In this document: in pieces, positions 1 through 64,000 of the stretch
Numbering within the stretch: position 1 is the stretch's first letter
Layout: every line of letters starts with the position of its first letter
Assembly (NCBI GenBank): GCA_963806905.1
Contig: CAWEAA010000006.1
Location: 13,640-77,639 of the forward strand
Length of the DNA stretch: 64,000 nucleotides
Reading direction: 5' to 3'
Source: an uncultured Verrucomicrobiae bacterium
Lineage (GTDB): Bacteria > Verrucomicrobiota > Verrucomicrobiia > Limisphaerales > UBA11358
The notes under the pieces: generated by a model
What the model was told of the DNA's origin: nothing
Databases searched by the model: none
What the model saw: the letters and a program-made list of their open reading frames with translations, nothing else
Program-made: the position numbers and the translations under genes

Positions 1-63
1 GGCATTCATAAGTTTTGTCGAGCCTCACCAAGGCTACGCCTGTTCCGGGAAATAGTAAAGCGG

Positions 64-92
64 CAAAAAAGGCCGCGATTGGCGCGGCCTTT
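64..92 (-). terminator. Rho-independent terminator after pal
   Basis: Minus strand reads AAGGCCGCG-CCAAT-CGCGGCCTT followed by a T run. It lies 35 nt downstream of the pal stop. Confidence 0.75.
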
Positions 93-126
93 GAAGTCTT
101 TTGGCACGAGCGCGCGTTGTTAAAAT

Positions 127-726
127 TTACGACCCGGCCTTGGGATGCAGAAGCACGAAATCGTCCCGGCGGTTTTTGGCCCAGGCGGATTCGTCATGGC
201 CCGGATCCGCCGGCTTGTCCTTGCCGAAACTCCGGGTCTCGACCCGCATCGGGTCAACGCCCAGTTTGGCCAGCGCTTCGCGCGCCGCCAGCGCACGGCG
301 TTCGCCGAGCGACCGGTTGTATTCCTCGGTGCCGCGCTCGTCGCAATTGCCCTCGATGAGCAGCTTGGCGCTCGGATCGGAACTCAATGCCTGGGCCACC
401 GCAGCCAGGTTCGCCTTTTCGCTGTTCCGGATTACGGAGCTGTCGTAAGCGAAATGAATCGTGTCCGCCGCCAGCGCCGCGCGGTCGGCTACCATGTTAT
501 CAAACTCTTCCGGCGGGGGCAGTGCCATCGGATTGCTATTTGGGTTTTCATTCGGATTAATCGGCTGAGTGTTTGGCAAAGTGGGGCCGGGTCCCGGCTC
601 GCCAACTTGGGGGGCTGGCCCTGGCAGTTGCGTGACGCCAACCGGCTTATGTGAGTGGCAACCCGTCGTGGCGAGAGTGGCGGCCAGCGCGAGCACCAGT
701 GGAAAAATCAGTTTTGTCGTTTTCAT
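127..726 (-). CDS. pal: Peptidoglycan-associated lipoprotein (OmpA family)
   Basis: 199 aa. Signal peptide with lipobox LATTGC, Pro/Asn-rich linker, C-terminal OmpA-like domain (NCDERGTEEYNRSLGERRA). Last gene of the tolQ-R-A-B-pal order. Confidence 0.9.
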   Translation of the reverse strand: MKTTKLIFPLVLALAATLATTGCHSHKPVGVTQLPGPAPQVGEPGPGPTLPNTQPINPNENPNSNPMALPPPEEFDNMVADRAALAADTIHFAYDSSVIRNSEKANLAAVAQALSSDPSAKLLIEGNCDERGTEEYNRSLGERRALAAREALAKLGVDPMRVETRSFGKDKPADPGHDESAWAKNRRDDFVLLHPKAGS

Positions 727-775
727 ATTTTAGCTTTGGTTAAATTTCAGTTAAAAGTTCGTAAAAAATTCAAAA

Positions 776-1957
776 TCATCTTGCCCAAGCGGGTTGGGAA
801 TCACTTCCCGAAACTCGGGCGATATCTTTGACTTGTTTCGTCGGGGCGTCAAGCAAAGACAACACATACCGGTAGGAAGTGGTGCGCCGCGCATAAATCA
901 GTGTCCGGGAGTTCGGCGCCCATGACGGATCTTCGCCCGGCACCAGGACCGTGACCGTGCCACCGCCCGCCGGCACGATACAAATGTCAAACTCACTACC
1001 CTGTCGCGTAAAGGCGATCCACTTGCCGTCCGGCGACCAGTCTGGCTCGGTCGGGTTCGAGACGCCCGCGGTCGAAATACGCTGCACCGACCCGCCGCCG
1101 GCCGGCACCTTCGCCAGCACCCGGCGCTCATTTATCTTGGTCGCGAAACAAATCCACTGACCGTCCGGCGACCAGCATGGCGATGAATCTTCGCTCGTGG
1201 TCGTTAATTTTTTCAGGCCCATGCCGTCGGCGTTGCAGACATAAACGTTCGGGCTGCCGCCTTTGCTCAGGATCATCGCCACCTTCGTGCCGTCCGGCGA
1301 AACGGCGGCGGCCGTGTTCAAACCGGAATAGCGCGCGATGGCGCGGCGCTGACCGGTGGTAAGGTCGTGATAAAAGATGTCCGGGTTGCCGAGCTTGTAG
1401 GAGGTGTAACACAGCGCGAGCCGGCCGGGCACCCACGCGGGCGCGGCCACGATGTCGCCGTCATGGGTGACGGCCTGCGGATTGTGGCCGTCGAAATCGG
1501 CAACGTAAATTTCGCCGACGCCGTCAGGTGCTTCGTCCTTGAACGCGATTTTCGTCAGCGCGATGCCTTTTTTGCCAGTGACGGCCAGCACGATGTCGTC
1601 GGCGAACGCGTGCGCCTCCCGCCGCAACGACGCGCCGGTGTAGCTGCGCGCGAGCAGCGAACTTTTGGCAAAGCGATCCGTCACCCGGCCCTGCACGTTG
1701 CCGGCGTTGCTGCCGCTGATGAGATATTGCGCGGCGTCGGGACTGACAAAGCTGAACCCTTGCACGTAAAGGTCGAATTTCAAAACATCCAAAGTTTCGC
1801 CGGTGAACCCTTCCAGTGAAACCGGAATTGGTTTCGTCATCCCCATGACGGTGATGTTTTGTTCGATGGTGATTTCGTTCTGGCCGCGCGCAATCACGGC
1901 GGCAAAAAGGAAAACCGGCAGGCAAATTTTAATCAGTTGAAGACAATTCTTTTTCAT
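776..1957 (-). CDS. tolB: TolB-like periplasmic beta-propeller protein
   Basis: 393 aa. Signal peptide and repeated blade motifs (SPDGTKVA, WSPDGQWI, WSPDGKWIAF). The ATG overlaps the upstream stop (ATGA at 1954-1957). Confidence 0.88.
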   Translation of the reverse strand: MKKNCLQLIKICLPVFLFAAVIARGQNEITIEQNITVMGMTKPIPVSLEGFTGETLDVLKFDLYVQGFSFVSPDAAQYLISGSNAGNVQGRVTDRFAKSSLLARSYTGASLRREAHAFADDIVLAVTGKKGIALTKIAFKDEAPDGVGEIYVADFDGHNPQAVTHDGDIVAAPAWVPGRLALCYTSYKLGNPDIFYHDLTTGQRRAIARYSGLNTAAAVSPDGTKVAMILSKGGSPNVYVCNADGMGLKKLTTTSEDSSPCWSPDGQWICFATKINERRVLAKVPAGGGSVQRISTAGVSNPTEPDWSPDGKWIAFTRQGSEFDICIVPAGGGTVTVLVPGEDPSWAPNSRTLIYARRTTSYRYVLSLLDAPTKQVKDIARVSGSDSQPAWAR

Positions 1958-2769
1958 CCCAGCGATCGTTTGGCTTTGAGGTTGAAGTTGATGGTGTAAG
2001 TCCGTTCCGGCTCCGTTGTACCTTCCGGGAACGGCGCGATGAAGGTAACGCGGTCCAGGGTGCGTTGCACGGAGGCATCCACCCCCGCGTCGCCCGACGG
2101 CGTAAGGATGCGGGCGGAATTCACCGTGCCGTCACGGGCGATGGTGACGGTGACCTTGACATTGGCATCGTCGTTTTGGGCGTCGTCCGGCGGCACCCAC
2201 GCCTGTTCATAAACGCTCTTTACCACGGAGGCGTAATTGGCGTAAGCCACGCTGCTGTTGCCCGGCATGTCAATGGTCGTGGTGGAAGTAAGGTTGTTTC
2301 TCAAACTCCGAACGGCGTTTTGGAACGCCTGCTGCCGTAACCGTTGTTGCCGGCGCGAATCATCCGTCGGATTCGTGGTCAGATTTTTCAACGCAGTGCG
2401 CGTGACCAATTGTGTGCTGATTTGAATTTTCGGTTTTTCCGCCGGCTTCGGCTCCGGGGTCAGCGCCTTGACGACCTGCTTGATAATGGGTTCCGGTGTC
2501 TCCACTTTGGGCGGCGCGGGCGGCGTGACGACGGGCTGCGGCGCGGGCGGTTGCGGTGCCGGTTGAACCGCCGGCGGGGGCGGCTGGGCGTTGCGCACAC
2601 CGCTGTTGAACGCCGCGTCAATCAAGTTGGCCGGGATGACATCCAGAATCTGCAGGTCGTCGGCCTTGGGTTTCGGCGCGAAGAAGCCGGGCCCGACGAT
2701 CAAAATCACGAGCAGCAGCAGGTGAAAGCCTGCTGTCGCGATTGCGCATTTTTTTTGCAGTCGGTTCAT
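1954..2769 (-). CDS. TonB/TolA-family energy transducer
   Basis: ORF is open to 2820, but the ATG at 2769 overlaps the tolR stop (ATGA) and gives MNRLQKK. One N-terminal TM helix, a Pro-rich spacer (PPPPAVQPAPQPPAPQPVVTPPAPP) and a TonB-C-like end. Confidence 0.75.
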   Translation of the reverse strand: MNRLQKKCAIATAGFHLLLLVILIVGPGFFAPKPKADDLQILDVIPANLIDAAFNSGVRNAQPPPPAVQPAPQPPAPQPVVTPPAPPKVETPEPIIKQVVKALTPEPKPAEKPKIQISTQLVTRTALKNLTTNPTDDSRRQQRLRQQAFQNAVRSLRNNLTSTTTIDMPGNSSVAYANYASVVKSVYEQAWVPPDDAQNDDANVKVTVTIARDGTVNSARILTPSGDAGVDASVQRTLDRVTFIAPFPEGTTEPERTYTINFNLKAKRSLG

Positions 2770-3179
2770 TTGGCGGGTTCGGTGCGGAGCGAATAGCGCG
2801 TGATGCCGTAACGCTGGCAACCGTCAAGCAGCAATGCGACGTTTTTGTAGGTCCCATCTTCGTCTGCACGAATGGCAACGATGAGGTTTGGGTTGGAGCG
2901 TGATTCCGCCGCCAGCCGCGTGATCAATTCGCTGAATGGCATCCGCTGCTTGTCGAGCGCATAGACGCCCGTGTTGCTGATTTCGACGGTGCGGATGTCG
3001 CGTTTGTTCACCGATTTGTCCGGCTGGCCGCCGCGCGGGAGCTTGAGGTTGATGCTCTGCTCCAGCAGCGGCGTGGTGATGACGAAGATGATGAGCAGCA
3101 CGAACGCAAGGTCGAGCAGCGGCGTGATGTTGATTTCGCTCAACGTCACGAGATAACTGCGTTGTGAAAATCGTCTCAT
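2766..3179 (-). CDS. tolR: ExbD/TolR biopolymer transport protein
   Basis: 137 aa. The N-terminal INITPLLDLAFVLLIIF motif is typical of ExbD/TolR. Directly follows tolQ. Confidence 0.85.
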   Translation of the reverse strand: MRRFSQRSYLVTLSEINITPLLDLAFVLLIIFVITTPLLEQSINLKLPRGGQPDKSVNKRDIRTVEISNTGVYALDKQRMPFSELITRLAAESRSNPNLIVAIRADEDGTYKNVALLLDGCQRYGITRYSLRTEPAK

Positions 3180-3188
3180 GGCTGCAAA

Positions 3189-3923
3189 TCATTCCTCTTC
3201 CAGATACTCCGCCTCCATTTTGGAAACCAGTTCCTGCGCGAAGTTGTCGAGGCCGACGGTGAACACGCGCAGATTGTGCACGAGCCAGTTGTAACCGAAC
3301 ATCGAGGGAATCGCCACCAGCAGGCCCGCGACGGTGGTGATGAGCGCCGCCGCCACGCCGGGCGCCATCGCGGCGAGCGTGGCCGCGCCCTGCGGCGCCT
3401 GCGCAATGCCGCCGAACGCGCTCATCACGCCCCAAACCGTGCCGAGCAGACCGAGGAACGGCGCGCCGCTCACGGCAATGGCCAGCCAGATCAAACCTGA
3501 TTCCAGTTTCAACGATTCCTGCGCGACGACGTTTTCGATGGCGCGTTTGACGTGTTCCATGTTCTTGAGCGTGACGCGTTGCTTGCGCCGGTCGCCGCCG
3601 GGACCGCGCAGCCGCGCGTCCAGTTGCGAGCAGCCCGCCTGATAAACCATGAACAGCGGGCAGCCTTCGACCTGCAGGCTGCGGTCGAAAATTTCCAGCA
3701 CGGATTTCTGGGCGCGAAACTCCGTGGAAAAATACAGGTTCAGCTTCCGGGCGCGGCGCATTTGCATGGCCTTGGACGTCATCACCGACCACGCGATGAT
3801 GGAAAAAACGAAGAGACAGGCGATGACGGCCTTGCCTTCGGGCGTCGCCTGTTTCCAAACGTAGATGAGTTCCGCCTGATTCGAAGCGGCCCCCACGACG
3901 ATAAACGAAAATCCGCTCATCAT
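3189..3923 (-). CDS. tolQ: MotA/TolQ/ExbB proton channel protein
   Basis: 244 aa, three TM segments, conserved C-terminal region (GLLGTVWGVMSAF..AMAPGVAAALITTVAGL). Confidence 0.85.
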   Translation of the reverse strand: MMSGFSFIVVGAASNQAELIYVWKQATPEGKAVIACLFVFSIIAWSVMTSKAMQMRRARKLNLYFSTEFRAQKSVLEIFDRSLQVEGCPLFMVYQAGCSQLDARLRGPGGDRRKQRVTLKNMEHVKRAIENVVAQESLKLESGLIWLAIAVSGAPFLGLLGTVWGVMSAFGGIAQAPQGAATLAAMAPGVAAALITTVAGLLVAIPSMFGYNWLVHNLRVFTVGLDNFAQELVSKMEAEYLEEE

Positions 3924-4094
3924 AACGACTGGTAACTTGGTCGTGAGGAACCGATGTAGCGGCCAAGCGGCAGGCGGTCGAGCCTCTACCTGCCGGACAA
4001 ATTATTAATCGCCGCGCGGGGAATGCCAAGCCTTTTTGCGGGAAAAAATTCTCTGCGCTTGCCGGGCGGGCAAAATGGCTTAAAAAGAACGCCG

Positions 4095-6251
4095 ATGTCC
4101 CGCCTGCGTGGCCGAAGCCAGAACCGCGAAAGCCAGGAAACCTGCCCGGCAGGCGCCGGTGCGGCTTTCCGACACAATCCCTTCCGCCGTCGCCAAGGCT
4201 ATGGCGGACAGGTCGGCGCGGCGAAGGCCCGCCCACGCCTTATCGGTTTGTTGCTCGCGCTGGTCACACTGCTGGTTTATCTGCCGGTGTGCCGCTGCAA
4301 CTTTCTGGTCTATGACGACGACGATTACGTCACCGGGAATCAGGTTGTCCAAAACGGCCTGACCTGGGCCGGCGTCGAATGGGCCTTCACGACTGCACAT
4401 GCGAGCAACTGGCATCCGCTCACCTGGCTTTCGCACATGCTGGATTGCGAATTGTTCGGGTTGAACCCCGGCGCGCAGCATCTGGTCAACGTCCTGTTCC
4501 ATGCAGCCAATGTGGTTTTACTTTTCGCGCTGCTGCGCCGACTGACGAATACGTTGTGGCCAGGCGCGTTCGTTGCCGCGCTGTTCGCATGGCATCCGCT
4601 GCACGTCGAATCCGTCGCCTGGATTTCGGAACGCAAGGACGTGTTGAGCACGTTCTTCGGGCTGCTGACCCTGCTGGCTTATGTGCGCTATGCACAACGT
4701 GTGACAGGTGACAAGTGGCAAGTGACAAGAACCGGCGAACAAGACATGTCACGTGTCATGTGTCACGTGTCACCGTTTTATTGGCTGGCACTGATTTTCT
4801 TCGCGCTCGGTTTGATGTCCAAACCGATGCTCGTCACGCTGCCGTTTGTTATGTTGCTGCTCGACTTCTGGCCGCTCAAGAGAGTGACAGGTGACAAGTG
4901 GCAGGTGGCAGGGGTTCTGCGATTGGTCTTGGAGAAGTGGCCGTTCTTTCTGCTCACCCTCATTTCCTGCATTGTCACTTTTCTGGCGCAGCGACATGGA
5001 GATGCAGTGGTCTCGCTGGCAAAAGTTTCGTTGCGCTATCGCCTGGAAAACGCGCCGGTCGCCGCTGTGCGCTACCTGCTGAAAATGATCTGGCCGGCCG
5101 ATCTCGTCGTCATTTATCCGATGCCGGACAAGATTCCCGTGTTTGCCATCGCAGCCGCAGTTGCGGTTTTGATTTTCCCTTCCCTCGCTGTCTGGCTGGC
5201 ACGGCGGCGCTGGCCGTATTTGCTCGTCGGCTGGCTGTGGTTTTTGGGCACACTCGTGCCGGTCATCGGCCTGGTGCAGGTCGGCGGCGCGGCGCTGGCC
5301 GACCGTTACACTTACCTTCCTTCCATCGGCCTGTTCCTCGCTGTCGCGTTCGGCTTCCGCGAATTGGCAGCGCGCTTTCAATTTCCTCCCATTGCTGTGG
5401 TCGCTGCTGCGGTTTTAATTTTGGGCGGCTGCCTTTTGGCCACGGAGCATCAGTTGCGTTTTTGGCGCAACAGCGAAACGCTCTTTCGCCACGCGCTCGC
5501 CGTGACCCGGGACAACGACATCGCGCATGCCAATCTCGGCGTGGCACTGGAACAGGAGGGGAAACCGGATGAAGCGCTGGCCGAATACCGCGCCGCCGCG
5601 AAGCTCGCGCCAGGGCGCTACCAAACCCACAACAACCTCGGCAACCTGCTCGATAAAATCGGCCGGCCGGAGCAGGCGCTGGCCGAATATCACGAAGCCG
5701 TCCGGCTGAATCCGGAACTGCCGTCTTTGCACGACGGCCTCGGCAGCGTGCTCGCCGAACTCGGCCGGTTCAGCGAAGCCATGAATGAATTTACCAACGC
5801 GGCGCAACTCGACCGCACCTATCCCTGGCCGCATTTTGAAGCGGGCAAAACGCTGCTGAAACAAGGCCGCGATGCCGAAGCAATGGATCAGTTCCACGCG
5901 GCGCTGCGGATTGCCCCGGACAATTTTCAAATCCTTGCCTACACCGCCCATGTGCTGGCCGCCGCCGAAAATCCTGGAATTCGCGACGGGAAAACCGCGC
6001 TTGTGTTCGCGACCGAGGCCAACGCGCTGACCGGCGGCACGCAACCGTTCGTCCTCGACGCGCTGGGCATGGCCTTCGCGGAAACCGGCGATTTCACCAA
6101 CGCGCTGGACGTCACGCAAAAGGCCCTTGATCTCGCCATTACCGCCAAAATGAAAAACCTCGAAGGCATCCAACAACGGCTGCAACTCTACAAAAACCAC
6201 CAGCCGTGGCGGGAATCGTTCTTGTTTACCAACGCGCCGGCGAAAAATTAA
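4095..6251 (+). CDS. Polytopic GT-C/PMT-like membrane protein with C-terminal TPR repeats
   Basis: ORF opens at 4023 and the first ATG is at 4095, so the start is uncertain. YDDDDYV motif after TM1, about 10 TM segments, then multiple TPR units (AEYRAAAKLAPGRYQTHNNLGNLL, AEYHEAVRLNPELP ...). Carries two in-frame repeat insertions. Confidence 0.7.
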   Translation: MSRLRGRSQNRESQETCPAGAGAAFRHNPFRRRQGYGGQVGAAKARPRLIGLLLALVTLLVYLPVCRCNFLVYDDDDYVTGNQVVQNGLTWAGVEWAFTTAHASNWHPLTWLSHMLDCELFGLNPGAQHLVNVLFHAANVVLLFALLRRLTNTLWPGAFVAALFAWHPLHVESVAWISERKDVLSTFFGLLTLLAYVRYAQRVTGDKWQVTRTGEQDMSRVMCHVSPFYWLALIFFALGLMSKPMLVTLPFVMLLLDFWPLKRVTGDKWQVAGVLRLVLEKWPFFLLTLISCIVTFLAQRHGDAVVSLAKVSLRYRLENAPVAAVRYLLKMIWPADLVVIYPMPDKIPVFAIAAAVAVLIFPSLAVWLARRRWPYLLVGWLWFLGTLVPVIGLVQVGGAALADRYTYLPSIGLFLAVAFGFRELAARFQFPPIAVVAAAVLILGGCLLATEHQLRFWRNSETLFRHALAVTRDNDIAHANLGVALEQEGKPDEALAEYRAAAKLAPGRYQTHNNLGNLLDKIGRPEQALAEYHEAVRLNPELPSLHDGLGSVLAELGRFSEAMNEFTNAAQLDRTYPWPHFEAGKTLLKQGRDAEAMDQFHAALRIAPDNFQILAYTAHVLAAAENPGIRDGKTALVFATEANALTGGTQPFVLDALGMAFAETGDFTNALDVTQKALDLAITAKMKNLEGIQQRLQLYKNHQPWRESFLFTNAPAKN
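4701..4773. repeat. In-frame imperfect inverted repeat (GTGACAGGTGACAAGTGGCA family) inside the PMT/TPR gene
   Basis: Left arm 4701-4727 is gtgacaggtgacaagtggcaagtgaca and right arm 4747-4773 is tgtcacgtgtcatgtgtcacgtgtcac (22/27 complementary by hand). Translated as VTGDKWQVTRTGEQDMSRVMCHV. Confidence 0.85.
4884..4910. repeat. Solo arm of the GTGACAGGTGACAAGTGGCA repeat, in frame
   Basis: gtgacaggtgacaagtggcaggtggca is near-identical to 4701-4727. It is again translated VTGDKWQV. No inverted partner follows. Confidence 0.85.
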
Positions 6252-6922
6252 ATTCGGAACAGCGCGCGGAGCGGCCGGCTCACCGCCGGATTTCGGAGAA
6301 CTTGCTCCACCGCAAAATTTCTACCCAGCCACGGCAGGGTGAAAATCTGCTTCGCGTCAAAGAATTCCGCCAGCAGTTTTGTGTTTGAAGCGGTGGCGGT
6401 GTCTGGTTTCCGCGGTGACATCAAAACAACGCGCGCCTTGCGCCGAAAACTTTTCGGCAGGGCTTCAAGGGTGAGCAATATTTGATTCACCGCGCCGAGC
6501 CGGTTCGGGCCGACGACAATCGGCGTCGCGGGCAAGACGGTGAGGAGGTCGCGCGAATCAAAATTTTCACCAAGCGGACTCAGCACACCGCCGGCGCCTT
6601 CGATGAGCAAAACGTCAAAGCGTTTTTGTATCGCGTGAACGTGCGTGAGCACCTCGGCGAGTTTGACGCGCCTTCTTTCGCGGCGCGCGGCAAGCAACGG
6701 AGCGATGGGCGCGCGGAAATGCCACGGATTGATTTCGTCAAGGGCAAGCGCGCCAGCCGACGCGACGCGCAGTATGCGGGCGTCGTCGCGACCGCCGGAG
6801 CAAACCGGTTTGAGCGCAGCCACGTTGGCGCCGCGCTTGCGTAAAAACCGCGCCAGCAGTGCGGTCAGCACCGTTTTGCCGGCGCTGGTGTCCGTGCCGG
6901 TGATGAAAAACATTTGCTTCAT
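6248..6922 (-). CDS. bioD: Dethiobiotin synthetase
   Basis: 224 aa with the N-terminal P-loop FITGTDTSAGKTV typical of BioD. The 3' end overlaps the convergent TPR gene by 4 nt. Confidence 0.85.
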   Translation of the reverse strand: MKQMFFITGTDTSAGKTVLTALLARFLRKRGANVAALKPVCSGGRDDARILRVASAGALALDEINPWHFRAPIAPLLAARRERRRVKLAEVLTHVHAIQKRFDVLLIEGAGGVLSPLGENFDSRDLLTVLPATPIVVGPNRLGAVNQILLTLEALPKSFRRKARVVLMSPRKPDTATASNTKLLAEFFDAKQIFTLPWLGRNFAVEQVLRNPAVSRPLRALFRI

Positions 6923-7027
6923 TCGGCAACATCAAAGCGGAAACCCCACCGGCAAGCCATCAAAACCGTTGACGGAATTGGCTCGATTCACGTAAGCTGC
7001 GCGGCTCGCTGACCAGCGGGAATTATT

Positions 7028-8365
7028 GTGAATGTCACCGTTGAAAATCTGGCCCCGTGCAAAAAACTCGTGCGGGTGGAAGTGGACGCCAAGGCCGTGG
7101 ACGAGGCCTTTGCCGCCGTCACGAAGGATTTCCAGAAACAGGCCTCGCTGCCCGGGTTCCGTCCGGGCAAGGCGCCGCGCGAGCTGGTCGCCAAAAAATA
7201 CGAGGCCGACATCAAGGCCGAAGCCAAGCGCAAACTCATCAGCGATGCGTATCGCAAGGCGGTGGACGAAAAGAAAATCGCCGTGGTCGGCTACCCGGAT
7301 ATCGAGGAAATTCAGTTTGGCCGCGGTCAGGCGCTGCAATTCGCTGCGACCATCGAGACCGCGCCGGAATTTCAAATACCCGATTACAAAGGGCTGCGGG
7401 TCAAACGCGAGGCCAAGTCCGTCGCCGAGGCCGACGTGGAGCGCGCGGTGGAACTGCTCCGGCGGCAGCACACGAAGTTCGAGACGGTCGCGCGCGAGGC
7501 GCATCCGGGCGACATCGCGGTGGTGAATTACACCGGCACGTGCGACGGCAAGCCCATCACCGACACCGCGCCGACGGCGAAGGGGCTGACGGAGCAGAAA
7601 AATTTCTGGGTGGACATCGGGCCGGAGGCGTTCCTGCCCGGTTTTGCCGAGCAACTTACCGGCGCCAGGGCGGGCGACCGGCGTGCGGTCAACGTGGATT
7701 TCCCCGCCGATTTCGTGACGAAGGAACTCGCGGGCAAAAAGGGCGTTTTTGAAATTGAAGTCGTTGAGATAAAGGAAAAAATTTTGCCGCCGGTGGACGA
7801 CGCGCTCGCCAGGCTTTACGGCGCGGAAAACCTGGAGAAGCTCCGCGCCGGCGTGCGGCGGGACCTGGAGAACGAATTGAATTATTCTCAGGCCAGGTCC
7901 ATCCGCACACAGGTCATCCGCGGGCTGCTCGATCGCGTGAATTTTGATCTGCCCGAATCCGCGGTCGCGCAGGAGACGCGCAACGCGGTCTATGACATCG
8001 TGCGTCAAAACACCAAGCGCGGTGCCACCCGCGAGATGATTGAGCAGCAAAAGGAGCAAATCTACTCGGCGGCCACCTACAACGCGAAGGAACGCGTGAA
8101 GCTGTCGTTTTTGATCCAGCGCATTGCGGACAAGGAAGAACTCAAGGTGTCAGAGGAAGAAATTTTGAAACGCGCGCAGTCGCTGGCGGCGTTGTACCAG
8201 ATTCCGCTCGAAAAATTCCTGAAGGATTTGCAGAAGCGCAACGGCGTGCCCGAGCTTTACGAGCAAATCCTGCACGAAAAGGCGCTTGACCTGCTGGAAA
8301 AGAGCGCGGTCATCGAGGATGTCCCGGCATCCGGGTCGCCGGCTCCGGGCGCAAATCCGAGCTGA
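7028..8365 (+). CDS. tig: Trigger factor
   Basis: 445 aa with a GTG start. N-terminal ribosome-binding domain with the GFRPGKAP signature, plus central PPIase-like and C-terminal arm regions. Confidence 0.9.
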   Translation: MNVTVENLAPCKKLVRVEVDAKAVDEAFAAVTKDFQKQASLPGFRPGKAPRELVAKKYEADIKAEAKRKLISDAYRKAVDEKKIAVVGYPDIEEIQFGRGQALQFAATIETAPEFQIPDYKGLRVKREAKSVAEADVERAVELLRRQHTKFETVAREAHPGDIAVVNYTGTCDGKPITDTAPTAKGLTEQKNFWVDIGPEAFLPGFAEQLTGARAGDRRAVNVDFPADFVTKELAGKKGVFEIEVVEIKEKILPPVDDALARLYGAENLEKLRAGVRRDLENELNYSQARSIRTQVIRGLLDRVNFDLPESAVAQETRNAVYDIVRQNTKRGATREMIEQQKEQIYSAATYNAKERVKLSFLIQRIADKEELKVSEEEILKRAQSLAALYQIPLEKFLKDLQKRNGVPELYEQILHEKALDLLEKSAVIEDVPASGSPAPGANPS

Positions 8366-8442
8366 GTCGGAATTAACCAGACGGTTACCTCCGGGCGCGC
8401 CGGCGCGTCTTAGGTTTGACGAATCGCGGCGAAAGCCGCAAC

Positions 8443-10215
8443 ATGCACAGCACCATGAAACGTTTCAGTGTCGTTTTGATTGTTTTCTCCCTGGCCCTGG
8501 CCGCGCAGGCGCAGACGGACACGAATGCGGCCACCGTGCCAGCCGAGACCAACGCACCGGCACTCCAACCGGAGGCCAATACGGTCGCCGTCCAAACAAA
8601 TTCAAACCCGGCCGCCACGCAAACGGACACGAACGCGGCCCCCACGCCGGTCGAAACCAACGCACCCGCCCCGCCTCCCGGGACCAATGCGACCGCCGGC
8701 ACGACCAACACCCCCTTGAGCTACCAGTGGCTGTTCAACGGTACCAAGGCGCAGACGAACGCGACCGCCGGCACAATCAACACCAATGGCCGCGCGATGT
8801 CGTTGAAGGACTGTATCCAGGAAGCCCTCCAGCACAACCTCGACGTGCAGATTGAGCGCTACAATCCGCAAATCCAGCGATACAATTTGAGCGCGGCCTA
8901 CAGCGGTTACGATCCGTTGCTCAACATTTCCGGCCAGCACGATTACGACGTGAGTGGCAGTGTCTTTCAAAATGGGTTTGAATTGCCCGGTTCCATTTCC
9001 GATGAGAACAAATTTAATTCCGATATCGGCGGCACACTGCCGATGGGGTTGCAGTATGATTTCAGCGGGAACGTCAATCAGCAATATGGCACACTAAATC
9101 CAGGGACGACCAACGCCTCGCCCTTTGAAAGCTCTTCGGGTCAGATTCAAGTTCAATTGAAGCAACCGCTGTTGAAGAATTTCTGGATAGACACCACGCG
9201 TCTTAACATTCGCGTTGCCAAGAACCGCTTGAAATATTCCGAGCAGGGCCTGCGGCAGCAAATCATAAACTCGGTCACCGCCGTTGAGAATGCCTACTAC
9301 GAACTCATTTACGCGCTGGAAAACGTAACGGTGCAGCAGGAGGCGCTGGTGCTCGCCCAGACGCAGCTTGACCAGGACAACCAGCGCGTGCAAATCGGCA
9401 CGCTTGCCATCTTGAGTGTCCAGCAGGATGAATCCCAGGTGGCGCAGAGCCAGGCCAATCTGATTGCCGCACAATTTACTCTGGTCACCGACCAAAATAC
9501 GTTGAAGAACCTACTCGCGGACACGAACTACACCCGATGGCACGATACGGACATTCAGCCGCTGGAGACGCTCACCGCGCCCGTGCAAACTTACAATTTG
9601 CAGGACAGTTGGCGGAAGGGCATGACCGAACGACCGGACCTCTTGCAGGCGCAATTGAATGTGGAGCAGCAGGGCATCCAGTTAAAGTATTACCGCAACC
9701 AGCTTTTTCCCGAACTCGATTTGACCGGCACCTACGGTTACAACGGCTCAGGCACGCAATTCAGCGACGAATTCAACCAGTTCAACGAAGGCAACCGGCC
9801 ATTTTACAGCTACGGCGCGCAAATGACGATTCCGCTCAGCAATGTCGGCCCGCGCAATCAATACAAGTCCAACAAGGCAACGTTGCAACAAGTCACGCTG
9901 CAACTGAAACAACTCGAACAAAACGTTTTGGTGGAAATCGATAATGCGGTGAAGCAGGCCCAATCCAACTTCCAAAGCGTGGAGGCCACGAAACAGGCGC
10001 GCATTTACGCCGAGGCCGCGCTGGACGCGGAGCAGAAAACCTACGCTGTCGGCAAGGCCACCACCTTTGAAGTGCTGCAATATCAAAACAGCCTCACCGC
10101 CGCGCGCTCGCAGGAAATTCGCGCGCTGGCCAATTACAACGAGGCGCTCGTCAATCTCGCCGCGCAGGAAGGCAGCACGCTCGAACGCAACAACATCAAC
10201 ATCGAGGCGAAGTAA
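8443..10215 (+). CDS. TolC-family outer membrane efflux protein with low-complexity N-terminal extension
   Basis: ORF opens at TTG 8416, with ATGs at 8443 and 8455. Signal peptide MKRFSVVLIVFSLALAAQA, about 110 aa of Thr/Asn/Ala/Pro-rich sequence, then TolC-type repeats (LKDCIQEALQHNLDVQ ...). Confidence 0.8.
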   Translation: MHSTMKRFSVVLIVFSLALAAQAQTDTNAATVPAETNAPALQPEANTVAVQTNSNPAATQTDTNAAPTPVETNAPAPPPGTNATAGTTNTPLSYQWLFNGTKAQTNATAGTINTNGRAMSLKDCIQEALQHNLDVQIERYNPQIQRYNLSAAYSGYDPLLNISGQHDYDVSGSVFQNGFELPGSISDENKFNSDIGGTLPMGLQYDFSGNVNQQYGTLNPGTTNASPFESSSGQIQVQLKQPLLKNFWIDTTRLNIRVAKNRLKYSEQGLRQQIINSVTAVENAYYELIYALENVTVQQEALVLAQTQLDQDNQRVQIGTLAILSVQQDESQVAQSQANLIAAQFTLVTDQNTLKNLLADTNYTRWHDTDIQPLETLTAPVQTYNLQDSWRKGMTERPDLLQAQLNVEQQGIQLKYYRNQLFPELDLTGTYGYNGSGTQFSDEFNQFNEGNRPFYSYGAQMTIPLSNVGPRNQYKSNKATLQQVTLQLKQLEQNVLVEIDNAVKQAQSNFQSVEATKQARIYAEAALDAEQKTYAVGKATTFEVLQYQNSLTAARSQEIRALANYNEALVNLAAQEGSTLERNNINIEAK

Positions 10216-10224
10216 AAATCATTA

Positions 10225-10295
10225 TCTTAATCCTGCGCTTAATCCTAATCGCCGTACGGAGAGGATTGAGATTGTAATAACGATTAAGATTAAGA
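10225..10295. repeat. Imperfect inverted repeat built from cttaatc-type units between convergent genes
   Basis: Left arm is tcttaatcctgcgcttaatcctaatc and right arm is gattgagattgtaataacgattaagattaaga, followed by A6. May act as a bidirectional terminator. Confidence 0.65.
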
Positions 10296-10303
10296 AAAAA
10301 TCC

Positions 10304-11011
10304 TTACCAGAACTGCCACGCGTGCTTCCAGACAATCCACAAGCCCAGCAATAAATTCGTGATGGCGTGCGCCGTCATCGCATCGCCCAGCCGGTTTTTG
10401 CGCAGCACCAGCCATTGATACGCCGCGCCGCACAAAATGCCCGCCAGCCATTCGTTGTGGGAAAAGCCGAAGACGGCCGCAGTCGCAAAAAATGGCAGCG
10501 GCAAAAATTGATTGAGCGGCACGGATTGGAAATCTGGTTTGGCGATGCAGCGATAGAGAAACGAGCGGTAAAAAGCCTCCTCCAGCGGCGGCACAACAAA
10601 TGTTGAACCAAGAATCCGCGTGGCGATCATCAGCCAAGCCAGCGCTGGGCTGTTGCCAAATTGTTCGTTCGGGTTCCAAAACTTGGGCGAGCTTGCCGGC
10701 GGATGCGTAATGCCGAGTTTCACCCAAAGCGAGGTTTGCGTCGTCCATTCGCCGCTGATGCCAACCCAAATCGCAAAGATTCCAATGCCGACGACGGCGG
10801 CTTCCCAACTGAAGGCCCAGCGCATTTCCGCCACGAACGGGCGCATTTCCCATATCAGCCACACACCGACCAGTGTCTTGGCGAAGTAAAACCAATAAGC
10901 TGACGCCGGGCCGAATTTCCCCTGGCAAAACGTCAGCGCGAAGAAAACTACAAATGGCGCGACCCGGGCGGTGGCCGGCGACACGGCAAATTGTTTTTTC
11001 AGGCAGCGCAC
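10304..11011 (-). CDS. CPBP (CAAX-type) intramembrane glutamic endopeptidase family protein
   Basis: 235 aa, GTG start, multi-TM. Carries the EEAFYRSFLY (EExxxR), FSHNEW and HAITNLLLG motifs. Confidence 0.75.
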   Translation of the reverse strand: MRCLKKQFAVSPATARVAPFVVFFALTFCQGKFGPASAYWFYFAKTLVGVWLIWEMRPFVAEMRWAFSWEAAVVGIGIFAIWVGISGEWTTQTSLWVKLGITHPPASSPKFWNPNEQFGNSPALAWLMIATRILGSTFVVPPLEEAFYRSFLYRCIAKPDFQSVPLNQFLPLPFFATAAVFGFSHNEWLAGILCGAAYQWLVLRKNRLGDAMTAHAITNLLLGLWIVWKHAWQFW

Positions 11012-11032
11012 ACGAAATGATGACGCGGATTT

Positions 11033-11542
11033 TTACTTGTCCAATCCTAATTTCTCCTGCGAACCGTCGGCTTTTTCCAGCGTGACGTTGTGTTGCGAGA
11101 TTTCCTTCACGCGGAATTCGCCAAACCGGTCGCCGACATGAACGGTCTTGCCGTCCACGATCGCCCACGGCTGTGTCGCGGTATAGACAATGCCCTGCAA
11201 CTTCGGTTCGGGCGGCGGCGGCGGCGGTGTTGGCGGTGGTGATGTTGACGGTGGTGGCAGCGGCGCGTTGGGTACGGGAATGGGCGCCGGGTTCACCGGT
11301 TGCGCCGCCGTAAGCCTGGGTTCACGGCGGGTTTTTGTCACGGTGCGGGTGACGAGGGCCATTCCGATAAAAAGGCACGCAGCCACAATCAAAAAACCAA
11401 TCACCCCCGGTAATATCCAGCCGATGACGTTGCCAGGCCTGGATTCAACCGGCAGCAACCTTGGCACTTTTGTGTCGGGCGGCGGCTGGTTTGTTTTCTG
11501 CGCCCGCTGGGCGCGTTTGAGCGCGTCGTTGATGCGGCTCAT
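11033..11542 (-). CDS. GspB/ExeB-like protein
   Basis: 169 aa. MSRINDALKRAQ N-terminus, one TM, a Pro-rich linker and a C-terminal beta domain (LQGIVYTATQPWAIVDGKTVHVGD). ATGA overlap with the upstream exeA-like gene. Confidence 0.55.
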   Translation of the reverse strand: MSRINDALKRAQRAQKTNQPPPDTKVPRLLPVESRPGNVIGWILPGVIGFLIVAACLFIGMALVTRTVTKTRREPRLTAAQPVNPAPIPVPNAPLPPPSTSPPPTPPPPPPEPKLQGIVYTATQPWAIVDGKTVHVGDRFGEFRVKEISQHNVTLEKADGSQEKLGLDK

Positions 11543-12354
11543 AGGTGGATGTTTCCTTCGAGTTCGCGAATGGCGCGTCCCACCATTTGGTAGGTGATGC
11601 GGTCGCTTTGTTCGACAAAACCGGCGAGCAAGGCCTTGTCGCAGACGGCGTTGATGAGCCGGGGGATGCCGTGGCTGTAACCGAAAACGCGCCAGAGGGC
11701 CGGCTGTGTGAAATACGGCACGCCCTGCGCGCCGGCGAGTTCGAGCCGGTGCTGGATGTATTGGCCGACCTCGACCCGCGTGAGCGGCGCGAGATGATAA
11801 CGCACGGTGATGCGCTGGCGGAGCTGGCGCAGGCGGTGGCTGTTGAGGCGGTCGCGCAATTCGGGTTGTCCCAGCAGGACGATTTGCATCAGCTTGCGGT
11901 CATCGGTTTCGATGTTCGAGAGCAGGCGGATTTGTTCGAGCAATTCCTCGGTCAAATTCTGCGCCTCGTCAATGATGAGCACGGTTTCCTTGCCTTGCTG
12001 GACCTGCTTGAGCAGAAATTCGCCGATAAGTGTGATGGTTCCCAACCGGTCGCGTCCCTGGACATCGAGGCCGAATTCGGTCGCAATGGCCTTCATCAGA
12101 CCGTCGGCGTCCAATACCGGGTTGAGGATGAGTGCGGTGGAAAACAGGCCGTTGAGCTGTTCGAGCAACGCGCGGCAAAGCGTCGTCTTGCCCGCGCCGA
12201 CCTCGCCGGTGAGCTGCACGAAGCCCTTGCGCTCGCAGATGCCGTAAAGCAGATGATTGTACGCCTCACGGTGCTGCCGGCTGTGAAACAGAAAACGCGG
12301 GTTCGGCGTGATGTCGAACGGCGCCTGTTTCAATCCGTAGTATTCCAGATACAC
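11539..12354 (-). CDS. ExeA/GspA-type AAA ATPase
   Basis: 271 aa. N-terminal MYLEYYGLKQAPF, Walker A GEVGAGKTT and Walker B VLIIDEAQ. Confidence 0.8.
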   Translation of the reverse strand: MYLEYYGLKQAPFDITPNPRFLFHSRQHREAYNHLLYGICERKGFVQLTGEVGAGKTTLCRALLEQLNGLFSTALILNPVLDADGLMKAIATEFGLDVQGRDRLGTITLIGEFLLKQVQQGKETVLIIDEAQNLTEELLEQIRLLSNIETDDRKLMQIVLLGQPELRDRLNSHRLRQLRQRITVRYHLAPLTRVEVGQYIQHRLELAGAQGVPYFTQPALWRVFGYSHGIPRLINAVCDKALLAGFVEQSDRITYQMVGRAIRELEGNIHL

Positions 12355-12478
12355 GCCGGCTTCTTAGCAGAAATTACACCGGCGGGAAACAAAAAGGGTG
12401 GCACGGGCGTCCCGTCTGTCGTTTTCTGCGTCGCGCCGGGAACAGGCTTTAGAGCCGGAAATTTCCATTGGCTGCGGT

Positions 12479-13621
12479 TCATCCGGCCAAAATTCTCCGC
12501 GCCGCCTTCACCAGCGCCTCCACTTCCGCCGGCGTGCCAATCGTGATCCGCAGGTAATTTTTCACTTCTGGAAAACTGAACCAGCGGACGAGGATTTTCT
12601 GTTCGCGCAATTTGTGCTGCCATTCGTGCGCGGCGAAGCGCGGCGGTCGCGCGAGAATGAAATTCGTCCGGCTCGGAAAAACCCGGAAACCGAGCTTCGT
12701 CAATTCGCGGGCCAGCCACTCGCGCGTGGTGATGATCTTTTTGAAATTCGCGCGGTAATACTTCAAATCGCCCAGCGCCACTTCCGCCGCGATCTGGCCG
12801 AGGCCGTTCACGTTGTAGCTGTCGCGAATCTTGTGCAGCGCAGCGATGAGTTCGGGGTGCCCGACAAAATAGCCGACGCGCTGGAAGCACAGCGAATACG
12901 CCTTGGAAAACGTCCGCGCCACCAGCACATGCGGATATTTCAACGCCAGCTTCAGCGCGTTTTCCTCCGCGAAATCCACATAAGCCTCGTCGAGAATGAC
13001 GACGCCCTTCTGCGCCACACAAAGCTTTTCCAGTTCCGAGGTTTTGTAACCGTGCCCACTCGGCGCGTTGGGTGTTGTGACATAAATCAGCGCGGCGTCA
13101 AATCTCCAAACTCCGCTCCGTTTCAATTCGGCCAGGCTTGGCAAACTGAAATCCGGTTTGAGCGGCACCGGATTTTTTGCTGCGCCATGTATGTCCGCCA
13201 GCACCGGATAGAGCGAATAGCTCGGGAGGAAATATTGGATAATTTGGTAGGGACGCCTCGCCGAGGCGTCCGCGGACACGCGAGGCCGCGTGTCCCTACC
13301 CGAAATCGGCTCTACAAACGCTCGCGTGGCCAGCGCCAGCAATTCATCCGAGCCGTTGCCCACGACGAGGTTGTCCGCGTGGCAGCCGTGCAGCTTCGCC
13401 AGTTTTTCGCGCAACACCTGCGCCGTCGGATTCGGATACAGCCGCAACCGCCCGTCCACCGCCGCCTTGACCGCCGCCAGCACTTTCGGCGACGGCGGAT
13501 ACGGATTCTCGTTCGTGTTGAGCTTGATCAACCCCTTGATTTTCGGCTGCTCGCCATAGAGGTAAGGGTGCAACTCGCTTACCAGCGGGCGGATAAAATT
13601 TTTCAAGCTGGTCTTGTTCAT
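12479..13621 (-). CDS. hisC: Histidinol-phosphate aminotransferase
   Basis: ORF is open to 13738; the ATG at 13621 gives MNKTSLKNF. Motifs LNTNENPYPPSP and TFSKAYSL (PLP lysine). Contains an in-frame palindromic insert at 13246-13300. Confidence 0.88.
   Translation of the reverse strand: MNKTSLKNFIRPLVSELHPYLYGEQPKIKGLIKLNTNENPYPPSPKVLAAVKAAVDGRLRLYPNPTAQVLREKLAKLHGCHADNLVVGNGSDELLALATRAFVEPISGRDTRPRVSADASARRPYQIIQYFLPSYSLYPVLADIHGAAKNPVPLKPDFSLPSLAELKRSGVWRFDAALIYVTTPNAPSGHGYKTSELEKLCVAQKGVVILDEAYVDFAEENALKLALKYPHVLVARTFSKAYSLCFQRVGYFVGHPELIAALHKIRDSYNVNGLGQIAAEVALGDLKYYRANFKKIITTREWLARELTKLGFRVFPSRTNFILARPPRFAAHEWQHKLREQKILVRWFSFPEVKNYLRITIGTPAEVEALVKAARRILAG
13246..13300. repeat. GTAGGG...CCCTAC two-hairpin palindromic element, in frame in hisC
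   Basis: Sequence is ggtaggg-[ggacgcctcg c cgaggcgtcc]-gcg-[gacacgcg aggc cgcgtgtc]-cctacc. Translated GRDTRPRVSADASARRPYQ. Confidence 0.85.
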
Positions 13622-13788
13622 CTCAAGGGAACAACGTGGACTCTCGACTGCGAAAGCAAATGAATTACCATGCGCACAGGATAAACACATTCGCCGGAAT
13701 GAAAAGATTTTCAGCGCAGACAATCGTTCGCAATGCATCTTCTATCGCCGGAAAACGCAGTTGACAATGGTAACATAAATGCTACTAT

Positions 13789-14115
13789 ATGAACGGCTCT
13801 TTCGAGATTCGTGAATACACTGAAGGCGGGCGCTCGCCGTTCGCGGAGTGGTTCGACGATTTGGACGCGGTGACGGCGGCGCGGGTGGACAGATACGTCC
13901 GCTGGCTGGAAGCGGGCAACTTCGGCGCGGCCAAGCCGCTGCGTCATGGAGTGTTTGAACTGCGGCTGGATTTTGGGCCGGGCTACCGCGTGTATTACGG
14001 ACGCGAAGGCCGGACCATCATCATCCTGCTTGGCGGTGGCAGCAAACGCCGGCAGGACGCCGACATCGCCGCTGCGGTGGAACGCTGGAAACGATACAAA
14101 CAGACAAAGGCATGA
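13789..14115 (+). CDS. RelE/ParE-superfamily toxin (HigB-like addiction module killer protein)
   Basis: 108 aa with a family-typical pattern: FAEWFDDLD, GNFGAAKPL, GVFELRLDFGPGYRVYY, IILLGGGSKRRQDADI. Confidence 0.75.
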   Translation: MNGSFEIREYTEGGRSPFAEWFDDLDAVTAARVDRYVRWLEAGNFGAAKPLRHGVFELRLDFGPGYRVYYGREGRTIIILLGGGSKRRQDADIAAAVERWKRYKQTKA

Positions 14116-14116
14116 C

Positions 14117-14440
14117 ATGGCACTGACGCGAGATTACAAGGAAACCGTGGTGGCGCGGATCAAACGCGACCGGAAATTTGCGCGGGCGCTCTACGCCGAA
14201 GCCGTGGGCGCGTTGCTGGAAGGCGAAACTGCCGAAGGACTTTCCATGCTGCGCGACCTGGTTCACGCCGAAATCACCTTCAAGGAACTGGCGCGACAGA
14301 CCGGCCTGGGCGAAAAGACGCTGCACCGGATGCTGAACCGCAACGGCAACCCCACCGCACGCAACCTGGGTGTGATTGTGCGGCACATTGCCGAGGACTT
14401 GCGCATCAAACCGCGCGTGGAAGTGGCCGTGGCGCATTAA
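14117..14440 (+). CDS. HigA-like antitoxin (XRE-type HTH antidote protein)
   Basis: 107 aa, starting 1 nt after the toxin stop. HTH segment FKELARQTGLGEKTLHRMLNRNGNPTARNL. Confidence 0.75.
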   Translation: MALTRDYKETVVARIKRDRKFARALYAEAVGALLEGETAEGLSMLRDLVHAEITFKELARQTGLGEKTLHRMLNRNGNPTARNLGVIVRHIAEDLRIKPRVEVAVAH

Positions 14441-14460
14441 GGCCGCAACCGCGAGAGCTG

Positions 14461-14486
14461 TAGCCGCGCTTGTGAAAGCGCGGCTA
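14461..14486 (+). terminator. Hairpin downstream of the TA pair
   Basis: Stem-loop tagccgcgc-ttgtgaaa-gcgcggcta (9-bp stem), followed by only a weak T tail (ttcc). Confidence 0.4.
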
Positions 14487-14508
14487 TTCCGGCGATTTGC
14501 ATCGGCGG

Positions 14509-14586
14509 CTACATCACCGGCTGCTCGCCATAGACGCAAGGGTGCAACTCGCGCACCGGCGGGCGGATGAATGATGAAACTTTCAT
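14509..14586 (-). pseudogene. Truncated duplicate of the hisC 5' end
   Basis: Reads MKVSSFIRPPVRELHPCVYGEQPVM then stop, versus the hisC N-terminus MNKTSLKNFIRPLVSELHPYLYGEQP. 46/51 nt identical by hand alignment with 13544-13594. Confidence 0.75.
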
Positions 14587-14590
14587 TAAC

Positions 14591-15184
14591 TCAATCGAGA
14601 GAAGGCAATCGGCGCCGTCTTTCTATTTCTTTTGAAACACATTTCTCACAAACACCATAAATCTGATCGGAATAGCATTCGGTCGCCAAAGGCGTGTCTG
14701 CATCAGCGTGAGAACAACGGCTGTTTGGAGTGTAACTTCTGAAAACTACAATACCGTCGCAAGCGGTTTTCTGTTGCAATGCCAAAGCAACACGCTTCAT
14801 ACACGATTCGCAAAACCAAAACAGCTTTGCATCCGGTGGTCTTTCTGCTTTACGACACAAGCAACAACGCAATGTTCTACGGATGCCATCCAATTCCTTC
14901 ACATAGGGCTGTCGTTTCGGAAATGCCAAACAATCCCCAAGCAAATCGTCCATCTTCCACGACGTTTCTTGGGACAGAAGAGCGATTCGAGAAACAATAT
15001 CCATTTTGCGTCTAACGAGTTCAGTGTGAATTATACAAACTTCACGATTGTGTTGTTTCACGCGCTGGCCATTCGGAAGATCGTTATCACAAACTCCAAC
15101 GTGCCGAAGTTCCAAGCAAAGTTCATCCAATAAGTCTAAGTCTGAACGCTCTTGAATCGGTGGTTTCGGTGGCGTGTTGGCCAT
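14591..15184 (-). CDS. Cys-rich protein with zinc-ribbon motif, unknown function (low GC)
   Basis: 197 aa. C-x2-C-x14-C-x2-C (CCLCRKAERPPDAKLFWFCESC) plus a second Cys/His cluster (CSH..C..CEKC). Spot GC of 42-43% versus about 60% in flanking genes. Lies 21 nt after the hisD stop. Confidence 0.6.
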   Translation of the reverse strand: MANTPPKPPIQERSDLDLLDELCLELRHVGVCDNDLPNGQRVKQHNREVCIIHTELVRRKMDIVSRIALLSQETSWKMDDLLGDCLAFPKRQPYVKELDGIRRTLRCCLCRKAERPPDAKLFWFCESCMKRVALALQQKTACDGIVVFRSYTPNSRCSHADADTPLATECYSDQIYGVCEKCVSKEIERRRRLPSLD

Positions 15185-15205
15185 AACAACCAGGTTAAAT
15201 CTGAT

Positions 15206-16498
15206 TCATTTTGAGCGAATTTCCGCGCTTTTTCCGTGCGCGCCCAGGCCTTCAAGTTCGGCGAATTTTTTCACGGTGGGCAGTGCTTTCTTGAGAGCGG
15301 CGCGGTTGTAGTCCACCACGCTTGTGCGGCGCTGGAATTGGTCAACGGTCAGTCCGGCAAACGACACGCCCGCGCCGCCGGTCGGCAGCGTATGGCTCGG
15401 CCCGGCTACGTAATCGCCCAGCACCGTCGGCGACCACGGACCGAGAAAAATCGCGCCCGCCGTCAAAATGCCTTCGGAAACTTTGCGCGGATTGCGCGTC
15501 ATTACCTCACAATGCTCCGGTGCCAGCCGGTTTGCCAAGGCCACGCCGTCATCTAGCGATTTCACCTGAATCAGCCAACCATTGTTTTGCAATGCGCGTT
15601 GAATAAATTCACGGCGCGCCAGTTTCGGCAGTTGGCGCGCGATTTCCCTTTCGACGGCTTTTAAAATTTTGTCCGAGGTTGTCACCAGCCAGACGCGTTC
15701 GTGGCCGGAGCCGTGTTCGGCCTGCGCCAGCAAGTCGGCGGCAACAAATTTCGGGTTGGCCGTGTCGTCCGCCAGCACCAGCACCTCGCTCGGCCCGGGC
15801 AGCAGATCAATCGCGACGCGGCCGACCAGCAATCGTTTGGCCGCGACGACGTACTCGTTGCCGGGACCGAAAATCTTTTGCACACGACGAATCGTCTTCG
15901 TGCCAAAAGCCATCGCCGCAATCGCCTGTGCCCCGCCGACGCGGTAAATCTCCGTCGCGCCCGCCGCGCGCGTGGCGAACAGCAGCGCCGAATTGATTCC
16001 GCCATCCCTGCCGCACGGCGTGCAGGCGACAATCTCCGGGCAGCCCGCGACTTTCGCCAGCGTGATGGTCATCAATGCGGTGGAAGCCAGCGGCGCCTTG
16101 CCGCCGGGGATGTAAACGCCCACGCGCTGGAACGGATCGAACTTTTCGCCGACCGTCGCGCCGTGTGAATTCTTCGTCTGCCAGTTTTTGTGCAGCGATT
16201 TTTTGGCGAAGGCGGCGATGTTTTTCTCTGCCTCGGCCACGGCCTTGCGCAGCGATTCATCGGCGGCGAGCGAGGCATTGAACAATTCCGCCTGTGAGAT
16301 GGCCAGCCGGTCGGCGGCAAGCTTCACGCCGTCGAAGCGTTCCGTGAACTCCAGCAGCGCGGTATCGCCATGCACCTGCACGGCGTCGAGGATGGCGCGG
16401 GTGCGTTGCTCGATTTCCGGATCAAACAGGCTGGAGGCGGCGGTCAGGTCGCGGAGTTTCCCGGCAAAGTTCGCGTCGCTGTGGCGGATGACTTTCAT
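15206..16498 (-). CDS. hisD: Histidinol dehydrogenase
   Basis: 430 aa with conserved blocks IFGPGNEYV, PGPSEVLVLAD and LAQAEHG. Confidence 0.92.
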   Translation of the reverse strand: MKVIRHSDANFAGKLRDLTAASSLFDPEIEQRTRAILDAVQVHGDTALLEFTERFDGVKLAADRLAISQAELFNASLAADESLRKAVAEAEKNIAAFAKKSLHKNWQTKNSHGATVGEKFDPFQRVGVYIPGGKAPLASTALMTITLAKVAGCPEIVACTPCGRDGGINSALLFATRAAGATEIYRVGGAQAIAAMAFGTKTIRRVQKIFGPGNEYVVAAKRLLVGRVAIDLLPGPSEVLVLADDTANPKFVAADLLAQAEHGSGHERVWLVTTSDKILKAVEREIARQLPKLARREFIQRALQNNGWLIQVKSLDDGVALANRLAPEHCEVMTRNPRKVSEGILTAGAIFLGPWSPTVLGDYVAGPSHTLPTGGAGVSFAGLTVDQFQRRTSVVDYNRAALKKALPTVKKFAELEGLGAHGKSAEIRSK

Positions 16499-16542
16499 GC
16501 AGGCAGGCTAGAAAATTCTCGCGGCAAAGTCAAAATTCGCGG

Positions 16543-17295
16543 ATGCACTTTTCTGGAAACTGTGCTTACTTGTGTGCGTCTGTGGCTGACAAACGCAATC
16601 CCATCATTGTCGCGCTGGATGTGCCGACGGCCGGGGCCGCGCTGAAACTCGTGGAGCTGCTGGCCCCGGTTTCGGGCGGTTTCAAGGTCGGCAGCGAGCT
16701 TTTCACCGTCGCCGGACCGGACATCGTGCGCCGGATTCGCGAGCGGGGCGTGATGGTGTTCCTGGATTTGAAATTTCACGACATTCCCAACACGGTCGCC
16801 AAGTCGGTCGCCGCGGCGGTGCAACTGGACGCGCAGATACTCACCGTGCACACCAGTGGCGGCCTGGAAATGCTCAAGGCCGCCGAACAGGCCGCGCAAG
16901 AAACCGCGTGGCGGCTCAGCCACAGTCCGCCGCTCGTTTTGGGCGTGACGTTGCTGACGAGCCTCGACGCCGGGGCGCTGAAGGAAATCGGCCTCGATGC
17001 AAACGTGGATTATCAGGTGCGCCGCCTGGCCACGGTGGCCACCAAAGCGGGATTGCGCGGGCTGGTCTGTTCGCCGCTGGAAGTGGCCAAACTCCGGCAG
17101 GCGATCCCGCCCGCCATGCAACTGGTCACACCCGGCGTCCGCACCGGCGCGGAAAAGGCCGACGACCAGAAGCGCACGCTGTCACCGCGTGAAGCCGTCG
17201 CCGCAGGCGCAAACTGGCTGGTGATTGGCCGTCCGATTTATGCCGCCGAAAATCCGCGCGCGGCGGCGGAGAAAATTCTGGAGTCGCTGGGGTGA
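16543..17295 (+). CDS. pyrF: Orotidine 5'-phosphate decarboxylase
   Basis: 250 aa, with an alternative GTG start at 16582. Motifs IIVALDV, FLDLKFHDIPNT and LVIGRPI. Confidence 0.9.
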   Translation: MHFSGNCAYLCASVADKRNPIIVALDVPTAGAALKLVELLAPVSGGFKVGSELFTVAGPDIVRRIRERGVMVFLDLKFHDIPNTVAKSVAAAVQLDAQILTVHTSGGLEMLKAAEQAAQETAWRLSHSPPLVLGVTLLTSLDAGALKEIGLDANVDYQVRRLATVATKAGLRGLVCSPLEVAKLRQAIPPAMQLVTPGVRTGAEKADDQKRTLSPREAVAAGANWLVIGRPIYAAENPRAAAEKILESLG

Positions 17296-17323
17296 AACGC
17301 GGGGCACGAAGTGCGAGGGGGAA

Positions 17324-17827
17324 TCAATTGACGGGAAAACCCTTTGCGTCTGCTGGATTCACAAAAACCAACTGCTCGGAATGCGGGCCTACGCGAACCA
17401 GCGCCGCCGGCCGCGATGCGACCAACGCCAGAAGTTCGTCGTCGTTGATCGCGCGAAAATTACCGGCGGTGGTTTGAACCATTTCAACCGTTGCAACTGA
17501 CGCGACAAGCTGGCTGGCCGAAAGCGTTTGGGTGGCAACAATCGCGCAGGCGGGCAATGGTTGAGTCCGGACGAGCTGATAACTTTTAACCTCCGCCTTT
17601 GCCGGCGGCATCGGCGCGGCCGGGGGCGGCGGCACGTTTTGGCAGACCAAAAGGGCAAGCAATCCCAGCGCAACGACCAATGCCGCCGCGCGCCGTGTTT
17701 GCCGCCAGCGTCGGCGTCGGCGAGTCAGACACAGCGTTTGGTCAAGCAGCGCCTTGCGAAAATCAGGAGGCACCGCTTCAGCCAGTACGTCATTGAGCAA
17801 CGGTCCGTTGTCAGCTTCTCGATTCAT
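17324..17827 (-). CDS. Putative anti-sigma factor (single-pass membrane protein)
   Basis: 167 aa immediately downstream of an ECF sigma gene. Arg-rich juxtamembrane segment followed by a TM helix (AALVVALGLLALLVC). No family motif recognised. Confidence 0.4.
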   Translation of the reverse strand: MNREADNGPLLNDVLAEAVPPDFRKALLDQTLCLTRRRRRWRQTRRAAALVVALGLLALLVCQNVPPPPAAPMPPAKAEVKSYQLVRTQPLPACAIVATQTLSASQLVASVATVEMVQTTAGNFRAINDDELLALVASRPAALVRVGPHSEQLVFVNPADAKGFPVN

Positions 17828-17854
17828 TGTTCAATTCCGCCAGCACCGCGTCTT

Positions 17855-18433
17855 TCAATTTGCGCCGGACGGGGTCAGTTTTGATTCAACGGCCTTTACC
17901 GTCGTTTGCAATTCGCCCGCAATTTCACGCACGGAACGGCGCGCGGAATATTTTTGCTCCACCAACCGTTGTTCGTCCGGCGGCAGCAACGCGACCTGGC
18001 GTTCCAACAACAGTTTCAGCCGGTCATCAGCTTGATTGCCTTCTGCGCTGTCGAGTTCAACGCTCGCGTCTCGCGTGAAACGGTCGAGAAATAAAAAATA
18101 GCGTCGTCGTTTTTTCGTTTCATCCGCGAAAGCCGTACGCGCCAAAACTGTGAGCCAGCTCCAAAAGACGTTCTCGTCCCTGAAAATTTTGATGTGCCGC
18201 GTCACGCGAATCAAAGTCGCCTGCAAAGCTTCACGCGCGGCGTCCTCATTGCCGGCGGCGACGACCAGCAGGTAACGCCACAGGCGGTCGAAGTAAGCAT
18301 CGTAAAAAGTGCGCCAGGCCATTTCATCACCTTTCGCCATCGCGCGGGTCAACGCCGCCACGTCTGGCGTTTCGCGCGAACTTTTGTCCAGGGCCGCGGA
18401 ACGCGGGCTGGAGGGTTGAATGTTTTCTTCCAA
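17855..18433 (-). CDS. ECF-type RNA polymerase sigma factor (3' end possibly frameshifted)
   Basis: 192 aa with sigma2 and sigma4 regions (RSVREIAGELQTTVKAVESKL). The conserved tail VRRKLKDAVLAEL is encoded in the +1 frame just after 17870. Confidence 0.8.
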   Translation of the reverse strand: MEENIQPSSPRSAALDKSSRETPDVAALTRAMAKGDEMAWRTFYDAYFDRLWRYLLVVAAGNEDAAREALQATLIRVTRHIKIFRDENVFWSWLTVLARTAFADETKKRRRYFLFLDRFTRDASVELDSAEGNQADDRLKLLLERQVALLPPDEQRLVEQKYSARRSVREIAGELQTTVKAVESKLTPSGAN

Positions 18434-18460
18434 GCTGACGCATTAACGGCCGACGGAAAT

Positions 18461-19321
18461 TTATTTTCCAGTCTTTTCTTCGGGCGAAGCAACTGGTTTC
18501 GGCGGCGGAACGGAAATTTTGCTCTTCAGTTGGGCAACCTGATCTTGGAGTTGTTTCATTTGAGAATCCAAGGCGGGCAGGCTGTATTGGGATTGTGGCA
18601 ACGTATTGAGAACATCCTGAATTGTTTGCAGCTTGTCCGGTTCGCCGAACGCAATCAACAACTTGGTTTCCTTGTGATAATTCAACTCCGGCGGGGAAGT
18701 GATGCCCGCCATTTTCCAGCCGGTTTGAATCGCCGTGGTGATGTCGTCCACCGTAAAGCCCCGATCCAGATAAGGGGTCAGAGAGTAAAACCGGCAGACG
18801 TTTTGGGATGAGATTACTGGTGGCAAAGTGGGTTTAACGACGTGGAAATACCAGATTGAATCATCCGACAAATTTCCCGAGGCCGTTCTGAAGCTGTATC
18901 CGGTTGACTGCTGCGAATAAGAGCCAAATTGCTGATTGAAAACGCTTACATCCTTGCGACTGGCCGCTTCCAAAGCTTGAAACAATTGGGCGACATCCAC
19001 ATGGTTCATTTTGAGCGGCGGCAATTGCACATTGGCATCTTCATCGGAAATGATTGTGTTCAACGGCTTGCCCATCGCCTTCTCGATGGCTTTGACCAAC
19101 TCCGCGGGCTTGCCGCCGGGAAAATCGAGATTGAATTTGGTCAAGGCGGGTGGCTGGTTTTGCTCCGGGTTGGCCCGCTGGGTAATGGCTTGCAGCCGTT
19201 GCTGAAAATCGCCGGAGGGCCGGGGCGCAGGAACTGGCGCTGATGGCGGCATTGGTTGTCCCAACGTTGACGTGAAGGCGAATGCAAGCAGACCGGCGGC
19301 GAGGCAGGCGGATTTTTTCAT
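18461..19321 (-). CDS. Secreted hypothetical protein
   Basis: ORF is open to 19375; the ATG at 19321 gives the signal peptide MKKSACLAAGLLAFAFTSTLG. First gene of the ORF-ECF-anti-sigma string. Confidence 0.55.
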   Translation of the reverse strand: MKKSACLAAGLLAFAFTSTLGQPMPPSAPVPAPRPSGDFQQRLQAITQRANPEQNQPPALTKFNLDFPGGKPAELVKAIEKAMGKPLNTIISDEDANVQLPPLKMNHVDVAQLFQALEAASRKDVSVFNQQFGSYSQQSTGYSFRTASGNLSDDSIWYFHVVKPTLPPVISSQNVCRFYSLTPYLDRGFTVDDITTAIQTGWKMAGITSPPELNYHKETKLLIAFGEPDKLQTIQDVLNTLPQSQYSLPALDSQMKQLQDQVAQLKSKISVPPPKPVASPEEKTGK

Positions 19322-19398
19322 AAATTGGCTGGTTTGATTTGTGTTCTTTATACAGAAACACGACGGCCAACGCAAAATCCTTCGCTGAATTTACCGGG

Positions 19399-20772
19399 CT
19401 AACCTGACGAAGCGACCATCTCCAAAATCAGAGGCGTGGCTTTTCCGGGTTTCGCGGAAATTTCAAAAGCGGCCTTCAGGCGGGCGATGGCTGCTTTGGC
19501 CTGATTTGAATCAGCGGCGTGAACGCGGCAAAGTGTCGCGGGTTTTTCCACCCGCTCGCCGGGCTTGGCGATTTGATCAATGCCCACGTCATAATTGATG
19601 ACCGATTCTTTGGTGAGCCGGCCGCCACCCAAATCGCGAATGACTTCGCCGATGAGCCGCGCGTCGCATTTGGAAATGTAACCGGATTTTTCCGCTTTCA
19701 ATTCAACCACGACCGGGGCAGTGGAATCGAGCGCGAGTTTTTTGTTGAACGCCCTCAGATCCGCGCCCTGAGCAACGAGCATTTCGTCCCACTTTTTTCG
19801 CGGGGAGCCGGAGTTCAGACAATTCCAGGCCTGTTGGCGTGCGGCGGCGAGTGATTTCGATTTGCGGGTTTGAACGAGCAGATGCGCGGCGCAGTCGAGG
19901 ACAAGCGTGCGGAGGTCGGATATTTGCCTCTCACCCGACCTTCGGCCACCCTCTCCCCGCCCAGCGGGGAGAGGGCTAGGGCGAGGGGCCTCAAGCACCG
20001 CCACACTTTCCTTCACTTCCAGCCAGTTGCCGGCGGCGCGGCCCAGCGGCGTGTTCATGTCCGTCAAAATCGCGCGGGTGTTCACGCCGCACTCGTTGCC
20101 GAGCGCGACCATGGCCCCGGCAAGTTTGCGGGCATCGGCCCTGGTTGGCATGAACGCGGCGCAACCGAATTTGACGTCGAGCACCAACGCGTCGAGACTT
20201 TCGGCGAGCTTTTTGGAAAGGATGGACGCGGTGATGAGAGGGATGCTCGGCACGGTGCCGGAAGCGTCGCGGAGCGCGTAGATTTTTTTGTCCGCCGGGA
20301 CCATGCGCTCGGTCTGGCCGCAAATGACGCAGCCAACTTTCTGGACTTGCGCTACGATCTTTTCGGCGGGGAGAAGTGTTTTAAAGCCGGGGATGGAATC
20401 GAGTTTGTCGAGTGTGCCGCCGGTGATGCCAAGGCCGCGGCCGGAAATCATCGGCACGCGGAAGCCGAGGCAGGCGAGCAGCGGCGCAAGCGGGAGCGAA
20501 ACCTTGTCACCGATGCCGCCGGTGGAATGTTTGTCCACCAGCGGCCGTTTGTCCTTTGGAAATTTCAATACGTCGCCGGAATCGCGCATGGCGAGCGTGA
20601 GCGCGGTGGTTTCGGCGGTGTCGAGTCCGCGAAAGTAAATGGCCATGAGCATCGCGGCCATCTGATAGTCGGGGATTTTTCCGGTGGTGAATTCGCGGAT
20701 AAAACTTTGAATTTGTCCGCGTGCGAGGGTTTTCCCTTCGCGCTTGTTTTCAATTAGCGAAAGGAAGTTCAC
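19399..20772 (-). CDS. deoA: Thymidine/pyrimidine-nucleoside phosphorylase
   Basis: 457 aa with DKHSTGGIGDKVSL and GRGLGITGGTLDKL motifs. Contains an in-frame palindromic insert of about 20 codons. Confidence 0.88.
   Translation of the reverse strand: MNFLSLIENKREGKTLARGQIQSFIREFTTGKIPDYQMAAMLMAIYFRGLDTAETTALTLAMRDSGDVLKFPKDKRPLVDKHSTGGIGDKVSLPLAPLLACLGFRVPMISGRGLGITGGTLDKLDSIPGFKTLLPAEKIVAQVQKVGCVICGQTERMVPADKKIYALRDASGTVPSIPLITASILSKKLAESLDALVLDVKFGCAAFMPTRADARKLAGAMVALGNECGVNTRAILTDMNTPLGRAAGNWLEVKESVAVLEAPRPSPLPAGRGEGGRRSGERQISDLRTLVLDCAAHLLVQTRKSKSLAAARQQAWNCLNSGSPRKKWDEMLVAQGADLRAFNKKLALDSTAPVVVELKAEKSGYISKCDARLIGEVIRDLGGGRLTKESVINYDVGIDQIAKPGERVEKPATLCRVHAADSNQAKAAIARLKAAFEISAKPGKATPLILEMVASSG
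19927..19988. repeat. GC-rich palindromic element in frame in deoA
   Basis: Core hairpin ctctccccgc-cca-gcggggagag (10-bp stem) with outer arms cctctcaccc / gggcgagggg. Translated RPSPLPAGRGEGGRRSGER. Confidence 0.8.
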
Positions 20773-20775
20773 GGT

Positions 20776-22035
20776 TTAACCCGTAAATTTTTTTGCCGCG
20801 ATGCTGGCGTTGTGGCCGCCGAAGCCGAACGAGTTGTTGATGACGGCGTTCACTTTCAATTCGCGCGCGGTGTTCGGCACGTAATCCAGATCGCATTCGG
20901 GGTCAGGCACCTGGTAATTGATGGTCGGCGGGACGACGCCGTGCTTGATGGCGAGCGCGCAAATGCTCATTTCCACGCCGCCCGCGGCCCCGAGCATGTG
21001 GCCGAGCGCGCCTTTGGTGGAACTGACCGCAATTTTTTTTGCATACTGGCCGAAAACAGCTTTGATGGCCTGCGTTTCACAAGCGTCGCCTTGCGGCGTG
21101 GAAGTGCCATGGGCATTGATGTAGGAAACGTCTTCGAGGTTCAAACCACCGGTTTTCAAGGCCATTTTCATGCAGCGCGCCGCGCCTTCGCCGTCGGGCG
21201 AAGGTGCAGTCAGGTGGTAGGCGTCGGCGGTGTTGCCGTAACCGACAATCTCGCAATAAATTTTCGCACCGCGTTGTTTGGCGTGTTCCAATTCTTCGAG
21301 CACGACGACGCCCGCGCCTTCGCCCATGACGAAGCCGTCACGTTCCTTGTCGAACGGGCGCGAGGCGCGCTTCGGATCATCGTTGCGCCGGCTCATGGCT
21401 TTCATGGCGCAGAAACCGCCGATGCCAATCGAAACCACCGCCGCTTCCGCGCCGCCGGCGAACATCACCTGCGCGTCGCCCATTTTAATGGCGCGCCAGG
21501 CTTCGCCGATGGCGTGGTTGGCTGTCGCACAGGCCGAGCAGGTAGCGAAATTGGGACCACGCAAGTTGTAAAACATCGAGAACAGCCCCGAAGCCATATT
21601 GCTGATGAGCATCGGGATCATGAACGGCGACAGCCGGTCCGGCCCGCGGTCGAGCAGGACTTTGTGCTGTTTGATGGTGGTGGCCAGGCCGCCGATGCCG
21701 GAGCCGATGATGACGCCGATTTCGTCGTGGTTTTCCCGTTCAAGCTCGAGACCGGAATCGAGCAACGCGCGATGCGCGGCGAAGACACCGAATTGGGAGA
21801 AACGGTCGGTATGCCGGACTTCCTTCGGGGACGGAAAGGCGGGCGTGGGGTCAAAAATTTTTACCTCGCCGGCGATTTGCGTGTCGAACGGCGTCGCGTC
21901 GAAGGCGCTGATGCGGTCAATGCCGCATTGCCCGGCGACGAGATGGTTCCAGAAGGCGTCGAGCTGGTGTCCGAGCGGTGTGACCACACCAAGGCCGGTG
22001 ATGACCACGCGGCACTGCGTTGAATGGCTTCCCAT
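20776..22035 (-). CDS. fabF: Beta-ketoacyl-ACP synthase II
   Basis: 419 aa. Active-site Cys context ATCSACATANHAIG, plus HGTSTP and NSFGFGGHN. Confidence 0.92.
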   Translation of the reverse strand: MGSHSTQCRVVITGLGVVTPLGHQLDAFWNHLVAGQCGIDRISAFDATPFDTQIAGEVKIFDPTPAFPSPKEVRHTDRFSQFGVFAAHRALLDSGLELERENHDEIGVIIGSGIGGLATTIKQHKVLLDRGPDRLSPFMIPMLISNMASGLFSMFYNLRGPNFATCSACATANHAIGEAWRAIKMGDAQVMFAGGAEAAVVSIGIGGFCAMKAMSRRNDDPKRASRPFDKERDGFVMGEGAGVVVLEELEHAKQRGAKIYCEIVGYGNTADAYHLTAPSPDGEGAARCMKMALKTGGLNLEDVSYINAHGTSTPQGDACETQAIKAVFGQYAKKIAVSSTKGALGHMLGAAGGVEMSICALAIKHGVVPPTINYQVPDPECDLDYVPNTARELKVNAVINNSFGFGGHNASIAAKKFTG

Positions 22036-22045
22036 AAAATCAAAA

Positions 22046-22081
22046 GGGGCAGATCAAGCTGAGTCCAGCCGAAACTGCCCC
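22046..22081 (-). terminator. Hairpin/attenuator between acpP and fabF
   Basis: On the minus strand, ggggcag...ctgcccc (7-bp stem, long structured loop) is followed by TTTTGATTTT, which abuts the fabF ATG. Confidence 0.45.
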
Positions 22082-22099
22082 GAAGTTTTCACGTCGCGA

Positions 22100-22345
22100 C
22101 TACTTCTGCTGCACGTCTTCGATGTATTTGATGACATCGCCGACGCTTTGAAGTTTCTCGGCCTGCTCGTCGGGCACTTCGATGCCGAATTCCTCCTCCA
22201 GCGCCATGACCAGCTCGACCGTGTCCAGCGAGTCGGCGCCGAGGTCTTCAATAAATTTCGCCTCGAGAGTCACCTGGTCCGCATTCACACCGAGTTGTTC
22301 GACGATGATGTCCTTTACGCGTTGTTCGATAGATTTTTCAGCCAT
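22100..22345 (-). CDS. acpP: Acyl carrier protein
   Basis: 81 aa with the [13 protein letters not shown] phosphopantetheine attachment motif. Confidence 0.95.
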
Positions 22346-22442
22346 GGGTTGCTCCGGTTAAATTTTGAACTGTGTCTATGCTATGATAACGGGGGGCGTC
22401 AAGCCCTGAATCACATTTTTTTCAATTTTATTGTTTGACCCC

Positions 22443-23186
22443 TCACATCACCATCCCGCCGTCCACCGCCAAAACCTGGCCCGTGACATAACGCGCCGCC
22501 GGGCTGGCGAAAAACAACACCGCTTCCGCCACATCCTCCGGCTGGCCCAGACTAGCCAGCGGGATCTGTTTGGTGATGGATTCCTTCTGTTCCTGCGACA
22601 ATTTGTCCGTCATGGCTGTCTGGATGAAACCCGGCGCGATGGCGTTGACGGTGACGCCCCGGCTGGCGAACTCGCGGGCGCACGACTTGGTCAGACCGAT
22701 GACGCCGGCCTTGCTGGCCGCGTAATTACACTGGCCCGCATTGCCAATCAATCCGATGACCGAGGCGATATTGACGATGCGGCCGGACCTCTGTTTCAGG
22801 AGCGCGCGGCTGAGTTCCCGGGTGAACAGGAACGTCCCCTTAAGATTGATGTCCAGCACGGCGTCCCAATCCGCCTCGCTCATGCGCATGACCAGGCCGT
22901 CCTTGGTGATGCCGGCGTTATTCACCAGGATATCCACCCGCCCGGGCTCCTTCAAAATCTGTCCGGCGGCGGCCTCGACGCTGGCGGCGTCCGCCACGTT
23001 GGCCGCAACGGTCCAGGCTTTGCGCCCCAGTTTCCGGGCTTCATCAGACGTTTCCTGTACGAAGTCGGTTTTCAGGTCCACCGCCACGATGTCGGCCCCG
23101 TGGGCAGCCAATTTCAACGCAATGGCGCGGCCAATGCCCCGGCCCGCGCCGGTCACGACGGCAATTTGATTCTCAAGTTGTTTCAT
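22443..23186 (-). CDS. fabG: 3-oxoacyl-ACP reductase
   Basis: 247 aa from the ATG at 23186 (ORF open to 23225). TGAGRGIGRAIA Rossmann motif and YAASKAG catalytic YxxxK. Confidence 0.9.
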   Translation of the reverse strand: MKQLENQIAVVTGAGRGIGRAIALKLAAHGADIVAVDLKTDFVQETSDEARKLGRKAWTVAANVADAASVEAAAGQILKEPGRVDILVNNAGITKDGLVMRMSEADWDAVLDINLKGTFLFTRELSRALLKQRSGRIVNIASVIGLIGNAGQCNYAASKAGVIGLTKSCAREFASRGVTVNAIAPGFIQTAMTDKLSQEQKESITKQIPLASLGQPEDVAEAVLFFASPAARYVTGQVLAVDGGMVM

Positions 23187-23320
23187 GGCGGGCCATTGTT
23201 TAACCGCAAACGGGCCCAAATGCACACAAAAAGTATGGATACACCCCCCCCAATTTATACAAATCTTGGAGACTGCGGTGTCTATTGAACGAAATCGTGT
23301 GACGACAGACGACGCAAAAC

Positions 23321-24673
23321 TTGCAGCGAACCCGGCGGGACTCTCCCGTTTTTTTTCAGAAAGTGGACTGGGTGAGTTTTGGTGTCACGACACTGCTGGC
23401 GCTGGCGGTTTATTTGTTCACGCTGTCGCCGGAAGTTGACCTTGATCATTCAGGCTTCTATTCCACAGCGGCGATGTATCCGGGCGTGTCCATATCTCCA
23501 GGACATCCGCTCTGGGCAATTTACGGCTGGCTTTTCATCAAGCTGCTGCCGTTTTCGAATATCGCGTGGCGATTGGGAGTCGCGTCCGCGGTGGCAGGCG
23601 CTCTAGCGTGCGGTTTGATCGCGTTGATAGTATCGCGTGTTGGAGTTTTGGCGGCGGAAAATATTTCCAGCTTTAAAAATCTCCTTCCGAATGAAGAAAA
23701 GTCGTTGCGCGTAGTTTGCAGTTGCGTCGCGGGATTGGGGTTTGGGTTTGACGGCTGTTTTTGGTGTAAAACGGTGGTGGCTGACACCTGGCCGTTGAGC
23801 CTCCTTCTGTTTGCACTGACGATCTGTCTCATGACGCGATGGTTTTTCGCGCCGCAATGCAGGCGCTTCCTTTACGCGGCAGTATTCGTTCATGGTTTGA
23901 CGTTGAGCGAAAGCCAGGCATTGATTCCGGCAACCTTCGGGTTGCCGTTTTTGTTGGCGATGGGCGAACGCAAACTCGGCCGGGAAATATTTTTTGGAAT
24001 CAGTTTCTTTTTGTGGGGGGTTCTGGTTATGAACATTCATTTGCACCAGTTCGGCTGGTATATCGGCACATCATCGCGGAACATTTTGATTAGTGCAGCG
24101 GTCATTACCACACTCATGTGGGGCATTCTGTCATTCAAAACGCGCCGCTTTTTCAGCGAATGGAAAACATCCTGCCTCTGTGGTGTGTTGTTTCTTACCG
24201 GTATCAGCGCCTATTTTTTATTGCCGATATTTTCCATGACGACCCCACCAATGAATTGGGGTTACCCACGTACGGTTGAAGGCTTCTTTCATGTGATTAC
24301 AAGGGGACAATTTGAATCGCTCAGTCCGACCGACAGCTTCGGCCAATTGATAAAGCAATTGGGAGTTTACGGCAAAATCGCTGACGGCGAATTTGGCATT
24401 ATTTATTTGATAGCGGCTGTGATACCGTTCTGTCTTCTGCACAAAATTTCAGCTTCGACTCGAAAATGGCTGGTCGGGCTTCTGGTCGCTTGGATTTCTA
24501 TCTCTTTGCTAATGTTGGTTGGATTAAATCCGGGTTCCGACAAAGCCAGCGTGGATGTGATCAAACCCTTCTTCGCCGCCTCGCATCTGATTCTTGCCAT
24601 ATTCGCGGGATGCGGCTTGATGTTGGTCGGCGCATTTGTCGGGCCGCCAGCGACCGCAGAATCACGATGCTAA
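23321..24673 (+). CDS. DUF2723-like polytopic membrane protein (GT-C-like)
   Basis: 450 aa with a TTG start (uncertain; GTG at 23363). N-terminal LAVYLFTLSPEV..SPGHPLW pattern and many TM helices. Lies on the opposite strand inside the fab cluster. Confidence 0.65.
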   Translation: MQRTRRDSPVFFQKVDWVSFGVTTLLALAVYLFTLSPEVDLDHSGFYSTAAMYPGVSISPGHPLWAIYGWLFIKLLPFSNIAWRLGVASAVAGALACGLIALIVSRVGVLAAENISSFKNLLPNEEKSLRVVCSCVAGLGFGFDGCFWCKTVVADTWPLSLLLFALTICLMTRWFFAPQCRRFLYAAVFVHGLTLSESQALIPATFGLPFLLAMGERKLGREIFFGISFFLWGVLVMNIHLHQFGWYIGTSSRNILISAAVITTLMWGILSFKTRRFFSEWKTSCLCGVLFLTGISAYFLLPIFSMTTPPMNWGYPRTVEGFFHVITRGQFESLSPTDSFGQLIKQLGVYGKIADGEFGIIYLIAAVIPFCLLHKISASTRKWLVGLLVAWISISLLMLVGLNPGSDKASVDVIKPFFAASHLILAIFAGCGLMLVGAFVGPPATAESRC

Positions 24674-25591
24674 AGTTTTTACTGTTGCTTCCAGACTCGC
24701 CACATCCGACACATTCAACGTCTGCGCATTTTTTTCAATCCGCTTCATGAAACCATTCAAGGCCGTGCCGGGGCCGAGTTCGATGAACCGCGTGAAACCT
24801 TGCGCCAGCAACGTGCGCATGGATTTTTCCCAAAGCACCGGTGACGTGACCTGTTCGACCAGCCGCGCGGAAATTTCCGCCGCGCCGCCGTGCGGTTGCC
24901 CTGTGACATTGGAAATCACCGGCACGAACGGCGATGCGATGGTTATTTTCGCCAACGCCGCCTGTAGCTTCGGCTGTGCGCTCGCCATGAGCGGCGAGTG
25001 ATATGCCCCGGCGACCGGCAATGGTATCGCGCGCTTCGCGCCCCTCGTTTTGGCGAGTTCGACGGCTTTGGCAATTTTGTCCGTTTCGCCCGAAATGACA
25101 AGTTGGCCGGGACAATTCAGATTCGCCAGCATCACGCCAGCCTCGGCGCAGACCCCGCGCGTCGGCGCTTCGTCCAACCCGATGACCGCAGCCATGCCGC
25201 CGCGTGTCGCGTCGCACGCTTCCTGCATGAATTTTCCGCGTTGGCGCACAACGCGCAAGCCGTCCTCAAAACTCATCGCACCCGCGGCCGCCAGCGCCGT
25301 GAATTCGCCGAGCGACAATCCGGCGGTGGCGTCAAATTGGAGCGACGGCGCCTGTTCCTTGAGCAATTGGAACGCGACCCAGCTCACGAGGAAAATGCCG
25401 GGCTGGGCGTTTTCGGTTTTGGTCAATTCGGCGTCGGGGCCATTGAAACAAATCGCGGCGAGGTCATAACCCAGCGCAGCGTTGGCGCGGTCGAACCAGG
25501 CTTTGGCCGGTGGAAATTTATCGGCAAGGTCCTTGCCCATGCCAACGGCCTGCGCGCCTTGCCCGGCGAACAACAATGCAGTTTTGCTCAT
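24662..25591 (-). CDS. fabD: Malonyl-CoA:ACP transacylase
   Basis: 309 aa from the ATG at 25591 (ORF open to 25651). FAGQGAQ motif and GLSLGEF active-site serine motif. Confidence 0.9.
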   Translation of the reverse strand: MSKTALLFAGQGAQAVGMGKDLADKFPPAKAWFDRANAALGYDLAAICFNGPDAELTKTENAQPGIFLVSWVAFQLLKEQAPSLQFDATAGLSLGEFTALAAAGAMSFEDGLRVVRQRGKFMQEACDATRGGMAAVIGLDEAPTRGVCAEAGVMLANLNCPGQLVISGETDKIAKAVELAKTRGAKRAIPLPVAGAYHSPLMASAQPKLQAALAKITIASPFVPVISNVTGQPHGGAAEISARLVEQVTSPVLWEKSMRTLLAQGFTRFIELGPGTALNGFMKRIEKNAQTLNVSDVASLEATVKTLAS

Positions 25592-25643
25592 AAACAGTCG
25601 AAAATGAACCACGAAATGGGTACCAAAGAAAGACTGAAAAATC

Positions 25644-25746
25644 GGAAACATTCAACAACCAACAACCAACATCGAACATTCAATGCCGCTGAGAGCGCAC
25701 ATTGATTGGGTGTTGAGCGTTGAATGTTGAATGTTCGATGTTTTCC
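25644..25746. repeat. aacattc-heptad hairpin repeat (copy 1)
   Basis: Left arm is ggaaacattcaacaaccaacaaccaacatcgaacattcaatg; right arm is cattgattgggtgttgagcgttgaatgttgaatgttcgatgttttcc. Short loop. Confidence 0.85.
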
Positions 25747-25748
25747 GT

Positions 25749-26312
25749 TTATTTCCTCTGATACGTCCCCATCAACTGTCCTTCAGCCAGGACGTGTCCT
25801 TCCATAGCCTTGAGCAAATCCTTTTTCGTCACGGCGGGTTTGAGGTCGAGCACCCGGTCGAGCGCGTATAGCTTGAAAAAGTAGCGATGCGGTTTTCCTG
25901 GAGGCGGACACGGCCCGCCATAACCGAGCCGCCGAAAATCGTTCACCCCCTGTTTGGCATTGCCGGTGATGTTTTGGGTTTTGGCAACGTTCTCGGGTAA
26001 TGCGCTGCTGTCGGCGGGCAAATCATAAAGCACCCAGTGCACCCACGTGCCGACGGGCGCGTCCGGATCGTCGGCGATGAGGGCGAAACATCTGGTGTTC
26101 GCTGGCGCATTCGTCCATTGCAGCGGCGGCGATACGTCATTGCCGTCGCAGGTGTATTTTGCCGGAATCGGCTCGCCGTCGGCAAACGCGGCGCTGGTGA
26201 GCGATGTTTTCATAACGTGTCCTTTGGTGGCTTGGGGTTCCTGCGAGCAACCGGCGGTGACAAAGCCGGCCAGGAACATTGCGGTGAAAATCACTTTTCG
26301 TTGCGCGCCCAT
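25749..26312 (-). CDS. YbhB/YbcL-family PEBP lipoprotein
   Basis: 187 aa with lipobox VTAGC. PEBP motifs DDPDAPVGTWVHW and GGPCPPPGKPHRYFFKLYALD. Confidence 0.85.
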   Translation of the reverse strand: MGAQRKVIFTAMFLAGFVTAGCSQEPQATKGHVMKTSLTSAAFADGEPIPAKYTCDGNDVSPPLQWTNAPANTRCFALIADDPDAPVGTWVHWVLYDLPADSSALPENVAKTQNITGNAKQGVNDFRRLGYGGPCPPPGKPHRYFFKLYALDRVLDLKPAVTKKDLLKAMEGHVLAEGQLMGTYQRK

Positions 26313-26360
26313 GCCCTGTTTTTAACACGCCCCGGCGGATGAGACACGAAAATCTTCCCG

Positions 26361-29108
26361 TCACGGCGCGGACATCACGCGGTAGAATTTCACGGCGGAA
26401 TTTGTGGTGGCGTCGGTAAATTCAAACGCGCCGGTGGTGTTCGTGAGCGTGGTGAACGAACCCCACGCCGGGAGAACCGCCGTCGTTTGCAGCGTGTAAG
26501 TTCCCGTCAGGCCGCTCATCACGAGATTGATTTGATTGCCCGGCAGCAAGGTGATGGATTCAAATTTCAGCGGCGCGGCGTTGAAAAAATTCAGCATGTC
26601 CGCCATGTAAGCGTTGCGCACGCTGGCGCTGGTGACGGTCTCGAACGGAAATCCAAGATAGATGACCTTGCCGCCGCCCGCCGCACCGTTGTAGATGATT
26701 CCGGCCACGCCGCTGGTGAGGTTGCTGTAATTCACGCCCGCCGTTGCGCCGTTGGTGGGCGCAATCAAATCGGGATAGCCGACGAGATAAATTCCCTTCG
26801 AGCCGTCGTCAAAAGAGCCGTTCATGTTGCCGGCGAAAATCGAGTTGGTGACGGCGGTGAAATTCCAGACGCCGGAACTGTCGGCGACGTAAACGGCATG
26901 AAGCTGATTGTGGATGAAATTCTGATCAGCCGTCGTCGAGACGCCCGCGCGGCCCAAATCCCACGCGATTTCCGAGCCGGACGTGAAAAGATTTCTACCG
27001 GCGGCGAGGAACGCCGCGACTTTGGTCTCCTCCGCACTGCTGAAACTTTCATCGGCGGTGGATTCGTTGCCACACGCCCAGATGACGATGGGATAATTCG
27101 TCAGCGCAACGAGATCGTTGGTGATGGCGATGTGCTGGCAGGAATCAAAAGCCACGCCCGCCGCGCTGATGGCCTTGCCGTGCGGCACGACATAGTCGAA
27201 GGAATTGACGCGGCGCGGCAGCACGCGGTCATTGTTGCCGGAGCCGCCGGGCGGAACATAATTTTGCGCAACGAGAAACTGTTTCAGGTCCGTTGTGCGG
27301 TCAAAGCGGTCGAACGCATTCACAAAAAGAATTTTTGCTGACGTGCTAAACAGCGGCGGACGGCAGCCGACAACGGCGGACGGAAATGATTCGCCACCCG
27401 CGTTCGCCGCGGCCACGCGAAAATAATAATCCACGCCCGCCGTAAGATTCGTGATGGTAAAATTTGTCACGTTGCCAACCGAAATCGGGTTGCCGAAACC
27501 GTAGCCGTTCGTGGACTGGTAAATGATGTAGTTCGTCGGCGCGCCGCTGTTGGCGACGCTCACCGGCACCGCCCAGGCGAGCGAGACGATGCCATTGGTT
27601 TTGCCGATGGCGCGGACGTTCGCGGGCGGTTCGGGCAGGAAAATCAGCGGCACGGGATTGTTCGTGTCGAACTGGTTCATGTATTTGACGACCGCGTGCA
27701 TTGCAGCGCGGGCGATGGCGGCGCGTGCTTTCGAGTCGCACAACAGCGCGGCGTCGGTCGCATTGTCGTGATACGCCACCTCGATGATGGTGGCGTCCAT
27801 CACATTCACGAAGTTGTTGTTACTGATCTCGGCGTAGCCGCCGGAATAAGTGATGTTCGTGCCGTTGTCATACCAGGCAAATTCCAGCGGCGGCGAGCCA
27901 AGCGCAACCAGTTCGTCGTTGACGGTCTGGCCGCAAATTCGCGCGAGCGCGGCCTGATTCGGTGTCGGCACGCTGGTGATCAAGGCCTCGTCGCCGCGCG
28001 AAGTGCCGTTGGCGCTGGCGTTCGAGTGGAAACTGATGTGGATGCGCTTGAAAAACGAAGTGCCGTTCGTCTCGGTCATTTCAACCGACATGCGCGGCGG
28101 CGCATACCAACTGTCCTGCTCATCGGTGTAGCCGCTGATGTCGTAAAGCGAAGTGGACTGGCCCTGGGCGAGATTATATTGAATCCAGTAGCGGCAGCTT
28201 TCCTCTTCGCGCGGATAACCGGACACGCCGCCGCCGCGATCAATCGAGCCCATGCCGTCGCCAAAACGAATCGCATCGGCGATGACCACGGAACCGTTGG
28301 TCGAACTGCGCAAATTGCTGATGATGACGGAGCCGTTCGCGGAATTTGAACCGGCGTTGAAATAGTATTCGCCGAGATAAACCCAGCCGTTGCCGACCAG
28401 ATAATGCGGCACACGATACTGCGATTCGCCGCCGGTGTGGCGGATGCGGTAAAGCTGGTCGCCGCGATCCGAGCCATGACGAACCCAGGTATAGACCGGA
28501 TAATAACCGGGGACGGGGATCGTCGGGGTATAAGTCGCCGTGGCTGATTCAGTGTTGTCGAACGCGGCGTAGCGATACGGCACGTCGCCGGGCTTGCCGA
28601 AATAGACTGTCGAAGTGCTATCGCTCCACGCGCCGGCGAACGTGACGCCCGCGTCCACGTTGTCAATCACCACTTCGTTGGTCTGTTGGCCGAGCGGGCG
28701 CATCGAGGCGACAATCGCCCCGGCGTTGAAACAGTAGGCGGCGAAAAAATTCAACTGGTCGAGATTGCCGTAATCCTCGTTCATTGAATTCAATGCCACG
28801 GGCCGTTGCAAATTCCAGCCGTTCGTATACCACGTCCAGCCGTGGCCGGAGTTCATGAACACCACGCGACCCGATAGTGCGCCCGACGGCTGATGCGCGG
28901 AAGGCACGACCGGACTGAACGCCGGAGTTACCGGGGGAAATTGCTGCGCCGATTTCGCCGGCACCGGCTCGCTCCATTCCGGCGTGGTGGAAAAGTCATG
29001 CCATGAAGTGTCATCGCCGACCTGGTCGGTCGGGTCCTCCCCGGCGCGGGCGAGGCCCGCGCACGCAGCCAGCGCGATGGCGGCAAGGCGAACGGTGCGG
29101 GGCATCAT
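26361..29108 (-). CDS. Large secreted N-acetylmuramoyl-L-alanine amidase-domain protein with FN3 domain
   Basis: 915 aa with a signal peptide. Amidase_3-like blocks (VVFMNSGHGW, ISFHSNA, EVAYHDN), an FN3 unit (..YYFRVAAANAGGES) and further C-terminal beta domains. Confidence 0.7.
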   Translation of the reverse strand: MMPRTVRLAAIALAACAGLARAGEDPTDQVGDDTSWHDFSTTPEWSEPVPAKSAQQFPPVTPAFSPVVPSAHQPSGALSGRVVFMNSGHGWTWYTNGWNLQRPVALNSMNEDYGNLDQLNFFAAYCFNAGAIVASMRPLGQQTNEVVIDNVDAGVTFAGAWSDSTSTVYFGKPGDVPYRYAAFDNTESATATYTPTIPVPGYYPVYTWVRHGSDRGDQLYRIRHTGGESQYRVPHYLVGNGWVYLGEYYFNAGSNSANGSVIISNLRSSTNGSVVIADAIRFGDGMGSIDRGGGVSGYPREEESCRYWIQYNLAQGQSTSLYDISGYTDEQDSWYAPPRMSVEMTETNGTSFFKRIHISFHSNASANGTSRGDEALITSVPTPNQAALARICGQTVNDELVALGSPPLEFAWYDNGTNITYSGGYAEISNNNFVNVMDATIIEVAYHDNATDAALLCDSKARAAIARAAMHAVVKYMNQFDTNNPVPLIFLPEPPANVRAIGKTNGIVSLAWAVPVSVANSGAPTNYIIYQSTNGYGFGNPISVGNVTNFTITNLTAGVDYYFRVAAANAGGESFPSAVVGCRPPLFSTSAKILFVNAFDRFDRTTDLKQFLVAQNYVPPGGSGNNDRVLPRRVNSFDYVVPHGKAISAAGVAFDSCQHIAITNDLVALTNYPIVIWACGNESTADESFSSAEETKVAAFLAAGRNLFTSGSEIAWDLGRAGVSTTADQNFIHNQLHAVYVADSSGVWNFTAVTNSIFAGNMNGSFDDGSKGIYLVGYPDLIAPTNGATAGVNYSNLTSGVAGIIYNGAAGGGKVIYLGFPFETVTSASVRNAYMADMLNFFNAAPLKFESITLLPGNQINLVMSGLTGTYTLQTTAVLPAWGSFTTLTNTTGAFEFTDATTNSAVKFYRVMSAP

Positions 29109-29180
29109 GACCCAACTGTGGCACTTTTTTGACGCGGCCGCAAATGGTTTGCATACCGGGTGGCGTCCTGATGGGTTCGG

Positions 29181-30101
29181 TTATGCCCGTGGATGAAACT
29201 TGCGGTGAATGTCACGCAGCCGTTGGCCCGTGACGTGCGTGTAAATTTCCGTCGTGCTGATGTTTGCATGGCCGAGCAGTTCCTGAATCACCCGCAAATC
29301 CGCGCCGTGCTCCAGCAGGTGCGTGGCGAAGCTGTGCCGCAACATGTGCGGCGTGATGTTGCGCGCCACTCCGGCGCGGCGAACCCGATTTTTGATTCGC
29401 AGCCAGAGCGTCACCGCTGCGAACGGCGTGCCGCGTTTCGTCAAAAAAACATTCGCTGGCGAACGCGGCGTGACGAGCTTGGGCCGCCCGGTTTCGAGGT
29501 AGCGATTCAACGCTTCAACCGCTTTGCGACCGACCGGCACGACGCGTTCCTTGTTGCCTTTGCCGATGACGTTGATGAAGCCGGCCTCGAGATGAAGTTG
29601 TTCCAGCCGCAGGTTGCGCAGTTCCGCCAGCCGCAAGCCGGAAGCATAGGCGAGTTCGAGAATGGCCTGGTCGCACAAAATTTCCGGCGTTTCCGGCGGT
29701 TCGGGAGTGAGTAGTTTGACGATCTCCTCGTTCGTCAGCGCTTTCGGCAAACGTTTCCACCGGCGCGGCAAAGACAGATTTTCCGCGACATTCACCGGCA
29801 AAAGTTTTTCCGTCTCGGCGAAGCGATAAAACGCCCGCAGCGCGGCGATTTCCAGATAGACACTCTCGCTGCTCAAACGCCTGGTGGACTCTTTGGGTTC
29901 ATCCACCAGCGGGCGCTCGCGTTCATGCTGGAGAAAGGCCATGAGATGTTTCAGCTCGACCTGTTTCCAGTCGTTCAACCCCTGTTTGCCGGCCCAAGCG
30001 ATGAATTTGCCGAGCAGCGCGGCGTAGGTTTTCTGCGTGTGCTCCGCCTGCCCGCGTTCGTGGCGCAGGTATTGTAGAAAATCTTCGACCAAATTTTGCA
30101 T
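29181..30101 (-). CDS. XerC/XerD-family tyrosine recombinase
   Basis: 306 aa. Catalytic region HMLRHSFATHLLEHGADLRVIQELLGHANISTTEIYTHV. Confidence 0.88.
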   Translation of the reverse strand: MQNLVEDFLQYLRHERGQAEHTQKTYAALLGKFIAWAGKQGLNDWKQVELKHLMAFLQHERERPLVDEPKESTRRLSSESVYLEIAALRAFYRFAETEKLLPVNVAENLSLPRRWKRLPKALTNEEIVKLLTPEPPETPEILCDQAILELAYASGLRLAELRNLRLEQLHLEAGFINVIGKGNKERVVPVGRKAVEALNRYLETGRPKLVTPRSPANVFLTKRGTPFAAVTLWLRIKNRVRRAGVARNITPHMLRHSFATHLLEHGADLRVIQELLGHANISTTEIYTHVTGQRLRDIHRKFHPRA

Positions 30102-30145
30102 GGTTCAAAATGCGGCAATAGCTTCCAGCCTGTGAACGCCCGCGA

Positions 30146-30223
30146 CGTAGCGGCTTTTGCCAGAAAGCCGCAAGCTCTCTGGCTTGTCAGAACAAGTTTC
30201 CGGCGGTCGGCCGACCGCCGCTA
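30146..30223. repeat. GTAGCGGC...GCCGCTAC composite palindromic element (intergenic copy)
   Basis: Outer arms gtagcggc / gccgctac enclose the hairpins gcggcttt-tgccag-aaagccgc and cttgt-caga-acaag and the perfect palindrome ggcggtcggccgaccgcc. Confidence 0.8.
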
Positions 30224-30227
30224 CGAA

Positions 30228-31124
30228 TTAAAGCTTTCTTCCCGTCAGCCGCTCGTAGGCTTCAAGATATTTCGCGCTGGTTTTGGCGATGACCTCCGGC
30301 GGCAGCACCGGGCCGGGCGGGGTTTTGTCCCAATCCAGCGTTTCGAGGTAGTCGCGGACGAATTGTTTGTCGAAGCTCGGCTGGCCCTTGCCCGGCGCGT
30401 ATTGGTCAGCCGGCCAGAACCGCGAGGAATCCGGCGTCAGCACCTCGTCAATCAGGATGAGCTTCCCGTTGTCCAAACCGAATTCGAACTTGGTGTCGGC
30501 GATGATGATGCCGCGCTGGCGCGCGTAATCGCGGGCGAAATTGTAAATCTTCAGGCTCGCCGCGCGGGCCTGCCCGGCCATGTCGTCACCAACGATTCGC
30601 TTTGCCCGTTCGAACGAAATGTTTTCGTCGTGGCCGGTCTCGGCTTTTGTGGCGGGCGTGAAAATCGGTTCGGGCAGTTCGCTGGATTCCTTCAAGCCGG
30701 GCGGCAGTTTGATGCCGCAGACGGTCTGCGATTTCTGGTATTCCTTCCAGCCCGAACCGGCCAGATAGCCGCGCACGACGCATTCGATGGCGAGCGGTTT
30801 CGCCTTTTTCACAATCATGCTGCGGCCGGCAAGCTGGTCGGCGAACGGCTGGAGATTTTTCGGCAACGGCTCGCTTTCCGGGACGCGGGAGATGAAGTGG
30901 TTCGGCTGGAACGATTCCGTTTGCGCAAACCAGAAATAGGAAATCTGTGTCAGCACCTCGCCCTTGCGCGGGATGCCGTTGGGCATGATGACGTCGAAGG
31001 CGGAGATGCGGTCGGTGGCGACGAAGAGCAGGCGGTCGCCCAGATCAAAAATCTCCCGCACCTTGCCGCTCTTGAGTTTTTTGATGCCCGGTAAATCGAG
31101 TTGCAGTATCGGTTCGTTTGCCAT
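30228..31124 (-). CDS. purC: SAICAR synthetase
   Basis: 298 aa. N-terminal [16 protein letters not shown] motif and long-form PurC organisation. Confidence 0.9.
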
Positions 31125-31179
31125 GCGCGCATTATTAAAGTCCCAAGTCCGAAGTTAAAAGTCCAAAGTCGCAATGTTG

Positions 31180-31228
31180 GAGTTCAAGCATCAGCTTGCC
31201 CGACGTAAACAAGCTGAAGCTTGAACTC
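31180..31228. repeat. 19-bp-stem hairpin downstream of ORF 31234-31638
   Basis: Sequence gagttcaagcatcagcttg-cccgacgtaaa-caagctgaagcttgaactc (18/19 complementary). Confidence 0.85.
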
Positions 31229-31233
31229 TAACT

Positions 31234-31638
31234 TCAAGTCACCGCGCGCTGGATGAGTTTGACCAGGAGCGGGATGCTCGCCTGCGATTGGTCGTCAAGC
31301 CGGATGTCCACGGAATACAAGCCCGCCTCGGCGAATCTCAATTGCTGGATGTTCACGACGAAATTGCGCGTGATAAAATGCGCGTCTTCGGGCAGCGCCA
31401 CCGCCACGGGGACATCAATGGGCGGCATGATGGAACGGCCGTCGGCGTTGATGAAATTCAGCGCGAGCTTGTGCTGGCCTTCGTCGCCGGCGGTAAAGGT
31501 GACGCGCAACGCCACGGCGCATTGGGGATGGACGGCGGGGAGTTGCGGCGCGTAAATCGTATCGAACGAGCCGAGCAGGTTGAGCTTGCCGTTGTCGTCC
31601 GTCGCGGCGTCGCACAGAACGGCTACTTGAATGTTCAT
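31234..31638 (-). CDS. Conserved hypothetical protein (beta-rich)
   Basis: ORF is open to 31797; the ATG at 31638 gives MNIQVAVLCDAATDDNGKLNLLGSFDTIY (134 aa). Divergent from padR. No motif I can name with confidence. Confidence 0.55.
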   Translation of the reverse strand: MNIQVAVLCDAATDDNGKLNLLGSFDTIYAPQLPAVHPQCAVALRVTFTAGDEGQHKLALNFINADGRSIMPPIDVPVAVALPEDAHFITRNFVVNIQQLRFAEAGLYSVDIRLDDQSQASIPLLVKLIQRAVT

Positions 31639-31700
31639 GGCGAGATAAAGACACGAATCGCGCGAATTGGCACGCATTTCTTTTATTTCGATTTTTCCGC

Positions 31701-31729
31701 TTGACATACCTACTAACTCTATGTATCGT
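31701..31729 (+). promoter_or_regulatory. Candidate sigma70-type promoter giving a leaderless padR mRNA
   Basis: TTGACA (31701-31706), a 17-nt spacer, then TATCGT (31724-31729). The A of the ATG at 31736 lies 7 nt after the -10. An AT-rich stretch lies upstream. Confidence 0.3.
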
Positions 31730-31735
31730 GTCTCT

Positions 31736-32068
31736 ATGATTCGAAAAGAACTGGTCGCGGCGTCGGCGGAACCGCTGATTTTGTCGCTGCTCGCCAAGGG
31801 CGAGAGTTACGGTTACGCCATCATTCAGGAAGTCAAAGCCCGGTCCGGCGGCAAGCTGCAATGGACGGACGGGATGCTTTACCCGGTTTTGCACCGGATG
31901 GAGCACCGGGGGTTGATCAAGTCGCGCTGGGCGGAAAGCGAGACCGGGCGGAAGCGGAAATACTACTCGCTAAAAAAAGATGGCAAGATGGCGATGGCCA
32001 GGCATCACGAACAATGGTCGCTCGTTCATGGCGTTCTGTCCGGCCTGCGAAAGGAACAATATGTTTGA
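31736..32068 (+). CDS. PadR-family transcriptional regulator
   Basis: 110 aa with the wHTH pattern LILSLLAKGESYGYAIIQEV....W..GMLYPVLHRMEHRGLI. An ATG at 31721 is an alternative start. Confidence 0.88.
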   Translation: MIRKELVAASAEPLILSLLAKGESYGYAIIQEVKARSGGKLQWTDGMLYPVLHRMEHRGLIKSRWAESETGRKRKYYSLKKDGKMAMARHHEQWSLVHGVLSGLRKEQYV

Positions 32069-32888
32069 CCTCGAACAATCAATCGCGGACTGGCGAAGGC
32101 AAATGCTCGCCGCCGGCATCCAAACCCCCGTGCCACTGGAGGAATTGGAAAGCCATTTACAGGAGGACATCGCCAAGCTCTTAAAGGCGGGAAAATCAGA
32201 AGCCGAAGCATTTAAGATCGCCGTCTCACGCGTAGGAAATCCCGGCACTGTGGCGACCGAATTCAGAAAATCAGACGGCGCTGCGGCCACACCTCTGATC
32301 ATCGGCTGGCTGGTCTGGGCAGGCGCGTGTGCCTTGTTGCTAGCAGCGTTGTTTGAGAAGTTGTTTAGCGGTAAACTGAGCCTTCTCCTTGTTACGCACA
32401 TTTTCACTTTGACCGCCGGCTATGGCGCAGCATTTCTAGCCGGTGGTTTCGGCATTTATTACGTTTACTGCTGGCGATTCCGAGACTCATCGTCGGCACG
32501 GGAACAAGTTTTGAGCCGTGCAACGTTTCTATTCACTCAACTTGCCGCCGCCCTTGTTGCTGTGGGTTTTGTCTTGGGAGTGTTCTGGAGCCATCAGAAT
32601 CGCGGGCAATATCTCACTGGCGACCCGCGTGAAATCGGAGCAGCAGTTGCTGCTGTCTGGCTCCTCGCTTTGTTGATGATTCAACGAGTCGGCCTATTAC
32701 GCGACCGCGTTGCACTGCTGTTGAGCATTGTCGGTAATATGATTGTCGGCTTTGCCTGGTTTGGCGCGGGCAGTATGGCTCATGGTTATGGAATTGGAGG
32801 CTATTGGCCACTTAATGTTGTCTTGGGCGCGCATCTCCTTTTCCTAGCGATTGGAATTATACCCATGAAGGAAGCGACCGAAGCATAG
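32061..32888 (+). CDS. Membrane protein: PadR-associated N-terminal helical domain fused to a degenerate CcsA/ResC-like domain
   Basis: 275 aa; overlaps the padR stop by 8 nt. N-terminus MFDLEQSIADWRRQMLAAG. The C-terminal block GVFWSHQNRGQYLTGDPREIGAAV parallels the W-rich WGxYWxWDPKE heme-handling motif, but most of the Trp residues are lost. Confidence 0.6.
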   Translation: MFDLEQSIADWRRQMLAAGIQTPVPLEELESHLQEDIAKLLKAGKSEAEAFKIAVSRVGNPGTVATEFRKSDGAAATPLIIGWLVWAGACALLLAALFEKLFSGKLSLLLVTHIFTLTAGYGAAFLAGGFGIYYVYCWRFRDSSSAREQVLSRATFLFTQLAAALVAVGFVLGVFWSHQNRGQYLTGDPREIGAAVAAVWLLALLMIQRVGLLRDRVALLLSIVGNMIVGFAWFGAGSMAHGYGIGGYWPLNVVLGAHLLFLAIGIIPMKEATEA

Positions 32889-32903
32889 AATAAGAGGGCT
32901 AGA

Positions 32904-33326
32904 ATATTTGATCTCGAACAAGCCATCGCCGACTGGCGGCAACAAATGCTGGCCGCCGGAGTCAAAACGCCCGTGCCGTTGGAAGAACTGGAAAGCCATC
33001 TGCGTGAGGAAATCGAACAGCAGATGAAAGCGGGATTAAACGTGCAACAGGCTTTTGAGATTGCCGTTCGAGAAATTGGAAAACCCGGAATGCTCAAGAG
33101 AGAATTCAAAAAAGTGGAAAGGACGCTTATGAAACGAATTGCGATTATCCTACTGGGAATTTTCGGGGTCTTGTTCGGTCCTGGCATCGTCCTCCCGGCG
33201 CTCGCCAAGCACCGGGATTTGGGGGTGTGGAACAGTGACATAATGACGCCCATTGTGTTGGGAACCATCATCACCCTCGTCGGCTTGGGCGTGGCTGTCG
33301 TCGGCTTTAAACGGCACAAAGCCTGA
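32904..33326 (+). CDS. Paralogous PadR-associated sensor-like membrane protein (probable ATA start)
   Basis: The first ATG is at 32946, but the frame is open from 32889, and IFDLEQAIADWRQQ aligns with the paralog N-terminus. AAGAGGG lies 5 nt upstream of the ATA at 32904. Two C-terminal TM helices. Confidence 0.55.
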   Translation: MFDLEQAIADWRQQMLAAGVKTPVPLEELESHLREEIEQQMKAGLNVQQAFEIAVREIGKPGMLKREFKKVERTLMKRIAIILLGIFGVLFGPGIVLPALAKHRDLGVWNSDIMTPIVLGTIITLVGLGVAVVGFKRHKA

Positions 33327-34085
33327 TTACGCGCCTCGCGAAAGTTTTGCGAAGATTTGGCCGGCTTCTTCGAGCGTCTCCTTGGAGCCGATGTCGAACC
33401 AGATGCCCGGCACGCGCCAGGTGTAAACCGGCGTGCGCGAGTAAAGCCATTGCACGAGGCGTCCGGGTTGGTCGGGATTGTTGCCCTCGGCGATGTATTG
33501 CTTGATGAGCGGGATCGTGGACTTGGGATAATAATACAGCGCGATGCCGGTGAGCGTGCTGGTCGGGTTCTTCGGCTTTTCCTCGAAGAACGTGATGCGA
33601 CCGTTGCCGTCCACGGAAATGGAGTTGTACTTTTTGATTTGTTCCAGGTCGCCCACGTCGTAAAGCGCAAGCACCGGCGCCTCTTTCTCCCGGCAGATTT
33701 TGCCGAAGCCGCCCAGCTTCTCGCTGAACAGATTATCGCCGGCCACCACAATCAAATCGTCCTCCACGTTCTGCGTTTTGAGGACATAATGAATATCGCC
33801 GATGGCGCCGAGTTTGTTCGAGTCGCCGGTTGAACCGTCGTTGACGATGGTGAAGTTCAGTTTCATCCGGGAGGCGCGATAATGGTCCGACCATTTCTGG
33901 AAATGGCTGGCGAACTTGGCGTTGGTCACGACGTAAATCCGGTCAATACCGCCGATGGGTGCGAGGTTGTCGAGGACGTATTCAATCATCGGCCGGCCGG
34001 CCACCGGCAGCAGCGGTTTGGGTTGTGTCAGAGTGAGTGGATACAGCCGCGTCGCGTATCCGGCGGCGAGGATGATGACTTTCAT
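33327..34085 (-). CDS. Sugar-phosphate nucleotidyltransferase
   Basis: 252 aa. N-terminal MKVIILAAGYATRLYPLTLTQPKPLLPV motif (NTP_transferase family). Confidence 0.85.
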   Translation of the reverse strand: MKVIILAAGYATRLYPLTLTQPKPLLPVAGRPMIEYVLDNLAPIGGIDRIYVVTNAKFASHFQKWSDHYRASRMKLNFTIVNDGSTGDSNKLGAIGDIHYVLKTQNVEDDLIVVAGDNLFSEKLGGFGKICREKEAPVLALYDVGDLEQIKKYNSISVDGNGRITFFEEKPKNPTSTLTGIALYYYPKSTIPLIKQYIAEGNNPDQPGRLVQWLYSRTPVYTWRVPGIWFDIGSKETLEEAGQIFAKLSRGA

Positions 34086-35860
34086 GCTTTGTTTTCAAAG
34101 AGGCTCGGCGCCGTTGCGCGCGCCAGGGTTTGGCAGCGGGCCAGAGTTTCCGTGGGCGATTCAGATTGGAGCGCAAACGCGGCCAGTTCGCGGGCTTCAT
34201 TCAACTTCAGCCGGCGGATCATGTATTTGACCGGGGCAATGCCGGTGGGTGCGGTGCTCAATTCATCCACGCCCAGGCCAATCAACAGCGACGCAAGGAC
34301 GGGATCCCCCGCCATTTCGCCGCAAACGGCGGCGCGGATGCCACCTTGGTGTGCGGCATCCACGGTCATTTTGATCAGCCGGATGATCGCCGGATGCGTC
34401 GGCTCGTAAAGATGCGAAACCTTTTCGTTCGTGCGGTCGGCGGCCAGCGTGTATTGGATGAGGTCGTTGCTGCCGATGCTGAAGAACTGCGTGCGGGCCG
34501 CCAGCGCGCCGGCGATGAGCACGGCGGACGGAATTTCGATCATCACACCGATTTCCATTTTTTCGTCAAAGGACTTCCCTTCCACGCGCAATTCGGCCTT
34601 GTATTTTTCGACGAGGGCATTGGCCTGGTTCAATTCGTCCATGCCGGAGATCATGGGATACATCATTTTCACGTTGCCCTCGGCGCTGGCGCGCAGAATG
34701 GCGCGAAGCTGGGCGCGGAACAATTCCGGCTGCGCGAGGCAAAACCGGATCGCCCGCCAGCCCAGAAACGGGTTGATCTCCTGCGCCAGTTGCAGGTGCG
34801 AGGCGAACTTGTCGCCGCCCAGGTCGAGGGTGCGGATGACGACGGGATGCGGCTTTAATGCGGCGGCAACCTGCCGGTAAGCCTGGTATTGCTCCTCCTC
34901 AGTCGGCAGCTTGTCGCGGTTGATGAAGAGAAATTCGGTGCGGAACAGGCCGACGCCATCCGCCCCATGCGCCAGCACGGCCGCGATGTCGCCGGGCGCC
35001 TCGATGTTGGCGGAAAGGTGGATGGATTTTCCGTCCAGCGTGACGGCGGGCTGGTGCTCGATTTCGTGAAGTTTTTCCTCGAGCGAAGCCTTGCGCTTCA
35101 AAAGCTGGCCGTACTCAAAAAGCGTCTGGTCCGTCGGATTGACGATGACGACGCCATTGTAACCATCGAGCAGCGCGTAATCGCCGCTGTTCAATTCCTG
35201 GCTGATGTTCTGCAGGCCGACCACGGCCGGAATGCCCAGTGACCGCGCCATGATGGCCGTGTGCGATGTCTTGCCGCCGATGTCCGTCGCAAAACCCAGC
35301 ACCAGTTTTTTGTCCAGTTGCGCGGTCGTGGACGGACTCAAATCATGGCTGATCAAAATGCACGGTTCGGCGAGCTGATGCAGGCCGAACTGGTCCTTGG
35401 CCTCCAGCAGATTATCCAGCACGCGCGCCGTCAGATCGCGCAGGTCGGCGGTGCGTTCACGGAGATATTCGTCGTTCGCGCCCGCCAGCGCCTCGGTGTA
35501 ACGCTCGGCGACGGCATGAAAAGCGTGGTCGGCATTGACCTTTTGATCGCGGACCAGGCGGATGACTTCGTTCACCAGCACCTGGTCTTCCAGCATCAGC
35601 AGGTGCGCGTCGAATATGTCCGCGTCCGCCGCGCTCAAGTCTTTCAACACCCTGCGCTGCACCTCCAGAATTTGCTGGCGGGTCTGGACCAGGGCCTGTT
35701 CAAAGCGGCTGACTTCGCCGGCGATTTCGTTTTCGGCCAGCTCGCGCCGGGCGATGACGTGGCTGGTGCGATGCAAAACGAGAATGTTCCCGCGGCAAAC
35801 GCCGGCGGAAACGGCGATGCCGCGAAATGTTCGTTCTCCTTTTTGCTGCCGCTCGGCCAT
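34082..35860 (-). CDS. ptsI: Phosphoenolpyruvate-protein phosphotransferase (PTS enzyme I)
   Basis: 592 aa. Phospho-histidine region GGKTSHTAIMARSLGIPAVVG and a C-terminal PEP-utilising domain. Confidence 0.9.
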   Translation of the reverse strand: MAERQQKGERTFRGIAVSAGVCRGNILVLHRTSHVIARRELAENEIAGEVSRFEQALVQTRQQILEVQRRVLKDLSAADADIFDAHLLMLEDQVLVNEVIRLVRDQKVNADHAFHAVAERYTEALAGANDEYLRERTADLRDLTARVLDNLLEAKDQFGLHQLAEPCILISHDLSPSTTAQLDKKLVLGFATDIGGKTSHTAIMARSLGIPAVVGLQNISQELNSGDYALLDGYNGVVIVNPTDQTLFEYGQLLKRKASLEEKLHEIEHQPAVTLDGKSIHLSANIEAPGDIAAVLAHGADGVGLFRTEFLFINRDKLPTEEEQYQAYRQVAAALKPHPVVIRTLDLGGDKFASHLQLAQEINPFLGWRAIRFCLAQPELFRAQLRAILRASAEGNVKMMYPMISGMDELNQANALVEKYKAELRVEGKSFDEKMEIGVMIEIPSAVLIAGALAARTQFFSIGSNDLIQYTLAADRTNEKVSHLYEPTHPAIIRLIKMTVDAAHQGGIRAAVCGEMAGDPVLASLLIGLGVDELSTAPTGIAPVKYMIRRLKLNEARELAAFALQSESPTETLARCQTLARATAPSLFENKA

Positions 35861-35916
35861 ACCCGAGGAATAACCAAAACCGCGGGGGTTGAAAAGTAAT
35901 TACCGCCGTAAATTAA

Positions 35917-35940
35917 GAAAACCCGCGCAGGCGGGCTTTT
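35917..35940 (-). terminator. Candidate terminator after efp
   Basis: On the minus strand, gcccgc-ctgc-gcgggt is followed by TTTCTTAATTT. It lies 35 nt after the efp stop. Confidence 0.5.
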
Positions 35941-35974
35941 ACTCTACATTCGAAATTTGAATCCAAAATTTCCG

Positions 35975-36532
35975 TCAGGCGCGTTCCATGTATTTGCCCG
36001 TGCGTGTGTCCACTTTGATTTTCTCGCCGGTCTTGATGAACAACGGCACTTGAACCGTAATGCCGGTTTCGAGCGTCACCGGCTTTTGCACGTTGTTCGA
36101 TGAATCGCCGCGAATGCCTTCCGGCGCATCCGACACCGTCAACGCCACACTTGCCGGCAATTCGATGGTCACGGCCTTTTCTTCGACAAACGTCACCGTC
36201 ACCTGGCCGTTCTCCACCAGAAAATTCTTCGTGTCACCGACCAATTCCGCCGCGAGCGTGACCGTTTCGTAAGTTTCCGGGTCGGTGAAAACGTAGTCCG
36301 CGCCGTCCTTGTAGCTGTATTCCATTTTCTTGGTGATCATCGGCACCGGCTCGATGCTCTCGGTGGAACTGAACCGCACGTCGGACGATTTGCCGGTGCG
36401 GATGCTGCGGAGCGTGGCCTGCACGAAGGCCCGCAGGTTGCCTGGCGTGCGGTGTTGCATGTCCAGCACCACGCTGATGTCGCCGTTGTAATTGATCGCC
36501 ATGCCGCGGCGGAGATCGTTTGCTGTCGCCAT
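35975..36532 (-). CDS. efp: Elongation factor P
   Basis: 185 aa with a typical EF-P N-terminus (ATANDLRRGMAINYNGD) and three OB-like domains. Confidence 0.93.
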   Translation of the reverse strand: MATANDLRRGMAINYNGDISVVLDMQHRTPGNLRAFVQATLRSIRTGKSSDVRFSSTESIEPVPMITKKMEYSYKDGADYVFTDPETYETVTLAAELVGDTKNFLVENGQVTVTFVEEKAVTIELPASVALTVSDAPEGIRGDSSNNVQKPVTLETGITVQVPLFIKTGEKIKVDTRTGKYMERA

Positions 36533-36729
36533 AAATTCAAAAAATCAGTCGTTCAAGATGGTGTTTCCCGCAAAACGGGAGCGGTGGAGCATAATCAAAA
36601 ATTACTCGAATGCAAGACGGTTTTGGAAGAATGAAGGTATTCCCCGGGATGGATACTTCTTCTGGCCAAGCCTTGACACCCCCAGGTTTTGTATGTTACA
36701 AACGCGTGACCACAATTAGCTGTGGCTTT

Positions 36730-37185
36730 ATGCGCTGCCCAAAGTGCGGTTGTCAGGACGACAAGGTCATTGATTCGCGCGCCTCGCGTGAAGGGGCTAC
36801 GATTCGCCGTCGCCGCCAATGTGCCAAATGCGCTCATCGGTTCACAACTTACGAGGAGATTGAACGCGAAGGATTGATGGTGCTCAAGCGCGACGGGCGG
36901 CGGGAGGAGTTTTCGCGCGAGAAACTTTTGTCCGGCGTCAAGAAAGCCTGCCAAAAACGCCCCATCAGCCCGAAGGCGATGGAAGATTTGGTGGACCACA
37001 TCGTCGCTGTCGTGACTGACGAATACGAAAACGAGGTGCCGGCCGAGTTCGTCGGCAAAATGGTCATGGACGGCCTGCGCAAACTTGACGAGGTCGCCTA
37101 TGTCCGGTTTGCCAGCGTCTATCGCCGGTTTCAGGAAGCCACCGACTTTGTGCACGAGGTCAAAAAACTGGAGGCCCGGCAATGA
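36730..37185 (+). CDS. nrdR: Transcriptional repressor NrdR
   Basis: 151 aa from the ATG at 36730 (ORF open from 36610). Zinc ribbon MRCPKCG..CAKCAHRFTTYE and an ATP-cone domain. Confidence 0.92.
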   Translation: MRCPKCGCQDDKVIDSRASREGATIRRRRQCAKCAHRFTTYEEIEREGLMVLKRDGRREEFSREKLLSGVKKACQKRPISPKAMEDLVDHIVAVVTDEYENEVPAEFVGKMVMDGLRKLDEVAYVRFASVYRRFQEATDFVHEVKKLEARQ

Positions 37186-37748
37186 TCGCCCTGATGTCCG
37201 ATTGTTTGCTCTTCCGGCTCGCCAGCGGCGAAAGTGTTCCGTTTTCGGCGGAAATGATTTCCGTCGAACTCGTCGGCGACGCGGCGGGCAAATTCGATCC
37301 TGAAATCCTGCATCACGCCACGGCCTCCGTTTTTCATTATTTCAAAAATGAACTGGGCCGCGAGACCGTCACCGTGGGTGAATTTGCCGAGGCGTTGGAG
37401 AAGGTGCTGCGCGGCCTGGGGTTCAACGTCTCTTCCGAAGAGACCGCACCACCTCGGCGCGGGCGCCGGGGGATTGTCGAGGCCGATTTGCTGATGCTCG
37501 CGCGCGAATCCGGCGAAAGCCGCGAGTTGTTTTTCTTTCCGCGGCTGCGGGGCGAACTGCGCGCACAACTGCGCCACATACCGCGCCTCGTGCGCTTTCG
37601 CGGCCTGCGCGGTTGCGTCAAGCAACTGGCCGGTGCGCGCCGCTGGAGTTTGCGTTGCGAAAGATTGGAGGAACAAATCGTCGAATACCTCCGCGGATGC
37701 CTGGGTGCCGAACCGGAGCAGGCCGACTGCGCGCTGGTGGTGGAATGA
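37182..37748 (+). CDS. Hypothetical protein co-transcribed with nrdR
   Basis: 188 aa with ATGA overlap on the nrdR stop. No recognisable motif. Confidence 0.5.
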   Translation: MIALMSDCLLFRLASGESVPFSAEMISVELVGDAAGKFDPEILHHATASVFHYFKNELGRETVTVGEFAEALEKVLRGLGFNVSSEETAPPRRGRRGIVEADLLMLARESGESRELFFFPRLRGELRAQLRHIPRLVRFRGLRGCVKQLAGARRWSLRCERLEEQIVEYLRGCLGAEPEQADCALVVE

Positions 37749-37755
37749 AATGAGC

Positions 37756-37831
37756 AACCACGAAATACACGAAATACACGAATAACAAATCAGGAAGAAA
37801 AATTTCGTGTCATTTCGTGTGTTTCGTGGTT
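37756..37831. repeat. cacgaaata-unit hairpin repeat
   Basis: Left arm is aaccacgaaatacacgaaatacacgaa and right arm is ttcgtgtcatttcgtgtgtttcgtggtt (1 mismatch and 1 indel). 21-nt loop. Confidence 0.88.
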
Positions 37832-37841
37832 CAAAAAGACT

Positions 37842-38186
37842 ATGAGCAAAACACTTTTTGAAAAAATCATCGCGCGCGAGATTCCGGCGACCATCGTTTA
37901 TGAAGACGATCTGGTCTTCGCGCTGCGCGACATCAATCCCCAGGCGCCCAAGCACGTTTTGATCATTCCCCGGAAACCCATCCCGCGCATCGCCGAGGCC
38001 GGGCCGGAAGACCACAAGGTCCTCGGCCATCTTTTGCTGAAGGCCGCCGAGGTCGCGGACAAATTGGGACTGAAGGAAAGCGGCTACCGGATCGTTATTA
38101 ACAACGGCCCCGACGCTGGCGAAGCCGTGCCGCACCTGCATGTTCACATCCTTGGTGGACGCCACATGGCCTGGCCGCCGGGGTAA
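37842..38186 (+). CDS. HIT-family nucleotide hydrolase/transferase
   Basis: 114 aa with the histidine triad HLHVHILGG. Confidence 0.9.
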   Translation: MSKTLFEKIIAREIPATIVYEDDLVFALRDINPQAPKHVLIIPRKPIPRIAEAGPEDHKVLGHLLLKAAEVADKLGLKESGYRIVINNGPDAGEAVPHLHVHILGGRHMAWPPG

Positions 38187-38187
38187 A

Positions 38188-38748
38188 TTGTGCTGGCCGC
38201 AAAGTTGGGCATGTTTGAAACCGCGCATTCACATCATTGGCGGTCCCGGCAGCGGCAAGTCTTATATTACCGCGAAACTTGCGGAGCGTTTCGGCGTTCC
38301 TGCCCACGACCTCGATGATCTCTTTTGGGATCGCGCGGCTCTTGGTTACGGCATTCGCGCCAATGCCGCGGATCGCGATCGGCAGCTTGCAACCATCGTT
38401 TCCAAAGATGGTTGGATCATTGAGAGTGTTTATTACCAGTGGCTGGCCCCAAGCTTTGTCGCGGCAGACGTTGTCATCGTACTGACACCTTCGGTCTGGA
38501 CTCGACACTGGCGGGTGGTCAGACGTTTTATTTTACGCAGACTCGGAACAATTCCATCCAAACACGAGTCACTCGCCGATCTCTGGCGCTTACTTCGTTG
38601 GAGTCATGCTTACGACACGGACAACCTTGCTCAGGCGCGCAAGTTCGTAACAGAGCGGGGACGTAAGCTTGTTGAGTGCAAAACATTCAGCCATGTGCTA
38701 GCAGCAACCAAAAACCTGACCGTGACTAAACCGCTTTCTTCGTTCTAA
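38188..38748 (+). CDS. P-loop NTPase (adenylate-kinase/FlaR-like)
   Basis: Walker A IIGGPGSGKS. There is no in-frame ATG after the HIT stop, so I chose the TTG at 38188 or 38215; the start is uncertain. Confidence 0.65.
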   Translation: MCWPQSWACLKPRIHIIGGPGSGKSYITAKLAERFGVPAHDLDDLFWDRAALGYGIRANAADRDRQLATIVSKDGWIIESVYYQWLAPSFVAADVVIVLTPSVWTRHWRVVRRFILRRLGTIPSKHESLADLWRLLRWSHAYDTDNLAQARKFVTERGRKLVECKTFSHVLAATKNLTVTKPLSSF

Positions 38749-40102
38749 GAATTTTTTGTAACACCTGGCCTAGCCGCTTGATGCCTTCGCGGATGTCATT
38801 CTCGCTCGCGCTGCCGAAGCTGATGCGCATTTCGTTGACCGGTTTTGCACGCGACGGATCGTCGGCGTAGCAAAGTTCGCCCGGCACGTAGAGCACGTCG
38901 TTTTTCAACGCCGTCTGGAAAACTTTTGATTTCACGCCTGTCGAAATGTTTTTCGGCAAGCGCGCCCAGAAATAAAGTCCGCCTGCCGGCTCCCACCATT
39001 CGACGGATGGCGGGAAATGTGTTTCAAGTGCCAGCTTCATCACGCGCGCTTTGTGCGCGTAACGCTTTCGCAGCCGCGCGACCTGTTTTTTGTAAGCACC
39101 CGACGCCAGTACGCGAACAAAAAGCTGCTGCAACAAATTCGCCGTGCCGAAATCGTGATTGCCCTTGATATGCCGTATGGCCGTGAACAGCGGTTCCGGC
39201 AGGACGCCGTAACCCACCCGCGCGCCGGTCGCAAACGGCTTGGTGAAAGTGCCCGCGTAAATTACGCGCCCCGCCGCACCGGGAACCGCGAGGGTCGAAG
39301 GTGGCATGGCAGGGACGCGCTGCTGCGCGTCCAGGCTGACCGGCAGGCCAGCCCTACCGGGAAAGTACAATTCGCGATAGGCTGCGTCTTCGAGCAGATA
39401 AATGGGATGTCCCGCCGCGCGTTCGAATTTTCTCAGCAATTTCAGAAGGCCGCGCTTTTTCTCAAAGCTGGTTGTGACGCCGGTCGGATTTTGGAAATAG
39501 CTGACGAGGTAAAACATTTTGACCCGGCGCAAATCCCCGGAACGTTTGAGCGATTGCAGGACCTTTTCGAGATGCATCAGATCCAGTCCGTTGCGTTCAA
39601 GGCGAATGCCGCGCGCACGCAGGCCGCAGCTTTGCAGGATGCTGAGATAAACGAAATAGGTCGGGTCTTCGACGAGCACGATGTCATCTTCGTCGCACAA
39701 GGCCTCGGCGGTCATGTAAAGCAGTTGCTGCGAACCGCTGGTGATGAGCAGGCGTTCGGGTGAATAATTTTCGGGAGGGACGGCGTGCCGCCGTCCCTGA
39801 TTTTTGGGACGCCGACACGGCGTCCCTCCCCAATCAAGTTTCTGGAGATGCTCCGCCGTCAGCCGGCGCAGTTCAGGGTCCCCGGCGGTTGAACCGTATT
39901 GCAACGCGGGCCGGCCGGTTTTAAGCGAACGCAGGATGTGATTCAGTGCCGCTCGGGTTTCAGCGACGGGCAACGAAGGATTGTCAGTGAAGCCGGCGGC
40001 CAGCGAAATGAGCCTGGCCCGCGCCAGCGCCGCCTGCATGAGCCACGAGATGGGCGATTCGCCGGTGCGCTGACCCATTTGGGACAAGCCGGAGTTTCTC
40101 AT
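38726..40102 (-). CDS. PLP-dependent aminotransferase (class I/II)
   Basis: About 458 aa. The ATG at 40102 is preferred over 40114, which lies inside a repeat. Aminotransferase fold blocks are present. Two in-frame palindromic inserts. Confidence 0.8.
   Translation of the reverse strand: MRNSGLSQMGQRTGESPISWLMQAALARARLISLAAGFTDNPSLPVAETRAALNHILRSLKTGRPALQYGSTAGDPELRRLTAEHLQKLDWGGTPCRRPKNQGRRHAVPPENYSPERLLITSGSQQLLYMTAEALCDEDDIVLVEDPTYFVYLSILQSCGLRARGIRLERNGLDLMHLEKVLQSLKRSGDLRRVKMFYLVSYFQNPTGVTTSFEKKRGLLKLLRKFERAAGHPIYLLEDAAYRELYFPGRAGLPVSLDAQQRVPAMPPSTLAVPGAAGRVIYAGTFTKPFATGARVGYGVLPEPLFTAIRHIKGNHDFGTANLLQQLFVRVLASGAYKKQVARLRKRYAHKARVMKLALETHFPPSVEWWEPAGGLYFWARLPKNISTGVKSKVFQTALKNDVLYVPGELCYADDPSRAKPVNEMRISFGSASENDIREGIKRLGQVLQKILRTKKAV
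39308..39358. repeat. GTAGGG...CCCTAC-family element in frame in the aminotransferase (copy 1)
   Basis: The reverse complement is ggtagggctggcctgccggtcagcctggacgcgcagcagcgcgtccctgcc (51 nt). Translated GRAGLPVSLDAQQRVPA. Confidence 0.85.
39773..39831. repeat. Related two-hairpin GC-rich element in frame in the aminotransferase (copy 2)
   Basis: Sequence is gggaggg-[gggacggcg tgc cgccgtccc]-tgattttt-[gggacgcc gaca cggcgtccc]-tcccc. Translated GGTPCRRPKNQGRRHAVPP. Confidence 0.85.
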
Positions 40103-40108
40103 TCGGTT

Positions 40109-40200
40109 AAACATTCAACATTCAACGCCGAACGTCGAACATTCAATTTATTTTGCAGCGCACATTCGATGTTGAATGTTGAGCGTTGAATGTTCGGTGT
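40109..40200. repeat. aacattc-heptad hairpin repeat (copy 2)
   Basis: Left arm is aaacattcaacattcaacgccgaacgtcgaacattcaat and right arm is cattcgatgttgaatgttgagcgttgaatgttcgg. 15-nt loop. Confidence 0.88.
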
Positions 40201-40206
40201 ATTCCC

Positions 40207-40887
40207 TCATTTTGCGCCGAAGACGCTGTCGAGGATGACTTCCTTGGTTTTCCAGATGAGCGCCATGGTCATGGCCAGGGGCAGCAGCGCGAAGAACGTC
40301 AACGCCCAGAAGCCGAGCCGGCTCAGCCAGTCGGAGAAGTTGCCGAGTGCCAGTTGCCACTGCGCAGAGTGAAGGAAAACGACGAAAGCCACGCCAAGAA
40401 ACAAAAGTCCGACGAGCAGCCAGCGGTTGAGCGCGGTGAAGAGGAGCGTTTCGTGCCGGAGCGTTTCGTCCGGCAGCATAGCGCCGAGCTGTTTGAGGAC
40501 GACATTCAGGTTGAACAAAAAAAGCAGCGCGGACAAAACGAGCACAAACACCGCCGCGTTGAAGAACGGTTCTTCCGGCATTTTATTCTGCCAGTAAAGA
40601 AACGGGCAAAGGCCGAAGTTGACGAGACCCAGGAGTTTTGCGCGGTCGAGGGCGTTGCGCCAGGGGCGTTCCTGTTTTTGGAAGTCGCTCATCTGCCAGA
40701 GGCCATAGAGCAGCAAACCGGTGCCGGCCAGTGCCGGGAGAAGGCCCAGCGGCTTGAGCCAGTCGGCCTTGGCGGTTTCGGCGCAAATGACCAACGACGC
40801 GGGCAGTCCCCAAAACAGCGCGGACAGACCGCGGGCAAGGCGTCCGAGTGAGCGGAGCAATTCGGCGTTGGGCGCGGGATTATCCAT
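40207..40887 (-). CDS. Hypothetical polytopic membrane protein
   Basis: ORF is open to 40947, but that extension runs through a hairpin repeat. The ATG at 40887 gives MDNPAPNAELL. About six TM helices. Confidence 0.55.
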   Translation of the reverse strand: MDNPAPNAELLRSLGRLARGLSALFWGLPASLVICAETAKADWLKPLGLLPALAGTGLLLYGLWQMSDFQKQERPWRNALDRAKLLGLVNFGLCPFLYWQNKMPEEPFFNAAVFVLVLSALLFLFNLNVVLKQLGAMLPDETLRHETLLFTALNRWLLVGLLFLGVAFVVFLHSAQWQLALGNFSDWLSRLGFWALTFFALLPLAMTMALIWKTKEVILDSVFGAK

Positions 40888-40907
40888 TAAAGCGAAAATC
40901 AAGGATA

Positions 40908-40958
40908 GAGGATGGAGAATGGCATTTGCAAGCGGCGGAGTTTCCATTCTCCATCCTC
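40908..40958. repeat. Perfect 15-bp-stem hairpin downstream of speA
   Basis: Stem-loop gaggatggagaatgg-(21 nt)-ccattctccatcctc. On the minus strand a T-rich stretch follows, so it may be the speA terminator. Confidence 0.85.
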
Positions 40959-40975
40959 AATCTTCCATTCTCGTT

Positions 40976-42916
40976 TCAAAAACTCAAATAGGTGTAGGCC
41001 TTCAACCCGCGCTCGTAATCATCCAGCAGGCGCATCGCTTCGGACGGCTTCATGCGGTCGGATTTGATGGCCTCGTCCATTTGCGCCTTCATCTGCCGCT
41101 TCAGTTCATTTTCGTCGTATTGCACGGCCGCGAGCGACTGGATAATGGTGTTGCCCTCAATGATTTCCTCGATGTAATAGCCGGTCGGTTCGTCGGGTTC
41201 GAGAAAGACGTGAACCTCGTTGACGCGGCCGAACAAATTGTGCAGGTCGCCCATGATGTCCTGGTAGGCGCCCATCAGGAAGAAGCCGAGGTAGTACGGC
41301 TCCGGCTGGCCGTTGCCGTTGGTGTTGAGCTTGTGCAATGGCAGCGTGTCGCGCACATCGCGCAGGTCAATGAACTTGCTGACCTGGCCGTCGGAATCGC
41401 AGGTGATGTCCACAAGCGTGCCTTCGCGCGTGGGCCGCTCGTTGAGGCGGGCAATCGGCATTATGGGAAATAACTGGTCGAGCGCCCAGTGGTCGAGCAG
41501 CGATTGAAAGACGGAGAAATTGCAGAGGTATTGATCGCTGAGGCTGTCCTCGAGCTTGCGGATTTCCTCGGGCACGTAGGCGTGGCCCTTGTAGTGTTCG
41601 ACCACCGCGCGGCTGATCTGCCAGTAAAGGTCCTCAATCTTCGCCTTGTCGGGCAAATCCAGCACGCCGAGCGTAAACATGTGCTGCGCGTCCTCGCGGC
41701 GTTCGAGCGCGTCGTGATAAGCCTCGAGCCGGTTGAGCTTGGCGAGGTTTTTCCGGATGTCGAGCAGCTCGTTGACGAGCGGATGCTCTTTTTCGCCGAA
41801 TTTCAAAAATTCGCCGGGCCGGATTTTTTCAATCGCGCCGAACACCTCGACAATCAGCACGCTGTGATGCGCGACGATGGCGCGTCCGCTTTCGCTGATG
41901 ATGTCCGGGTGCGGGACGTTTTCGGCGTTGCACACGTCGGCGATGTAATAGACCACGTCATTGGTGTATTCCTGCAGCGTGTAATTCGTCGAGCTGTCAA
42001 ACGCCGACCGGCTGCCGTCGTAATCCACGCCCAGCCCGCCGCCGACGTCGAGGTAGGAAATGGGGAAACCCATTTTGTGCAGCTTGGCGTAAAGGCGCGC
42101 GGCTTCCTGCACCGCCTTTTTCACCGTCAGAATGTCCGGCACCTGCGAGCCAACGTGGAAATGCAGCAGCTTGAAACAGTGGCCGAGATTTTCCGCCTTC
42201 AACATCTCCGTCGCTTCCAGCAGTTCGGCCGTGCTCAGGCCGAACTTTGCGTTTTCGCCGCCGCTGCTGGCCCAGCGGCCCGCGCCCCGGCTCACCAACC
42301 GCGCGCGGATGCCGAGCAACGGTTCGACATTGAGCTGTTTGGAAATCGCAATGATATGCCGCAACTCCTCCAGTTTCTCGACGACCAGGATGATCGTTTT
42401 GCCCAATTTGATGCCGAGCATGGCCATCTTGATGAACTCGGCGTCCTTGTAACCATTGCAAACAATCAGGCTGCCGATTTGATTTTGCAGCGCCAGGCCG
42501 GCGAGCAGTTCCGGTTTACTGCCGACTTCGAGGCCGAAATCAAACGGCTTGCCCGCGTCGAGAATTTCCTCCACCACCTCGCGGAGCTGGTTCACCTTGA
42601 TCGGGAACACACCGCGGTAACGGCCCCGGTAGCCGTATTCCGCAATCGCACTCCGAAAGGACTGGTTCAGCGCCTCGACCCGGTGGCGCAAAATGTCCTG
42701 GAACCGGATGAGCAGCGGAAATTTCAACCCGCGGCCTTTCGCTTCCTCGATGACGTCCGTGATGTCCACCGCCACGCCCGCGTCCTGAAGCGGCTTGGCG
42801 ACGACGTGGCCCTCGTCGTTGATGTCAAAATACTTCGCGCCCCAGCGATGAATGTTATAAAGGTTGCGTGCCGCTTCGATGTCCCACGGTCGCGCCGCCT
42901 CGGTTGAATTGCTCAT
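40976..42916 (-). CDS. speA: Biosynthetic arginine decarboxylase
   Basis: About 646 aa from the ATG at 42916 (TTG at 42928 is possible). N-terminal WDIEAARNLYNIHRWGAKYF and PLP-binding barrel blocks typical of SpeA. Confidence 0.92.
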   Translation of the reverse strand: MSNSTEAARPWDIEAARNLYNIHRWGAKYFDINDEGHVVAKPLQDAGVAVDITDVIEEAKGRGLKFPLLIRFQDILRHRVEALNQSFRSAIAEYGYRGRYRGVFPIKVNQLREVVEEILDAGKPFDFGLEVGSKPELLAGLALQNQIGSLIVCNGYKDAEFIKMAMLGIKLGKTIILVVEKLEELRHIIAISKQLNVEPLLGIRARLVSRGAGRWASSGGENAKFGLSTAELLEATEMLKAENLGHCFKLLHFHVGSQVPDILTVKKAVQEAARLYAKLHKMGFPISYLDVGGGLGVDYDGSRSAFDSSTNYTLQEYTNDVVYYIADVCNAENVPHPDIISESGRAIVAHHSVLIVEVFGAIEKIRPGEFLKFGEKEHPLVNELLDIRKNLAKLNRLEAYHDALERREDAQHMFTLGVLDLPDKAKIEDLYWQISRAVVEHYKGHAYVPEEIRKLEDSLSDQYLCNFSVFQSLLDHWALDQLFPIMPIARLNERPTREGTLVDITCDSDGQVSKFIDLRDVRDTLPLHKLNTNGNGQPEPYYLGFFLMGAYQDIMGDLHNLFGRVNEVHVFLEPDEPTGYYIEEIIEGNTIIQSLAAVQYDENELKRQMKAQMDEAIKSDRMKPSEAMRLLDDYERGLKAYTYLSF

Positions 42917-43056
42917 CTCATGTATCAAATCGACCGAACTATAAAACGCTGCACAAGGAAATCAACAGACAGAATGAAAAATTTTCGCGCCGACGCGCCG
43001 GACAAAAGTTCAACACGCCGCTTTACAGGCTCGCGCGCGGGGACTAAAGTCGTTTC

Positions 43057-43728
43057 ATGGCTGCTGAATACGATACAACCGAATTTGTGGACACCGATTT
43101 TCAAACCCAGAAATCGCCTTACGGAAACCCCGCGCCGGCCGGCGATCCGCTCCGCGCGCCCACGCGCGAGGAGGTGGACCGCAAGGTCGTCGAGGCGCAG
43201 CAAAAGCTCGCCGAACTCAAACGCGCGCAGGAGGGTTTGGAACGCGAACGCGCCGCGCTCGAGGAATTGCGCCGCCGCCAGAATGAATTTCAGACCGGCC
43301 GGCAGGAAATGGTGCACAGCCTCACCCGCGGCCTCGGCCTGCTCGAAGAAGCCGAGTTCAACGCCCGCCGCGACGCCGAGCAAATGGTCAAGACCGTCGC
43401 CGATTTCCGCGACGCCCTCGACAAAATCCAGGGCATCCATGAGGAAACCTGGAACAAGGATAATTTCAGTGTCGAACTCACGCGCGGACTGACCACCATC
43501 GAAAACGCGCGCATGGAATGGAACGCCGCGCGGCTCAAGTTTCCCATCCTGTCCGGCGAAACCCCGGCCAACCCGGAAACCGAAAGCGCGCCGCCGCCTG
43601 CCGCATCACCCTTCGCCACGCACAGCTTCGGCGAGCTGTGCAAGTTCGGCCTGGCGCTGACGTGGCCGCTGGCGCTCGTCGCGTTGCTCGCGCTGGGTTT
43701 GATGCTGGCCGTTTTGTTGCGTCACTGA
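43057..43728 (+). CDS. Hypothetical coiled-coil protein with C-terminal TM anchor
   Basis: 223 aa. Charged heptad-like region (EEVDRKVVEAQQKLAELKRAQEGLERERAALEELRRRQ) and a C-terminal TM (LALTWPLALVALLALGLMLAVLL). Confidence 0.5.
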   Translation: MAAEYDTTEFVDTDFQTQKSPYGNPAPAGDPLRAPTREEVDRKVVEAQQKLAELKRAQEGLERERAALEELRRRQNEFQTGRQEMVHSLTRGLGLLEEAEFNARRDAEQMVKTVADFRDALDKIQGIHEETWNKDNFSVELTRGLTTIENARMEWNAARLKFPILSGETPANPETESAPPPAASPFATHSFGELCKFGLALTWPLALVALLALGLMLAVLLRH

Positions 43729-43741
43729 AAGTTGAAGTCGT

Positions 43742-44260
43742 ATGGCGTTCGCGAAAAAAAAGGCGAAAACGGTTGACCCGATTTCCGACCGCGCACGCAC
43801 CTTGAACGGCCAGATCGCCGCGCTCGAAGCCGAAATCAAAAGGCTCGACACCGAAATTCAGCACAATCCCGCGCCGCGCCTGCGTTCCACCGCCATTCCG
43901 CATGGCGCGACCATTGACCGCACCCACGAACTGCCGCCGTCCCCGCCTGTGCAGGAACCGGTCTTTGAAGAGGTCAAACCGCTCCCGGCCAGCGACGAGA
44001 CTGACGCGCCCGACCAGTTCAACGAGCTCGGCGTGCGCAAATACGATCTGCCCGCGCTCCTCCATCGCCTGCGCAAGCGTTTCAGCCGGCCGACGGCTTC
44101 CAACCCGCGGCTCGTCACCTACTTGGCCGCTGGTGGCGTGCGCGGCTTGCGCCCGTTGCGTTACGAAAAACGCGTGGCGCGGAACCGGTTTATTCTTTTC
44201 GCCGGCGGCCTGTTCCTGCTTCTGCTCGGCACCATCCTGGTCTATCTGCACAACCATTGA
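43742..44260 (+). CDS. Hypothetical coiled-coil protein with C-terminal TM anchor
   Basis: 172 aa. A short coiled coil (LNGQIAALEAEIKRLDTEI) and a C-terminal TM (FILFAGGLFLLLLGTILVYL). Confidence 0.5.
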   Translation: MAFAKKKAKTVDPISDRARTLNGQIAALEAEIKRLDTEIQHNPAPRLRSTAIPHGATIDRTHELPPSPPVQEPVFEEVKPLPASDETDAPDQFNELGVRKYDLPALLHRLRKRFSRPTASNPRLVTYLAAGGVRGLRPLRYEKRVARNRFILFAGGLFLLLLGTILVYLHNH

Positions 44261-44272
44261 CCGAACACGCCC

Positions 44273-44791
44273 ATGAACAATCAACTCTTCCAACTGTCCA
44301 TTGCAACCCGCGCCGGCCAATTCATCGCACGCTACTCCGCCAAAGGACTGGCCGAACTGAAATTCCCGTCGGGTGGTAGGGCCGACCTACTGGTCGGCCA
44401 GGACGCGCGGCAGCGCGTCCCTACCAATAAAGTCCCTGCCCAAATCCTCCGCTGGCATCGGGCGACGGCGGCTGGATTGAAAAGTTCCCTGGCCGGGCGC
44501 AAACCAAAAAATTTGCCGCCGCTCGATTTGGCCGGAACTGAATTTCGGAAACGCGTCTGGAACGCGCTGCGGAAAATTTCCACTGGCCGGACTAAAAGCT
44601 ACGGCGAAATCGCGCAGGCGATTGGCAAGCCCAAGGCCGTTCGCGCTGTGGGCGGTGCGTGCGGGGCGAACCCGGTTCCAATCTTTGTGCCGTGCCACCG
44701 TGTCCTTGCGGCGAACAAAAAACTCGGTGGTTTCTCCGGCGGATTGGATTGGAAACGCAGCCTGCTCAAACGCGAGGGAATTGTATTTTAA
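44273..44791 (+). CDS. ogt: Methylated-DNA-protein-cysteine methyltransferase
   Basis: 172 aa with the active site PCHRVL and the SYGEIAQAIG helix. A 17-codon palindromic insert lies in the N-terminal domain. Confidence 0.88.
   Translation: MNNQLFQLSIATRAGQFIARYSAKGLAELKFPSGGRADLLVGQDARQRVPTNKVPAQILRWHRATAAGLKSSLAGRKPKNLPPLDLAGTEFRKRVWNALRKISTGRTKSYGEIAQAIGKPKAVRAVGGACGANPVPIFVPCHRVLAANKKLGGFSGGLDWKRSLLKREGIVF
44375..44425. repeat. GTAGGG...CCCTAC two-hairpin element in frame in ogt (archetype)
   Basis: Sequence is ggtaggg-[ggccgacc tact ggtcggcc]-a-[ggacgcgc ggca gcgcgtcc]-ctacc, exactly 51 nt. Translated GRADLLVGQDARQRVPT. Confidence 0.9.
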
Positions 44792-44799
44792 TTCCGCAT

Positions 44800-45303
44800 T
44801 TATTTTCCGCGAGCAATATCAATCTGCTGCTGGATGTGTTGATCCAAATGCATAGCAGATTCCGATAGAATATTTCTTATCGCCTCAGTTTGATCCATGA
44901 AGTTCTTATAAAGCATCAGCGCCTTGTGTGGGTCGGTCTCCTTCCGAAGCGAACTGAACCGCCGCTTCCAGCTTGGAATAGGATCTTTCCGATGCTTCCA
45001 GTCGTAGTTATCTTTTATCCATTGAACGTAAGCTCCGACTGTCTTAGCAGCACATTTATTTTCATGCGCAAATGCCTTTCCCTTTTCGGTAAAAGCAAAA
45101 GCCCAAGCCTGAGAATCAATGATAACCTGCTCTCTCGTCCTTGTGACGGGGCCGTCATCCGCCAAAAACTGGATGTTGTGATCTGTTTCTTCGACCGCTG
45201 ACTCAACATGGTCGGCCAAAGTTTTTGGAAGATTCAGCCCGAGGCCTTCGGAAACTTCACGCAGACGCTTACAAGCTAGCGCAAACAATTCAGGGAGCTT
45301 CAC
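44800..45303 (-). CDS. Hypothetical protein, low-GC cassette gene 2
   Basis: 167 aa. The GTG start lies 14 nt inside the upstream ORF. No recognisable motif. AT-rich relative to neighbours. Confidence 0.55.
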   Translation of the reverse strand: MKLPELFALACKRLREVSEGLGLNLPKTLADHVESAVEETDHNIQFLADDGPVTRTREQVIIDSQAWAFAFTEKGKAFAHENKCAAKTVGAYVQWIKDNYDWKHRKDPIPSWKRRFSSLRKETDPHKALMLYKNFMDQTEAIRNILSESAMHLDQHIQQQIDIARGK

Positions 45304-45790
45304 GAACGGGTTTGCCTAAATATTTCTTGGCCCGATGGGGCATGGTGTTCCGGCTTCCCCACGAATAAACCAGCGGCTTATATTGCTCCAAAATGTCGCA
45401 CGCATTCTGAAAGTAAAAGAGTGAAATAGCTGGCAGAATATTCTCGTGAGCGATTCCACGATGATAGACCTCATTTCTGAATGAATGGAGAATGACGATT
45501 GTGTCCTTGACGGTCTTGGAGATGAAACCTGTTTCGGCTGCAAGTTTGGCCTTGTCATCAAAGTTCTGCCCCATTGCTGCTGCGACCAGCTTGGGTGGAT
45601 ACTTTGGTTTCAGCATTCTTCCCCACATTTCATTAGCGGATGATTTGTCGGAAGCATATTGGTGCAGCGTCAGCTCCACCACATTGTCGACAAGCATCAG
45701 GGTGAACCGTTTGTAGTTCACATCATTGACGGCTAACTGGTCTAATGCCAGATCCATCTGCTCGACAACATTGGCGAGGAACTGCGTCAT
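45290..45790 (-). CDS. Hypothetical helical protein with HEPN-like RNxxxH motif, low-GC cassette gene 1
   Basis: 166 aa from the ATG at 45790, which overlaps the epimerase stop (ATGA); the ORF is open to 45850. Carries the motif ILHSFRNEVYHRGIAHE (R-x4-H). Confidence 0.55.
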   Translation of the reverse strand: MTQFLANVVEQMDLALDQLAVNDVNYKRFTLMLVDNVVELTLHQYASDKSSANEMWGRMLKPKYPPKLVAAAMGQNFDDKAKLAAETGFISKTVKDTIVILHSFRNEVYHRGIAHENILPAISLFYFQNACDILEQYKPLVYSWGSRNTMPHRAKKYLGKPVREAP

Positions 45791-46770
45791 GGATTTGTCA
45801 GCCGGATGATATCGCGCAACGGCGTGCGCGGGCGGAACTTCACGAAGCATTCGAGTTTTTTCACCAGCGGCTTGCGCCGCCGCATGTCGTCAAAAGTCGG
45901 CACGCCGCTGACGCCGTAGCCCGTGGACGAAACCGGATACGCCTTGTCATACGGCACGATTTGAATCTTCGATTTTGAGCCGAGGGTTTTGACTACCAGC
46001 CGCGCCAGTTCGAGGATGCTGATTTCCTCAGTGCCGCCGACGTTAAAAATTTCACCGCGCGCCTTCGGACAATTTTGCAGGCGCACCAATGCTTCCACCG
46101 CGTCGCGCACATGGCAAAAACACCGCGTCTGCCTGCCGTTGCCAAAGACTTTCAGCGGTTCGTTCTTTTTCGCCGCCGCGATGAAGCGGGGCAACACCAT
46201 GCCGTAACGCCCGGTCTGGCGCGGCCCGACGGTGTTGAACAGCCGCGCGATGGTGACGGGCAGGTTTTTTTCCCGCGCGTAGGCAAGCGCGAGGAATTCG
46301 TCAGTCAGCTTCGAGCACGCGTAACTCCAGCGTGACTGGCCGGGCGGGCCGATGAGCAAATCGTCGTCCTCGCCGAACGCCGGCTTCGCGCTCTTGCCGT
46401 AAACCTCCGAGGTCGAGGTCAGCAGGAGCGGCGTGCGGTTCGCGGCGGCGGCACGCAGCAAAATCTGTGTTTCGTGGAAGCTTGCTTCCAGAACGTGCAG
46501 CGCCGATTTGACCACGAGTTCAACGCCCACGGTCGCCGCCAGATGAAAAATAAATTCCGCATTTGCGGCCAGTTTTGGCAATTCGGCACACGTGGAAATT
46601 CTGGATTTGACGATTCGCAGCCGTAGATTCGATTTCACCGCCGCAAGATTTTCCAGCCGGCCGGTCGAGAGATCGTCAATGACGACGACGCGTCTGCCGT
46701 CGTTGAGCAGTCGTTCAACTAAATGCGATCCAATAAATCCAGCCCCACCTGTGATAAGGATATATTTCAT
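45787..46770 (-). CDS. NAD-dependent sugar epimerase/dehydratase
   Basis: 327 aa with the Rossmann motif ILITGGAGFIGSHL and a YxxxK context (WSYACSKL). Confidence 0.88.
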   Translation of the reverse strand: MKYILITGGAGFIGSHLVERLLNDGRRVVVIDDLSTGRLENLAAVKSNLRLRIVKSRISTCAELPKLAANAEFIFHLAATVGVELVVKSALHVLEASFHETQILLRAAAANRTPLLLTSTSEVYGKSAKPAFGEDDDLLIGPPGQSRWSYACSKLTDEFLALAYAREKNLPVTIARLFNTVGPRQTGRYGMVLPRFIAAAKKNEPLKVFGNGRQTRCFCHVRDAVEALVRLQNCPKARGEIFNVGGTEEISILELARLVVKTLGSKSKIQIVPYDKAYPVSSTGYGVSGVPTFDDMRRRKPLVKKLECFVKFRPRTPLRDIIRLTNP

Positions 46771-46800
46771 TCGCAGGATGGGTTAAGCTTCCAATTGACC

Positions 46801-46874
46801 GTAGCGGCGCCTCGGCAGAGCGCCGGTAGTTTCAAAAAATTCGAGAATGCGGCTCTCTGCCGAGAAGCCGCTAC
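46801..46874. repeat. GTAGCGGC...GCCGCTAC palindromic element (intergenic copy 2)
   Basis: Left arm is gtagcggcgcctcggcagagcgcc and right arm is ggctctctgccgagaagccgctac (21/24 complementary). Confidence 0.85.
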
Positions 46875-46915
46875 GCCGTCTCCGAATTTCGATTCACCGA
46901 TGCAACGGTTCGTTT

Positions 46916-48004
46916 TCATTTAAGTGCGTTCGCGATTGCTTCCGCCAGTTTCTGCCGGAACTCCGGGGATTCAATCAATTTTGCCTCGTGCGGATTGGAC
47001 AGGTACCCGCACTCGATGAGCACGGCGGGCCGGTGCTGGTCGTGCAGCACCCCGATGAACCGCGCGCGCCGCACCCCGCGGTCTTCCAGACCGGTAGTCC
47101 GCAGCAGTGCCGCGTGCAGGCGGACGGCGAGTTGCAAATTTTCGGCGTCGAAGCCGTTGTTGGAAAAATTATCCGACCAGAAATCGTTGTAACCGCGAAT
47201 CAGGGTTGAAGACATGCCCGTCGGTGTGAGGCAATACGTTTCGAGGCCGGCCTGTTTTTCGTTCGGCGCGGCGGAATTGAAATGCAGGCTGATGAACAAA
47301 TCCGCGTGATGCGCTTCGGCGCACGCGGCGCGGTCGTCCAGCGAAACGTCCACGTCGTTCGTGCGCGTGAGGAAGACCATCCAGCCGTTGGTCGCCAGCA
47401 AGGGCGCGAGCTGCAATGCCAGGTCGAGCGTGAATTCCTTTTCAAACCGGCCGTCGAGCACGCTGTGCGTGCCGGTATTCGACCCGCCATGGCCGGGGTC
47501 AATCACGATGACGCGGTTGGCGCTGAACGTCAGCGGCGGGTCGCACAAAAGCGGTTCAAGGTTTCTCTGCAAATCGAGTTCGTGCAGGAAAATCTGGCCG
47601 TCGATGAGTTGCGGTTCAAAACCGAGATTGATTTCGATGCCGTTCCAGGTCGCTTCGCGGCTGCCGATCTCCAAAATCATCACGCCGCTCGCCGAACCAA
47701 TTGCATACGTGGCCATCGGGAGACTGGACAGCAAATGCGGCGTACCGATTTTGTGTTCGGCAGCCCAGCGGCTGAGTGAGAGCCACGTTGTCACCGGCGC
47801 GGGGCGGACGGCGTTCGTTGGGGGCGGCTTCGGGTAAACGACTGGGGCGCTGGGCCGGGACGGTTGTGGAATTTGCAGTTGTTGAAGTTCATTAGTCGCC
47901 GCCCAGTCGGGCGGCAACGGTTCGTTGGGCGCGCGGTATGGCGTGGTCGCGCAGCCCGCCAAAAGAAATACCGCAATAAAAATGATGCCAGCCGGTTTTA
48001 ACAC
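46916..48004 (-). CDS. N-acetylmuramoyl-L-alanine amidase lipoprotein (AmiC-like)
   Basis: 362 aa with lipobox LLAGC. Amidase_3 blocks VIVIDPGHGGSNTG, LFISLHFNS and ECGYLSN. Confidence 0.85.
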   Translation of the reverse strand: MLKPAGIIFIAVFLLAGCATTPYRAPNEPLPPDWAATNELQQLQIPQPSRPSAPVVYPKPPPTNAVRPAPVTTWLSLSRWAAEHKIGTPHLLSSLPMATYAIGSASGVMILEIGSREATWNGIEINLGFEPQLIDGQIFLHELDLQRNLEPLLCDPPLTFSANRVIVIDPGHGGSNTGTHSVLDGRFEKEFTLDLALQLAPLLATNGWMVFLTRTNDVDVSLDDRAACAEAHHADLFISLHFNSAAPNEKQAGLETYCLTPTGMSSTLIRGYNDFWSDNFSNNGFDAENLQLAVRLHAALLRTTGLEDRGVRRARFIGVLHDQHRPAVLIECGYLSNPHEAKLIESPEFRQKLAEAIANALK

Positions 48005-48050
48005 GCGGCCATTGTGCGGAAGGCAAAGTCAGACTCAAGCTGTTTCCTCA

Positions 48051-48124
48051 TTTACGATTTGCGATTTACGATTGACGTGCGCGCCGGACCAAATCGCGTC
48101 AATCGTAAATCGTATATCGCAAAT
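48051..48124. repeat. tttacga-heptad hairpin repeat between divergent genes
   Basis: Left arm is tttacgatttgcgatttacgattgacg and right arm is cgtcaatcgtaaatcgtatatcgcaaat. The first 16 nt of the stem pair perfectly. Confidence 0.88.
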
Positions 48125-48187
48125 TTGCCGGCACGGAAACTTTGTTGTGCTTGCTGCGAATGGATTGCGCCGTCATCATTTGCGGGA

Positions 48188-48745
48188 GTGAAAATCTTGG
48201 TTGCCATCACCGGAGCCAGTGGCGCGCTTTACGCGCAGCGTCTGCTCGACAACCTCGACCCGCGCCGGCACGAACTGCACGTCGTGATGAGCAATTACGC
48301 GCAACAGGTCATTACCGAGGAATTGCCCGGCGGCCTGCGCCTGCCCGCCGGGGTCAAGACACACAACGTCAAAAGCATGAACGCGCCGTTCGCCAGCGGC
48401 TCGAATCCGCCGGATGCCATGGTCGTCATCCCCTGCACGATGGGCACGATGGGCCGCATCGCGCACGGTTACAGCGAGGACGTTTTGCTGCGCGCCGCCG
48501 ATGTGGTGTTGAAGGAACGGAAAAAGTTGATTCTGGTCCCGCGCGAAACGCCCTTGAGCCTCGTCCATGTCAAAAACATGGAATTGCTGCTGCAGGCCGG
48601 CGCGACGATTCTGCCGGCCAACCCGGGTTTTTATTCGAACCCGAAAACCGTCCAGGAAGTCGTGGACACCGTGGTCGCGCGGGTGCTGGACCATCTGGGC
48701 CTGCCGCAAAAACTTGTTTCGCGCTGGACCGAAGAAAAAGAATGA
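48188..48745 (+). CDS. ubiX: UbiX-family flavin prenyltransferase (MqnL-like in a futalosine-pathway organism)
   Basis: 185 aa from the GTG at 48188 (VKILVAITGASGALYAQRLL). The upstream part of ORF 48014 runs through a repeat and is not family-like. Confidence 0.85.
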   Translation: MKILVAITGASGALYAQRLLDNLDPRRHELHVVMSNYAQQVITEELPGGLRLPAGVKTHNVKSMNAPFASGSNPPDAMVVIPCTMGTMGRIAHGYSEDVLLRAADVVLKERKKLILVPRETPLSLVHVKNMELLLQAGATILPANPGFYSNPKTVQEVVDTVVARVLDHLGLPQKLVSRWTEEKE

Positions 48746-49257
48746 ATATGAAAAACGGGAAACGCTCAACATTCAACATTCAACATTCAACTCCCAAGGA
48801 TTCGGAGGCGAAGGTTTGGAAATTCAATGAAGGCGCAGGAGGAAATCGAAAGTTTGATCTGGAAGACCGGTTGCTGGAATTCGCCTCGGCAATCATTGAC
48901 CTATCCGAAATGCTTCCGGCCACACGCACGGGCAACCATGTGGCGGGGCAAATTTTGCGTTCCGGCACTTCGCCTTATCCCAATCACGGTGAAGCTGAAG
49001 CGGCCGAGTCTCGTGACGACTTTATTCACAAATTGAAGATCTGTCTCAAGGAATTGCGCGAAACCCGTCGCTGGGCAAGGCTGATCAAGCGGAAAGCCTG
49101 GGTGAAAAATGAAACTACACTCCTGTTTGTGCTGGGTGAGTGTGAAGAATTGATCCGCATCTTTCACTCGAGCATCCAGACCGCAAAGCGACATGCGCAG
49201 ACCGAACCGCCGCGGACGGCAGTTCCGTTGCGTCATTTTCCCAGCGCCACCGGCTGA
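48742..49257 (+). CDS. Four-helix-bundle protein (23S rRNA intervening-sequence protein / Avd-like family)
   Basis: 171 aa if started at the ATG overlapping the ubiX stop (ATGA). Family-like core: GQILRSGTSPYPNHGEAEAAESRDDFIHKLKICLKELRETRRW. The first 18 codons cross the repeat arm, so the start is uncertain. Confidence 0.7.
   Translation: MNMKNGKRSTFNIQHSTPKDSEAKVWKFNEGAGGNRKFDLEDRLLEFASAIIDLSEMLPATRTGNHVAGQILRSGTSPYPNHGEAEAAESRDDFIHKLKICLKELRETRRWARLIKRKAWVKNETTLLFVLGECEELIRIFHSSIQTAKRHAQTEPPRTAVPLRHFPSATG
48757..48795. repeat. aacattc-heptad repeat, left arm of a split hairpin
   Basis: Sequence gggaaacgctcaacattcaacattcaacattcaactccc. Its partner arm lies 463 nt downstream. Confidence 0.85.
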
Positions 49258-49258
49258 T

Positions 49259-49308
49259 GCTTCGATGTTGGGCGTTGAGCGTTGAGCGTTGAATGTTGAA
49301 TGTTCTCC
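49259..49308. repeat. aacattc-heptad repeat, right arm of the split hairpin
   Basis: Sequence gcttcgatgttgggcgttgagcgttgagcgttgaatgttgaatgttctcc. It starts 2 nt after the four-helix-bundle stop and contains the ubiA ATG. Confidence 0.85.
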
Positions 49309-50196
49309 TTTGCTAACAAATGGCTTGCCTTTGTGCGTTTCCCGCACACGGTTTTCGCCCTGCCATTTGCGCTGGCGGCGATGATGGTGGCGGCGCGCGA
49401 TAACCGCGGCTGGCCGGGCTGGAAGATTTTCGGACTGATTCTTGCCGCGATGATTTGTGCGCGAACCTGCGCGATGGCTTTCAATCGCGTCGTTGACAGA
49501 AAATTCGATGCGCTGAATCCGCGCACGGCCAGCCGCCACTTGCCGACCGGACAAATCTCGCTGACGAGCGCAATCGCACTCTGCACGCTCTCAGCAGCCG
49601 GTTTGATTGCCGTCAGTTATCTTCTAAATCCAGCGTGCTTTTACCTGTCGCCCATCGCATTGGTGGTGATTTGTTTCTATTCGTTTACAAAACGGTTCAC
49701 AGATTACACGCACGTTTTCCTGGGCCTTTCCCTAGCGCTCGCGCCGATCGGCGCGTGGCTGGCGGTCAAAGGCGCGGACGTTTCCGTTCTGGAAATTGTA
49801 CAGATGACCACGCTCGCGCTGGCCGTGGTGGTGTGGCTGGTCGGGTTCGACATCATTTACGCGCTGCAGGATTACGAGTTCGACAAATCGCACGGCCTGC
49901 ACTCGCTCGTGGTGGCGTGGGGACCGAAGAATGCGCTGGCGGCCGCGTTTCTGGCGCACATGATCATGTGCGGACTGCTGCTGCTGTTCGGATTGCTCTG
50001 CCAGTTCCGCATCGCGTATCTCGCCGGCTGGTTCGTCATCGTTGGCTGCCTGGTGTTGGAGCACTGGATTGCCCGCCGCCGCAGTCTGAACTGGATTAAC
50101 CTCGCCTTTTTCCGGCTCAACGCCCTCGTCAGCGCGGTGTTTTTGATTGTGACCGTGGCCGAAGTGGTGTTTCAGGGCGGATTCAAATTGCGGTGA
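49300..50196 (+). CDS. ubiA: UbiA-family aromatic prenyltransferase (MqnP-like)
   Basis: 298 aa. Motifs FPHTVFALPFA and ARTCAMAFNRVVDRKFDALNPRTASR; about 8 TM helices. Confidence 0.85.
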   Translation: MFSFANKWLAFVRFPHTVFALPFALAAMMVAARDNRGWPGWKIFGLILAAMICARTCAMAFNRVVDRKFDALNPRTASRHLPTGQISLTSAIALCTLSAAGLIAVSYLLNPACFYLSPIALVVICFYSFTKRFTDYTHVFLGLSLALAPIGAWLAVKGADVSVLEIVQMTTLALAVVVWLVGFDIIYALQDYEFDKSHGLHSLVVAWGPKNALAAAFLAHMIMCGLLLLFGLLCQFRIAYLAGWFVIVGCLVLEHWIARRRSLNWINLAFFRLNALVSAVFLIVTVAEVVFQGGFKLR

Positions 50197-50206
50197 GAGG
50201 AAGCCG

Positions 50207-50305
50207 GGGAACATTCAACGCTCAACATTCAACTTCCAACGCCCAACGGGATGCGTGCGAAACAGTTCGATATTGAGCGTTGAATGTTGAACGTTCGATG
50301 TTCCC
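50207..50305. repeat. aacattc-heptad hairpin repeat (copy 4)
   Basis: Left arm is gggaacattcaacgctcaacattcaacttccaacgcccaac and right arm is gttcgatattgagcgttgaatgttgaacgttcgatgttccc. 17-nt loop. Confidence 0.88.
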
Positions 50306-50353
50306 AAAACTTTCCCGGTAACATTTTTCGGGATTTGCTTCTGGGATGGGTGT

Positions 50354-52960
50354 ATGAGTGGCACCAAAATGACCCCGTCCGACATCCCGAAATGTTCGCA
50401 GTGCGGCACGCCGTTGCCGGCGGGCGCGCTCGCCGGGCTTTGTCCCGCGTGCCTGTTGAAACAGGGCGCGGCCGACGAAACCGCCACGGGAGGACAGGCG
50501 CCACCATTCAACCCGCCGCCCCTTGCCGATCTCGCCGCGAAATTTCCCCAGCTCGAAATCCTGGAACTCATTGGCAAAGGCGGCATGGGCGCGGTTTATC
50601 GGGCACGCCAGAAGCAATTGGACCGGATCGTCGCCCTGAAAATCCTGCCCCCCGGCATTGGCGACGATCCCGCGTTTGCCGAACGCTTCACCCGCGAGGC
50701 TAGGGCGCTGGCGAAGCTCAATCATCCCGGCATCGTGACGTTGTATGAGTTCGGCAAAGCCGACGGGTTGTATTTCTTCCTCATGGAATTCGTAGACGGC
50801 GTGAACCTGCGGCAACTGCTTCATGCCGGGCGCATTTCACCGCGCGAGGCGCTGGCCATCGTGCCGCAGATTTGCGACGCGCTCCAATTTGCGCACGATC
50901 AGGGCATCGTCCACCGTGACATCAAACCGGAGAATATTTTGCTCGACCGCCGCGGCCGCGTGAAGGTGGCGGATTTCGGGCTGGCCAAGATTGTAGCGGC
51001 GGTCTGTGACCGCCAGGATTCTGTCGGGGAAGAACAGCGACGGTCGCAGACCGCCGCTACAGGGGAACTCACCGCTGCCGGCAAGGTCATGGGCACGCCG
51101 AACTACATGGCGCCGGAACAGGTGGAACATCCCGACGAAGTGGACAGCCGCGCGGACATTTACGCGCTGGGCGTGGTATTTTACCAGATGCTCACCGGCG
51201 AACTGCCGGGCAAAAAAATCGAACCGCCATCGTCCAAAGTGCAAATTGACGTTCGCTTGGATGAAGTCGTGCTGCGCGCTTTGGAAAAGAAACCCGAATT
51301 ACGCTACCAGCAGGCCAGCGAAGTGAAGACGATGGTGGAGACTATCGTGGCGAACAATCCCAGTCCGATTGCGCCTCCCGTTCAATCTCAACCTTCCACT
51401 CAAACCGTGAACATCATCAAATCGTTTTTGCGCTGGGCGGTCATGTTTGCCGGTGTGACCGCTTGTGCGGCCCTCGCCGTGTTTGCCATCCTGTTCCTTC
51501 TCAAAACGCAAATCATACTCGGACCTTCGGATTCCGATGTGGCAAGCGCCGGCGCAAACTGGATTCCGGACGCGAAAGGTGGAGGCTCCGTGTCGGTTGA
51601 TTTTAACGACCCGGCGACCAAGGGCGGTTATGATTTCGTGCTCTACAACACCAGCAACTTCGTCGCCGGTGTGGAGAATTACGCCGTCTGGCGTTGTCCA
51701 ATTTTTTCCGTCGGCCCCGCCGCTGATGGAGCGAGGCCCATCGCCCTTTCTTTTGCCTACAAGCTCGCGGATCCCGTGGCCGCCGGGAATAACTTGCGTC
51801 TCCAGTTGCGCTTCTGGGATTCCAGCGGCACCAATTTCATGGGGGAACGAAACATTCGTGTAGGTGCCCACACAGGCGATTCGGCCATGACCAGCCACAG
51901 AACGTTGACGATTAACGGCATCACGGCTCCGCTGAATGCCCGGACGATTGATATTGCCATCTACGCCAATGCAAATTCTGACGAACCCTGGGTTTCGGGC
52001 ACCGGACGGTTTGCCAACATTTCCGTCACAACCACGGCGCATTCTTTGCTTTTCAAAGCTAGCGTCGTTGCGGCTGCTTTGATCGGTATTCTCGTTTTGA
52101 TCATGCTGCTGATTCTCTTTTGGCGTCGGAGCACGCCGGCCCTTCCATCCAGTCCGGTTGCACCTCCTGCTCGATCTCAACCTTCCACCCAAACCATGAA
52201 TACAAACATCATCAAATCAATTTGGCGCGGGGCGGTCATGTTTGTCGGTGTCGCCGCTTGCGCGGCCCTCGCTGCATTTGCCATTCTGTTTCTTTTCAAA
52301 CATCAAATGATGCTCGGACCGGCCGATTCCGGCCCATCCAGTGGTGGCGCAAATTGGTTGAGTGGCGCCTATGGTGCCAGCACGGTGTCCATTGATTCCA
52401 GCGATCCCGCCACCAAAGGCGGTTATGATTTAGTGATCAGCAACACGGTTGCCGGCAAAGAAAACAGGTCGGACTGGCGTAGCCTGCCTTTTACGCTCGG
52501 CCCCGCCGCCGGAGGAGCAAGACCAATCACTTTTTCCTTCGCTTATAAACTTATGGATGCTGTGTCGAACGGAAATAATATCCATGTTCAACTGCGTTTC
52601 TTCGATTCGACTGGCACGAAGTTTATATCTGAGAAGGTCATTCCGGTCGGCGCTCAGACGGGCGACTCGACAATGACAAGCTATAAAACATTCACGATGG
52701 GCCGCATCATTGCTCCCCGGAAAGCCCGGACTGCCGATGTTTGGATTGATGCCAATATTTTTAAACCGTGGGTTTCGGGCACAGCGCAATTTGCTGACAT
52801 TTCCGTCACGGCCGCGCCGCCTTCCTTGCTCTTCAAGGCTGGTGTCTTCGCGGCTGTCTTGGCCGCCATTTACGCTTTGATTATGCTACTGGTCCACTTT
52901 TGGCGTCGGAGTGCGCCTTTGCCAGCCGCAGGTGGCCCAACTTTGGAGCAATTGGTTTGA
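50354..52960 (+). CDS. Ser/Thr protein kinase with two tandem TM-ectodomain-TM sensor modules
   Basis: 868 aa. N-terminal Cys pairs (CSQCG..CPACL) and kinase motifs GKGGMGAVY, HRDIKPEN, DFG and APE. Four predicted TM helices flank two paralogous domains of about 190 aa. Confidence 0.88.
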   Translation: MSGTKMTPSDIPKCSQCGTPLPAGALAGLCPACLLKQGAADETATGGQAPPFNPPPLADLAAKFPQLEILELIGKGGMGAVYRARQKQLDRIVALKILPPGIGDDPAFAERFTREARALAKLNHPGIVTLYEFGKADGLYFFLMEFVDGVNLRQLLHAGRISPREALAIVPQICDALQFAHDQGIVHRDIKPENILLDRRGRVKVADFGLAKIVAAVCDRQDSVGEEQRRSQTAATGELTAAGKVMGTPNYMAPEQVEHPDEVDSRADIYALGVVFYQMLTGELPGKKIEPPSSKVQIDVRLDEVVLRALEKKPELRYQQASEVKTMVETIVANNPSPIAPPVQSQPSTQTVNIIKSFLRWAVMFAGVTACAALAVFAILFLLKTQIILGPSDSDVASAGANWIPDAKGGGSVSVDFNDPATKGGYDFVLYNTSNFVAGVENYAVWRCPIFSVGPAADGARPIALSFAYKLADPVAAGNNLRLQLRFWDSSGTNFMGERNIRVGAHTGDSAMTSHRTLTINGITAPLNARTIDIAIYANANSDEPWVSGTGRFANISVTTTAHSLLFKASVVAAALIGILVLIMLLILFWRRSTPALPSSPVAPPARSQPSTQTMNTNIIKSIWRGAVMFVGVAACAALAAFAILFLFKHQMMLGPADSGPSSGGANWLSGAYGASTVSIDSSDPATKGGYDLVISNTVAGKENRSDWRSLPFTLGPAAGGARPITFSFAYKLMDAVSNGNNIHVQLRFFDSTGTKFISEKVIPVGAQTGDSTMTSYKTFTMGRIIAPRKARTADVWIDANIFKPWVSGTAQFADISVTAAPPSLLFKAGVFAAVLAAIYALIMLLVHFWRRSAPLPAAGGPTLEQLV
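50993..51060. repeat. GTAGCGGC...GCCGCTAC element in frame in the kinase activation loop
   Basis: Arms gtagcggcggtctgtgaccg / cggtcgcagaccgccgctac (19/20 complementary) enclose 28 nt. Translated VAAVCDRQDSVGEEQRRSQTAAT, between the DFG and APE motifs. Confidence 0.85.
51362..52939 (+). repeat. Intragenic tandem duplication (2 x 789 nt) in the kinase gene
   Basis: SPIAPPVQSQPSTQT... (from 51362) and SPVAPPARSQPSTQT... (from 52151) align over about 263 codons, roughly 55-65% identical by eye. Confidence 0.85.
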
Positions 52961-53032
52961 CGCGAATGGTGCAAATTTTCCGAATTCCATGCGCCTCAAT
53001 GCGCAGCATTAACCTCAAAGTTTTTCGCAACC

Positions 53033-53812
53033 GTGTCGATTCATGGTAAAAATGATTTCGCTTTGACTTCCGAACATTCAACGCCGGCCTCGACCGCGCC
53101 GGGCGATGTCTTCGCCACGACGCAGTGGACGGTCGTGCTTGCTGCTGGAGAACGCAGCACACCTCAATCCGACCTGGCGTTGGAAGAACTATGCCGCACC
53201 TACTGGTTTCCACTATATGCCTACGTCCGGCGACGCGGCCACACGAAGGAAGATGCCGAGGATTTGACGCAGGCGTTCTTTGCGCGGTTCCTTGCCAAGA
53301 ATTATCTCGAGGGCTTGAGCGCCGGGCGCGGGCACTTTCGTGCGTTCCTGCTCGCGTCGCTGAAGCATTTTCTCACCAACGAATGGAAGAAGTCGCAACG
53401 GCTCAAGCGCGGCGGCGGCGAGACACCGCTTTCGCTCGACTGGCAGACGGCGGACACCCAATTTCAAGTCGCCGCGACGAAAGAGCCGAATCCCGACCAG
53501 GCGTTCGACCGCGAATGGGCGGTGGCATTGCTGGCGAAGGTTATCGAGCGACTGCAAAACGAATGCGCTACCGACGGCAAGGCGGAATGGTTCGAGCAGT
53601 TGAAAATTTTTCTCACCGCTGGCAAAGGCGAACTGTCTCATGCGAAAGCCGCGCAAAAACTCGGCATGGACGAGACCGCCGTGCGGGTGACCGTCCATCG
53701 GCTGCGGAAGCGTTACCGGCAACTGCTCCGCGACGAAATCGCCCAGACCCTGTCCGACCCGGCGCAGGTGGACGAGGAAATACGGGCTTTGTTTAGGGCG
53801 TTTGCAGCGTAA
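53033..53812 (+). CDS. ECF-like sigma factor of the kinase-associated type
   Basis: 259 aa with a GTG start. FATTQWTVVLAA N-terminal motif, then sigma2 and sigma4 (AAQKLGMDETAVRVTVHRLRKRYR). No anti-sigma gene follows. Confidence 0.8.
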   Translation: MSIHGKNDFALTSEHSTPASTAPGDVFATTQWTVVLAAGERSTPQSDLALEELCRTYWFPLYAYVRRRGHTKEDAEDLTQAFFARFLAKNYLEGLSAGRGHFRAFLLASLKHFLTNEWKKSQRLKRGGGETPLSLDWQTADTQFQVAATKEPNPDQAFDREWAVALLAKVIERLQNECATDGKAEWFEQLKIFLTAGKGELSHAKAAQKLGMDETAVRVTVHRLRKRYRQLLRDEIAQTLSDPAQVDEEIRALFRAFAA

Positions 53813-53822
53813 GACAGGCTCC

Positions 53823-56012
53823 CTATCGCCAATTCCGTCGCGAGCGCGCAGCGGGCTTATGTCGGTGCATCGAATCCGATTCACGCCCTTTCGCAGAACG
53901 TGTTGCCCCTTCGTCACCATCCCGGGCCAGCCGGAAATCCACCTGTTTCTTGAAACTGTCCACCTTGGCCACCTGCACCCGCACGTTGTCGCCGAGCCGG
54001 ATGACCCGGCGGGTACGTCGGCCGATGAGATGGCTGCGCGCCGCGTCGAACACATAAAAATCGTCCTCGAGGAAGGAAAGATGCACCAGCCCGCTCATCG
54101 CCAGCCCCGGCACATCCACAAAGAAACCAAAGTTGCGCACGTCAATCACCAGCGCCGGATACGGCGTTGGCCTCGGTGACTTGAGCTGCGCCTTCAGGAA
54201 GGCATACAGCTTCACATCCTTGCTGTCCCGCTCGGCATCGGCGGAATTGCGTTCGGTGTCGGAAATATGCTCGGCGGTTTCCTTTAACGAATGGACCGGG
54301 CCGTGGCTCTTTTGAAACAATGCGCGGTGCACCACCAGGTCGGCATATCGCCGGATGGGCGACGTGAAATGCGTGTATTTGGTCTTGGCCAGGCCGTAGT
54401 GACCGAGCGGCTCGACCGCGTAACGGGCGCGCATGAGTGACCGGAGAAACCCAATCTTGAGCGCCGCGCCGATGGGAATCGTGCCGAGTTTCTGCAGGAG
54501 CTTCTGAACTTCCGGCCGCTTCGTCAAATTCGCGCAGGGCAAGTGATGGCTGAGCACTTCCTCGCGATATTCCTGCAACCGCCGTTCGTCCGGTTCCTCA
54601 TGCACCCGGTAAATCGCCGGCACATTCCGGCCCATCAGCTGGCCCGCCACCGCCTCGTTGGCCAGCAACATGAATTCCTCGATCAACTGATGGGAAACAT
54701 CGTTCTCGACCTTCTCAATGCGCTCCACCCGGCCGCAGTCGTCCAAGCGGATTTTCATTTCAGGAAAATCCAGATCCAGCGAACCCGCCTTGAACCGCAG
54801 ACGCCGGATCCGCTGGGCGAGCATGTTCGTGTCATGCAACATCTGCTCAATCCGGTCGCCTGGTTTCCGCTGCAAAATTGCCAGCACTTCATGGTAAGTG
54901 AACCGGCATTGCGAATGAATCACCGCCGGATAAAACCTCGCCTTTAAGACGTGCCCTTCGTCCGACACCAGAAATTCGACGCATTTGGTCAGGCGATCCA
55001 CATCCGGTTTCAGCGAGCACAACTCGTTGCTCAACGCCTCCGGCAGCATCGGGATCACCCGGTCCACCAGATAAGTTGAATTGCCCCGGCGGCGCGCTTC
55101 GTTGTCCAACGCCGTGCCCGGTTTCACATAATGCGAAACATCCGCAATGTGCACCCACAGTTTCCATTGCCCCGGCGAACCCCGCTGCAGACAAATCGCG
55201 TCGTCAAAATCCTTGGCGTCGTCCGGATCAATAGTGACGACCAGCTGCCGCCGGCAATCTTCACGCCCGGCCAGTTCCGGCGGCGAAATAGCCGTCCCGA
55301 TAGCCCGCGCTTCGTGTAACGCCTCCTTCGGAAAATGCAGCGGCAGGTTGTACTGACGCAGCACCGACAACATGTCCACCCCTTCCTCATCCGGCGAGCC
55401 GAGCACCTCGATGATTTCGCCTTCCGGGTTGGTGTGCCGGGATTCCCATTCGTGCAACTCCACCACGACCTTGTCGCCGACGCGCGCGGGCCGGCCGACG
55501 TCGCGTGGTTGCGGCACATAAATGTCGTGCGGCATGCGCGGGTCATCGGGAATCACGTAAAGAAACTCGCGGCCCCGCTGCAACGTGCCAACCATCTGCG
55601 TCCGCTTCCGTTCCAGGATGCGAATCACCACACCGGTTTCCTGCTCAATGCGCCCGGGGCTCAACCCTTTCGCCCGGACATCGCGCCGCACGAGCACGCG
55701 ATCTTCGTGGAGCGCCGTGGAGGTCGCCCCTTCCGGAATCATGATCTCCTTCAACTCCGGATCGTCCGGTTGCAAAAAGCCTTTCCCCTGGCGATTGATG
55801 CGGATCCGGCCCGGGACAAGGTCCGCCTCGCGCGACAGGATGTAACGATTCCCTTTCGTGCGGGCGATCTGACCGGACTGTTCCAGCCGGCGCAGCACCG
55901 CCTGCAATTCCTGCTGGCGATGGGGCGCCAGCCGGAGATGCCGGAGCAATTCCGGCACATTGGCCGGCGCATAATCCCGCCGGCCCAGTAATCTTAAAAT
56001 CTGCTCTTCCAT
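53823..56012 (-). CDS. rnr: Ribonuclease R
   Basis: 729 aa. N-terminal wHTH, cold-shock-like domains, RNB catalytic domain, S1 domain and a basic tail. Confidence 0.9.
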   Translation of the reverse strand: MEEQILRLLGRRDYAPANVPELLRHLRLAPHRQQELQAVLRRLEQSGQIARTKGNRYILSREADLVPGRIRINRQGKGFLQPDDPELKEIMIPEGATSTALHEDRVLVRRDVRAKGLSPGRIEQETGVVIRILERKRTQMVGTLQRGREFLYVIPDDPRMPHDIYVPQPRDVGRPARVGDKVVVELHEWESRHTNPEGEIIEVLGSPDEEGVDMLSVLRQYNLPLHFPKEALHEARAIGTAISPPELAGREDCRRQLVVTIDPDDAKDFDDAICLQRGSPGQWKLWVHIADVSHYVKPGTALDNEARRRGNSTYLVDRVIPMLPEALSNELCSLKPDVDRLTKCVEFLVSDEGHVLKARFYPAVIHSQCRFTYHEVLAILQRKPGDRIEQMLHDTNMLAQRIRRLRFKAGSLDLDFPEMKIRLDDCGRVERIEKVENDVSHQLIEEFMLLANEAVAGQLMGRNVPAIYRVHEEPDERRLQEYREEVLSHHLPCANLTKRPEVQKLLQKLGTIPIGAALKIGFLRSLMRARYAVEPLGHYGLAKTKYTHFTSPIRRYADLVVHRALFQKSHGPVHSLKETAEHISDTERNSADAERDSKDVKLYAFLKAQLKSPRPTPYPALVIDVRNFGFFVDVPGLAMSGLVHLSFLEDDFYVFDAARSHLIGRRTRRVIRLGDNVRVQVAKVDSFKKQVDFRLARDGDEGATRSAKGRESDSMHRHKPAARSRRNWR

Positions 56013-56162
56013 AAATTCATCCCGCAGCCCATGTAAGTCTTTCGCCTGATAATGAATGATTTTTGGCGCAATACCAGCGCTGACTCAAATGGATTGTCGA
56101 TTCGCGATTGAACCCGTTGCGCAACAAACTCACTTTTCCAAACGTGCATTTGCTGTTAATGG

Positions 56163-57428
56163 TTGTTGGTGAGCTTTTTCGTTCAACGCAGTGAGTTGCG
56201 TGACCTTTATGACAAGGTCGCCGCCGGCGAACGCATTTCCGAGGCTGACGCGCTCCGGCTGTTTGAATCCAGGGATTTGAACGCCGTCGGCGCCATCGCG
56301 GACCTGGCGCGTCAGAAAAAAGTCGGCAACCGCGCCAGCTACATCATCAATCGCTACGTCAACTACTCGAATTATTGCATCCTGTCGTGCCAGTTCTGCT
56401 CATTCGCGCGCAAGAAACGCGACGCCGACGGCTTCGAGTTCACCACCGATCAGATCGTGCAAAAAGCGCGCGAGGCGCTGGCTATCGGCATCACCGAACT
56501 GCACATCGTCGGCGGATTGCACCCATCACTGCCGTTCAGTTATTACACCGACATGTTGAAAGCGCTGCGCGCACTTAACGATGAGGTGGTGGGGAGAGCA
56601 TCCCCGCGAGCCGGCTCGTCAGTAGCCTCGCCCCACCAAGACGGCGGGCAAGGGACTGCCCGCCCTACCCAGCGGTTACACCTCAAATGCTTCACCGCGA
56701 TTGAAATCCTCCATCTCGCCTGGCTCGCGAAAAAATCCGTCGAGCAGACGTTGACTGAATTGAAAGCGGCCGGACTCGATTCACTCACCGGTGGCGGCGC
56801 GGAAATCTTCCGCAAGGAAGTCCGCTCGGCCATCGCCAGGGGCAAGGAATCCGCCGAGGAATATCTGGACGTGCATCGCACGTGGCATCGCATGGGCGGA
56901 CGCAGCACCTGCACGATGCTTTACGGCCATGTCGAAACGCTGGCCGACCGCGTGGACCATCTGCGGCTGTTACGCGCGTTGCAGGACGAAACGCACGGCT
57001 TCGTCGGCTTCGTGCCGCTGGCGTATCAGCCGGAGAACAACGATATTCCGGTCGAAAAACCGCCGACGGGCTTCGATTCGCTGCGCACCATTGCCGTCAG
57101 CCGCGTCTATCTCGACAACTTCGACCACATCACCGCGTATTGGGTCGGCCTGGGCCTGAAACTGGCACAGGTGGCATTGAGCTACGGCGCGGACGATATG
57201 CACGGCACCATCATCGAGGAACACATCTTCCACATGGCCGGCGCGACCTCGCCGCAATTGCAGACCGAGGCGGCCATGCTCAAGGCCATCCGCGAAGCCG
57301 GGCGCACGCCGGTTCAGCGCAACACGTTCTACGAGCCGATAAAAGTGCAGGAAAATCTGCCTGTGCCAGACGCGCGTGAAAATTCTGCACGGTCGAAAGT
57401 GCTCGAAGAAAACCTGGCAACAGCATGA
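56163..57428 (+). CDS. Radical SAM menaquinone (futalosine pathway) enzyme, MqnE/MqnC family
   Basis: 421 aa with a TTG/GTG start at 56163-56169. CxxxCxxC cluster (CILSCQFCSF), next to mqnA. Carries an in-frame GC-rich insert of about 30 codons. Confidence 0.8.
   Translation: MLVSFFVQRSELRDLYDKVAAGERISEADALRLFESRDLNAVGAIADLARQKKVGNRASYIINRYVNYSNYCILSCQFCSFARKKRDADGFEFTTDQIVQKAREALAIGITELHIVGGLHPSLPFSYYTDMLKALRALNDEVVGRASPRAGSSVASPHQDGGQGTARPTQRLHLKCFTAIEILHLAWLAKKSVEQTLTELKAAGLDSLTGGGAEIFRKEVRSAIARGKESAEEYLDVHRTWHRMGGRSTCTMLYGHVETLADRVDHLRLLRALQDETHGFVGFVPLAYQPENNDIPVEKPPTGFDSLRTIAVSRVYLDNFDHITAYWVGLGLKLAQVALSYGADDMHGTIIEEHIFHMAGATSPQLQTEAAMLKAIREAGRTPVQRNTFYEPIKVQENLPVPDARENSARSKVLEENLATA
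56586..56670. repeat. Composite GC-rich palindromic insert in frame in the mqn radical SAM gene
   Basis: Arms ggtgggg...ccccacc enclose the palindrome cgagccggctcg, then the hairpin ggcgggca-aggga-c-tgcccgcc, ending in ctaccc. Translated VVGRASPRAGSSVASPHQDGGQGTARPTQ. Confidence 0.8.
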
Positions 57429-58228
57429 CTAAGGACACGCCAAAATTCCGTCTCGGACCGGCGCACGGTTTCAGCGCCGCGCCAATTTGTTATCTGGTGC
57501 TGTTTCTTTTTTCAACATTGATACTGACCGGCTGCTCAACCGTGACGACGTATAAACCCAAAGCGGCCGCTGGACCGGCAAAGCCGGCTGATTATCCCAT
57601 CCTCGTTTATGCTGAGGACATGACCGTTCCCCGGCCTTGCGAAGTGATCGGGACCGTTTCCGTTGGCGGCGGCCACTTCACGATGCGGGGAGGCTCGGCC
57701 GAAAGCGAGATGCTCAAAGTGATGCAAGCCGCCCGGGAGAAAGGCGCCGATGCCATCCAGATGAAAACCATGGAACAACCGGATTTTGCGAACGCGGATT
57801 TTCGCCTGGTGGCCGATTTGCTCCGCTACACGGATACCTGGGAAACCATCACCATCCCGGAAGGAGAATTCGCCGCCTACCTCAAGGCGAATCAGCGGAG
57901 CCTCGATCCGATTGAAGGCATCTGGAATACGTTCGGACGGGTTCCCCATCGCATCGGCATCATGCGAGACACTTCCAAACCGGGCCGGGACTTTGTTGGT
58001 TTTATTCTTGGCACGGAGAACCCGACTTGGCATGGCGGCTACAAGAAAATTGACATCAAGCGCGGTCTCCAACCCGGGACTTACCTGTTTGTTTACTACC
58101 TCGACAATTTCAGCAAACGGGAAACCACCGTCATCCTGGGCAAAAGTATGACGTTCACACTGACCATTCCGACATCCGACGAAGAAGCCGAGTTGATCAC
58201 TTATTCCAGGAGCCGGTACATCCCTTGA
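57425..58228 (+). CDS. Hypothetical lipoprotein embedded in the mqn operon
   Basis: 267 aa with lipobox ILTGC. ATGA overlap with the upstream mqn gene, and its stop overlaps the next start. Confidence 0.6.
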   Translation: MTKDTPKFRLGPAHGFSAAPICYLVLFLFSTLILTGCSTVTTYKPKAAAGPAKPADYPILVYAEDMTVPRPCEVIGTVSVGGGHFTMRGGSAESEMLKVMQAAREKGADAIQMKTMEQPDFANADFRLVADLLRYTDTWETITIPEGEFAAYLKANQRSLDPIEGIWNTFGRVPHRIGIMRDTSKPGRDFVGFILGTENPTWHGGYKKIDIKRGLQPGTYLFVYYLDNFSKRETTVILGKSMTFTLTIPTSDEEAELITYSRSRYIP

Positions 58229-59019
58229 ACCGTTTATCGCCCGAAATGCCCGCCGCCGAAGCTCCCCAATTCCGCATCGGCTCGGTGCAATATCTCAACG
58301 CCGTGCCGCTCACCCGCGGCATTGAGGACAAGGTCATTTTTGCCACGCCCGCCGAACTCGCCGAAATGCTCCGGCGCGATGAACTCGACGCCGCGCTCGT
58401 CAGCACGGCGGAGGTTTTGCTCACCAACCGCTATGACATTCTCGACGGCATTGCCATCGCGTCGCTCGGCGAGGTTTACAGCGTGCTGCTCGCCCATCGC
58501 CAGCCACTCGCGGAGCTGAAGGAGGTTTATTGCCACACCGCGTCGTTATCGGGCTTGAATCTTTTGAAAGTCCTGCTGGCCGAACGCGGATTGAAACCAC
58601 AGTTCAAGCCGCTGACGGACCCGCAAAGGGCGGCGGAACACGACGCGGTGCTTCTCATCGGCGATCCAGCGATTGACTTCCAACGCGCGCCGCACAAGCA
58701 CGAAATTTTTGATCTTGGCTCGGCCTGGCTCGAACGGACCAATTTGCCATTTGTGTTTGCCGTGTGGGCTTTGCGGCGCGGTGTTGAAAACGCAAAGTTG
58801 CGACAAGAACTTCATGACGCGAAGGATTTCGGGGTGGACACGCTGGATTCGATCGTTCGCAACCGTACCGAATACGACTATGATTTTCGCAAGGATTACC
58901 TCGGTTGGCACGTGCATTACCACTTGGCCTCGGACGAAAAGCGCGGCATCGTGAAATTTGCCGAACTGCTCCGCAAACACGGACTTGGACCGGTGTTTGA
59001 ACCGAAGTTTGTGACTTAA
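58225..59019 (+). CDS. mqnA: Chorismate dehydratase (futalosine pathway MqnA)
   Basis: 264 aa with a TTG start at 58225 (ATG alternative at 58246). N-terminal RIGSVQYLNAVPL motif and a periplasmic-binding-protein-like fold pattern. Confidence 0.82.
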   Translation: MNRLSPEMPAAEAPQFRIGSVQYLNAVPLTRGIEDKVIFATPAELAEMLRRDELDAALVSTAEVLLTNRYDILDGIAIASLGEVYSVLLAHRQPLAELKEVYCHTASLSGLNLLKVLLAERGLKPQFKPLTDPQRAAEHDAVLLIGDPAIDFQRAPHKHEIFDLGSAWLERTNLPFVFAVWALRRGVENAKLRQELHDAKDFGVDTLDSIVRNRTEYDYDFRKDYLGWHVHYHLASDEKRGIVKFAELLRKHGLGPVFEPKFVT

Positions 59020-59146
59020 AAAACTCCAAATTCCAAGCTTCAACATCCAGAGAAGCTCCAATCATCAAGCCTCAAGTTTCACCGGCGTTTTGGAGTTTGG
59101 TTCTTGGAATTTCTCTGGAGCTTGGATGTTGGTGATTGGAGCTTTT
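59019..59146. repeat. ctccaa/ttggag low-complexity strand-switching repeat
   Basis: 59019-59070 is rich in ctccaa, ttccaag and gctccaatca. 59087-59146 holds their complements in the same, not inverted, order. The second half encodes the C-terminal tail of the 59079-59894 protein. Confidence 0.7.
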
Positions 59147-59894
59147 GCGCTTCTTTTTCCAGCTTCGCCAGCGTTTCCGGGTCGCGCACGTCCACCCAGC
59201 GGCCTTGAATCTCCAACCCGGCCAGCCGATGTCCGGCGGCAATCATCGCGCTGATGGCGTCGGTCAATTCATATTCGCCGCGCGGCGACTTTTGCAGCCG
59301 CGCCGTGAAGTCGAACAGCAAGGGGCGGAAAATATAAATGCCCGCGTTGTACCAGACCGGCGTGTTGGGTTTGAGCCAGCCGTCGCGACGCAATTGTTCC
59401 AATTGTTCCGGTGACGGTTTCTCCACGAGCCGTTTCAGACAAAATTGTTCGTCGAAAAAGTTCAACCCGCCTTTCGTCACGTCCTCGCCGCGCGTGACAG
59501 TGATGACGCCGGCAAAATCGCCTTCGCCGAAGCGCCGTAGCATTTGCGGATAGGTTTCCGGTGGAACGAGAATGTCGCCGTACGTCAGCAGGAACGGCGA
59601 GTCGCCAACGAATTCCTTCGCCGCCTCCGGCGCCTTGCCGGTGCCGTCCTGAACGACCTGCCGGCCAAATGCGATGCGCGCATTCCATTTCGAGCCGTCG
59701 CCAAAATGGTTTTCGACAACCTCGGCGCGCCAGCCGGTGACGATGAAGATGTCGCGAACACCCGTCGCCAGGATGCCGGCGACAAGGTGTTCAAGAATTG
59801 GTTTGCCCTGCACGCGGAGCATGGGCTTGGGCAACTCGTCGGTGAGTTCCCGCATGCGTGTGCCCTTGCCGGCGGCCAGAATGACAGCTTTCAC
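59079..59894 (-). CDS. Sugar-phosphate nucleotidyltransferase
   Basis: 271 aa. N-terminal MKAVILAAGKGTRMRELTDELPKPML. The last 25 or so residues (KLQSPTSKLQRNSKNQTPKRR) are encoded by a repeat. Confidence 0.82.
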   Translation of the reverse strand: MKAVILAAGKGTRMRELTDELPKPMLRVQGKPILEHLVAGILATGVRDIFIVTGWRAEVVENHFGDGSKWNARIAFGRQVVQDGTGKAPEAAKEFVGDSPFLLTYGDILVPPETYPQMLRRFGEGDFAGVITVTRGEDVTKGGLNFFDEQFCLKRLVEKPSPEQLEQLRRDGWLKPNTPVWYNAGIYIFRPLLFDFTARLQKSPRGEYELTDAISAMIAAGHRLAGLEIQGRWVDVRDPETLAKLEKEAQKLQSPTSKLQRNSKNQTPKRR

Positions 59895-59944
59895 GGGCGG
59901 AATTTAACCACGGACCTGTCCTCCGTAGCAACACTGCGAAGGAT

Positions 59945-60020
59945 GGATGAACACAGATGAACACGGATTTTTCACGACGGGGAATTGAAAACCCATCTAC
60001 GCAATCCGCGTAATCTGCGG
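59945..60020. repeat. Tandem micro-repeats (gatgaacacN x2; aatcYgcgK x2), partly complementary
   Basis: ggatgaacacagatgaacacggat is followed 26 nt later by atctacgcaatccgcgtaatctgcgg. Only about 13/17 nt are complementary with one gap. Confidence 0.45.
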
Positions 60021-60920
60021 TTAGAACTTCGTCAACTGCTCCAATTCCCTGACGCGCCGGTCAATGTCGGCGCGCTTGATTTTTGTGGTTTGGGTCAGGC
60101 CGAAGCCTTCGCAACAGAAGGACGCCGTGACGCTGCCATAAATCATCGCGCGGCGGAGGTTCGCCTCGATCGGACCGCGTGCCGTAGCCAGATGTCCCAT
60201 CAATCCGCCGGCGAACGAATCGCCCGCGCCGGTCGGGTCCACAAGTTTTTTCAACGGATACGCCGGCGCAACAAACATGCCTTTCGGGGATGACAAAATC
60301 GCGCCGTGTTCGCCCTTTTTGATGATGACGTAACGCGGGCCGAGCTTGTGGAGCCAGGGCAGCGCGGCGATGACGTTGTCTTCCTTCGTCAACTGGTGCG
60401 CCTCGCTGTCGTTGAGGATGAACAGGTCCACGCGTTTGAGCAGGCGCAGCAAATCCGGCAGCGCGATGTTCAGCCACAAATCCATCGTGTCGGCTGCGAC
60501 AAAGCGCGGGCGCGCCATCTGATCAAGCACGTGGTGCTGCAAGGCAGGCGCAATATTCGCCAGCAGGACGAACGACACGCGCCGATGAGATTCCGGCAGC
60601 GTGGGCGTGAAAGTCTCGAAAACGCCGAGTTCGGTTTCGAGCGTGCGGCGGCGATTCATGTTTTCTTCGTATTCGCCCGACCAGTGAAAGGTTTTGCCGG
60701 GGCGGATTTGCAAGCCTTCAAGGTCAATTTTGTGCCGCCGGTAAAGCTGGAGGTATTTCTTTGGAAAATCGTCACCGACGACCCCGATCAATTTGACCGG
60801 GCTGAAAAAGCTCGCGGCCACGGCGGCGTGGCTGGCCGAACCGCCGAGCAGGCGCGGGTTTTCCGCGTTCGGAGTTTTGATGGAATCGAGTGCGGTGGAA
60901 CCGACAATTAAGACGCTCAT
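60021..60920 (-). CDS. PfkB-family carbohydrate/nucleoside kinase
   Basis: 299 aa with the C-terminal signature DPTGAGDSFAGG. Confidence 0.85.
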   Translation of the reverse strand: MSVLIVGSTALDSIKTPNAENPRLLGGSASHAAVAASFFSPVKLIGVVGDDFPKKYLQLYRRHKIDLEGLQIRPGKTFHWSGEYEENMNRRRTLETELGVFETFTPTLPESHRRVSFVLLANIAPALQHHVLDQMARPRFVAADTMDLWLNIALPDLLRLLKRVDLFILNDSEAHQLTKEDNVIAALPWLHKLGPRYVIIKKGEHGAILSSPKGMFVAPAYPLKKLVDPTGAGDSFAGGLMGHLATARGPIEANLRRAMIYGSVTASFCCEGFGLTQTTKIKRADIDRRVRELEQLTKF

Positions 60921-60926
60921 TTGATT

Positions 60927-62417
60927 TTATTGTTTTGACTGCACCCCCGCCGGAGAAAGCACGGTGTTTGAATCGGCAGGTTTCAGGCAGGTTGGCGGTT
61001 CCAGTCCTTCGAGATATGCCTGATATGCTTTCGGGGCCTGGTCCGCCAGGCTGTTGGTGAGGGCTGCCAATTCATCCGGCAAAACCCAGCCATCCCCAAA
61101 ATACATTTTGAAGCAGGAATCCGCCAGTGCCTTGTTTTGTTGTGAAGCCGGCATTTTCTCCAAAACCGAATGAGCGAATTCTAACCCGACATCAATCCGT
61201 TCCTTGTTCAAATCAATTTTTATGACGGTCGCTTGCGGATCAATGTTGTAAACATCAGCCAGAATTTCATTGCGAGTGTCTTCATCTTTTTCCCACAGGG
61301 CTTGAATCATCTCCGGCACGGCAACTTTTGCGGGGGCACCCATTTCGGCCAGATGTTTCGCCGCAATCAACGTTTGATTCGGCTCTTTCAAAGCGGCACG
61401 CAAATCATCCAGCGTGTATGAACCGGATTTCCATTTTTCCGCCCACAGCTCCTCATGCTTTTGTTCTTTCAATGCTTGAGCCACTTCGGGAATTTGCGAA
61501 CCCAACGCCGGCGCAATTTTGGCGACGAGTTGATAAGTGTAACCTTCGTCCGGCAATTTGGCGAAATCCAATAAGTCAGGAGCAAGGAATTGTGCCGCTG
61601 GACCGGCGTCTCCAAGAATTCCCGCCGCCAGCATTTTGTAATATTCATTGAGGCCGTTGTTTGGGCGTTGGAAAAGCGCATGCAAGGCGGAGAAAATTTT
61701 TGGATTACCTGCGCTTGCACTTTTGACCAATGCCAGCGCCGCGCGAAATTGCGTGTTAGGATTGGAATCGTCCAGCAGATTTTCAACGGAAGAAAGATAA
61801 GGTTTTGCAGCGATGGAATTGCTTTCAACGAGTTCGGAAATGGTTTCAGGAACTTTTTTGGTCAAAATATTTCGATCGCAAGCCGGCGAGGAAATTAATT
61901 CGGCCAGAGCCGGAATGTCCTGCGCTTGGAAACCAATTTTTTTGAGAGCGGCAAACGCCATCGAACGATCAATATACTTTCTTGATGGAGAATAAATGAC
62001 ATCCCAAAGAAACGGCTCGATTTCAGGAACCGGTTTGCCCAATTGACCCATTCCATAAAGCGCGCCTGCGCGAACGAAATTGTTGGTGTCAATCCTCCTG
62101 CCGGCATTAACGAGCATATTCGTCTCGTTGCTGGCTTCTTTGAGAACGGCAAAGGCCGTTTCGCGATTGTTACCAAATTCCTGAATCGCTTCGTCTATTT
62201 TAGACGAGTCAAACATCCGGTGAGAGTTTGGGGGTCTTGTGTGCAAGGCGGTTTGCAAGTCCGCCTGTGCCCGGCGAGTTGAACAGCCGGCGCAAAGTCC
62301 GGCACAGACCAAAATCAAACCGGCAAATCCACCGAGCCCCGTCGCCCGGTTTTTTACAGAGGGCAAATGTGAGAACATTCGCATTGCGGACGATACATCT
62401 TTTATTTCAGCAATCAA
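60927..62417 (-). CDS. HEAT/ARM-like repeat lipoprotein, unknown function
   Basis: 496 aa. Signal peptide plus CAGCS lipobox-like site and repeated helical pairs (..RAALALVKS.., ..LAAGILGDAGP..). Confidence 0.55.
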   Translation of the reverse strand: MIAEIKDVSSAMRMFSHLPSVKNRATGLGGFAGLILVCAGLCAGCSTRRAQADLQTALHTRPPNSHRMFDSSKIDEAIQEFGNNRETAFAVLKEASNETNMLVNAGRRIDTNNFVRAGALYGMGQLGKPVPEIEPFLWDVIYSPSRKYIDRSMAFAALKKIGFQAQDIPALAELISSPACDRNILTKKVPETISELVESNSIAAKPYLSSVENLLDDSNPNTQFRAALALVKSASAGNPKIFSALHALFQRPNNGLNEYYKMLAAGILGDAGPAAQFLAPDLLDFAKLPDEGYTYQLVAKIAPALGSQIPEVAQALKEQKHEELWAEKWKSGSYTLDDLRAALKEPNQTLIAAKHLAEMGAPAKVAVPEMIQALWEKDEDTRNEILADVYNIDPQATVIKIDLNKERIDVGLEFAHSVLEKMPASQQNKALADSCFKMYFGDGWVLPDELAALTNSLADQAPKAYQAYLEGLEPPTCLKPADSNTVLSPAGVQSKQ

Positions 62418-62424
62418 CCTCCGT

Positions 62425-62862
62425 TCAGTAGCGGCCTTTGCCCTTTTGAATCAATTCGATTTCGTAACCTTCCGGCGCGTCAATGAACGCGAAAACCGTG
62501 CCGGCGGAAGTGTTCGTCGGGCCGTCGGAATATTTCAGGCCGTGCTTCGCCAGATGTCTGCCGAATTCCTCGAGGCTGTCCACTTCAAACGCAAGATGCG
62601 TGAGGTCGGCCTGCACCTGCACCGGGCCGGCGGCCGGGAAACTGCAGATTTCAATTTCCTCGTCGCCTTCCGGCGCCTTGAGAAAAACCAGTTCCGAACC
62701 GCGCGGCGATTTGTGCCGCTTGATTTCCTGAAGGCCCAGCACGTCGCGGTAAAATTTGATGGTGCGTTCCAGATCGTTCACACGGTAGCGCGTGTGCAGC
62801 AGTTTGTTCACTTTGCTCACGCGGACAAAATAGCGCAGACCCGCCAACGCGCAATTTTTCAT
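62425..62862 (-). CDS. VOC-family protein (glyoxalase I-like)
   Basis: About 145 aa. The ATG at 62862 or GTG at 62820 is preferred over 62910, which would overlap nusB. LLHTRYRVNDLERTIKFYRDVLGL and HLAFEV motifs. Confidence 0.78.
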   Translation of the reverse strand: MKNCALAGLRYFVRVSKVNKLLHTRYRVNDLERTIKFYRDVLGLQEIKRHKSPRGSELVFLKAPEGDEEIEICSFPAAGPVQVQADLTHLAFEVDSLEEFGRHLAKHGLKYSDGPTNTSAGTVFAFIDAPEGYEIELIQKGKGRY

Positions 62863-62902
62863 TTCCCCCACACGATTTTCTGCGGCATGATTGAGTTGAT
62901 TT

Positions 62903-63403
62903 ATGGGCAAACGCCGCGAGGCGCGCGAACGCGCCGTGCAATTTCTGTTTCAGCACGATTTGAATCCACCGGAGGATTTGAATCGGGCGCTCGATGAATT
63001 CTGGGGCACGCAGCGCGCGGCGGCCATCGCCGAGGAAAAAGGCCCGGCGACGTGGGGCCAGCCCCATGAACTGCCGCCGCCGACCGCCGAGGAGGCCGAG
63101 ACGCGATTGTTTGCCGACCCGCTCATTCGCGGCGTCATCGAGCGCCGCGAGGAAATTGACACGCGCATCCGGCAGCACGCGAAAAACTGGGATTTCCATC
63201 GCATCGCCACCGTGGACCGCAATATTATGCGGCTGGCGATTTACGAGATGCTGTTCCGCGAGGACATCCCGCCCGTGGTCAGCATCAACGAGGCGGTGGA
63301 CATCGCCAAAAAGTTCTCCACGCAGGACAGCGGGAAGTTCGTCAACGGAATTCTGGACAAAGTGCGCGGCGAGTTGTTGCGCCCCGCCAGAATTGTGAAA
63401 TGA
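62903..63403 (+). CDS. nusB: Transcription antitermination factor NusB
   Basis: 166 aa. RERAVQFLFQ N-terminus and the conserved block INEAVDIAKKFS..SGKFVNGILD. Confidence 0.9.
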   Translation: MGKRREARERAVQFLFQHDLNPPEDLNRALDEFWGTQRAAAIAEEKGPATWGQPHELPPPTAEEAETRLFADPLIRGVIERREEIDTRIRQHAKNWDFHRIATVDRNIMRLAIYEMLFREDIPPVVSINEAVDIAKKFSTQDSGKFVNGILDKVRGELLRPARIVK

Positions 63404-64000
63404 AATTCGCCGATCTCCATCTGCACACGCATTTTTCCGACGGCACGTTTTCACCGGAGGAACTGGCCGGGCACGGCCAGCGGCTTGGCTTCGCGGCGCT
63501 GGCATTGACGGACCACGATTCGGTCGAAGGCTGCGCGCGCATGGCGGCAGCTTGCGGGGCCGCGGGCATTGAATTTATTACCGGCACGGAACTCACGGCC
63601 GAACACATCGACACCGAGCTTCACCTGCTCGGCTATTTCGTGGATACGCAAAACGAAAAATTGCTCGTGGATATCGCCCGGTTCCAGGCCGTCCGGCAGG
63701 ATCGTATCCGCGAAATGGTGGCGCAGCTCAACAAATTGAATGTGCCGCTGGAGGTGGAAACGGTTTTTGCACTGGCCAATTGCAAATCACCGGGGCGCCC
63801 GCACGTCGCGCGCGCCCTCGTGAAGGCCGGGCTGTGCAAATCACTCGACGAAGCGTTTGAGCGTTTTCTGAAAAAAGGCCGTCCGGCATGGGTCCCGAAA
63901 GCCAAGATGTCCGCGCTCGAAGGCGTCGAGTTGATTCATCAGGCCGGCGGCCTCGCGGTGATGGCGCACCCCGGTTTGAATCGCACGGACGATATCATTC
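63400..64000 (+). CDS. PHP-domain metal-dependent phosphoesterase (partial, runs off the window)
   Basis: The ATG overlaps the nusB stop (ATGA). MKFADLHLHTHFSDG..ALTDHD PHP motifs. No stop before position 64000. Confidence 0.8.
   Translation, partial: MKFADLHLHTHFSDGTFSPEELAGHGQRLGFAALALTDHDSVEGCARMAAACGAAGIEFITGTELTAEHIDTELHLLGYFVDTQNEKLLVDIARFQAVRQDRIREMVAQLNKLNVPLEVETVFALANCKSPGRPHVARALVKAGLCKSLDEAFERFLKKGRPAWVPKAKMSALEGVELIHQAGGLAVMAHPGLNRTDDII

Follow-up and report, generated by a model that had tools for sequence, protein, structure and literature searches.

The hisD-hisC region of the window, by which we mean the whole stretch of 64,000 nucleotides analysed here, raises the question of why the start of hisC occurs twice in direct orientation on either side of a toxin-antitoxin (TA) pair. 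The source organism has not been cultured, and MAGs and metagenomes are the only record of it. The initial annotation proposed a discrete element that had targeted the 5' end of hisC and brought a replacement end with it. Comparison with related loci (designated by L numbers) points to another origin: the duplicated start is probably a recombination scar of cargo exchange in a hypervariable slot between hisD and hisC, with homology in a his gene as the anchor on one side and one illegitimate junction on the other.

The intact hisC (histidinol-phosphate aminotransferase, 12479-13621, minus strand) matches TIGR01141 over its full length (302.4 bits against a cut-off of 276.55, E 3.6e-90), split into two stretches by an in-frame palindromic insert of 53 nt in a hypervariable loop (13247-13299, GTAGGGAC...GTCCCTAC). 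It is similar to hisC of L002 over its whole length and contains the core of the first repeat copy, copy A (13544-13597), in its 5' end. The hisC leader (13622-13747, minus strand) consists of a part conserved in the hisC loci L069 and L012 (13622-13678) and a part common to L002 only (13679-13747); no homologue of the window TA pair was found next to hisC in L069 and L012. The intact hisC 5' end and its 57-nt leader are an ordinary, widespread hisC allele, also present in loci where this TA pair was not found, and the conserved part of the leader belongs to this allele and not to the TA module. Neither leader nor junction matches Rfam at E<=1. On its minus strand the leader lacks a convincing predicted sigma-70 promoter; a weak sigma-70-like match overlaps the start codon. 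The only promoter predicted between the copies is that of the TA pair, and a promoter shared divergently by hisC and the pair, as suggested initially, is hypothetical. The histidinol dehydrogenase gene hisD (15206-16498, minus strand; PF00815, E 1.5e-148) forms the left conserved flank of the slot and is 86-89% identical in nucleotides to hisD of L002-L005, L007 and L011.

A local alignment in gene sense places 13544-13597 against 14518-14571 (copy B) in one ungapped block with 48 of 54 positions identical (89%) and a longest identical core of 17 nt. Its score of 78 stands against a mean of 16.5 (sd 2.2, maximum 29) in mononucleotide shuffles, and the pair is the top direct repeat of the repeat search, the copies lying 974 nt apart. 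The duplication is therefore real, and the hand alignment that first suggested it (46/51) came close to the computed value. The repeat length of about 75 nt given initially is too long: the true repeat measures 54 nt, because over their first 15-27 nt, the codons for the N-termini MKVSS and MNKTSLKN, the copies are dissimilar. At the other end contiguous similarity stops abruptly at 13543/14517, just as annotated. Recurrence in L173, a contig of an NCBI assembly, and agreement with L175 and L176, two short Logan contigs of other runs with ORF197 followed by an opposite-strand ORF at the place of higA in L173, mean that the window arrangement is no assembly artefact.

Copy B persists as a hisC' relic of 25 codons plus stop (14509-14586, minus strand; conserved core 14518-14571). 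It reads ATG (14586-14584) MKVSSFIRPPVRELHPCVYGEQPVM and then TAG (14511-14509); its ATG lies 5 nt after the stop of ORF197 (14591-15184, minus strand), in agreement with the annotation. Two substitutions, L->P and Y->C, affect residues that are kept in 79/80 (L) and 80/80 (Y) relatives, which confirms copy B as a dead copy, and no function is expected of a relic of 25 codons. ORF197 is a Cys-rich accessory gene between hisD and the relic, with 45% GC in a background of ~60% according to the GC profile. It has 91 homologues and no family match in Pfam, NCBIfam, PADLOC or PHROG; its AF2 model is confident (pLDDT 91.9) and finds no match in the PDB (best Foldseek PDB E 1.4). The family is putatively zinc-binding.

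ORF197 sits between hisD and hisC in L161, L179, L180, L163, L165 and L169. The order hisD-ORF197-hisC with no TA called occurs in five lineages, namely L161/L162 (ORF197 89% identical to the window in amino acids), L179 and L180 (87% each), L163/L164 (80%) and L169 (68%). Such empty sites had been named as a check on the initial proposal; its premise that an insertion or replacement event separated hisC from hisD is upheld. Their hisC starts 4-5 nt past the ORF197 stop in L161, L163, L179 and L180, with a gene overlap of 1 nt in L169, and has an N-terminus resembling copy B (MKVASLIRPLV / VKITSLIRPLV); copy B agrees with L161, L179 and L180 in its ORF197-stop/ATG junction and its MKV(A/S)S N-terminus. 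The relic is 82-85% identical to the hisC 5' ends of these loci, copy A 76-80%. Because hisC of the empty sites begins as copy B does, copy B is the native hisC start of ORF197-bearing operons, now decayed into a pseudogene fragment. This comparison shows that it once began a hisC translationally packed behind ORF197 (hisD-ORF197-hisC), as it still does in several relatives.

Between the copies, on the plus strand, lie a higB-like toxin gene of the RelE/ParE family (Gp49 / upstrm_HI1419, 13789-14115; TIGR02683 with 98.9 bits against a cut-off of 62.85, E 1.6e-28, and PF05973 above cut-off) and a higA-like HTH antitoxin gene (14117-14440; HTH_26, E 1.3e-4, with weak dnstrm_HI1420 matches). With a RelE/ParE-fold toxin gene ahead of an HTH antitoxin gene in a single operon, the pair belongs among the HigBA/Gp49-HI1419 type II TA modules. 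It shares with them the order toxin first, the 4-nt-spaced bicistron and the palindromic operator over the promoter, and shows nothing unusual, its toxin activity being putative and read from the sequence. The predicted promoter TTGACA-16-TACTAT with an imperfect palindromic operator (GTAACATAAATGCTAC, 13761-13788, plus strand) forms the left border of the module: its sequence is kept in all module copies, and their flanks diverge directly upstream of TTGACA. HigA is 94-96% identical in amino acids in L002 and L076, and higB homologues with 76-94% amino acid identity occur at the non-his loci L081-L104. The initial annotation suggested searching for other copies of the whole insert; the copies at these loci share only ~13748-14447 with the window, i.e. 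the promoter to just past the stop codon, in flanks that are unrelated and devoid of hisC-like sequence. The TA pair can thus be accepted as a mobile module with borders of its own, extending over ~13748-14452 in the window, transcribed from its own promoter and present at unrelated sites in other Verrucomicrobiota.

The description of the insert as a TA pair and one hairpin holds insofar as both are present, but the TA module has sharp borders of its own and the hairpin is a GTAG...CTAC double-hairpin (REP/REPIN-like) element of 53 nt (14460-14512) that abuts the relic. It folds at -46.8 kcal/mol (z -3.3). The element occurs as a single copy in the window, and across 1.7 Mb of related DNA its sole homologues are internal to the hisC genes of L017, L038, L041 and L048, at ~nt 305-360; a multicopy genome repeat was rejected on these grounds. 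Hairpin homologues are encoded in P0105. The flanks of 14460-14512 share nothing with those of the hisC-internal copies, and the element may be either a piece of the old hisC after an internal deletion or an independent insertion. As neither strand carries a T-tract, a terminator role for hisD-ORF197 read-through is not assertable. The adjoining junction segment (14441-14459) begins with 12 positions (14441-14452, GGCCGCAACCGC) common to the his-linked HigBA copies of L002 and L076, in which the equivalent sequence runs on into TTTCCCG.CTTGAGCGG, a promoter element in truncated form; divergence of the window from these copies begins at 14453. The junction 14513-14459 joins unrelated sequences, and the hairpin element lies precisely where the relic stops, its ends coinciding with the limits of homology. 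Its left end could be due to AGCCGG, a weak microhomology.

The slot was surveyed in 58 related loci holding both hisD and hisC, and the two genes flank it in 58/58. They abut in 24/58; in this tight junction type the hisD stop overlaps the hisC start (ATGA) and the genes are translationally coupled, so that each insertion uncouples or re-couples hisC. The slots of 34/58 loci contain 0.1-3.7 kb of diverse, unrelated cargo, with five TA types (HigBA, VapBC, HicAB, MazEF-like and DUF433/DUF5615), one gene resembling type II REases and one resembling DndB, glycosyl hydrolases and numerous unknowns. A scan of 32 cargo proteins of the 34 occupied slots and of ORF197, higB and higA of the window detected neither an integrase nor a transposase, and no integrase was seen within ~5 kb in L173, L163 and L165, where the neighbours are housekeeping genes; the absence of an integrase near the TA pair had been pointed out initially.

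Gene-end relics recur in other slots. The architecture hisC'-VapB(C)-hisC is found in L040, L029, L022, L075 and L165-168, with hisC relics ending at ~nt 70 (window, L165, L075), ~141 (L040) and ~147 (L029, L022); the end points of the window relic and of those next to VapBC in L165/L075, after GEQP/GEQPK, are only ~3-6 nt apart. Mirror-image hisD 3' relics occur in L010 (136 nt, 90%), L050, L012 and L015. Orphan antitoxins and truncated promoter elements are present in L076, L022, L002 and L018, a pattern that shows sequential displacement. The orphan pieces among relatives include higA and vapB. The 54-nt hisC 5' block is 85-94% identical in nucleotides across lineages. A 37-nt promoter element (TTTCCCGACTTGAGCGG...TAGAAT) has five exact matches in 185,579 genomes, four of them at his loci. 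In L182, the fifth, it stands in front of a DUF433 TA distant from hisC, and a his-specific nature of the element was dismissed for this reason; most simply, it would be the native promoter of the DUF433 TA.

The window hisD, hisC and downstream genes group with L002-L005, L007, L010 and L011 (86-94% in nucleotides), all without ORF197, and the nearest ORF197 genes (86-88% in nucleotides) adjoin hisD genes that are only 79-82% identical; the hisD identities of distant lineages are near saturation (75-82%), which weakens the argument from this incongruence. Intact hisC and TA pair are collinear with L002 at uniform identity, and sliding-window identities reveal no clear mosaic breakpoint in hisC or hisD. 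L076 combines a higA 93% identical in nucleotides with a hisC 71% identical in amino acids. Apart from the same strain, no relatives closer than ~87-89% for hisC or ORF197 were found (nearest other hisC 87%), and exact-protein look-ups returned only the arrangement of the window.

Copies A and B come from two different his loci that were joined, without copying in place, and copy A with its leader is preceded by an inverted HigBA module in the window as in L002. In the proposed course of events, DNA from a related genome would recombine with the resident his locus through homology in a his gene on one side, while the other side would be joined illegitimately, either without homology or at a microhomology; the process would be homology-facilitated illegitimate recombination. 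Selection would keep only products with one complete hisC, and for this reason the truncated second copy could stay as a hitch-hiking relic and later decay. The initial annotation took the TA cassette as the incoming piece; ORF197 and the relic may be incoming instead, and we slightly prefer an entry of hisD'-ORF197-hisC' into a locus already holding HigBA-hisC, the reverse, an entry of HigBA-hisC into hisD-ORF197-hisC, fitting almost as well. Since the convergently transcribed TA operon separates hisC from hisD-ORF197, hisC needs its own leader or read-through for expression. Recombination of this kind is recognised by a conserved anchor on one side, here the hisD and hisC flanks with the conserved hisC 5' block, and by a non-homologous junction with variable end points and leftovers, here 14513-14459 together with the relics and orphans of other loci. 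Two observations count against the scar reading: the near-coincident GEQP(K) relic ends, which a site-specific process would also explain, and the match between the hairpin ends and the limits of homology, which is not expected from a simple random illegitimate join.

Among the alternatives, a Campbell-type single crossover would have brought a circular fragment (HigBA and leader plus ~75 or ~365 nt from the start of hisC) into the resident hisC via RecA-dependent homology, duplicating the homologous segment. Direct repeats flanking the insert, similarity ending abruptly at the circle junction, and a group-wide conserved 54-nt block as a possible crossover site all agree with it, and it would also accommodate the mirror-image hisD 3' duplications. 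We consider it unlikely, as its circular intermediates would be hypothetical, 54-75 nt at ~89% identity is a poor RecA substrate, and the hisC body of the ORF197 lineage that it predicts is replaced by a whole hisC collinear with L002 together with the TA pair. If the hisC 5' region had been duplicated locally in tandem within one genome and the TA pair then inserted between the copies in an unrelated event, direct repeats 974 nt apart would likewise result. This course is scarcely credible, being contradicted by the first 5-9 codons and upstream DNA, which are wholly different between the copies and match a distinct allele class for each in other genomes; a search for relatives with both hisC copies and no cargo between them found none.

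The initial proposal corresponds to a site-specific integrative element, with attB in the hisC 5' end, an attP carrying the replacement 5' end, decay to the TA pair, and the copies as attL and attR. Direct repeats bracketing foreign DNA beside an intact target gene, the empty sites, the relic ends of two independent cassettes within a few nt after GEQP(K) (window and L165/L075), and the precedent of SXT-type integration into a gene 5' end (PMC2791158) speak for it. It must nevertheless be regarded as very improbable. The borders of the TA module, which occurs elsewhere without a hisC-like end, largely refute it; the supposed replacement end is a normal allele, present with its leader in loci where the TA pair was not found (L069, L012). 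Relic ends vary, flank a different TA (VapBC) in other genomes and have counterparts at the hisD 3' end, which speaks against a single att core; the same crossover core does not recur at every integration, identity between the copies is limited to 89% and uninterrupted for at most 17 nt, and no integrase was seen in the slots and neighbourhoods scanned. It is also rather improbable that the hisD-hisC junction is a dedicated platform on which an unlinked enzyme, e.g. a REP-associated tyrosine transposase or another trans-acting recombinase, swaps TA and accessory cassettes. The boundary elements may then be the 54-nt hisC 5' block, the 37-nt promoter element and the GTAG...CTAC hairpins at junctions, and recognition or cleavage would take place at the near-coincident relic ends after GEQP(K) and at the hairpin that abuts the relic.

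Genomic hotspots, i.e. variable islets between core genes, collect TA and defence genes, and phage 21/e14 integrates in icd with a replacement gene end. The present slot resembles hotspots in its different cargo at one intergenic position in 34/58 loci, enriched in type II TA and including restriction-like and DndB-like genes, and differs from them by lying inside an otherwise translationally coupled operon junction. SXT/R391 inserts in the 5' end of prfC and supplies a replacement end (PMC2791158). Elements of this type likewise show a direct gene-end duplication that brackets foreign DNA and a target functional with its new 5' end; they are characterised by an integrase, by defined ends and by an att core that is fixed, whereas the window locus has no detected recombinase, variable relic ends, relics on both flanks and a TA module found elsewhere without a hisC-like end. 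The proposed recombination scar has its closest parallels in homology-facilitated illegitimate recombination and sequential displacement leaving orphans, both described mechanisms, as in T6SS effector-immunity arrays of Vibrio cholerae and orphan Rhs/CDI 3' ends (PMC5361080; PMC3240628). Common to those loci and ours are one conserved flank as anchor, different modules in closely related genomes, the lack of a dedicated recombinase, and truncated or orphan pieces left by incoming modules, here hisC'/hisD' relics, orphan higA/vapB and truncated promoter elements. Unlike those loci, the window has housekeeping histidine-biosynthesis genes as flanks instead of a toxin-delivery locus, heterogeneous cargo (TA pairs, restriction-like genes, unknown ORFs), a relic that represents part of the essential flank itself and is retained since the intact copy must survive, and a mechanism deduced only from comparative anatomy.

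The practical or conceptual gain is modest. For annotation, a gene-end duplication should not be named an att site without further tests. The slot offers a natural cargo catalogue of five TA types, restriction-like genes and an ORF197 family with a confident, unmatched predicted fold, and the sequence of displacements that it has undergone can be traced in its short gene-end relics. Set in uncultured soil and peat Limisphaerales (Verrucomicrobiota), the case illustrates, through empty sites and parallel cases and with no mobile-element machinery found, how accessory genes and TA modules are shuffled into a core biosynthetic operon.

On the minus strand, which carries every his gene, hisD (15206-16498) is followed by ORF197 (14591-15184), a 25-codon hisC fragment (copy B, 14509-14586) and the intact hisC (12479-13621), whose 5' end is copy A. 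Between fragment and intact gene, the plus strand carries a predicted promoter (TTGACA-16-TACTAT, 13761-13788), a toxin of the RelE/ParE-Gp49 type (13789-14115) and an HTH antitoxin (14117-14440), together a HigBA-like toxin-antitoxin (TA) pair, with a 53-nt double hairpin (14460-14512) 3' of the antitoxin. This TA promoter is the sole promoter predicted from the sequence, and leader and junction have no match in Rfam; hisC could possibly be served by transcripts that run on from hisD-ORF197 over the antisense TA pair. The predicted -10 hexamer TACTAT directly adjoins the annotated higB ATG (13783-13791), so that translation or transcription may in fact start elsewhere than a simple reading suggests. 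ORF197 has a GC content of 45%, against a background of about 60%.

Local alignment joins both copies in a single ungapped block (13544-13597 and 14518-14571; 48/54 identical). Its score of 78 (shuffles 16.5 ± 2.2, maximum 29) confirms the duplication by proper alignment, and the pair ranks first in a repeat search. For copy B, the reading frame, the ATG and the stop agree with the initial annotation, but the repeat of about 75 nt proposed there shrinks to 54 nt, since the N-terminal codons (MKVSS vs MNKTSLKN) are dissimilar and the DNA upstream of the two copies is unrelated. Copy B has L→P and Y→C exchanges at sites where 79/80 relatives have L and 80/80 have Y; it is decaying. An assembly artefact was ruled out: the arrangement recurs in an NCBI assembly contig (L173), and L175 and L176, short Logan contigs of separate runs, carry ORF197 and then an opposite-strand ORF at the place of higA in L173.

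An empty site was sought in relatives and found. The order hisD-ORF197-hisC, with no TA called, is present in the related loci L161/L162 (ORF197 89% identical in amino acids), L179 and L180 (87%), L163/L164 (80%) and L169 (68%). The distance from ORF197 stop to hisC start is 4-5 nt in L161, L163, L179 and L180, with a 1-nt overlap in L169, and the hisC N-terminus of these loci resembles copy B. The junction of L161 (...TCTCTTGATTAAGTCA ATG AAA GTC GCA TCT CTC ATT CGT CCG CTG...) matches that of the window (...TCTCTCGATTGAGTTA ATG AAA GTT TCA TCA TTC ATC CGC CCG CCG...). Judged by junction and N-terminus, copy B is the native hisC start of ORF197-bearing operons. ORF197 and its 91 homologues (P0001-P0091) form a conserved family of about 195 aa with eight conserved or near-invariant Cys/His residues (C107, C110, C125, C128; C157, H159, C179, C182). 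In six or more lineages its place is between hisD and hisC, whereas distant members are found at other places. The AF2 model of ORF197 is confident (pLDDT 91.9, pTM 0.80) and has no significant fold match in the PDB; family libraries contain no match either.

About 25 further Verrucomicrobiota genomes have homologues of the toxin (76-94% identity), every time with the antitoxin and none of them nearer than 5 kb to hisC or hisD. At the DNA level, homology to these copies begins at the -35 hexamer and stops a few bases after the stop codon of the antitoxin (window ~13748/13760 to 14434/14447); directly outside these limits the flanks are divergent, and the module thus has no hisC-like end. This argues against the proposal that the TA element supplied the 5' end of hisC. 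The 126-nt spacer between module and intact hisC lies, by sequence comparison, outside the HigBA module; its proximal 34-57 nt, like the MNK-type N-terminus, recur in hisC loci without a detected homologue of this TA pair. The leader is shared with L012 to 13655 and with L069 to 13678, and the N-terminal class is also found in L025, L015, L008 and others. On this distribution, the supposed 'replacement 5' end' is simply one more allelic form of the start of hisC. Among HisC N-termini (L001-L080, P0094-P0105), the first 8-10 residues, preceding the invariant IRPLV...GEQP block, vary widely even at 85-87% overall identity and tend to differ by upstream neighbour (abutting hisD, MNK-class leader, VapBC).

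The HisC scan of species-representative genomes yielded 80 loci, nearly all from Verrucomicrobiota/Limisphaerales MAGs, 58 of them with both hisD and hisC. Both genes abut in 24/58, typically with overlapping ATGA, and are 0.1-3.7 kb apart in 34/58, separated by cargo that varies between genomes. Five kinds of type II TA are present: HigBA (L002; orphan higA in L076), VapBC (L017, L018, L029, L040, L043, L075, L076, L165-168; vapB alone in L022), HicAB (L004), a PemK/MazF pair (L005) and DUF433/DUF5615 (L037, L048). Further cargo includes type II restriction-like and DndB-like proteins, TPR proteins, a GH106 hydrolase, a response regulator and an acyltransferase, besides numerous AT-rich ORFs that matched nothing. 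Neither a recombinase nor a transposase turned up in a scan of 32 cargo proteins. Within the window's clade (L002-L005, L007, L010, L011; hisD 86-89%, downstream AAA gene 92-94% nucleotide identity), cargo is different in every genome. Such differences, even within one clade, mark the hisD/hisC junction as a fast-turnover slot.

The hisC'-TA-hisC architecture also exists with a different TA, VapBC. L040 has the order hisD-ORF115-hisC'(aa 1-47)-VapB-VapC-hisC, and the hisC' pieces of L029 and L022 end about 6 nt beyond that of L040. L165-168 have the order hisD-ORF199-hisC'-VapBC-hisC, with ORF199 a member of the ORF197 family and a hisC' that has a stop in codon 5 and ends after GEQ; this hisC'|VapBC junction recurs in L075, where the ORF upstream is another one. 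Mirror-image scars in L010, L050, L012 and L015 consist of a full hisD, cargo and a second hisD 3' end, which in L010 and L050 forms the native junction with hisC. Relic ends therefore lie at several positions and on both flanks. The window relic ends within 3-6 nt of those of L165 and L075, which may be chance among few events.

The 53-nt hairpin type at the relic end lacks a T-tract and is found elsewhere only inside hisC, at nt ~305-360 (L017, L038, L041, L048; encoded in P0105). Possibly the relic once extended to nt 365 or beyond and then lost nt ~75-310; alternatively, the hairpin element may have moved independently. In both cases it is more than just the TA terminator. At the codon position of these hisC-internal copies, the window's intact hisC has a 53-nt GTAG...CTAC double hairpin that differs from the one at the relic, and around which an in-frame hypervariable insert (13247-13299) is built between ...CFVEP and QYFTPSY. 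Inserts at the matching position occur in L001, L002, L003, L038, L161 and L163; other lineages have unrelated and often palindromic ones there. The inserts resemble REP/REPIN elements or in-frame Rickettsia palindromic elements. The hisC homologue P0093 (456 aa) contains an internal tandem duplication of ~75 residues (ALTFVTTPNAPSGRGYKT... repeated), which could be genuine or a product of misassembly.

A 37-nt promoter-like element (TTTCCCGACTTGAGCGGTTGGTTGGATGGGTTAGAAT; TTTCCCGACTTGAGCGG..GGGTTAGAAT) lies ahead of unrelated TA genes upstream of hisC. It is complete in L004 (5481-5517), L022 (5621-5657), L037 (5404-5440) and L048 (5403-5439), and precedes TA genes in L004, L037 and L048 (HicBA and DUF433/DUF5615 cassettes). 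Stumps adjoin higA in L002 (5158-5174) and L076 (4758-4774) and the vapB promoter in L018 (5241-5257); one case away from hisC precedes a DUF433 TA (L182, 1834-1867). Window positions 14441-14452 equal the last 12 nt of the L002/L076-type stump and diverge beyond. In L076 (4783-5150), higB is precisely deleted and the HigBA promoter/operator fused to orphan higA, followed by VapBC; in L022 (5752-5985), an orphan vapB without vapC stands directly upstream of hisC. The pattern of the 37-nt element suggests that cassettes were displaced behind a promoter that stayed in place, and layers of older events are visible as orphan antitoxins and promoter stumps.

In the window, hisD, hisC and the genes downstream cluster with those of L002-L005, L007, L010 and L011, all of which lack ORF197. 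The closest ORF197 genes are 86-88% identical in nucleotides, their neighbouring hisD only 79-82% (hisD divergence is near saturation), and L076 shares 93% of higA nucleotides and 71% of HisC residues with the window. These differing identities suggest different histories of cargo and flanks, and hence lateral exchange. L002 is the window's nearest relative for hisC and the TA pair, and its collinearity with the window spans the TA module and the complete hisC, at a uniform 88-89%. This collinearity slightly favours HigBA-hisC as the older, inherited part and ORF197-hisC' as the newcomer; the reverse order, with HigBA-hisC incoming, would fit almost as well, as no closer relative was found. 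Downstream of hisC, no homology between L002 (7135-9892) and the window could be detected, so synteny breaks there too; the AAA-ATPase, CPBP protease and TolC-like genes are kept in L003-L005.

The comparisons show that copies A and B stem from distinct hisC alleles and that the join at 14513-14459 links sequences with no relation to each other. The hisC duplication is probably a recombination scar in a cargo hotspot. Related his-locus DNA would have recombined via homology in one his gene, with the other end of the incoming DNA joined illegitimately; selection for histidine prototrophy would retain one intact hisC, so that the truncated copy persists as a relic. [quoted passage not shown] A single crossover of the Campbell type, with a circular fragment, would be a possible but rather unlikely variant. 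Less likely still is a degraded site-specific element like SXT in prfC (PMC2791158): the scanned cargo revealed no recombinase, other copies no att-like end, and the scattered relic ends no fixed core. Tandem duplication in place, contradicted by the unrelated 5' ends of the copies, is very improbable. The initial annotation thus described a real repeat, and its reading as the trace of an element integrated into the hisC 5' end was only partly right. The locus would add a new case, of modest interest and from a little-studied phylum, to an already known type of genome dynamics.

Follow-up and report, generated by a model that had tools for sequence, protein, structure and literature searches.

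In-frame doublets of GTAG-tagged REP sequences in ogt and other housekeeping genes of a Limisphaerales bacterium

The ogt gene of the 64-kb stretch of DNA analysed here (hereafter the window), which comes from a soil or peat member of the Verrucomicrobiota, order Limisphaerales ('subdivision 3'), contains a 51-nt element (GGTAGGGCCGACCTACTGGTCGGCCAGGACGCGCGGCAGCGCGTCCCTACC) laid out as GGTAGG, two successive hairpins and CCTACC and encoding GRADLLVGQDARQRVPT in frame. The element consists of two different REPs joined tail to tail with a spacer of 1 nt. Both 8-bp stems are perfect, both loops have 4 nt, and the ends of the doublet form a perfect 7-bp inverted repeat. Folded as single-stranded DNA, the sequence gave an outer stem and two hairpins with an energy of −23.9 kcal/mol, the mean of its shuffled versions being −10.45 kcal/mol (z = −6.2; 0 of 200 shuffles equalled the native fold). 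In addition, the pattern GTAGGG-N30-50-CCCTAC was matched twice in the window, with 0.00 matches expected. The two-hairpin architecture that the initial annotation had attributed to these 51 nt was thus confirmed by sequence and folding, except that the third G of GGTAGGG is common to the outer stem and the first hairpin.

The REP halves tested were of 25 nt, with a perfect stem of 8 or 9 bp and a loop of 3 or 4 nt, and they were arranged tail to tail with spacers of 1–3 nt. As a consequence of this joining, both tags face outward and are able to pair with each other. The sequence GGTAGG was located upstream of the stem in both ogt halves, in both hisC halves and in the single REP of mqnE. In 1.2 Mb of sequence comprising the window and related genomes, the most frequent 5-mer directly upstream of perfect hairpins was GGTAG, and the upstream flank was GTAG in 60 cases versus CTAC in 5; the variant tags GCAG, GGAG and GTGG were also present. 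The tRNA and tmRNA scan found none. The coordinates of the elements and of their host genes are collected in Table 1.

Table 1. Host genes and hairpin elements in the window
Feature	Position	Strand	Evidence or composition
hisC (histidinol-phosphate aminotransferase), host	12479..13738	-	Pfam PF00155 6.5e-49; PDB 3HDO 2.2e-67
55-nt REP doublet, in frame in hisC	13246..13300	.	GGTAGG + GGACGCCTC-gcc-GAGGCGTCC, spacer gc (2 nt), GGACACGCG-aggc-CGCGTGTCC + CTACC
Intergenic tail-to-tail pair of GTAGC-family REPs	30147..30224	.	between xerC-like integrase gene and purC
Class I/II aminotransferase (aminoadipate/kynurenine aminotransferase-like), two inserts	38726..40114	-	Pfam PF00155; PDB 1X0M 8e-43
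Aminotransferase copy 1, 51-nt REP doublet, in frame	39308..39358	.	ogt-copy family
Aminotransferase copy 2, 59-nt hairpin doublet, in frame	39773..39831	.	GGGAGGG...CCCTCCCC ends, spacer 11 nt
ogt (methylated-DNA--protein-cysteine methyltransferase), host	44273..44791	+	Pfam PF01035 5e-35
51-nt REP doublet (tail-to-tail heterodimer), in frame in ogt	44375..44425	.	
Left REP of ogt doublet	44375-44399		GGTAGG + GGCCGACC-tact-GGTCGGCC
Right REP of ogt doublet	44401-44425	-	GGTAGG + GGACGCGC-tgcc-GCGCGTCC
Single REP of second GTAG family, in Ser/Thr protein kinase gene	50993..51014	+	GTAGC + GGCGGTC-tgt-GACCGCC
mqnE-like radical SAM gene (aminodeoxyfutalosine synthase), host	56163..57428	+	Pfam PF04055 + PF19288
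50-nt imperfect palindrome, in frame in mqnE	56588..56637	.	GGTGGGG...CCCCACC ends (GTGG tag)
Single GTAG REP, in frame in mqnE, adjoining the 50-nt palindrome	56643..56669	-	GGTAGG + GCGGGCA-gtccct-TGCCCGCC

Further copies had been located by the initial annotation in hisC, twice in an aminotransferase gene and, as a composite, in a radical SAM gene of the mqn type, and all of them were found at the positions that it gave. The first aminotransferase copy and the ogt copy are, as proposed, members of one 51-nt family and are read in the same frame. The aminotransferase copy encodes GRAGLPVSLDAQQRVPA and is slightly decayed, with a GGCAGGG tag and one mismatch in a stem; between this copy and the metagenomic variant GGTAGGGACGCGCTGCTGCGCGTCCAGGCTGACCGGCAGGTCAGCCCTACC there are 2 differences. 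The ogt architecture had also been ascribed to the second copy of this gene, but the ends of that copy show that it is not GTAG-tagged; it has an 11-nt spacer and represents a related family, distinguished by its tag. It encodes GGTPCRRPKNQGRRHAVPP, and an identical peptide is present in an orthologue with 72% identity (L127). The composite of mqnE spans 56588-56669; its 50-nt palindrome encodes VGRASPRAGSSVASPH, of the VGRASPRA family, and the adjoining single REP is also present in L028 and L066. The REP of the Ser/Thr kinase gene sits just after the DFG motif. The intergenic pair has a structured spacer of 29 nt, and no other GTAG REP of the window was found to lie clearly outside genes. 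Of the 7 GTAG-type REP sites of the window, 6 are intragenic, unlike the classical REPs, which are mostly extragenic.

The comparison with orthologues supported the proposal that these segments are lineage-specific in-frame insertions. The hisC insert corresponds to a 17-residue gap in the alignment to the solved HisC (3HDO), and the solved homologue of the aminotransferase (1X0M) has gaps at both inserts. The mqnE product is longer by some 30 residues (138-170) than solved MqnE, its best solved homologue (PDB 6XI9, 2.8e-69), and the match between the two is divided into two stretches that leave out the insert. In distant Ogt orthologues, the insert site is occupied by ordinary linkers of 10–14 residues. 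At nucleotide level, a related hisC contig has 24 nt where the window has 81 nt (13226-13306), a difference of 57 nt or 19 codons; the flanks of one empty hisC site have diverged from those of the window. Homologous segments were thus absent from both the solved homologues and the distant orthologues. The Ogt residues encoded by the doublet (35-51) lie between a strand (25-30) and a helix (56-73), and in the AlphaFold model only residues 35-50 have pLDDT values below 50, secondary structure being absent there. The model therefore predicts that the ogt insert is a disordered surface loop, which, together with the gaps of the solved homologues, agrees with the location in loops that had been expected.

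Nothing pointed to a removal of the insert from RNA or protein. In the metatranscriptome contigs compared, which come from related organisms and are 85–95% alike, the joint that skips the element has 24 other letters between its two sides, and for this reason it was read as a hisC orthologue without the insert and not as a spliced product. Another of these contigs keeps a REP at the hisC site, and it may represent DNA carry-over.

The content of the same loop changes between lineages. In both Ogt and the aminotransferase, different lineages hold different hairpin families or none at all, the VGRASPRA family occupying the Ogt loop in some of them. Orthologues differ in the presence or absence of the insert, in its orientation and in the family that fills the loop; some inserts persist across orthologues of 72–77% protein identity.

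Far from being confined to a few genes, the element has many copies on metagenome contigs. In soil and sediment metagenomes the match was limited to 44374-44426, with unrelated sequence on either side, and the exact pattern of the right-hand REP was present in at least 120 contigs. Among the matches listed (120 loci), 41 doublets were identified, 29 of them of exactly 51 nt. The partner hairpin type present in the ogt doublet was shared by at least 27 distinct 51-nt variants besides that of the window (28 with it), in unrelated contexts. Overall, soil and peat metagenomes contained the 51-nt doublet in dozens of different surroundings, always with sharp limits. This recurrence of a fixed 51-nt pair across contexts indicates that two inverted REPs are copied as one unit, as REPINs are. 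A copy was considered intragenic when the span on both sides was stop-free and the copy lay at least 50 codons deep in an ORF of at least 200 aa. By this definition, 18 of the 41 doublets among the matches listed were deep-intragenic, every one in a different gene. All the 51-nt intragenic copies among these matches (16 of 16) were read as GGT-AGG-G (GR...PT) and none in the TAG frame of the tag. Since two open frames exist for the 51-nt doublet, the chance of a 16:0 distribution under equal use would be (1/2)^16, about 1.5e-5, and this frame use exceeds what simple avoidance of stop codons explains.

With regard to a possible transposase, tblastn searches of the 64-kb window with E. coli RayT and with the RAYT-like protein of contig L019 found no RAYT (REP-associated tyrosine transposase), matches being obtained only in contigs L019, L162 and L169. 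The link to a transposase therefore rests on other metagenomic contigs carrying the same REP. In both L162 and L169, a RAYT-like ORF has on either side arrays that consist of exactly GGTAGGGACGCGCTGC(C/T)GCGCGTCC, so that in these related contigs a RAYT-like gene is flanked by the same REPs, as in a REPtron. The L169 ORF matched the NCBIfam model NF047646 'REP-associated tyrosine transposase' with an E value of 1.9e-16 and 60.3 bits, below the curated cut-off of 80, which is exceeded by its L019 homologue (81.9 bits). The L169 ORF was also aligned with the solved E. coli TnpA-REP (4ER8; E 1.5e-5) at the HUH motif and at the region of the catalytic Tyr, its match to Pfam Y1_Tnp being marginal (E 0.055); the L019 ORF was not recognised by Pfam. 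These RAYT-like proteins are distant from E. coli RayT, with 25% identity over 128 residues (tblastn).

Taken together, we consider it highly probable that the element is a tail-to-tail pair of GTAG REPs which is copied as a unit, is moved by a RAYT acting in trans and is tolerated within genes. Each 25-nt REP provides the GGTAGG tag, a G+C-rich 8-bp stem and a 4-nt loop, and the 51-nt doublet is copied as one unit, like a REPIN or a very small MITE. The RAYT, of the HUH/Y1 family, presumably has its gene in another part of the genome; its recognition structure would be the hairpin of single-stranded DNA, and it would cleave beside the GTAG tag. Genic copies would then survive only if the frame is kept, if the TAG frame of the tag is avoided and if the loop that receives them tolerates some 17–19 additional residues without ordered structure. 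In ogt, hisC, the aminotransferase and mqnE, the copies are most probably tolerated passengers without host function; we infer that they have been mobilised by a RAYT, that the inserts are translated and that they are neutral for the host.

Other explanations were weighed against this one. That a repeat was wrongly joined into genes during assembly or binning could be suspected because the window belongs to a metagenome-assembled genome and chimeric joins are known to arise at repeats. However, independent assemblies carry the element, many independent JGI, ENA and NCBI records encode Ogt with the same insert, the element continues into downstream ogt sequence on one sediment-metagenome contig, and every insert keeps the reading frame, which leaves an artefact with a practically negligible probability. 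It could also be that the hairpins are kept in place by host selection as functional nucleic-acid structures inside genes, for instance as RNA hairpins for ribosome pausing, mRNA half-life or RNase sites, or as DNA bound by gyrase or nucleoid proteins. In the Ogt loop of related lineages the stem differences are fully compensated double substitutions, the stem pairs at the orthologous site being GGACGCGC/GCGCGTCC, GGCTGCGC/GCGCAGCC and GGCGGCGC/GCGCCGCC, and in the partner hairpin 19 cells were changed on both sides versus 5.4 in shuffles, 97.8% of the cells being paired. These data, as well as the conservation of some inserts across orthologues at 72–77% identity, could mean selection in place. 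Nevertheless, compensated stem variants are known for REP subfamilies (PMC3733652) and can arise by replacement by, or conversion from, other copies. In addition, the same doublet is found in dozens of unrelated genes, in intergenic DNA and flanking a RAYT-like gene, the same loop holds different families or nothing according to the lineage, and a search of the whole window against Rfam 15 at the gathering score gave zero matches. Maintenance as a structure in place is thus improbable.

The possibility that the encoded peptide (GRDALPRVQADRQVGPT or GRADLPVSPDARQRVPT) is a selected protein module, such as a tag, a cleavage site or an interaction motif, with the palindrome as a secondary feature, would account for the use of one frame by all 16 independent 51-nt intragenic copies among the matches listed despite the second open frame, and for the similar hydrophilic peptides, rich in Gly, Pro, Arg and Asp, that both orientations encode. 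Yet their sequences differ between orientations, the peptide is predicted to be disordered, other families encode unrelated peptides at the same loops, and more than half of the sampled copies (among the matches listed) are not deep in long ORFs. The frame bias also fits a lower tolerance of the alternative peptide VGTRCRASRPTGRSALP, which contains Cys, has a net charge of +4 and lacks acidic residues; a selected module is therefore very unlikely. We assign a similarly small likelihood to a MITE without relation to RAYTs, for which a conventional (DDE) IS transposase would read GGTAGGG/CCCTACC as terminal inverted repeats, the RAYT-flanking arrays being coincidental insertions. Such a transposase agrees with the perfect 7-bp inverted repeat of the ends and with a window devoid of RAYT, but a mechanism based on terminal inverted repeats leaves unexplained the single REP halves with one tag, which are common both alone and in direct arrays. 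Moreover, target-site duplications were not visible at the copies inspected, those of the window included, and the REP brackets RAYT-like genes on both sides, as in described REPtrons (PMC3733652).

A further reading of the doublet, which as a whole seems to us rather doubtful, is that coding sequence may be a main habitat of the Limisphaerales doublet and not an occasional accident. According to it, one frame in either orientation might have been shaped to give an open, hydrophilic, disordered peptide of 17 residues (GR...PT), this frame might be the one used by essentially every intragenic copy, genic copies making up about half of the total, and a few permissive loops (that of Ogt and two of the aminotransferase) might be recurrent landing pads in which the insertion, inversion, nesting and exchange of different REP families have followed one another during evolution. 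If this were true, a non-autonomous transposon of bacteria would have adapted, at the level of the element, to residing within proteins, and the loops of housekeeping enzymes would be steadily supplied with variation in length.

These results have several consequences. Stretches of 17–30 residues in Limisphaerales proteins, such as GRDALPRV..., GRADLPV..., VGRASPRA... and VGSARCA..., are repeat-derived and should not be taken for conserved motifs; in databases derived from MAGs, they make proteins seem more divergent and alignments more gapped than they otherwise would be. Given that many natural, independent in-frame insertions occur in enzymes with solved homologues, they offer a ready-made map of insertion-tolerant loops. 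The 16:0 frame use and the re-use of loops provide a testable case of selection filtering insertion into genes, or of an element adapting to it. Finally, the known range of RAYT/REP systems now includes an uncultured lineage that is abundant in soil and peat.

The comparison with the RPEs of Rickettsia made by the initial annotation is apt as an analogy, the in-frame behaviour being shared. RPEs were reportedly described by Ogata and colleagues in 2000 and 2002 as palindromic repeats lying in frame in housekeeping genes, with the peptide tolerated on the protein surface. RPE-1 is of about 100–150 bp and has no GTAG tag, and the hosts of RPEs are obligate intracellular Alphaproteobacteria. Membership of the RPE family was rejected, as the present element is of 51 nt, GTAG-tagged, G+C-rich, from Verrucomicrobiota and without sequence relation to RPEs. 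RPE-4 and RPE-6 have been placed in a CGTC-tagged superfamily without a dedicated transposase (PMC3733652).

The doublet resembles REPINs (Bertels and Rainey, 2011; PMC3116915) in that the conserved copied unit is a pair of inverted REPs and not a single REP, in forming a population of sequence variants and in the RAYT gene flanked by REPs. However, classical REPINs are extragenic, and the halves described here lie tail to tail, 1 nt apart. In a classical REPIN the two REPs are alike and thus form a single long hairpin (PMC3116915). The halves of the ogt doublet have different stems (GCCGACC versus GACGCGC) and can give only a three-way structure; no single long hairpin was obtained, the minimum-energy fold being two hairpins closed by the tag stem. 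The doublet is therefore REPIN-like in behaviour, not a typical REPIN. The BIMEs and REPs of E. coli, with TnpA-REP (RayT, 4ER8), are likewise GTAG-tagged hairpins in inverted pairs, but they are extragenic and have bulged stems and longer linkers.

The closest likeness is to the GTAG REP superfamily defined by Di Nocera, De Gregorio and Rocco (BMC Genomics 2013; PMC3733652), which comprises head-to-head and tail-to-tail homo- and heterodimers linked to RAYT transposases and whose in-frame intragenic dimers are most numerous in the verrucomicrobium Opitutus terrae. Its units are stem-loops of 20–40 bp, with stems of 5–13 bp and with a GTAG or degenerate GYRG tetranucleotide that lies at one end and is not part of the stem, and the halves described here conform to this definition. 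The type of element had thus already been reported, contrary to the initial annotation, which knew of no description of it or for this lineage. As in GTAG-17 to GTAG-20 of O. terrae, a short stem-loop (6–9 bp stem) bears the GTAG tag at one end, and units lie in opposite orientation with, in some O. terrae families, only 1–2 bp between partners. Heterodimers whose units differ in their stems, alternative complementary stems among subfamilies and RAYT genes flanked by REPs are also shared with the published superfamily, and several inserts per gene and DNA-repair genes among the hosts with the intragenic REPs of O. terrae, which belongs to the same phylum (PMC3733652). The stem and loop sequences differ, the O. 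terrae peptides GTGVPPV, VGPALAAG and GRDARAT are unrelated to GRDALPRV, and O. terrae belongs to Opitutales and not to Limisphaerales. The family and the order are therefore new here, and not the kind of element. The published REPs are mostly intergenic (PMC3733652), in contrast with the 18 of 41 doublets (among the matches listed) and 6 of 7 window sites that are genic. The deep-intragenic location of these 18 doublets, the strict use of a single frame (16 of 16) and the turnover of families by repeated re-occupation of the same loops are additions to the published picture, the last two being absent from that report (PMC3733652).

Elements of the type seen in ogt consist of two halves, each with a short G+C-rich palindrome immediately behind a GTAG tag, which are oppositely oriented with their tails abutting and 1-3 nt between them. 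A tag joined in this way to a palindrome defines the GTAG-tagged REP superfamily. In the ogt copy, GGTAG and CTACC at the two ends are able to pair and, when folded as single-stranded DNA, the 51-mer adopted a three-helix shape (the outer stem plus both hairpins) of -23.9 kcal/mol, versus a mean of -10.45 (sd 2.17; z = -6.2) for shuffled 51-mers, none of 200 folding as well. The window contains two occurrences of the motif GTAGGG-N30-50-CCCTAC, where 0.00 were expected. The further copies of the initial annotation, in hisC, twice in a second aminotransferase gene and as a composite in a radical SAM gene, were found where it had placed them, and 6 of the 7 GTAG-type REP sites in the window are intragenic, the exception being the pair between the xerC-like gene and purC. 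In a pool of the window and 80 related genome loci (1.2 Mb in total), GGTAG was the most frequent 5-mer directly upstream of perfect hairpins, and this flank was GTAG in 60 cases vs its reverse complement CTAC in 5. Multiple GTAG families were found (GGTAGGG plus stem; GTAGCGCAGGCG...; GTAGCCGCCGAC-gtga-...; GTAGCGGCGGTC...). The phosphorylase hairpin of the table lacks the GTAG tag and therefore belongs to a different hairpin repeat family; 'GEG/PSP' hairpins like it lie beside REPs in L144 and L147, and L127 has one in its aminotransferase loop.

Features in the window and, where a handle is given, in other loci or contigs
Position	Location	Feature
13246-13300	HisC-type aminotransferase gene, - strand (PF00155; top solved homologue 3HDO, 2.2e-67)	Copy of the element
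19949-19975	Thymidine/pyrimidine-nucleoside phosphorylase ORF 19399-20772(-), in frame	Perfect 12-bp hairpin CCCTCTCCCCGC-cca-GCGGGGAGAGGG, encoding ...PRPSPLPAGRGEGGRR...
30147-30224	Between xerC-like tyrosine recombinase gene and purC	Tail-to-tail pair, GTAGC family; 29-nt spacer with own small hairpin; no other GTAG REP pair of the window is clearly intergenic
39308-39358	Second aminotransferase gene	Copy 1
39773-39831	Second aminotransferase gene	Copy 2
44375-44425	ogt ORF 44273-44791(+), in frame (O6-methylguanine-DNA methyltransferase DNA-binding domain PF01035, 5e-35)	51-nt doublet GGTAGGGCCGACCTACTGGTCGGCCAGGACGCGCGGCAGCGCGTCCCTACC
44380-44399, 44401-44420	ogt doublet	Perfect 8-bp stems with 4-nt loops (hairpin scan)
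50993-51014	Ser/Thr protein kinase ORF 50354-52960(+), in frame, immediately past the DFG motif	Single REP, second GTAG family (GTAGCGGCGGTC-tgt-GACCGCC); encodes ...KIVAAVCDRQ..., where an activation-loop region of unusual length begins
56588-56669	Radical SAM gene (top solved homologue MqnE, 6XI9, 2.8e-69)	Composite element
L162, ~190-760	RAYT-like gene	In-frame REP cluster, ~31 residues more than L169, GTA-GGG frame
L169, 668-1171	RAYT-like gene	Ends at a stop codon supplied by the TAG of the adjacent GGTAGGG tag
L167, ~2700-2830	Aminotransferase orthologue (73% identity), copy-1 loop	51-nt doublet, orientation opposite to window copy 1
L208, 201-752	ogt (protein P0008), within the 4-nt loop of one hairpin of the REP doublet	In-frame element CCGCCCTCCGCAG...CTACGGAGGACGG, peptide ...ALRSTATEDG...

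The element is not confined to these host genes, as many contigs of four soil and sediment metagenomes aligned to 44374-44426 of the ogt region alone, with both flanks unrelated. An exact scan of metagenome contigs with the right-hand REP pattern (GGTAGGGACGCGC-N3-5-GCGCGTCC) retrieved at least 120 contigs. Among the matches listed, this REP was very often followed by one base and GGC(C/T)GACC-ggca-GGTC(G/A)GCC-CTACC, and the pair of unlike hairpins of ogt is the pair that recurs. The same matches held at least 41 doublets, 29 of the 41 being exactly 51 nt long, and at least 28 distinct 51-nt variants, window copy included. Aminotransferase copy 1 is two positions off one variant and therefore belongs to the same family, with slight decay. 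The nearest Ogt proteins and loci all come from Verrucomicrobiota MAGs labelled Limisphaerales, 'subdivision 3' or Pedosphaera, and the sequence occurs in sequencing runs of soil, sediment and wetland metagenomes. Several Limisphaerales-type Ogt contigs (L003, L006, L008, L016, L028, L055, L067 and others) carry MAG titles that look wrong ('uncultured Bifidobacteriaceae', 'Klebsiella pneumoniae', 'Akkermansia muciniphila', 'Candidatus Acidiferrales').

Doublets were considered intragenic when enclosed by a stop-free span of 200 codons or more, with a margin of 50 codons or more on each side, and 18 of the 41 in the metagenome matches listed passed this test. The flanking peptides differed in all 18, hence the host genes are different. 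Sixteen of them measured 51 nt and all 16 read GGT-AGG-G, the resulting peptide being GRDALPRVQADRQVGPT in 11 copies and, in the 5 copies of opposite orientation, GRADLPVSPDARQRVPT. The GG-TAG-GG frame, which holds a stop codon, was never seen, as expected. The G-GTA-GGG frame is open in both orientations, yet none of the 51-nt intragenic copies uses it, a result with a probability of ~1.5e-5 under equal use of both open frames.

Comparison with orthologues and solved structures bore out the expectation that the inserts are lineage-specific and lie in loops. All 48 close Ogt orthologues carry some segment between 'FP' and 'VPxQILRWHR', and more distant verrucomicrobial ones have a plain linker of 10-14 residues (e.g., FPSKQNPAATREPENVPTKIQAWHR). 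In the AlphaFold model of Ogt (mean pLDDT 80.9), values below 50 are found solely at residues 35-50, the REP-coded peptide, which has no secondary structure and is flanked by strand 25-30 and helix 56-73. Alignment of HisC with 3HDO leaves a 17-residue gap at the insert. In a metatranscriptome contig of a related organism, 24 nt replace the 81 nt of 13226-13306 in hisC (a difference of 57 nt, or 19 codons) and restore the normal FVEPG...PSYS motif; a second contig has another REP in this position. Alignment with 1X0M shows gaps at both aminotransferase inserts, and solved MqnE matches the window protein in two stretches, skipping residues 138-170.

These loops have been occupied repeatedly. 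The Ogt loop has at least five occupants across lineages: the present 51-nt doublet; another GGTAGGG doublet (VGSARCADRTSQRDVPT); VGRASPRA..., of a GTGG-tagged family found too in the mqnE of the window; a long GTAGGAGACGACGTGAGGAGTCTC inverted repeat encoding ...RRRRGNESQ...RDSSRRLL; and EALVAPKRSEGG. The long element (L004, L018, L019, L025, L038) has terminal inverted repeats of ~24 nt, (G/T)(T/G)(A/C)AGGAGACGACGTGAGGAGTCTC...GAGACTCCTCACGTCGTCTCCT(A/G)C, and forms a single long hairpin on folding; four loci have GTAG ends, and the fifth, L019, has TGCAGG ... CCTGC. Two records have a further hairpin element nested inside the Ogt doublet, that of L208 and, from protein sequence only, P0007, with the similar PVLRSTIAEGG in the second half. 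The gene upstream of ogt ends in ...YLHNH* in the window (44273 region) and close relatives (L001, L002, L046). This conserved local gene order places the origin of the loop differences within a syntenic locus. Aminotransferase loops likewise carry varying occupants across orthologues: copy 2 persists in L127, and loop 1 holds another family there and a GTAGCGGCGGTC-family dimer in L002. The opposite orientations in L167 and the window (GRDALPRVQADRQVGPT against GRAGLPVSLDAQQRVPA) have one of two causes, an inversion between the inverted tags at the termini or separate insertions.

A gene for a REP-associated tyrosine transposase (RAYT) was searched for in the 64-kb window and none was found. 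In L162 and L169, an ORF is bracketed on both sides by arrays of exactly the right-hand REP and of doublets containing it. The L169 ORF matched the RAYT model NF047646 of NCBIfam with an E-value of 1.9e-16 and 60.3 bits, under the curated cut-off of 80, and the solved E. coli TnpA-REP 4ER8 with 1.5e-5, aligning its HUH motif (pdHlHlf vs peHmHci) and Tyr region (lYvqeNPV vs dYiyiNPV). A homologue in L019 reached 81.9 bits, with inverted GGAGGG/GGAAGG-tagged hairpins on its flanks. By sequence, REP arrays around such RAYT-like ORFs are the REPtron arrangement.

The doublet is probably a non-autonomous, REPIN-like REP element moved by a RAYT, with its copies in genes filtered by selection. A cognate RAYT would copy it in trans via single-stranded DNA, as suggested by the known biochemistry of the family and the REPtron arrangement; that a DDE transposase moves it instead, as a MITE, is improbable. 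Selection would then leave insertions in frame that avoid the TAG frame, mostly in the frame giving a hydrophilic Gly/Pro/Arg/Asp-rich peptide and in loops tolerant of a disordered extension, and existing REPs or permissive loops may attract or retain more elements. We give as little credit to the peptide being itself a selected module as to the MITE, and practically none to an assembly artefact.

Selection of the structure in place seems slightly less improbable, although still unlikely. In 28 doublet variants, three pairs of the partner hairpin were changed on both sides (19 cells vs 5.4 in shuffles), and 97.8% of its cells were paired vs 27-39% with partners slid, the first hairpin showing no variation because the search pattern fixed it. 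Stems at the orthologous Ogt site are set apart by double substitutions that compensate each other (GGACGCGC/GCGCGTCC, GGCTGCGC/GCGCAGCC, GGCGGCGC/GCGCCGCC). This covariation fits selection in place, and it fits as well a transposase that reads the hairpin and not the sequence, or replacement by, or conversion from, other family members.

The element is not a Rickettsia palindromic element, and that candidate was rejected. It behaves like REPINs, unlike which it does not fold as a single long hairpin, and it has all the testable defining features of GTAG REPs. These form head-to-head and tail-to-tail dimers, both homo- and heterodimers, and comprise subfamilies with alternative complementary stems; in Opitutus terrae (Verrucomicrobia), the partners of some dimers lie just 1-2 bp apart and in-frame intragenic REPs are most numerous, some genes being inserted twice and repair genes often being hosts (Di Nocera et al., 2013; PMC3733652). 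The suggestion in the initial annotation that the element type is undescribed does not hold since GTAG REP dimers and in-frame intragenic copies were already known from O. terrae. That paper, the sole one in the literature searched that joins Verrucomicrobia, REP and RAYT, describes families of Opitutus, not Limisphaerales, whose sequences differ from the present one. In comparison, the high intragenic share, the use of a single frame and the repeated occupation of particular loops represent an incremental advance.

Follow-up and report, generated by a model that had tools for sequence, protein, structure and literature searches.

A frameshift-interrupted, horizontally mobile gene of a predicted HEPN-domain family in a hypervariable slot between epimerase and ogt genes

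The window (the whole 64-kb stretch of DNA analysed here) holds, between convergent epimerase and ogt genes, one minus-strand gene for a 330-aa, two-domain, all-helical protein, and not two genes. The gene has lost two nucleotides from a G run and is thereby divided into two reading frames, ORF1 for a domain with a predicted HEPN fold and ORF2 for a C-terminal domain (Table 1). On balance we favour the view that this is a mobile, frameshifted member of a HEPN family whose intact form acts as a self-contained HEPN RNase effector, the window copy being probably broken. A new two-component toxin/immunity lead is thereby removed, since the window holds one broken gene.

A single gene split by a two-nucleotide deletion

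The first-pass annotation described a cassette of two overlapping minus-strand genes, the second coding for a partner of the first. Both frames and their overlaps were found as described: the ORF1 ATG and the epimerase TGA overlap as ATGA (45787-45790), and the GTG start of ORF2 lies 14 nt within ORF1. The interpretation as a gene and its partner did not hold: a single protein, encoded in relatives by one ORF, includes the supposed partner as its C-terminal domain. Were it not for the 2-nt deletion relative to close relatives, ORF2 would not stand in the +1 frame of ORF1; with the deletion, ORF1 ends with eight out-of-frame codons followed by TGA, and its overlap with ORF2, earlier read as tight translational coupling, is a by-product of the frameshift. 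In P0001, P0002, P0003, P0011 and P0028, ORF1-like sequence continues into ORF2-like sequence in one frame, and the junction is likewise read through in a single frame in L001, L002 and P0028. An intact ORF of about 330 aa is present at 25 of 30 genome loci, and 293 or more database proteins are nearly all single ORFs of this length. Intact homologues include those of Pseudomonas kilonensis DSM 13647 (L011), Halomonas olivaria TYRC17 (L008) and Paralcaligenes (LSG25_18935, P0034). Looking for two families that co-occur as neighbours, as had been suggested, thus returns the two parts within one ORF at these 25 loci and in nearly all database members. Coding status of the segment is real, given hundreds of homologues and a dN/dS of 0.14 relative to the nearest relative, calculated over both halves in the repaired frame (0.11 for the N-terminal half and 0.16 for the C-terminal half).

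Table 1. Features of the interrupted gene and its borders in the window
Feature	Position	Strand	Description
Whole gene	44800-45790	-	Member of the ~330-aa predicted HEPN-domain family, interrupted by a frameshift; addition of 2 nt gives a 330-aa protein
ORF1	45290-45790	-	166 aa; complete N-terminal domain of predicted HEPN fold (aa 1-~140) and linker
ORF2	44800-45303	-	167 aa; C-terminal all-alpha domain (aa ~165-330 of the intact protein)
RNEVYH codons (R105-N-E-V-Y-H110)	45461-45478	-	Rx4H motif, C-terminal end of the third core helix
Frameshift site	45315-45316	-	GG in the window, GGGG in L001 and L002 (TTAGGGGCAAACCC); 2-nt deletion in a G run, from DNA alignment
CCC_TGA at ORF1 end	45290-45295	-	Candidate +1 slip site back into the ORF2 frame; speculative, inferred from sequence and alignment
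Left junction of acquired DNA	45797-45799	-	Similarity to L036 (insert-free relative) ends at 45797, similarity to L001 (unrelated context) starts at 45799; shared GAC
Right junction	44792-44799	-	8 nt between the gene TAA and the ogt stop codon

Could the gene be intact in the organism, and the deletion a homopolymer error of sequencing or assembly? The lesion does lie within a G run, dN/dS carries no sign of relaxed selection, and an A run of L001, which is a metagenome contig, contains a separate 1-nt indel. But the loss of 2 nt out of a 4-nt run is an unusual error, and the rest of the window displays no indel-prone signs, with many intact ORFs of 400-900 aa and a coding density of 95%. 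Moreover, independent disruptions are common in finished genomes too. Seven disrupted copies were counted among those examined (the window, L001, L025, L027, L028, L029 and one Streptomyces plasmid), and the lesion in L027 is an insertion, that in L028 a frameshift, while L025 and Streptomyces carry stops. We consider such an error unlikely, though it deserves to be kept in mind, and regard the window copy as probably non-functional, or at best as a recently split version of the gene.

A predicted HEPN fold joined to a C-terminal domain of its own

The first-pass annotation took the ORF1 product for an all-helical, HEPN-like protein, and both points gained support. In the AlphaFold2 (AF2) prediction ORF1 is all-helical (pLDDT 87.8, AF2 models overall reaching 88-91). 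The AF2 models display the four-helix up-down core typical of HEPN, with helices at residues 2-20, 24-59, 92-111 and 116-136 and small helices (66-86) inserted between helices 2 and 3. When the N-terminal domain was compared with the PDB using Foldseek, the top 21 matches were all HEPN proteins, with probabilities of 0.75-1.00 (at least 0.94 for 19 of them) and TM scores up to 0.69. They include HepT (6m6w, 7bxo, 5yep), 8xdj, 8yuf, 1wwp, 1wty and 1ylm, with weak E-values of 0.04-0.7; MtlR is also among the fold matches, and the full-length model retrieves HEPN matches of the same kind.

The RNxxxH motif noticed earlier is indeed encoded in ORF1, as RNEVYH (ILHSFRNEVYHRGIAHE). Helix 92-111 ends with R105-x4-H110, and D35, N36 and E39, located in helix 24-59 (helix 2), are invariant. 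This is consistent with the published HEPN description, in which the motif closes helix 3 and acidic residues are carried by helix 2 (PMC3710099); the three helix-2 residues are candidates for the conserved acidic or polar position that HEPN domains have near the motif. R105, N106, Y109 and H110 are invariant in all 26 full-length homologues, and R-N-x-x-Y-H is kept in Streptomyces homologues at 23% identity; motif and helix-2 acidic residues remain invariant from Proteobacteria to Actinobacteria. While the family has no significant sequence-profile match to PDB or Pfam, DUF4145 comes up below threshold in 6 of 37 members, with a best score of 15.5 bits (E 0.019) against a gathering threshold of 23.1 bits. 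Individual checks of three members placed this match each time on the motif segment, residues 72-111/113 aligning with profile positions 32-71/73. Fold matches, position and invariance of the motif and these repeated sub-threshold matches together argue for an N-terminal domain of HEPN fold with an invariant R-N-x-x-Y-H, as modelled.

The C-terminal domain, about 170 aa, is predicted by AF2 to be all-helical with a long terminal helix, and the conserved residues encoded by ORF2 are W230, W265, D270-P271, W275 and R278. It gave no Foldseek match with the full-length model and no family match. That it could be a second, degenerate HEPN domain was dropped, at an hhalign probability of 0.8%. Profile searches against PDB sequences returned noise only, including a match of p26, which we take to be the anti-CBASS protein Acb2, to the last helix (E = 0.24), treated as chance.

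The family amounts to 936 clusters, with a constant architecture among the best 150. Its members, nearly all of about 330 aa, come from at least nine phyla and are all labelled 'hypothetical'. Neither ORF1 nor ORF2 has a significant match in Pfam, NCBIfam or PADLOC, in keeping with the earlier statement that no named family could be assigned. Neither the two halves nor the repaired protein nor any of six intact homologues has a credible match in PADLOC-DB v2; the full-length search gave a single match, of P0084 with a type I methyltransferase model, which is not significant (E 0.015, 11.7 bits). In PHROGs, ORF1 has no match and ORF2 non-significant ones only (best E 0.017); tblastn found no homologue in 50,697 phage records, and the viral structure library BFVD yielded no fold match. 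Of the proposed two-component module of an undescribed type, 'undescribed' thus stands with respect to Pfam, NCBIfam and PADLOC, and 'two-component' does not. The family is new to these three databases, whereas the HEPN fold and single-gene HEPN cassettes are already known. These results characterise the family, real but unannotated and some 900 clusters strong, as one of HEPN-domain proteins with a constant, novel C-terminal domain, and its alignment provides a seed alignment for curators.

A variable insertion slot and a mobile gene

With a G+C of 0.473, the segment is poorer in G+C than any other 1-kb stretch of the 64 kb (z = -3.4); the window as a whole has 0.577, the epimerase gene 0.580 and ogt 0.588. 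The gene is absent from all 80 syntenic AMI-EPI-OGT loci of relatives, at which the content of the slot is variable. Low G+C and this absence bear out the foreign origin proposed at first. The insert replaced the last six epimerase codons and the intergenic hairpin (terminator), the native hairpin of about 52 nt seen in L036 being gone from the window. The ATGA overlap arose because the insert replaced the 3' end of the epimerase gene itself. An exact-sequence look-up of the epimerase retrieved no record. There is no room for a promoter upstream of the ATG, so that transcription presumably reads through into the gene from the epimerase gene. The gene was recently inserted into a hypervariable slot, and this one-gene slot between two convergent housekeeping genes offers, in a peat/soil lineage, a tidy natural example of cargo swapping.

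Elsewhere the gene behaves as a horizontally mobile single-gene module without a partner gene, found as an integron cassette, on plasmids or in defence islands. Loci were searched with a clean N-terminal alignment, free of frameshifted tails, and each of 30 species-representative genomes carrying the gene has it at one locus. Nucleotide similarity between copies ends within about 25 nt of the ORF, and the gene is lower in G+C than its flanks at 22 of 25 loci. An insertion sequence or transposase was considered and dropped on account of this single locus per genome in the 30 genomes, the lack of terminal repeats and the HEPN fold.

The Marinobacter copy (L027) is an integron cassette, with an IntI-like gene (45% identity to IntI1) and an array of five attC repeats, each of 77 nt. 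An integron cassette is expected to have an attC site, an imperfect palindrome of the form RYYYAAC...GTTRRRY, directly after the ORF and within an array beside intI. attC-like sites also abut the gene in L005, L007, L008 and L010; with a strict pattern this amounts to 4 of 31 loci, whereas 0.9% of control positions matched. Two cruder scans were discarded, having missed true sites while their control rate (7% of control windows in one) was comparable to their matches. Integrons are thus one vehicle among several rather than the general one, and do not apply to the window, which has neither attC nor intI and only 8 nt between the stop codons of the gene and ogt. The family is also present on 31 plasmids; small hypothetical genes surround these copies, with genes for partition, conjugation and SOS polymerases close by.

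Right beside the gene, known defence genes turn up frequently: Lamassu LmuB/C, ThsB, PycC, AriA, Old, MADS mad3 and methyltransferases, as well as PDC and HEC candidates, Abi_alpha and ABC-3C MC4. Yet many chromosomal neighbours are housekeeping genes and about 25 of the 31 loci are without attC, so that links to integrons and to defence islands are not a general feature. At 30 loci nothing conserved was found beside the gene, be it a partner gene, a small ORF or a non-coding element, and no neighbour family recurs among the 116 flanking proteins of these loci.

Possible function and relation to known systems

Fold, motif and neighbourhood are what suggest an RNase activity and a role in defence, and they make this family a plausible single-gene defence candidate. 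In the mechanism we propose, the intact protein would be a self-contained, putative HEPN endoribonuclease effector, whose C-terminal domain would either keep it inactive or respond to a signal, for instance phage infection or the loss of a mobile element. Once activated, it would cut cellular RNA and lead to growth arrest, as in abortive infection or addiction. HEPN endoribonucleases work independently of metal, usually as dimers, and their cuts leave cyclic phosphate ends. A lone toxin without antitoxin would need such self-inhibition. Tentatively, one may go further and see in the ~330-aa family a new single-polypeptide system against phages or mobile elements, combining a HEPN RNase with an unprecedented all-helical C-terminal sensor or autoinhibitor and spreading as a promoterless cassette via integrons, plasmids and variable chromosomal slots; if so, the frequent independent disruptions would reflect a cost of carriage.

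Alternatively, the HEPN-like fold may serve no toxin or defence RNase at all, but a non-catalytic regulator that binds a ligand or protein, as MtlR, or an anti-defence or maintenance factor borne by plasmids and cassettes. The MtlR fold match, the partition, conjugation and SOS-polymerase genes around plasmid copies, the absence of the family from PADLOC and the many housekeeping neighbours on chromosomes are compatible with this possibility. It is rather improbable, since the invariant R/N/Y/H motif and helix-2 acidic residues form a pattern typical of catalytic HEPN domains (PMC3710099), and in view of the frequent defence genes nearby.

A true two-gene module, toxin/immunity or toxin-antitoxin, in which ORF1 would be the HEPN toxin and ORF2 a separate, translationally coupled partner, is very improbable and already largely refuted. 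The window does have two overlapping ORFs, ORF2 could in principle be produced from its GTG by termination-reinitiation after the frameshift, and the close relative L001 and the Streptomyces plasmid copy are split as well. But the splits lie at different positions, at about aa 160 in the window, 190 in L001 and 45 in the Streptomyces plasmid copy, and are therefore independent lesions. The overwhelming majority of the family has one ORF, no clade was seen with a conserved two-ORF arrangement, and purifying selection acts on both halves in a single repaired frame. Nor is any separate immunity or antitoxin gene, as the toxin/immunity proposal would have it, conserved beside any family member examined.

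It is hardly credible that a full-length product, with some eight linker residues changed, is still made by +1 ribosomal frameshifting at the terminal CCC_UGA of ORF1: this end reads GCT CCC TGA A, so that slippage on CCC with the stop in the A site would enter the ORF2 frame exactly at ...ELFALACK, and the affected linker is variable within the family, but CCCTGA is inherited, being in-frame as CTC CCT GAA in intact relatives, and is thus not an evolved frameshift signal, no stimulatory Shine-Dalgarno-like element precedes it, and unstimulated +1 shifting is usually inefficient.

Among known systems, the HepT/DUF86 toxins of MNT-HEPN (MntA-HepT) type II/VII toxin-antitoxin modules (5yep, 6m6w, 7bxo, 8xdj, 7ae6) are the best matches of the N-terminal domain, with Foldseek probabilities of about 1.0 and TM scores to target of 0.57-0.69. 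HepT and our family share the four-helix HEPN core and a motif of the R-N-x-x-x-H type near residue 100, while no sequence similarity is detectable between them. In our family the tyrosine lies inside the motif (RNxxYH), whereas in HepT it follows the histidine. MntA-HepT comes with an adjacent nucleotidyltransferase gene; at the 30 loci of our family there is neither an MNT antitoxin nor any other conserved neighbour, but an extra C-terminal domain of about 170 aa, invariably fused.

Fused toxin-antitoxin or sensor-effector defence proteins, for example of the CapRel type, unite a toxic enzyme and a regulatory domain in one polypeptide. The analogy with our family is mechanistic only, in that an N-terminal toxic enzyme would be followed by a C-terminal domain possibly holding it off. 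The CapRel-type enzyme fold is unrelated to HEPN, and autoinhibition or sensing of phage proteins by our family is suggested by this analogy only. With a fused off-switch of this sort, it would be understandable that cells tolerate a toxin that has no partner.

DUF4145 (PF13643), classed as HEPN (PMC3710099), frequently occurs in fusions with restriction or helicase modules. No other Pfam family is matched repeatedly, the DUF4145 match extending over about 40 residues and staying below threshold. Unlike DUF4145, our family displays no REase or helicase fusions.

Stand-alone HEPN proteins as integron cassettes are also represented by Esos, Taranis/Abi_C, the AbiU2-HEPN protein and the 'integron cassette HEPN' (3jrt), and an integron HEPN family is listed in PMC3710099. 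No homology with these could be demonstrated, our family having no Abi_C or AbiU2 Pfam match and 3jrt being absent from its top 50 fold matches; unlike those cassettes, most of its copies, that of the window included, are not beside attC. Single-gene HEPN integron cassettes have recently been shown to confer abortive-type phage defence in Vibrio (bioRxiv 10.1101/2024.07.02.601686; 10.64898/2026.03.17.712381), which makes the present family a reasonable candidate for defence catalogues.

Two ORFs from a single gene with a 2-nt loss

The first-pass annotation described ORF1 and ORF2 as a low-G+C two-gene cassette, a candidate toxin/immunity or anti-phage module. The overlap of the two ORFs, the ATGA formed by the ORF1 start and the TGA of the upstream epimerase gene, the RNxxxH motif (within ILHSFRNEVYHRGIAHE) and the low G+C were all confirmed on the window sequence, yet the two-gene reading falls, as homologues run in one frame through both ORFs. 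Homologues of ORF1, 24 proteins that all bear the name 'hypothetical', run on without a change of frame into sequence resembling ORF2. P0001, 94% identical, passes the junction in-frame ('...KYLGANPFVKLPELFALACKRLREVSEGL...'), as do P0002, P0003 and P0011, while P0028, retrieved via ORF2, covers the end of ORF1 and the whole of ORF2.

In DNA alignments, the family loci L001 (93% identical) and L002 (88%) carry TTAGGGGCAAACCC against TTAGGCAAACCC in the window, which identifies the lesion as the loss of 2 nt from a run of G. L001 bears a separate 1-nt insertion ~30 codons further downstream, and L002 is free of lesions at either site. Putting the two bases back yields a 330-aa protein, whose frame compared with L001 gives a dN/dS of 0.136 (0.11 in the N half, 0.16 in the C half); low values in both halves indicate that, until very recently, they evolved as a single coding sequence. 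What the locus contains is a single gene with a frameshift, and the copy in the window is most likely not active. A single assembly error in place of a genuine deletion is rather unlikely: the rest of the window holds long intact ORFs at 95% coding density, which speaks against an indel-rich assembly. A true two-gene module is very improbable given the single-frame homologues, and a +1 frameshift at the CCC_UGA with which ORF1 closes is hardly credible as a rescue.

Features of the window and of related loci
Feature	Position	Strand	Remark
ORF1	45290-45790	-	166 aa
RNEVYH codons	45461-45478		in ORF1
ORF2	44800-45303	-	167 aa, GTG start, overlaps ORF1
2-nt deletion	45315-45316		window versus L001, L002
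SDR-type sugar epimerase/dehydratase gene	45787-46770		upstream of ORF1
ORF	14591-15184	-	197 aa, G+C 0.46, no Pfam match
ORF	60927-62417	-	496 aa, G+C 0.49, HEAT repeats
ORF	43057-43728	+	223 aa, no Pfam match
ORF	43742-44260	+	172 aa, no Pfam match
PF05635 gene	48754-49257	+	four-helix bundle
IntI-like gene, L027	15-692	-	locus start
77-nt attC repeats, L027	about 4171, 5555, 13439, 17352
attC, L008	9909-9986		ends 15 nt before ATG
Direct repeats (~336 nt), L010	5135-5470, 11091-11427		92-96% identical
Palindromic repeat (61 nt), L004	947-1007, 5376-5436, 11011-11071		3 copies
Recombinase-like fragment, L012	9701-9802		200 nt upstream of family gene

A two-domain HEPN family

The earlier statement that no named family could be assigned stands: no significant hit came from Pfam, NCBIfam, PADLOC or PHROGs for either ORF, and the sole listings are non-significant PHROGs ones for ORF2 (best E 0.017). 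Scanning one genome per species recovered 30 loci, in Binatia, Gamma-, Beta-, Alpha- and Deltaproteobacteria, Cyanobacteria, Chlorobi, Planctomycetes, Myxococcota, Gemmatimonadota and Acidobacteria. In 25 of them the gene is intact, as one ORF of 323-336 aa; the other five are disrupted by differing lesions, namely a 2.4-kb insertion (L027), a frameshift (L028), a stop codon (L025) and truncation (L029 and L032). The proposed check for co-occurring neighbour families found both parts in one ORF at those 25 loci, and the 30 loci share neither a recurrent neighbour family nor any conserved sequence or short ORF in the 500 nt around the gene.

A profile search returned at least 293 proteins, almost all of exactly 330 aa, none with a Pfam domain or an informative name, and an exhaustive HMM search gave 936 clusters (50% identity) at E <= 0.001, the best 150 of which display a constant architecture devoid of domain fusions. 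The two-domain arrangement is fixed across the family, which lacks a partner gene. Actinobacterial plasmid homologues of ~23% identity retain LHKYRNEMYH and the C-terminal QIDFARGK (hhalign probability 99.6%). Invariant residues are Q11, D13, D17, Q18, D35, N36, E39, H102, R105, N106, Y109, H110, G112, Y126, R153, K156, Y157, P271 and W275. P0029 (119 aa), encoded on a JGI contig of 11.9 kb, matches the family C-terminus over its last 70 residues (83% identical) and is unrelated over its first 49, which suggests another disrupted copy, possibly caused by an insertion element.

AlphaFold2 modelled an intact homologue as 14 helices and no strands (pLDDT 90.7, pTM 0.86). With the N-terminal domain model from the window ORF1 (pLDDT 87.8) as query, the top 21 PDB fold matches are all HEPN proteins, among them HepT toxins of MntA-HepT systems (6m6w, 7bxo, 6m6u, 5yep), other HEPN toxins (8xdj, 8yuf, 8xeh) and HEPN or DUF86 proteins (1wwp, 1wty, 1ylm). 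Probabilities are 0.75-1.00 (>= 0.94 in 19/21), with TM-scores to target of at most 0.69 and weak E-values (0.04-0.7); the full-length model gave similar local matches (1wwp, HepT, MtlR). The published HEPN anatomy comprises an Rx4-6H ending helix 3, a conserved acidic residue in helix 2 and an insert between the two (PMC3710099). Correspondingly, the model places R105-H110 at the end of helix 92-111 and D35/E39 within helix 24-59, and contains the insert. DUF4145, counted among HEPN families (PMC3710099; also Pfam), gave sub-threshold matches in 6/37 members (best E 0.019), placed on residues 72-111/113 in the three individually checked. The N-terminal domain thus has a HEPN fold, in which the catalytic-type motif is intact, and the suggestion of a HEPN-like first protein holds.

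For the C-terminal domain (about aa 160-330) neither sequence nor fold searches, that with the full-length model included, gave a match, and comparison of the two domains led us to reject it as a diverged N-terminal copy. Its terminal long helix (residues 287-330, window about 44800-44931) weakly matches residues 3-46 of PDB 'p26' (8h2j/8ixz; E 0.24), which we take to be the Acb2 anti-CBASS sponge; the resemblance, one helix to another, is probably coincidental.

Acquisition and mobility

The stretch 44800-45790 has the minimum G+C of any 1 kb in the 64 kb (0.473 versus 0.577 window-wide; z = -3.4). Eighty JGI metagenome contigs, whose samples we interpret as peat and soil, have the same gene order as the window (amidase, epimerase, convergent ogt, two conserved unknown genes), and the HEPN-like gene is present in 0/80; the proposed foreign origin is thereby upheld and the gene was acquired recently. 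The closest, L036 (amidase 98%, epimerase 93% identical), is collinear with the window as far as 45797 (...CCGGCTGAC). It then has six further epimerase codons (TAESKPV*), a ~52-nt hairpin and the ogt stop, whereas the window continues AAATCC-ATG... into the family gene, whose TAA lies just 8 nt from the ogt stop. Thus a 1.0-kb insert took the place of the epimerase 3' end and terminator and provides the epimerase stop codon, which explains the ATGA previously read as translational coupling. Strings shared at the junctions (GAC left, AAATAA right) are compatible with microhomology-mediated recombination, rather than proof of it.

In this lineage the epimerase-ogt gap is a hypervariable slot for one gene. 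Its length varies between 8 and 1,396 nt among 59 relatives. Roughly 37 of them have one small gene there, and these genes are not related to each other; on visual inspection they look like GNAT, ankyrin, Macro, glycosyltransferase, thioredoxin and RCC1 proteins, lipoproteins and membrane proteins. Gap ORFs (window 44792-45800 versus L036-L115) are mostly co-directional with ogt. Six syntenic loci (L068, L076, L083, L091, L098, L114) have a partial second epimerase 3' copy (aa ~285-325) downstream of the full gene. Elsewhere in the window, the low-G+C 197- and 496-aa ORFs may be further foreign genes. The adjacent 223- and 172-aa ORFs, kept beside ogt in most of the 80 loci at 60-100% identity, make up a conserved pair specific to the lineage. 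Directly after a UbiX-like flavoprotein gene comes one of the '23S rRNA-intervening sequence protein' family.

The family gene is mobile. Between copies in unrelated hosts, nucleotide similarity ends within ~25 nt of the ORF ends (-9 to 0 for window/L001; -15 to +11 for L017/L018, 89% identical; -16 to +26 for L007/L010, 80%), and G+C is lower than in the flanks in 22/25 loci, by 8.4 points on average. In Marinobacter pelagius (L027, NZ_QNRO01000006.1 1-20297) the gene lies within a chromosomal integron, with an IntI-like gene 45% identical to IntI1 and five attC repeats whose ends follow RYYYAAC...GTTRRRY; one repeat lies 5 nt past the family gene's stop. The insertion in this HEPN cassette carries a 521-aa ORF, and the locus also shows a run of ~100-aa ORFs on the same strand. 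The Halomonas olivaria attC (L008) is 93% identical to that of L027, and attC-like sites adjoin the gene in L005, L007 and L010. With a strict attC pattern at 4/31 loci versus 0.9% of control positions, integrons are one vehicle and not the sole one. Plasmids carrying the family number 31; phage records yielded no member of it.

Other repeats were observed. The L010 (Pusillimonas MAG) direct repeats enclose a 6-kb segment including the family gene and may be the ends of an integrated element. The L004 palindromic repeat (GGGTCAGAGAACAATT...AATTGTTCTCTGACCC), one copy of which lies 15 nt past the gene's stop, lacks the AAC/GTT ends and is not of attC type. The L012 (Chlorobiaceae MAG) fragment resembles a tyrosine recombinase C-terminal catalytic box (53% identical to IntI1 aa 284-317).

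Putative function and known HEPN systems

Among 116 genes at most two positions from the family gene, many match defence models (LmuB/LmuC, ThsB, PycC, AriA, Old, mad3, methyltransferases, PDC-S11/S39/S47, HEC-08, DUF3644); matches to Abi_alpha, ABC-3C MC4, Phd, integrases and one DDE transposase also occur, and the rest are housekeeping genes. The intact protein would be a self-contained HEPN endoribonuclease under the control of its C-terminal domain. We infer a role in abortive infection, defence or addiction from stand-alone HEPN analogues, integron-borne ones included, and from these defence-rich neighbourhoods. A non-catalytic or anti-defence role appears clearly unlikely. The family is hence a candidate single-gene defence module of moderate interest, broken in the window. 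It is new, HEPN proteins as a kind being already known, and stand-alone integron-borne HEPN proteins defend Vibrio (bioRxiv 10.1101/2024.07.02.601686; 10.64898/2026.03.17.712381).
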